The notes: a model not told the origin generated them from the letters alone. 13,953 nucleotides of DNA from Thermodesulfovibrionales bacterium (GCA_044450345.1 JBIOIY010000068.1:1-13953), one strand, 5' to 3'; positions 1 to 13,953 are shown, numbered from the stretch's first letter. Translations and numbers: made by a program.

Positions 1-249
1 ATGGCATGCGCCGCAGGCCTTGCCTTCTTCCATCTCTTTCATCGTGTACTTGCCGCCCTTTTTCATCGGGAATATCTTGGTATGGCAGCTGTTGCACTTA
101 AGATCTTTCTCTGCGTGCTTTGTGCCGTCAAAAACGACTTTGCCCGCCGGGCTCTCAAATTCAACGGTTTTTCCTTTCGGTACCGCGAATGCGCTTCCTA
201 CAAATGCCAGAGCTACGATCACTGTCAAAATCAGTACTGTTTTCTTCAT
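1..249 (-). CDS. Periplasmic c7-type (PpcA/GSU1996-domain-like) multiheme cytochrome c, 3' end runs off the window
   Basis: Hand translation from ATG at 249: MKKTVLILTVIVALAFVGSAFA-VPKGKTVEFESPAGKVVFDGTKHAEKDLKCNSCHTKIFPMKKGGKYTMKEMEEGKACGACH... It has a Sec signal peptide ending AFA and two CxxCH motifs (CNSCH, CGACH) with c7-like spacing. SD-like AAGGGGGTGA lies just upstream. Not in the ORF track because there is no stop inside the window. Confidence 0.92.
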   Translation of the reverse strand, partial: MKKTVLILTVIVALAFVGSAFAVPKGKTVEFESPAGKVVFDGTKHAEKDLKCNSCHTKIFPMKKGGKYTMKEMEEGKACGACH

Positions 250-309
250 CTCTTCACCCCCTTTCATTTAGAAACTTTTAAGCCCCAAAAAGGACTCCAT
301 TTGTGATAG

Positions 310-1944
<1,635 letters not shown>

Positions 1945-1961
1945 ATCGGTCTGAGGCCATC

Positions 1962-3500
<1,539 letters not shown>

Positions 3501-3525
3501 ACAAGACGGACCGGGCGGAAGATCT

Positions 3526-4413
3526 ATGGACTTAAAAAAATATCTGAAAGAGAAGAAGGAAACCGTCGATTCTTTTTTCCGGGATTATTTTAAAGAGCAG
3601 AGAAGGCCGGAGGTGCTTCAGGAGTCTATGCTCTATTCGCTCTTTGCAGGCGGCAAGAGGGTAAGACCTATCCTTGCAATGGCGGCATACGAGGCATGCG
3701 GCGGCGCCGCCGCCGACATCGTGCCATATGCTTCCGCCCTCGAACTTATCCATACCTACTCCCTTATTCACGACGACCTGCCCGCCATGGACAACGACGA
3801 CCTCAGGAGGGGAAAACCGACGAACCACAAGGTATACGGCGAGGCCGTGGCGATCCTTGCGGGAGATGCCCTGCTCACCGAGGCATTCCGGATACTTTCC
3901 GACCCTTCTCACGGCAGCAAGGTCAAAGACAGGGACCTTTTGAAGGCGTCTGCGGAGATCTCCGCGGCGTCGGGATATCAGGGCATGGTCGCCGGGCAGG
4001 TACAGGATATCCTTTCAGAAAATGCCGAAGCGGACGCTGAGACCCTGCAGTTCATCCACCGGCACAAGACCGCGGCCCTTATCCGAGCTTCCGTAAAGGT
4101 CGGCGGGATCCTCTCCGGAAGCAGCGCGGAGGTCGTGGGCGCATTGACCTCATACGGTGAAAATATAGGGCATGCATTTCAGGTGATTGATGATATACTT
4201 GATGTAGAGGGAAATACGAAAGAGTTGGGCAAGACAGTCGGTTCCGACGAGAAGATCAACAAGATGACCTATCCGCGGCTTTACGGACTCGAAAGGTCCC
4301 GCGGCATCGCGAAAGAACTCGTCGGCGCTGCGGTGGCGTCCCTTGAGCCGTTTTCCTCCGGGGCCGATCCCCTGCGGGAGATCGCGCGCTATCTTCTGGA
4401 AAGGAGAAACTAG
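3526..4413 (+). CDS. ispA: Farnesyl diphosphate synthase / geranyltranstransferase
   Basis: GGKRVRP, YSLIHDDLPAMD (FARM, with Tyr five residues upstream as in short-chain synthases), RRGKPTNH, FQVIDDILD (SARM). Directly upstream of dxs. Confidence 0.93.
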   Translation: MDLKKYLKEKKETVDSFFRDYFKEQRRPEVLQESMLYSLFAGGKRVRPILAMAAYEACGGAAADIVPYASALELIHTYSLIHDDLPAMDNDDLRRGKPTNHKVYGEAVAILAGDALLTEAFRILSDPSHGSKVKDRDLLKASAEISAASGYQGMVAGQVQDILSENAEADAETLQFIHRHKTAALIRASVKVGGILSGSSAEVVGALTSYGENIGHAFQVIDDILDVEGNTKELGKTVGSDEKINKMTYPRLYGLERSRGIAKELVGAAVASLEPFSSGADPLREIARYLLERRN

Positions 4414-6290
4414 TGCTCCTAGAAACGATCAATTCGCCGGCGGACGTCAAGAGACTAAAGGGAGAAGAGCTCCTCAAATTGGCAGAGGAACTGAGGGAGA
4501 CGATAATCCAGACCGTCTCCGTAAACGGCGGGCATCTCGCCTCGAACCTCGGTGTAGTGGAACTTACACTCGCCCTCCATTACGTATTCGATTCCCCGAA
4601 GGACAAGATAATCTGGGACGTGGGTCACCAATCCTACAGCCACAAACTGATCACCGGGAGGCGGGAGAAGTTCCCCACTATCAGAAAGGAAAACGGGATC
4701 TCGGGGTTCCCCAAGAGAGAAGAGAGCGTCCATGACGCCTTCAATACGGGACACAGTTCCACATCGATATCGGCCGCGCTCGGCATACTCGAAGGCCGCG
4801 ACAAGAACAAAGAGGACTTCAAGGTCATCGCGGTGATAGGCGACGGGGCCCTGACCGGGGGACTGGCGCTTGAGGGACTTAATCACGCGGGGCACCTGAA
4901 GAAGGACCTCATCGTGATACTCAACGACAATGAGATGTCGATATCGCAGAACGTCGGCGCCCTGTCGGCGTACATGAACAGGATCCTCTCCGGCGAGTTC
5001 TACAGGAGGTTCAGGAAGGAGACGAAATCTTTCCTGGAGGGCATACCCAAGCTCGGCCTGCCCATGGCGAAGATGGCGCAGAAGTTCGAGGAACTGATCA
5101 AGGGGCTTATCCTCCCCGGCATATTGTTCGAGGAGCTCGGTTTCGAATATTTCGGCCCCATAGACGGCCATGACATAGAACGTCTCATAGATACCCTCAG
5201 GACGGTGAAGAAGTCCGGCTCCCCGACACTCGTACACATAATTACAAAGAAAGGCAAGGGCTATGAGTTTTCGGAAAAAGACCCCTGCATATTCCACGGT
5301 GTCGGCCCCTTCGAGCTCGAGACCGGCTCGCAGTTAGGCGGGAAAGGAGCGCCGACATACAGCACCGCCTTTGGACAGATACTTACGGAGATCGCGGCGA
5401 CCGACAAGAGGGTGATCGCCATATCCGCTGCGATGAAGGAAGGCACGGGGCTCGAATGTTTTGCAGAAAAATATCCGGAGAGGTTCTACGACGTAGGCAT
5501 AGCCGAGCCGCACGCCACGACCTTTGCCGCCGGGCTCGCAACGAGGGGGCTAAGGCCGGTGGTTGCGATATACTCGACGTTCCTTCAGCGCGCTTACGAC
5601 GAGATCGTCCACGACGTCTGCCTGCAGAACCTGCCTGTTGTCTTTGCGATCGACCGGGCAGGGATAGTAGGCGAAGACGGCCCCACCCATAACGGACTTT
5701 ACGACCTTTCCTATCTAAGGCATATCCCCGGCCTTGTGCTCATGTCCCCCAAAGATGGAAACGAGATGAGGAAAATGTTCGAATTTGCGATCAGGCATCA
5801 AGGGCCTTCTGCGATCAGGTATCCGAGGGGGAAAGTCCCCGCGGCGCATATGCCCTGTTCCGAGATCACGCTGGGCCGTGGGGAATTGCTGAAAGAAGGG
5901 CCTGATCTGGCTTTTCTGGCCATCGGCAGCTGCGTACTGCCCGCGCTGAGGGCCGCGGAAAGGCTGGAGAAGGCCGGCGTACATGCGTCGGTGATAAACG
6001 CGCGTTTTGTAAAACCTCTCGACGAAGAAATGGTCCGCTCGGTGGCGGCCCACGTGCCGAGGATCATCACGATCGAAGAGAATGTGCTGCAGGGCGGTTT
6101 CGGGTCTGCAGTGATCGAATATCTCTCGGACGCTGAAATCAACAACGTGAAGGTCAAGCGGCTCGGCATCGGCGACAAGTTCATCGAGCAGGGCACGCCC
6201 GACAGCATGAGGGCGAAATACGGGCTCGATGAGGAGGGGATCTTTCTTGCGGCGCTTTCGTTCATGAGGGAGCATACGTTCACCGTCTAA
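4413..6290 (+). CDS. dxs: 1-deoxy-D-xylulose-5-phosphate synthase
   Basis: GGHLASNLG, DVGHQSY, GHSSTSIS, TPP-binding GDGA...NDN, IAEPH, YSTFLQRAYD, DRAG, DGPTH. GTG start overlaps the ispA stop (TAGTG), with AAGGAG at 4401-4406. Confidence 0.98.
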   Translation: MLLETINSPADVKRLKGEELLKLAEELRETIIQTVSVNGGHLASNLGVVELTLALHYVFDSPKDKIIWDVGHQSYSHKLITGRREKFPTIRKENGISGFPKREESVHDAFNTGHSSTSISAALGILEGRDKNKEDFKVIAVIGDGALTGGLALEGLNHAGHLKKDLIVILNDNEMSISQNVGALSAYMNRILSGEFYRRFRKETKSFLEGIPKLGLPMAKMAQKFEELIKGLILPGILFEELGFEYFGPIDGHDIERLIDTLRTVKKSGSPTLVHIITKKGKGYEFSEKDPCIFHGVGPFELETGSQLGGKGAPTYSTAFGQILTEIAATDKRVIAISAAMKEGTGLECFAEKYPERFYDVGIAEPHATTFAAGLATRGLRPVVAIYSTFLQRAYDEIVHDVCLQNLPVVFAIDRAGIVGEDGPTHNGLYDLSYLRHIPGLVLMSPKDGNEMRKMFEFAIRHQGPSAIRYPRGKVPAAHMPCSEITLGRGELLKEGPDLAFLAIGSCVLPALRAAERLEKAGVHASVINARFVKPLDEEMVRSVAAHVPRIITIEENVLQGGFGSAVIEYLSDAEINNVKVKRLGIGDKFIEQGTPDSMRAKYGLDEEGIFLAALSFMREHTFTV

Positions 6291-6300
6291 TCTCTGGCTC

Positions 6301-6354
6301 GCGATCAGCGATCAGCTTTCAGCAGTTAGCCGAGAATAGTAGGCAGTAAGAAGT
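6301..6354. repeat. Degenerate heptanucleotide tandem arrays
   Basis: GCGATCA GCGATCA GCTTTCA GCAGTTA (6301-6328), then GAATAGT AGGCAGT AAGAAGT (6334-6354). Confidence 0.75.
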
Positions 6355-6361
6355 AGCGGGA

Positions 6362-6610
6362 TTCCCCTTCGAAAATTTAGGTGAGAGTGGTCGCCCGCAG
6401 GGTTAAAGATTTTAGGCTGTCTGAGTCCCGAAAGCCTTCGGGGCGAGTTCCTAAAATCTACCGAGGACGAACAATCGAACCGTTAAGAATTTTCGTTGGG
6501 GCGCATTCTTTCGGTTACCTTGCTTGGGCGGAAAGAAAGGTAACTGGGGTACGGGGCGACGCCCCGATGCTGAGATGTTTCTGTCGCAAACCTAAATTTT
6601 CGACGGGGAA
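6362..6610. mobile_element. MITE-like non-coding element with 21-bp terminal inverted repeats and internal hairpins
   Basis: TTCCCCTTCGAAAATTTAGGT (6362-6382) vs ACCTAAATTTTCGACGGGGAA (6590-6610), 20/21 complementary. Internal IRs: 6407-6416/6450-6459, 6425-6432/6437-6444, 6514-6521/6537-6544, 6552-6557/6561-6566. No transposase and no clear target-site duplication. Confidence 0.6.
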
Positions 6611-6629
6611 AAGAATCAACGTATAGTCT

Positions 6630-6672
6630 GTCATTCCCGCGGAGGCGGGGCTACGACTCGTAGAGAATCCAG
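6630..6672. repeat. dRS3/REP-like palindrome (GTCATTCCCGCGGAGGCGGGAATCCAG type) interrupted by a 16-nt hairpin
   Basis: GTCATTCCCGCGGAGGCGG + GGCTACGACTCGTAGA (6649-6664) + GAATCCAG. Removing the insert restores ATTCCC-N8-GGGAAT. Confidence 0.6.
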
Positions 6673-6691
6673 TTTTCATTTTTTGTATTTG

Positions 6692-6730
6692 ACTTATTGC
6701 TTTCTTCTCACTTCTTATTATTTACTTTTC
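6692..6730. repeat. Pyrimidine-rich degenerate heptamers complementary to the 6334-6354 array
   Basis: ACTTATT, ACTTCTT, ATTATTT, ACTTTTC units. 6710-6726 pairs with 6338-6354 at 13/17 Watson-Crick, or 16/17 allowing G-U. Confidence 0.5.
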
Positions 6731-6792
6731 CCCACCGCTTTCATTAATATTTATCAGCGGATCGGGAAATTATCCCATAAGGAGTGTTCACC

Positions 6793-8004
6793 ATGAATAC
6801 AGATGACCGATTTCAATACAATCTTGTTCCTGCCCGGGAGATTTCCCAACGTGTTTCAAGGCTTCAGTGCCGGTTACAAGAAGGGCCGGTGGATGGTGCA
6901 CTGATTCTCGATCCGTTGAACATGTATTACTACACGGGGACGATGCAACAGGGGGTTTTCTTTGTCCCAACTGAGGGAGAACCGGTCTTCCTGGTCCGGC
7001 GAAGTTATGACCGGGCACAGCGGGAAACACCTTTGAAAAGGGTTTTCCCCTTAAAAGGGTTTAGCCAACTTCAGGCAACCCTTGCAGATTTTGGCCTGCA
7101 AACCAACATCCTGGGGGTGGCTGAAACAACCCTGTCCGTTTCCGTTTTTAAAACGTTGGCCAAGGCGTTTCCAGGAGGGACGTTCACGGATATCAGCGCC
7201 CTGTTGGGCATGATTCGTGCGGTGAAGTCCGACTACGAAGTGGGGCTCATCCGAAAAGCCGGGGCACGGCACGAGATGGTCTATAACGCCATCCCTTCCA
7301 TGATTCGCGAAGGGATGACGGAATGGGAGCTCGGGGCTGAGATTCACAAGGGGATGATGGCGTTGGGATACACCGGGATTACACGGCTTGCAGTGTTTGG
7401 CGGGGAGTTGTTTATGGGGATCGTCAGTTTTGGCGAATCAGGAAACTATCCCACCGCTTCGGTAGGGCCGGGAGGTCTGGTGGGACTTTCTCCAGCCTTC
7501 CCCCTGGTTGGGGGAAAGAAGAAACTTGGAAGGGGCGAACCCATATTCGTGGATACCGGGTTTGGGTATGAGGGATATTTCACCGATAAAACGAGAGTCT
7601 TCTCCCTTGGCGCTCCGCCCGCTTCGGCGTTGGATGCTCACAAGGTATGCCTGGACATACAGGAGGCCGTCCGGTGTCGCATCAAGCCTGGCGCCATCCC
7701 GTCTCAGATATACGAGGAGGTCTACAACGAATTCGTCTATCCCCGTGGTTTTGAAAAGCACTTCATGGGTTTCGGCAGCAACCAGGTGCCTTTCCTTGGC
7801 CACGGTATCGGATTAGCTATTGACGAATTCCCGGCCATTGCAGGCAATGTACATACCCCCCTTGAGGCCAACATGGTCATTGCCCTGGAGCCTAAGAAGG
7901 GATTGGAAGGCATCGGGTTGGTGGGTGTGGAAAACACCTTTCTTGTCACCGATGAAGGAGGAGAGAAACTGACTGCCGGATCGGACGGGATGACGATTGT
8001 GTGA
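6793..8004 (+). CDS. M24 family Xaa-Pro aminopeptidase/dipeptidase (creatinase-N plus peptidase M24 domains)
   Basis: MYYYTG N-domain motif and IRAVKSDYEV linker. All five metal ligands are present: FVDTG, FTDKTR, GHGIG, ALEPK, GVENT. ATG 6793 lies 8 nt after AAGGAG. Confidence 0.92.
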   Translation: MNTDDRFQYNLVPAREISQRVSRLQCRLQEGPVDGALILDPLNMYYYTGTMQQGVFFVPTEGEPVFLVRRSYDRAQRETPLKRVFPLKGFSQLQATLADFGLQTNILGVAETTLSVSVFKTLAKAFPGGTFTDISALLGMIRAVKSDYEVGLIRKAGARHEMVYNAIPSMIREGMTEWELGAEIHKGMMALGYTGITRLAVFGGELFMGIVSFGESGNYPTASVGPGGLVGLSPAFPLVGGKKKLGRGEPIFVDTGFGYEGYFTDKTRVFSLGAPPASALDAHKVCLDIQEAVRCRIKPGAIPSQIYEEVYNEFVYPRGFEKHFMGFGSNQVPFLGHGIGLAIDEFPAIAGNVHTPLEANMVIALEPKKGLEGIGLVGVENTFLVTDEGGEKLTAGSDGMTIV

Positions 8005-8049
8005 CCTGTTTTATTGAAGACCTGCCCCGGAAGTAGATCAGGGTGTTTC

Positions 8050-8134
8050 CCGAATTAACATGCAAATTCGGTGGAATTCGAACGGCTTCAGAGGGCTACG
8101 CAGTTTTGCTGCAACTATTCCGATCTCCACCGAA
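8050..8134. other. Overlapping inverted repeats between the peptidase gene and vapBC
   Basis: CCGAATT (8050-8056)/AATTCGG (8065-8071); TTCGGTGGA (8067-8075)/TCCACCGAA (8126-8134); inner GCAG/CTGC (8100-8112). Confidence 0.4.
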
Positions 8135-8162
8135 GCGGGTAATGTCATGCCGGATCATCGCC

Positions 8163-8200
8163 TTGAAAAATGCATATGAATAATACATACTAATACATAT
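8163..8200 (+). promoter_or_regulatory. vapBC promoter with likely autoregulatory operator repeats
   Basis: TTGAAA (8163-8168), 17 nt, CATACT (8186-8191). ATGCAT/ATACAT repeats at 8170, 8183 and 8193 (TAATACATA twice at 10-bp spacing). SD AAGGAGG at 8216-8222. Confidence 0.55.
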
Positions 8201-8228
8201 AAAATATATTGACGGAAGGAGGGCCTTC

Positions 8229-8426
8229 ATGAGGACCACGCTTAACATCGAAGACAAGTTGCTCGACAAGGCATCGAAGCTGACCGGCGTCAAGGAAAAG
8301 ACTTCGTTAGTCAGACTCGGGCTCGAAGCGCTTATTACAAGGGAAAGCAGTAAGAGACTCGCCAGACTCGGAGGGACACAGGGGAAATTAGAGCCGATTC
8401 CCCGCAGGAGAGAGGTCGCTAAGTAA
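8229..8426 (+). CDS. vapB: Type II TA antitoxin, VapB (DUF2191/ribbon-helix-helix-like)
   Basis: 65 aa, MRTTLNIEDKLL...EKTSLVRLGLEALI...RLARLGG pattern, strong SD, 1 nt upstream of a PIN-domain gene. Confidence 0.88.
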   Translation: MRTTLNIEDKLLDKASKLTGVKEKTSLVRLGLEALITRESSKRLARLGGTQGKLEPIPRRREVAK

Positions 8427-8427
8427 A

Positions 8428-8787
8428 ATGGTCCTGGTCGACACTTCGGTATGGGTTGCCCATTTTCGATCCGGCGAAGTCGGACTGGAAGCGCTTTTGG
8501 AAGAAGCTTATGTTGTCAGTCATCCGTTCATCGTCGGGGAGCTTGCGTGCGGCAATCTTAAGAACAGGACCGAAATACTTTCGCTTCTTCAGGCACTGCC
8601 TACAGCGGTCCTTGTAGACCATGAAGAAGTAATGCTTTTTATCGAAAATCACGGGCTGATGGGCAAAGGATTAGGGTACATCGATATGCATTTGATTGCC
8701 TCTGCCGTATTGACCAAGGTCCCGATCTGGACACTCGACAAAAAGCTAAACGGGGTCTGTTCAAATCTGGGGATAGTTTCGCGGTAA
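8428..8787 (+). CDS. vapC: Type II TA toxin, VapC PIN-domain ribonuclease
   Basis: 119 aa. VLVDTSVW, HPFIVGELACG, GYIDMHL, IWTLDKKL supply the four acidic PIN active-site residues. Confidence 0.92.
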   Translation: MVLVDTSVWVAHFRSGEVGLEALLEEAYVVSHPFIVGELACGNLKNRTEILSLLQALPTAVLVDHEEVMLFIENHGLMGKGLGYIDMHLIASAVLTKVPIWTLDKKLNGVCSNLGIVSR

Positions 8788-8838
8788 GAAGATGACAGGC
8801 AAGTCTGAAGGACATTTGAAAAGCCCGGGACAATTTTC

Positions 8839-9576
8839 ATGAAAATCAAAGAGAGACTCGATAAACTGCTTGTCGACAGGAACCTTGTGAAGAGCCGTGA
8901 GAGGGCGAAGGCCCTTATCATGGAGGGCCATGTCGTCGTCGACGGGACCGTCGTTACGAAGGCCGGAAATCCCGTGGATGCGGAAAGCGAAATAATCCTG
9001 AAGGAAAAGGAGTGCCCTTATGTAGGCCGCGGCGGGTTGAAGCTTGAAGCGGCCCTGGAGCATTTCAAGATAAATCCCGAAGGTATGGTCGCGATGGATG
9101 TCGGGTGTTCGACGGGCGGTTTTACAGACTGCCTCCTAAAAAAAAACGCGCGGAAGGTGTATGCTATAGACGTTGGATACGGCCAGTTGGATTGGTCCCT
9201 CAGAAATGATCCAAGGGTGGTATTGCTCGAAAAGACGAATATCAGATACATTGAAAAGACCGCGGTTCCCGAGCCTGTGGACATTGCGGTGGTCGATGTG
9301 TCTTTTATATCGCTCCTGAAGGTGCTGCCCAGGGTACGGGAGTTTCTCGGCAGCGGGGGAAAGGTGCTCGCACTCATAAAGCCCCAGTTTGAGGCCGGGA
9401 AGGGCATGGTCGGCAAGGGCGGCATAGTAAAAGACGAGTCCACGAGGCTTTCTGCGGTGGAGAGCGTCCGAGAAGGGGTCTCGGGCCTCGGCTTTCAAGC
9501 GCTCGGGGTTTTCGAATCGCCTGTCCGCGGACAGAAGGGCAACATAGAATATTTCATTTACCTGGGGAGAACTTAG
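8839..9576 (+). CDS. tlyA: TlyA family rRNA (cytidine-2'-O)-methyltransferase
   Basis: N-terminal S4 domain (ERLDKLLV...SRERAKALI), YVGRGGLKL, DVGCSTGGFTDCLL, DVSFISL, LIKPQFE, GNIEY. Confidence 0.96.
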   Translation: MKIKERLDKLLVDRNLVKSRERAKALIMEGHVVVDGTVVTKAGNPVDAESEIILKEKECPYVGRGGLKLEAALEHFKINPEGMVAMDVGCSTGGFTDCLLKKNARKVYAIDVGYGQLDWSLRNDPRVVLLEKTNIRYIEKTAVPEPVDIAVVDVSFISLLKVLPRVREFLGSGGKVLALIKPQFEAGKGMVGKGGIVKDESTRLSAVESVREGVSGLGFQALGVFESPVRGQKGNIEYFIYLGRT

Positions 9577-10263
9577 ATGGAAGACACACCGAAGCTGATA
9601 CCGCTCGATTATTCCAATGCGTCGCAGGAAATCCTCGAAATCCTTTTGGGTGATAGTTCCGAACCGGAGATTTTTGATGAGATTGCAAAGGCCAATCTCC
9701 ACCGCCCTGAGATCCTTAGGCTTATTCTGGAGAACCCGGATACGCCGGACGAAGTAAGGAAATTCGTCGAGGAGCGTCTCAGCCTTCCGGCGCAGGCCAG
9801 TCTTGCGATGGTGAAGGCCGAGAAGATCAAGGAGGCAAAAGAAGCGAGGGCAACGAGCCTTACGACCAAGATCCAGAGTCTGAGCATATCGGCGAGGATA
9901 CAGCTTGCACTGAAGGGCGGCAGGGAGATCAGAGGCATCCTTGCCAGGGATTCAAATAAAGAGGTTATGCTCAGCGTACTCGAAAACGGCAAGATCACCG
10001 AATCGGAGATCGAGATGATCGCCAGGAACAGGCAGGTGATGGAAGAGGCGCTGCGGAGGATTTCGAGGAACAAGGAATGGATGAAAAAATATGCGATCGT
10101 TTTTGCTATCGTTACGAACCCCAAGACCCCTCCGGGGATCTCCGTGACACACGTTATGGATCTTAAGACAAAAGACCTCGTTGTTCTCGAAAAGAACAAG
10201 AATGTGTGCGAGGCAGTCCGCAGCGCCACGAAGAGACTTCTCGCGGTCCGGAAACCCAAATAA
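9577..10263 (+). CDS. Conserved hypothetical alpha-helical repeat protein (LRV/ARM-like)
   Basis: 228 aa, ATG immediately after the tlyA stop. Repeated NPxTP motifs (ENPDTP, TNPKTP) and a KIQSLS...IQLALKG...RDSNK segment that resembles uncharacterised deltaproteobacterial-type proteins (recognised from memory, not searched). Confidence 0.8.
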   Translation: MEDTPKLIPLDYSNASQEILEILLGDSSEPEIFDEIAKANLHRPEILRLILENPDTPDEVRKFVEERLSLPAQASLAMVKAEKIKEAKEARATSLTTKIQSLSISARIQLALKGGREIRGILARDSNKEVMLSVLENGKITESEIEMIARNRQVMEEALRRISRNKEWMKKYAIVFAIVTNPKTPPGISVTHVMDLKTKDLVVLEKNKNVCEAVRSATKRLLAVRKPK

Positions 10264-10265
10264 GT

Positions 10266-12341
10266 TCAGACCTTGAACTTCTGTAGTTCCTTCAGGAGGT
10301 TCAAGGCCTCCTCCTTAAGTGAGCTGATGACTTCATTCATCTCATTTCCCGAACCGATCAGTTTATCGGAGGTAAGATGGAGCTGTTCCATGGACCGGAC
10401 TATCGAGATGCTCTTTTCTTTTTGCTTTGCGGTGGCTCCTGCGATCTGCGAGGCCTGCTGCGAGACGTTATCGATTACTCCTGCTATCTGTCTGCTGCCG
10501 TCTTTTTGTTCGCCGGTGGCCGTTTTCACCTGGCGGGAGAGTTCCTTCACCCGTTCGGTCGCCTCTATGATGAACTTGCTCCCCTTGCTTTGTTCCTGAA
10601 TCGCACGGGAGATATTTTCCGTCTGTTCGCTCATGCCTTCTATCGCATCTGTGATCTGTTTGATTACCTGCGATTCCTCGGCGGTCGCCCTCTGGATGGC
10701 CCTTGCCATTTCGGTAGAAGCCTTGGAGCTCTCGACGATCTCACGGAGGGCCCCGTCCATTTCCTTAACGAGGAGAAACCCTTTCTCGGCCGTCTTGATC
10801 CCGTCTGAGGCCATCCTGATGCTCGATTTCGTCACGTCCTGCACGGACGTGATGAGCGCGGCGATCTCATTCGTCGAGACGGAGGCCCTCTCCGCCAGGC
10901 TTTTTATCTCGTCGGCTACGATAGAAAACCCCTTCCCGTGTTCTCCGGCCTTTGAAGCAAGGATGGCCGCGTTCAGGGCGAGCAGATTGGTCTGGTCGGC
11001 GACGTCGTCTATGACGTTCAGTATCTTGCCGATATCCACGGTCCTCTTGCCGAGCATATTGATGACGTCAGAAAGCGCGACGACGCTCTTCTTTATGTTC
11101 TCCATTCCGTCAAGCGCCGCGTTCGCCGCGTTCATCCCTTTGTCGGAAGCGTTTGTCATTACCTTTTCCGCAAGTATGACTGAGTCGCCGGCCCGGTGTT
11201 CGATGTCCCTCGTGGTCGCGTTTACCTCGTCTATCGACGACGCGATTTCCGCCGACGACGCGGAAAGGTTTTCTATGCTCGCCGCGATCTGTTTAATCGA
11301 CGATATCATCTCTTCTATAGAGGAGGCGGTGTCGTGGGCGGTCTCGCTGAAGACGTTTGCATTTTCGGCTATCCGCTCTATGGACGCCGACATCTGCATT
11401 ATAGCGGACGAGGTATGCTCTGCGGATTCGGACAGGCTGTTTGCACTCATGACGACCTTCGAGACTGAACCGTCCATCTCCTCCATCGCCACGGCGGTCT
11501 CCTCCACCGCATTTTTTTGCACGTCGGCGATAGAGAGTATCGCCTGTGACGATGAGGCGATATTAGACGTCACGTTCGAGACGCTGCTCGTGATGCCGCC
11601 GATCTTGGAGAGCATGTCCTTGAGATTGAAAGCCATCCCGTTGATCGCCTTGCCGAGGGAGGCAATTTCGTCCTTTCCTTTTATATCGATTATCGCGGTG
11701 AGATCGCCGGATGCGATCCTGTCGGCTGTTTTTTCCATGACCGAGATCGGCCGGGTAATGAACTTCGAAATGGCAACGGAGACGAAGACGAGAGAAAGGA
11801 CGAAACAGAGAAAAGAGACGCCTACCGCCCAGAAGAGAAGCGCATAAAGCTGGGAATTTATCGCCTCCGTGCGGATACCCACGCGGAGAGTTCCCGCTAT
11901 TTTCCCTTCCGCATTCAGAAGTGGAAACGAAAGGTCATAAAAAGAGTCCAGTGTCTGGACGAGCATTTTGGTGGAAGCAAGGGCGGCCGCCGCGGCTTTG
12001 TCTTTGAGCTCTTTGCCTACGCTGGCGGGGTCACTGTGGAATAATATCTTTCCCGTCGCGCCCATGACCATCGCGTAGCCGATCGCTTTGTCCCGGGACA
12101 CGAATTCCTTCATCTTCTCGTTGACGCCTTCGAGGGACTCTATAGGCACTCCGAGACTCAGCACCTTGCCCAGGTCTCTCTGCATGCCCTCACCGACCGC
12201 CTCAGTCTTAGAGACGATCGCGTTTTTATACTTTTCGGTCGCTACCAGGGTAAGGACGAAGGTGTTGATAGCGATGGTAAAAAAGAGAATACCCGCTATC
12301 ATGAGGACTGCCTTTTTCTGAAGGTTCAATGCCAGTTTCAT
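10266..12341 (-). CDS. Methyl-accepting chemotaxis protein, 64H (40+24H) class, with small Cache-like periplasmic domain and HAMP
   Basis: TM1 about aa 11-33, periplasmic aa 35-165, TM2 about aa 166-192, HAMP (RPI...IASGDL...DEIASLG), tip motif DQTNLLALNAAILASKAGEHGKGFSIVADEIK. About 222 aa lie before and 224 aa after the tip. Confidence 0.95.
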   Translation of the reverse strand: MKLALNLQKKAVLMIAGILFFTIAINTFVLTLVATEKYKNAIVSKTEAVGEGMQRDLGKVLSLGVPIESLEGVNEKMKEFVSRDKAIGYAMVMGATGKILFHSDPASVGKELKDKAAAAALASTKMLVQTLDSFYDLSFPLLNAEGKIAGTLRVGIRTEAINSQLYALLFWAVGVSFLCFVLSLVFVSVAISKFITRPISVMEKTADRIASGDLTAIIDIKGKDEIASLGKAINGMAFNLKDMLSKIGGITSSVSNVTSNIASSSQAILSIADVQKNAVEETAVAMEEMDGSVSKVVMSANSLSESAEHTSSAIMQMSASIERIAENANVFSETAHDTASSIEEMISSIKQIAASIENLSASSAEIASSIDEVNATTRDIEHRAGDSVILAEKVMTNASDKGMNAANAALDGMENIKKSVVALSDVINMLGKRTVDIGKILNVIDDVADQTNLLALNAAILASKAGEHGKGFSIVADEIKSLAERASVSTNEIAALITSVQDVTKSSIRMASDGIKTAEKGFLLVKEMDGALREIVESSKASTEMARAIQRATAEESQVIKQITDAIEGMSEQTENISRAIQEQSKGSKFIIEATERVKELSRQVKTATGEQKDGSRQIAGVIDNVSQQASQIAGATAKQKEKSISIVRSMEQLHLTSDKLIGSGNEMNEVISSLKEEALNLLKELQKFKV

Positions 12342-13300
12342 TTTATGACCTTTGTGGCCGAGGTCAGCAGGTCAAAAGGCACCTTAAGCCCCATGTCCGT
12401 GGCCTCCCTGAGGTTTATAATAACGTCGATTTTTTTAGGCTGCTCTATTGGGATGGAGGCGGGTTTCGCTCCCCTGAGGATCTTCGCGACTATTTTTGCG
12501 GCCTCTCTGCCCTGTTCGTGCGGGTCGGCCGCGATGGTGAGGATGACGCCCTGTGTCTCACCTCCGGCTATGGTCGCGGCAGTGGGCACTTTCGCCTTTC
12601 GTGCGACGCCGGTTATATTTGAGACACAGTGCATGGCGGCACAGCCGGTCGTCAGGAAGAGGGCTTCGACATTCGCGATCTTCGCGGTATCGGAGGCCTT
12701 CTTGATGTTGAACCTCGTAGACTTGAACCCATAGGTGCCTTCGAGCTGCTTCACATCGTTGGCCTGCACCACCGTGTCTTTTTCGGAATCGTTGAAGATT
12801 ACGCCCAATGTCGAAAAGTTGGAGATGCTCTTCAGGTTCTTGATGATACTTGCGACGGGCACCTTGGAACTGATGCCCGTTGCGTTCTTGCCGGTCACTC
12901 CAACCGCCTGCGGATCATACACGCCGGCGAAGACAATGGGGATATCGGAGGTTTCGCTCATCGCGAAGATCGTTGCAGGCGCCCCGTAGGACACGATCAC
13001 GGTCGAGCCGACGGTAACCAGTTTCCTGGCCGCATTTGTCCAGGACATGGTTTCGGGAGAGGGGGTCTGGATAACGGTCTCGACGCTTCCCGGACCAAAA
13101 CCTTCCGATGCCAGCGTCTCGGTGAAGCTCTTATGGACATCCTTGTAATAAGGGATGTTTCCGGTCATGATGATACCGACTATCTTTGGCGCCGCCGATG
13201 CGGCCGGACCAGTCAGAAAAATAATGAGCATGGTGAGAAGGACTACCCATACACTTCCGCGTAGGGCATTAAGAAGGGCGACGTCTGTCCGGGATTTCAT
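12338..13300 (-). CDS. Periplasmic solute-binding protein (ABC_sub_bind/PF04392-like), no transporter genes in the window
   Basis: Hydrophobic signal peptide ending ASA-A, IPIVFAGVYDP, NATGIS, LGVIFN.SEKD, QGREAAKIVAKILRGAKPASIPIE, IINLREA..MGL.VP..LL. ATG at 13300 follows AAGGA. The stop overlaps the MCP start (ATGA). Confidence 0.88.
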   Translation of the reverse strand: MKSRTDVALLNALRGSVWVVLLTMLIIFLTGPAASAAPKIVGIIMTGNIPYYKDVHKSFTETLASEGFGPGSVETVIQTPSPETMSWTNAARKLVTVGSTVIVSYGAPATIFAMSETSDIPIVFAGVYDPQAVGVTGKNATGISSKVPVASIIKNLKSISNFSTLGVIFNDSEKDTVVQANDVKQLEGTYGFKSTRFNIKKASDTAKIANVEALFLTTGCAAMHCVSNITGVARKAKVPTAATIAGGETQGVILTIAADPHEQGREAAKIVAKILRGAKPASIPIEQPKKIDVIINLREATDMGLKVPFDLLTSATKVIK

Positions 13301-13311
13301 CTTGTCTTCCT

Positions 13312-13953
13312 TTACCATCTCTTTGATAGTGTCAGCAGGACGATATGCGTCTTGCCGTCCGTCATGTCGTCGTAAGCCAGGGCGTCGTCGGAGTTGCTGT
13401 ACCGGTACTGAAGGCCTGCTGCCCAACCTCCCTTAAACCTGTATTCACCCGAGAGATAGTATATGATCTCTTTTGTCTTGAGCTGCGAAAAAGAAGCTAT
13501 GGACACAGGCAGCAGGAGGTTTGGGTCCGAAGGGGAAAACTGCCCGCTGCTTACGGTATAGCTCACTCCTGTATTTACCGTGACATTATTTTTCGGAAGA
13601 TAATTAAGGTTGAGGACATAGTTATGCACTAAATCCGTACTCGGCACAAAGGGGTCTACCTGTGGAGCTCCGACCGAGTTCTGGAACACGATATCCTGCT
13701 TCGTGCTGTCATGCATATATGCGTATACGGCCGTGACCGAAAGGTCTTTGAACAGGAGATACGTGACGCTCCCCATCAGCCTGTTCCTGTTTACATCCCT
13801 GTTATGCGCATTCGGGGTATCGGTAAAAAGAAGGTCATCCCTTCTTTCGCTGATGATGCTGTAACTGACCGTTGCGTTGAGCCGCGGCAGCGGTCTCCAG
13901 GTGACCGATACCTTGCCTTCGTCTGAATGGTCCGGTTCCGTATTATAAGCCGG
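13312..13953 (-). CDS. Outer-membrane beta-barrel protein, C-terminal part (MtrB/PioB-like porin candidate), 5' end outside window
   Basis: The frame is open from 13953 (PAYNTEPDHSDEGKVSVTWRPLPRLNATVSYS...) to the stop at 13312. It has repeated amphipathic strands ending in aromatics (SVTW, TVSY, SVTY, AVYAY, NLNY, GVSY, SGEY, LQYRY) and a terminal LTLSKRW beta-signal. The family assignment is an inference. Confidence 0.8.
   Translation of the reverse strand, partial: PAYNTEPDHSDEGKVSVTWRPLPRLNATVSYSIISERRDDLLFTDTPNAHNRDVNRNRLMGSVTYLLFKDLSVTAVYAYMHDSTKQDIVFQNSVGAPQVDPFVPSTDLVHNYVLNLNYLPKNNVTVNTGVSYTVSSGQFSPSDPNLLLPVSIASFSQLKTKEIIYYLSGEYRFKGGWAAGLQYRYSNSDDALAYDDMTDGKTHIVLLTLSKRW

Follow-up and report, generated by a model that had tools for sequence, protein, structure and literature searches.

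A conserved Nitrospirota gene unit sets an MtrB-like barrel and an orphan binding protein beside a chemoreceptor and may couple an electron conduit to chemosensing

The window analysed here is the whole 13,953-nt contig JBIOIY010000068.1 of a Thermodesulfovibrionales bacterium (GCA_044450345.1), and its end falls inside a barrel gene. Behind this truncated gene lie an orphan binding protein (SBP) and a chemoreceptor (MCP). A first-pass annotation had described the three as a packed minus-strand unit with an 11-nt gap and an ATGA overlap, ending head-on at a convergent gene, and the ORF coordinates confirm that layout:

13312-13953, minus strand: C-terminal 213 aa of the MtrB-like barrel, a 5'-open ORF cut by the window end, with its TAA stop at 13312-13314
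13301-13311, minus strand: 11-nt spacer between barrel and SBP, AGGAAGACAAG, purine-rich and Shine-Dalgarno-like by direct sequence reading
12338-13300, minus strand: orphan PF04392 binding protein (SBP), 320 aa, ATG at 13300 (ORF and Pfam)
12626-12643, minus strand: Cys220-x2-Met-His-Cys225 stretch of the SBP (alignment with 3lft and 3lkv)
10266-12341, minus strand: MCP, 691 aa, with TM1, sCache_3_2, TM2, HAMP and signalling hairpin (ORF and Pfam)
11844-12236, minus strand: periplasmic sensor domain of the MCP (residues ~36-166, sCache_3_2; Pfam and flanking hydrophobic segments)
9577-10263, plus strand: convergent gene, 228 aa, outside the unit and bounding it (ORF)

The TGA of the SBP and the ATG of the MCP overlap as ATGA on direct reading of the sequence, and the MCP stop lies 2 nt from that of the convergent ORF. 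The 228-aa gene has no match in Pfam and NCBIfam searches; its equivalent in the closest genome (L001) is also convergent, at 13048-13734. No ABC permease or ATPase accompanies the SBP, as had been noted at first pass. None occurs among the 12 window ORFs scanned with Pfam, and no reading frame anywhere in the window carries Walker A and the ABC signature together. The transporter scan covered the window and the 10-kb surroundings of 80 related loci, and an ABC-ATPase-like frame lies within 10 kb in only two of the 80, both times more than 4 kb off and on the opposite strand.

The chemoreceptor matches the Pfam models sCache_3_2 (residues 75-168, 43.6 bits, cut-off 28.4), MCPsignal (138.6 bits, cut-off 34.6) and HAMP (59 bits, cut-off 25). 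Hydrophobic segments at residues ~7-36 and ~163-199 flank the sensor domain, which has no CxxCH motif. Domains of the sCache type often bind ligands directly. The earlier label of 64H holds by length: there are 32.1 heptads from the end of HAMP (residue 242) to Glu467 at the hairpin tip and 32.0 from the tip to the C-terminus, which agrees with class 64H as assigned from hairpin length only.

The SBP has the fold of a type I binding protein. It scores 97.8 bits on PF04392 (ABC_sub_bind, cut-off 25.9), begins with an N-terminal signal or anchor helix (residues ~5-30), and matches 3lft, 3lkv and 6hni in phmmer searches (E 2e-18 to 2e-15). Its AF2 model (pLDDT 88.8) is closest in Foldseek to 3lft_A (TM 0.82/0.89, rmsd 2.3), a closed, Trp-bound form, suggesting that the cleft is retained; it also resembles the ribose-binding protein 1drj and 5xsj, the XylFII of XylFII-LytSN (TM 0.55-0.61). 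The L001 SBP orthologue misses the TrpX equivalog NF041285 (111.5 bits, cut-off 390). In the alignment, TGC...MHC replaces a non-cysteine 'DNT' stretch of 3lft and 3lkv. Cys220 and Cys225 are both invariant among 18 close homologues, and the Cys-x2-Met-His-Cys stretch is a feature specific to the window's clade, because the two residues are found in only 44/80 and 42/80 aligned SBP rows (79 locus SBPs and the window's own). Across the 80 rows no redox cofactor motif is conserved, and the cleft residues vary between clades. SWTNAARKL (residues 85-94) is invariant in the SBP clade, opposite non-conserved residues of 3lft and 3lkv; it is a surface-type motif with no counterpart in solved transport SBPs.

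The barrel is of the MtrB-like type, judged from a predicted fold, and is neither a solute porin nor a TonB-dependent receptor. Full-length relatives have ~654 aa; one of them, P0121 (654 aa), shares 96% identity with the window fragment over its C-terminus. By sequence models the family is hard to place. The fragment falls below every Pfam cut-off (Porin_4, 17 bits against 27) and does not match PF11854 at E up to 0.01. The L001 barrel reaches 24.7 bits on PF11854 (cut-off 23) and misses TIGR03509 (27.1 bits, cut-off 240), the L050 and L047 barrels give no PF11854 match at E up to 0.001; among 57 longer homologues, 26 have a precomputed PF11854 MtrB_PioB match. The AF2 model of P0121 (pLDDT 85.6) has 26 predicted strands of at least 9 residues, and MtrB is likewise a barrel of 26 strands. 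The top Foldseek match of this model is 6r2q_B, MtrB of the Mtr complex (E 8.6e-21, TM 0.74/0.74), and the next are TonB-dependent receptors with TMq of at most 0.43. The choice between MtrB_PioB and TonB-dependent receptor that the first-pass annotation had proposed to check goes to MtrB by predicted fold, and 'porin' was the sole inaccurate part of its description. Some barrel homologues carry the source label 'predicted porin'. An N-terminal CXXC motif is a feature of the Shewanella-type MtrB; it is absent from the L001 barrel, whose translation has no cysteine at all, and it may be specific to gammaproteobacterial MtrB. No CxxCH occurs in any barrel of the related loci listed.

A decaheme cytochrome gene precedes the barrel in related genomes. 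The cytochrome was analysed in its L001 orthologue, outside the window; L001 has an SBP 84% identical to the window's and shares the window's gene order beyond the other end of the unit too. There the gene before the barrel encodes a cytochrome with nine CxxCH and one CxxxCH motifs, which scores 252.1 bits on TIGR03508 (DmsE/MtrA, cut-off 192.2) and matches chain A of PDB 6r2q over residues 101-379 (phmmer, E 1.8e-44), placing it by sequence in the DmsE/MtrA family. The 9 + 1 pattern is found in 55/56 orthologues, the remaining one having 8 + 2; the first heme motif is the CxxxCH, and a lipobox-like motif is present in 44/56. Of the 64 related loci whose upstream sequence reaches 3400 nt or more, 62 have the decaheme gene immediately before the barrel, which bears out, for relatives, an upstream multiheme cytochrome, on which an electron-transfer role had been made conditional. 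For the window's own organism the cytochrome rests on synteny with these relatives, because the contig ends inside the barrel gene.

The related loci, 77 of 80 from Nitrospirota, were picked by SBP similarity. Among the 65 loci that offer 2300 nt of flank or more, 62 have the barrel directly upstream of the SBP; the median gap between the two is 10 nt (72 loci). The MCP adjoins the SBP in 58/74 loci and is within 4 kb in 67/74, and the ATGA overlap is kept in 46/62. All four genes are present in 52 of 55 complete loci, the other three having no MCP nearby, so a survey of barrel-SBP-MCP conservation, as suggested at first pass, is favourable; the same is true of every genomic test named there (upstream gene, barrel type, conservation, ABC genes). 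Part of this conservation is shared descent, given the selection by SBP similarity and the predominance of one phylum. The flanking genes vary from locus to locus, and the recurring order and tight spacing in related loci are more than chance. The window appears to hold the last three genes of a four-gene module conserved in Nitrospirota and composed, in this order, of decaheme cytochrome, 26-strand barrel, SBP and 64H MCP.

The signalling partners of the module differ between clades. In 19 of the 80 loci, from a deeper, sister clade, the conduit and SBP are embedded in a complete chemosensory operon: DUF4388/GAF, CheY, CheA, AAA_22 ATPase, CheW and an MtrC-like cytochrome are followed by the MtrA-like cytochrome, barrel, SBP, three MCPs, CheW, a HEAT protein, CheR and CheB. 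No Che genes are found within 10 kb in the window's clade. In nine loci a 13-heme cytochrome stands between the SBP and a different MCP of ~500 aa, and the SBP has the barrel on one side and an MtrC-like cytochrome gene on the other; the pairing of SBP with sCache is not universal because of these loci. In L038 the MCP is replaced, the SBP being followed by a sigma-54 regulator and a PAS/GAF kinase, as if the module supplied input to transducers that can be swapped. Where PF04392 paralogues occur without a conduit, the next gene encodes a kinase that carries CxxCH in its periplasmic part, suggesting an association of the SBP family with periplasmic redox sensors. The MtrA-like cytochrome, barrel and SBP are the most constant part of all locus variants, and the SBP is tied more tightly to the barrel (62/65) than to the MCP (adjacent in 58/74).

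The reading that fits best, with moderate confidence, is an MtrAB-like conduit functionally coupled to chemosensing, with the SBP as the likely periplasmic relay. As in MtrAB, PioAB and MtoAB, the cytochrome would thread the barrel, and the two would carry electrons across the outer membrane. The SBP would have lost any transport role and would link the conduit, or a product of its activity, to the sCache domain of the MCP in the periplasm. What the SBP reads could be a metal ion, a small redox-active molecule, or the decaheme itself through its redox or occupancy state. The MCP would feed a 64H-type Che pathway encoded elsewhere in the genome, and motility or surface colonisation could then depend on whether an extracellular electron acceptor or donor is available. 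If so, the ability to sense minerals or other electron partners outside the cell would possibly be built into these bacteria. For the candidate relay from SBP to MCP, the gene order and the translational coupling are no more than suggestive; neighbouring genes alone would be expected from a physical relay and from co-regulation alike. The dedicated pathway from the envelope to the chemoreceptor that was first proposed is upheld in its parts, its conservation and the cytochrome of relatives. The entry of ligand through the barrel is not: by homology the barrel would be the sheath of the decaheme, and it is unlikely to be a channel that admits ligand.

Co-regulation is a less likely alternative. 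The MtrAB-like pair would be an ordinary respiratory or electron-uptake conduit, expressed together with a mechanistically separate SBP-MCP pair that senses a soluble ligand. The cue, for example Fe(II), Mn(II), another metal or an aromatic compound, would enter via general porins, and adjacency would only make the cell swim toward a usable substrate. Chemotaxis toward Fe(II) is shown by Geobacter and counts for this explanation, as do the cleft retained in the SBP model, closest to closed Trp-bound 3lft, and the cleft-side Cys, Met, His and Cys of the window's clade, which would suit a soft metal. Chemoreceptors that depend on an SBP are established, and all three liganded PF04392 structures hold small molecules, namely L-Trp, L-Tyr and L-Phe (PMC10443332). 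A separate sensing pair fits poorly, however, with an SBP that keeps closer to the barrel than to the MCP, and that lies in nine loci between the barrel and an MtrC-like cytochrome gene. The cleft residues are not alike between clades, and the 19 loci with the conduit in the middle of a Che operon would be odd for a purely respiratory complex.

More doubtful is a role of the SBP-like protein within the conduit itself, as a structural, docking or assembly subunit; it might cap the decaheme on the periplasmic side, serve as its adaptor or help to insert the barrel, and the MCP would then sense through its own sCache domain. The constancy of the triad of MtrA-like cytochrome, barrel and SBP speaks for such a subunit, as do invariant surface-type motifs such as SWTNAARKL that solved transport SBPs lack, and direct ligand binding is common for sCache domains. 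Yet the ATGA coupling (46/62) joins the SBP to the MCP and not to the barrel, and the conduit-free PF04392 paralogues that precede sensor kinases point to a signalling role in these genomes. The characterised MtrAB, PioAB and MtoAB systems are not known to require an SBP-like subunit. A barrel acting as solute porin or TonB-type receptor, which admits a ligand that the SBP hands to the MCP, is very improbable: the weak Porin_4 match of the fragment and the 'predicted porin' label of some homologues stand against a fold match to MtrB far above that to TonB-dependent receptors, a decaheme gene immediately upstream in 62/64 loci and a lumen that by homology with the Mtr complex would be filled by cytochrome.

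Like MtrAB(C) of Shewanella, the module has a DmsE/MtrA-family decaheme gene adjoining a large-barrel gene, and window-type loci resemble PioAB and MtoAB, as far as the available sources describe these, in having no MtrC-like gene. It differs from all of them in a barrel of only marginal sequence similarity (24.7 bits against 23 on PF11854, 27 against 240 on TIGR03509), in the CxxxCH first heme motif and the lipobox-like motif of 44/56 cytochromes, and in the addition of SBP and MCP genes in one tightly packed unit. In Geobacter sulfurreducens, GSU2203 (OmcK) and GSU2204 were up-regulated with iron oxides (PMC4070692), and GSU2204 belongs to an MtrB/PioB-family barrel family (PMC13188914). The L001 proteins fall below both family models (cytochrome 236.8 bits against 325 for OmcK; barrel 129.1 bits against 350 for GSU2204, whose model NF041027 describes a CXXCH-containing (seleno)protein family), and the Nitrospirota barrel, in contrast to GSU2204, has no CxxCH and no selenocysteine site.

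A binding-protein gene beside mtrA/mtrB-like genes has already been noted, in the one printed mention found, for Geobacterales. Those operons combine a DmsE/MtrA-type cytochrome and an MtrB/PioB porin with genes whose annotations read ABC substrate-binding and ABC ATP-binding protein, and were interpreted as metal uptake (PMC11492766). They include an ABC ATPase, whereas the Nitrospirota module has no ABC ATPase or permease; the binding proteins are likened by annotation. 'Chemotaxis' and 'methyl-accepting' are absent from the main text of that paper, and no description of an MtrAB-like conduit linked to a chemoreceptor was found in the literature.

On the sensory side, MBP-Tar, RBP/GBP-Trg, PstS-CtpL and XylFII-LytS likewise pair a type I periplasmic binding protein with a membrane transducer. 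XylFII is an orphan binding protein without a transporter of its own. These systems report sugars or phosphate and most of them also feed ABC importers, whereas the Nitrospirota SBP, a candidate relay, has an electron conduit as its constant genomic partner. The SBP-dependent chemoreceptors listed in PMC10443332 include Tar with MBP and CtpL with PstS.

Two systems come close in linking electron transfer to chemosensory proteins. The Esn electrode-sensing network of Geobacter includes CheW GSU2220, ATPase GSU2221 and CheA GSU2222, and Esn mutants fail on electrodes (PMC5585712). The deep-branching Nitrospirota operons open with the same kinds of genes (CheA, AAA_22 ATPase, CheW), a likeness by gene kind; Esn differs, in the account available, in its cytoplasmic GAF-type 40H MCP and in a conduit that is not inside its cluster (PMC5585712). 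The gathering of Shewanella at minerals, termed 'congregation' or energy taxis, correlates with mtrBC/omcA and the Cache-domain MCP SO_2240, the same two kinds of parts (PMC5789149). In the available part of that work these are named as separate loci with no binding protein involved, whereas the genes for the Nitrospirota conduit, SBP and Cache-MCP form one unit.

The barrel, binding protein, and chemoreceptor genes form a tightly packed unit, as the first-pass annotation had described. Three minus-strand ORFs fill 10266-13953, and a convergent gene lies at their end.

Genes of the unit and the convergent gene
13312-13953, minus strand: barrel fragment of 213 aa, ORF open at the window end, stop TAA
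12338-13300, minus strand: binding protein (SBP) of 320 aa, ATG start, PF04392 ABC_sub_bind by Pfam
10266-12341, minus strand: chemoreceptor (MCP) of 691 aa, with sCache_3_2, HAMP, and MCPsignal by Pfam
9577-10263, plus strand: convergent ORF of 228 aa, with no Pfam or NCBIfam family

The barrel TAA is separated from the SBP ATG by 11 nt (AGGAAGACAAG), and the SBP stop TGA overlaps the MCP start ATG as ATGA. The stops of the MCP and the convergent ORF are 2 nt apart, leaving no room for terminators. A scan of 9400-13953 gave two promoter-like sites (2.8 in shuffles) and nine terminator-like sites (4.9 in shuffles); it was uninformative because none of these sites fell at a gene junction of the unit. 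No ABC permease or ATPase was found among the window ORFs scanned with Pfam, and Walker A plus ABC signature occurs in no reading frame of the window, in agreement with the earlier description of the SBP as lacking these partners. Of the nine further ORFs scanned, six are housekeeping genes (IMPDH, GMP synthase, polyprenyl synthase, DXS, M24 peptidase, and a TlyA-like methyltransferase), one encodes a PIN toxin, one is a cytochrome c7-like fragment, and the last is the 228-aa convergent ORF, which has no family. The 228-aa protein has the same position in L001, the genome closest to the window (13048-13734, minus strand). A 65-aa ORF (8229-8426, plus strand) directly precedes the PIN-domain ORF (8428-8787, plus strand), and the pair looks like a VapBC-type toxin-antitoxin; L001 has one 267-aa ORF in place of this pair and the M24 peptidase gene. 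At the other end of the window, a partial gene (1-267, minus strand) matches Cytochrome_C7 with E 1.3e-11. It encodes a multiheme cytochrome that has nothing to do with the module discussed here.

The arrangement is conserved in related genomes. One genome per species was scanned with an 18-sequence SBP alignment, and the best 80 of 151 confirmed relatives were taken with 10-kb flanks. Final gene counts came from tblastn of four reference proteins against all 80 loci. The barrel is directly upstream of the SBP in 62 of 65 loci with at least 2300 nt of flank, and cytochrome plus barrel are present in 62 of 64 with at least 3400 nt. An MCP is adjacent to the SBP in 58 of the 74 loci with enough flank and within 4 kb in 67 of them. 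All four genes, cytochrome included, occur together in 52 of 55 loci with both flanks present, among loci that were picked by SBP similarity and belong almost entirely to one phylum (by NCBI lineage 77 Nitrospirota, 2 Desulfobulbales, and 1 unclassified). The upstream misses (L075, L077, and L078) belong to a paralogous SBP branch, of which a fourth member, L072, has too little flank. The ATGA overlap between SBP and MCP is found in 46 of 62 adjacent pairs, and the gap between barrel and SBP has a median of 10 nt (n=72). Genes beyond the four vary by locus: L001 has NamZ, beta-lactamase, and DUF4015, L002 has YkuD, and L025 has HEAT and HD proteins. A frame with Walker A plus ABC signature was seen in only two of these best 80 of 151 loci, both times on the opposite strand and at a distance of over 4 kb from the SBP. 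Two barrel genes (L069:8034-9708 and L052:8115-9974) and one MCP gene (L020:11261-13161) are split over frames, and these are either pseudogenes or MAG assembly errors.

A decaheme cytochrome gene probably lies upstream of the barrel in the window's organism, judging from its relatives. The window is the whole contig and ends inside the barrel gene, and the upstream gene was read in related loci. The SBP of L001 is 84% identical to that of the window, and the two share synteny on the far side (228-aa gene, methyltransferase, DXS, polyprenyl synthase, and guaA/guaB). The cytochrome gene of L001 ends 16 nt before the barrel start and encodes nine CxxCH motifs and one CxxxCH. The protein scores 252 bits on TIGR03508, a DmsE-family decaheme model (cut-off 192), and aligns with 6r2q chain A (E 1.8e-44), which we take to be MtrA; the printed label of this chain, 'Cystathionine beta-synthase', is taken to be a mislabel. 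The pattern of nine plus one heme motifs is present in 55 of 56 MtrA-like proteins, and 44 of the 56 carry a lipobox-like motif close to the N-terminus, a difference from MtrA, which is soluble. In L001:6842-8008 and its orthologues it is the first heme motif that is CxxxCH instead of CxxCH (55 of 56). The first-pass annotation had raised the possibility of a multiheme cytochrome upstream of the barrel, and this was borne out in the relatives (62 of the 64 loci with enough flank). By homology, the barrel and the putative decaheme would form an MtrAB-type outer-membrane electron conduit.

The barrel is probably MtrB-like by fold and context, but it is not a certified family member. With Pfam the fragment gives porin-like matches below threshold only. 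When the search was limited to longer proteins, 57 homologues came up, almost all 620-710 aa in length; 26 of these have a precomputed PF11854 MtrB_PioB match. The best, P0121 (654 aa), is 96% identical to the fragment and was modeled with AlphaFold2 from a 60-sequence alignment (mean pLDDT 85.6; 26 strands of at least 9 residues). The first Foldseek match of this model in the PDB is 6r2q chain B ('Structure of the Mtr complex'), with E 8.6e-21 and TM 0.74 both ways. The other matches listed are TonB-dependent receptors and similar barrels, none with E below 8.6e-09 or query TM above 0.43. A TonB-dependent receptor or a solute porin was rejected because of the fold, and the earlier label 'porin' gives way to 'MtrB-like', 6r2q_B being MtrB. 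The sequence-level relation is weak, and for this reason the protein is called only MtrB-like: the L001 barrel reaches 24.7 bits on PF11854 (cut-off 23), two divergent barrels have no Pfam match, and the barrel scores 27 bits on TIGR03509 (cut-off 240) and 129 bits on the NCBIfam GSU2204-family model (cut-off 350).

The SBP matches PF04392 with 97.8 bits (cut-off 25.9) and aligns with the three solved members, 3lft, 3lkv, and 6hni (E 2e-18 to 2e-15). Its model (pLDDT 88.8) has TM 0.82/0.89 to Trp-bound 3lft, and it falls below the TrpX equivalog cut-off (111.5 vs 390). Known PF04392 ligands given in PMC10443332 are L-Trp, L-Tyr, and L-Phe. The window SBP has TGCAAMHC at the 'DNT' position of 3lft and 3lkv. 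Both cysteines are invariant in close relatives, and a thiol or soft-metal site is possible in the SBP of the window's clade. Such a site is no general mechanism because Cys220 is present in only 44 and Cys225 in only 42 of 80 rows; both are missing from the Che-operon clade described below, and a universal thiol/disulfide switch was rejected. Clade-invariant residues, among them W87, N89, R92, and K93, align with non-conserved positions of the solved proteins and are candidate contact surfaces.

The MCP has two hydrophobic segments on either side of a periplasmic domain of ~130 aa. Its hairpin arms measure 32.1 and 32.0 heptads around the tip Glu467, consistent by length with the label 64H. 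Since these lengths fit and the layout of the unit is as noted, the observation in the first-pass annotation is confirmed. 64H is a recognized MCP class that is counted in Desulfuromonas genomes in PMC8235581.

Several variants of the locus exist, and one clade has the full set embedded in a Che operon, with Che genes on both sides. In the window type (SBP 55-84% identical) the genes encode the cytochrome, the barrel, the SBP, and a 691-aa sCache MCP, and no Che genes were found within 10 kb. The Che-operon type begins with DUF4388(-GAF), CheY, CheA, an AAA_22 ATPase, CheW, and an MtrC-like ten-heme cytochrome, followed by the MtrA-like decaheme, barrel, SBP, a 697-aa sCache_3_2 MCP, and further MCPs, one of them with a C-terminal Phosphonate-bd domain. 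It ends with CheW, a 663-aa HEAT-repeat protein, CheR, CheB, a GAF protein, and a second CheY. Among the best 80 of 151 loci, CheA, AAA_22, and HEAT are found in 19 each, CheW in 20-21, CheR in 13, and CheB in 9, with limited flanks accounting for the smaller numbers. L065:1476-18640 and L073:1627-19547 hold a complete and unusual Che operon, with DUF4388 (PATAN-like), the AAA_22 ATPase between cheA and cheW, and the 663-aa HEAT-repeat protein before cheR. Nine loci, among them both Desulfobulbales, have a 13-heme MtrC/MtrF-like cytochrome between the SBP and a different MCP of ~500 aa. In L038 the SBP is followed not by an MCP but by a sigma-54 response regulator and a PAS/GAF kinase. The paralogous branch (L077:9917-13739, and likewise L072, L075, and L078) has no conduit; downstream of its PF04392 protein come a Phosphonate-bd protein and a HAMP-GAF histidine kinase. 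This kinase has CxxCH at residue 89, within the part predicted to be periplasmic, and is a candidate heme-based periplasmic sensor. The upstream MCP of L064 has CxxCH at residue 143. MCPs of ~950 aa (L050:13006-15852, L064:3925-6792, and L064:10937-13834) carry a full C-terminal Phosphonate-bd (PhnD-like) domain past the signaling hairpin. It would be cytoplasmic, since no third hydrophobic segment precedes it, and this position is unusual for such a domain. A maximum-likelihood tree, built quickly from 80 SBP rows (the window and 79 loci, with L052 left out), was rooted on the four conduit-less paralogues and groups the other 76 rows in a single clade (SH-aLRT 100). Within it, the Che-operon type (22 rows, SH-aLRT 96) is sister to the rest, in which rows with no other variant label are window-type by default.

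On balance, the best-supported reading is a functional coupling of conduit and chemosensing in which the SBP is the likely periplasmic relay. The SBP is the most constant neighbor of the conduit and has no transporter, and by its ATGA overlap it is translationally coupled to the chemoreceptor. It is rather doubtful that the conduit and the SBP-MCP pair are co-regulated yet separate; the Che genes on both sides of the conduit in one clade speak against this. A complex prediction for SBP 38-320 and MCP 36-166, made from separate 54-row alignments and without controls, gave a median score of 0.20 against a mark of 0.32 and weighs neither for nor against binding. The SBP is unlikely to be a structural subunit of the conduit, a role that would suit its constancy beside the barrel and leave aside its overlap with the MCP gene. 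A literal solute porin, as the below-threshold Pfam matches might suggest, is very improbable given the fold.

A tentative and more specific possibility is that the MtrAB-like conduit is a chemosensory antenna and not primarily a respiratory wire. Electron exchange with a mineral, electrode, shuttle, or partner cell outside the cell would determine the state of the decaheme's periplasmic end. The transporter-less SBP would read this state and hand a signal to the 64H receptors. In deep-branching Nitrospirota the genes of this putative input device lie in a single operon, with cheA/cheW on one side and the MCPs, cheR, and cheB on the other. This bears on the problem of how bacteria find and recognize electron acceptors or donors that are insoluble. 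A conserved MtrAB-type conduit with a transporter-less SBP and a Cache chemoreceptor is a concrete, testable candidate for a link between conduit and receptor, stronger still for relatives with the unit inside a full Che operon, and it points to three proteins that can be assayed for binding in pairs and for redox dependence. An antenna, if real, would be a redox sense across the outer membrane, a kind of input undescribed for any chemosensory pathway. Some of the MtrAB-like genes in metagenomes, which at present count as indicators of iron respiration or oxidation, may then be sensors.

No physical or genetic link between conduit and receptor is known in Shewanella or Geobacter. Accumulation of Shewanella at minerals is reported to correlate with mtrBC/omcA and the Cache MCP SO_2240 (PMC5789149), and Geobacter on electrodes is reported to require Che-like Esn proteins, including those of the neighboring CheW, ATPase, and CheA genes GSU2220-2222 (PMC5585712). 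By term search, no description of the conduit-SBP-MCP combination turned up in the main texts of PMC8805035, PMC12133095, PMC13647500, and PMC9040806, nor anything on the GSU2203-GSU2222 region in the Geobacter chemotaxis paper PMC2577667. The pairing of conduit and SBP has already been seen, since a survey of Desulfuromonadia cytochromes describes Geobacterales operons with DmsE/MtrA and MtrB/PioB genes and annotated ABC substrate-binding and ABC ATP-binding genes, and reads them as possible metal uptake (PMC11492766). Full-text literature searches and term searches in main texts found no mention of a chemoreceptor or Che operon linked to such a pair. Among named Geobacter proteins, GSU2203 (OmcK) and GSU2204 are the closest relatives of the conduit pair. 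The order of CheA, ATPase, and CheW in the operons of L065 and L073 recalls Geobacter GSU2222-2220, and the likeness is one of gene order.
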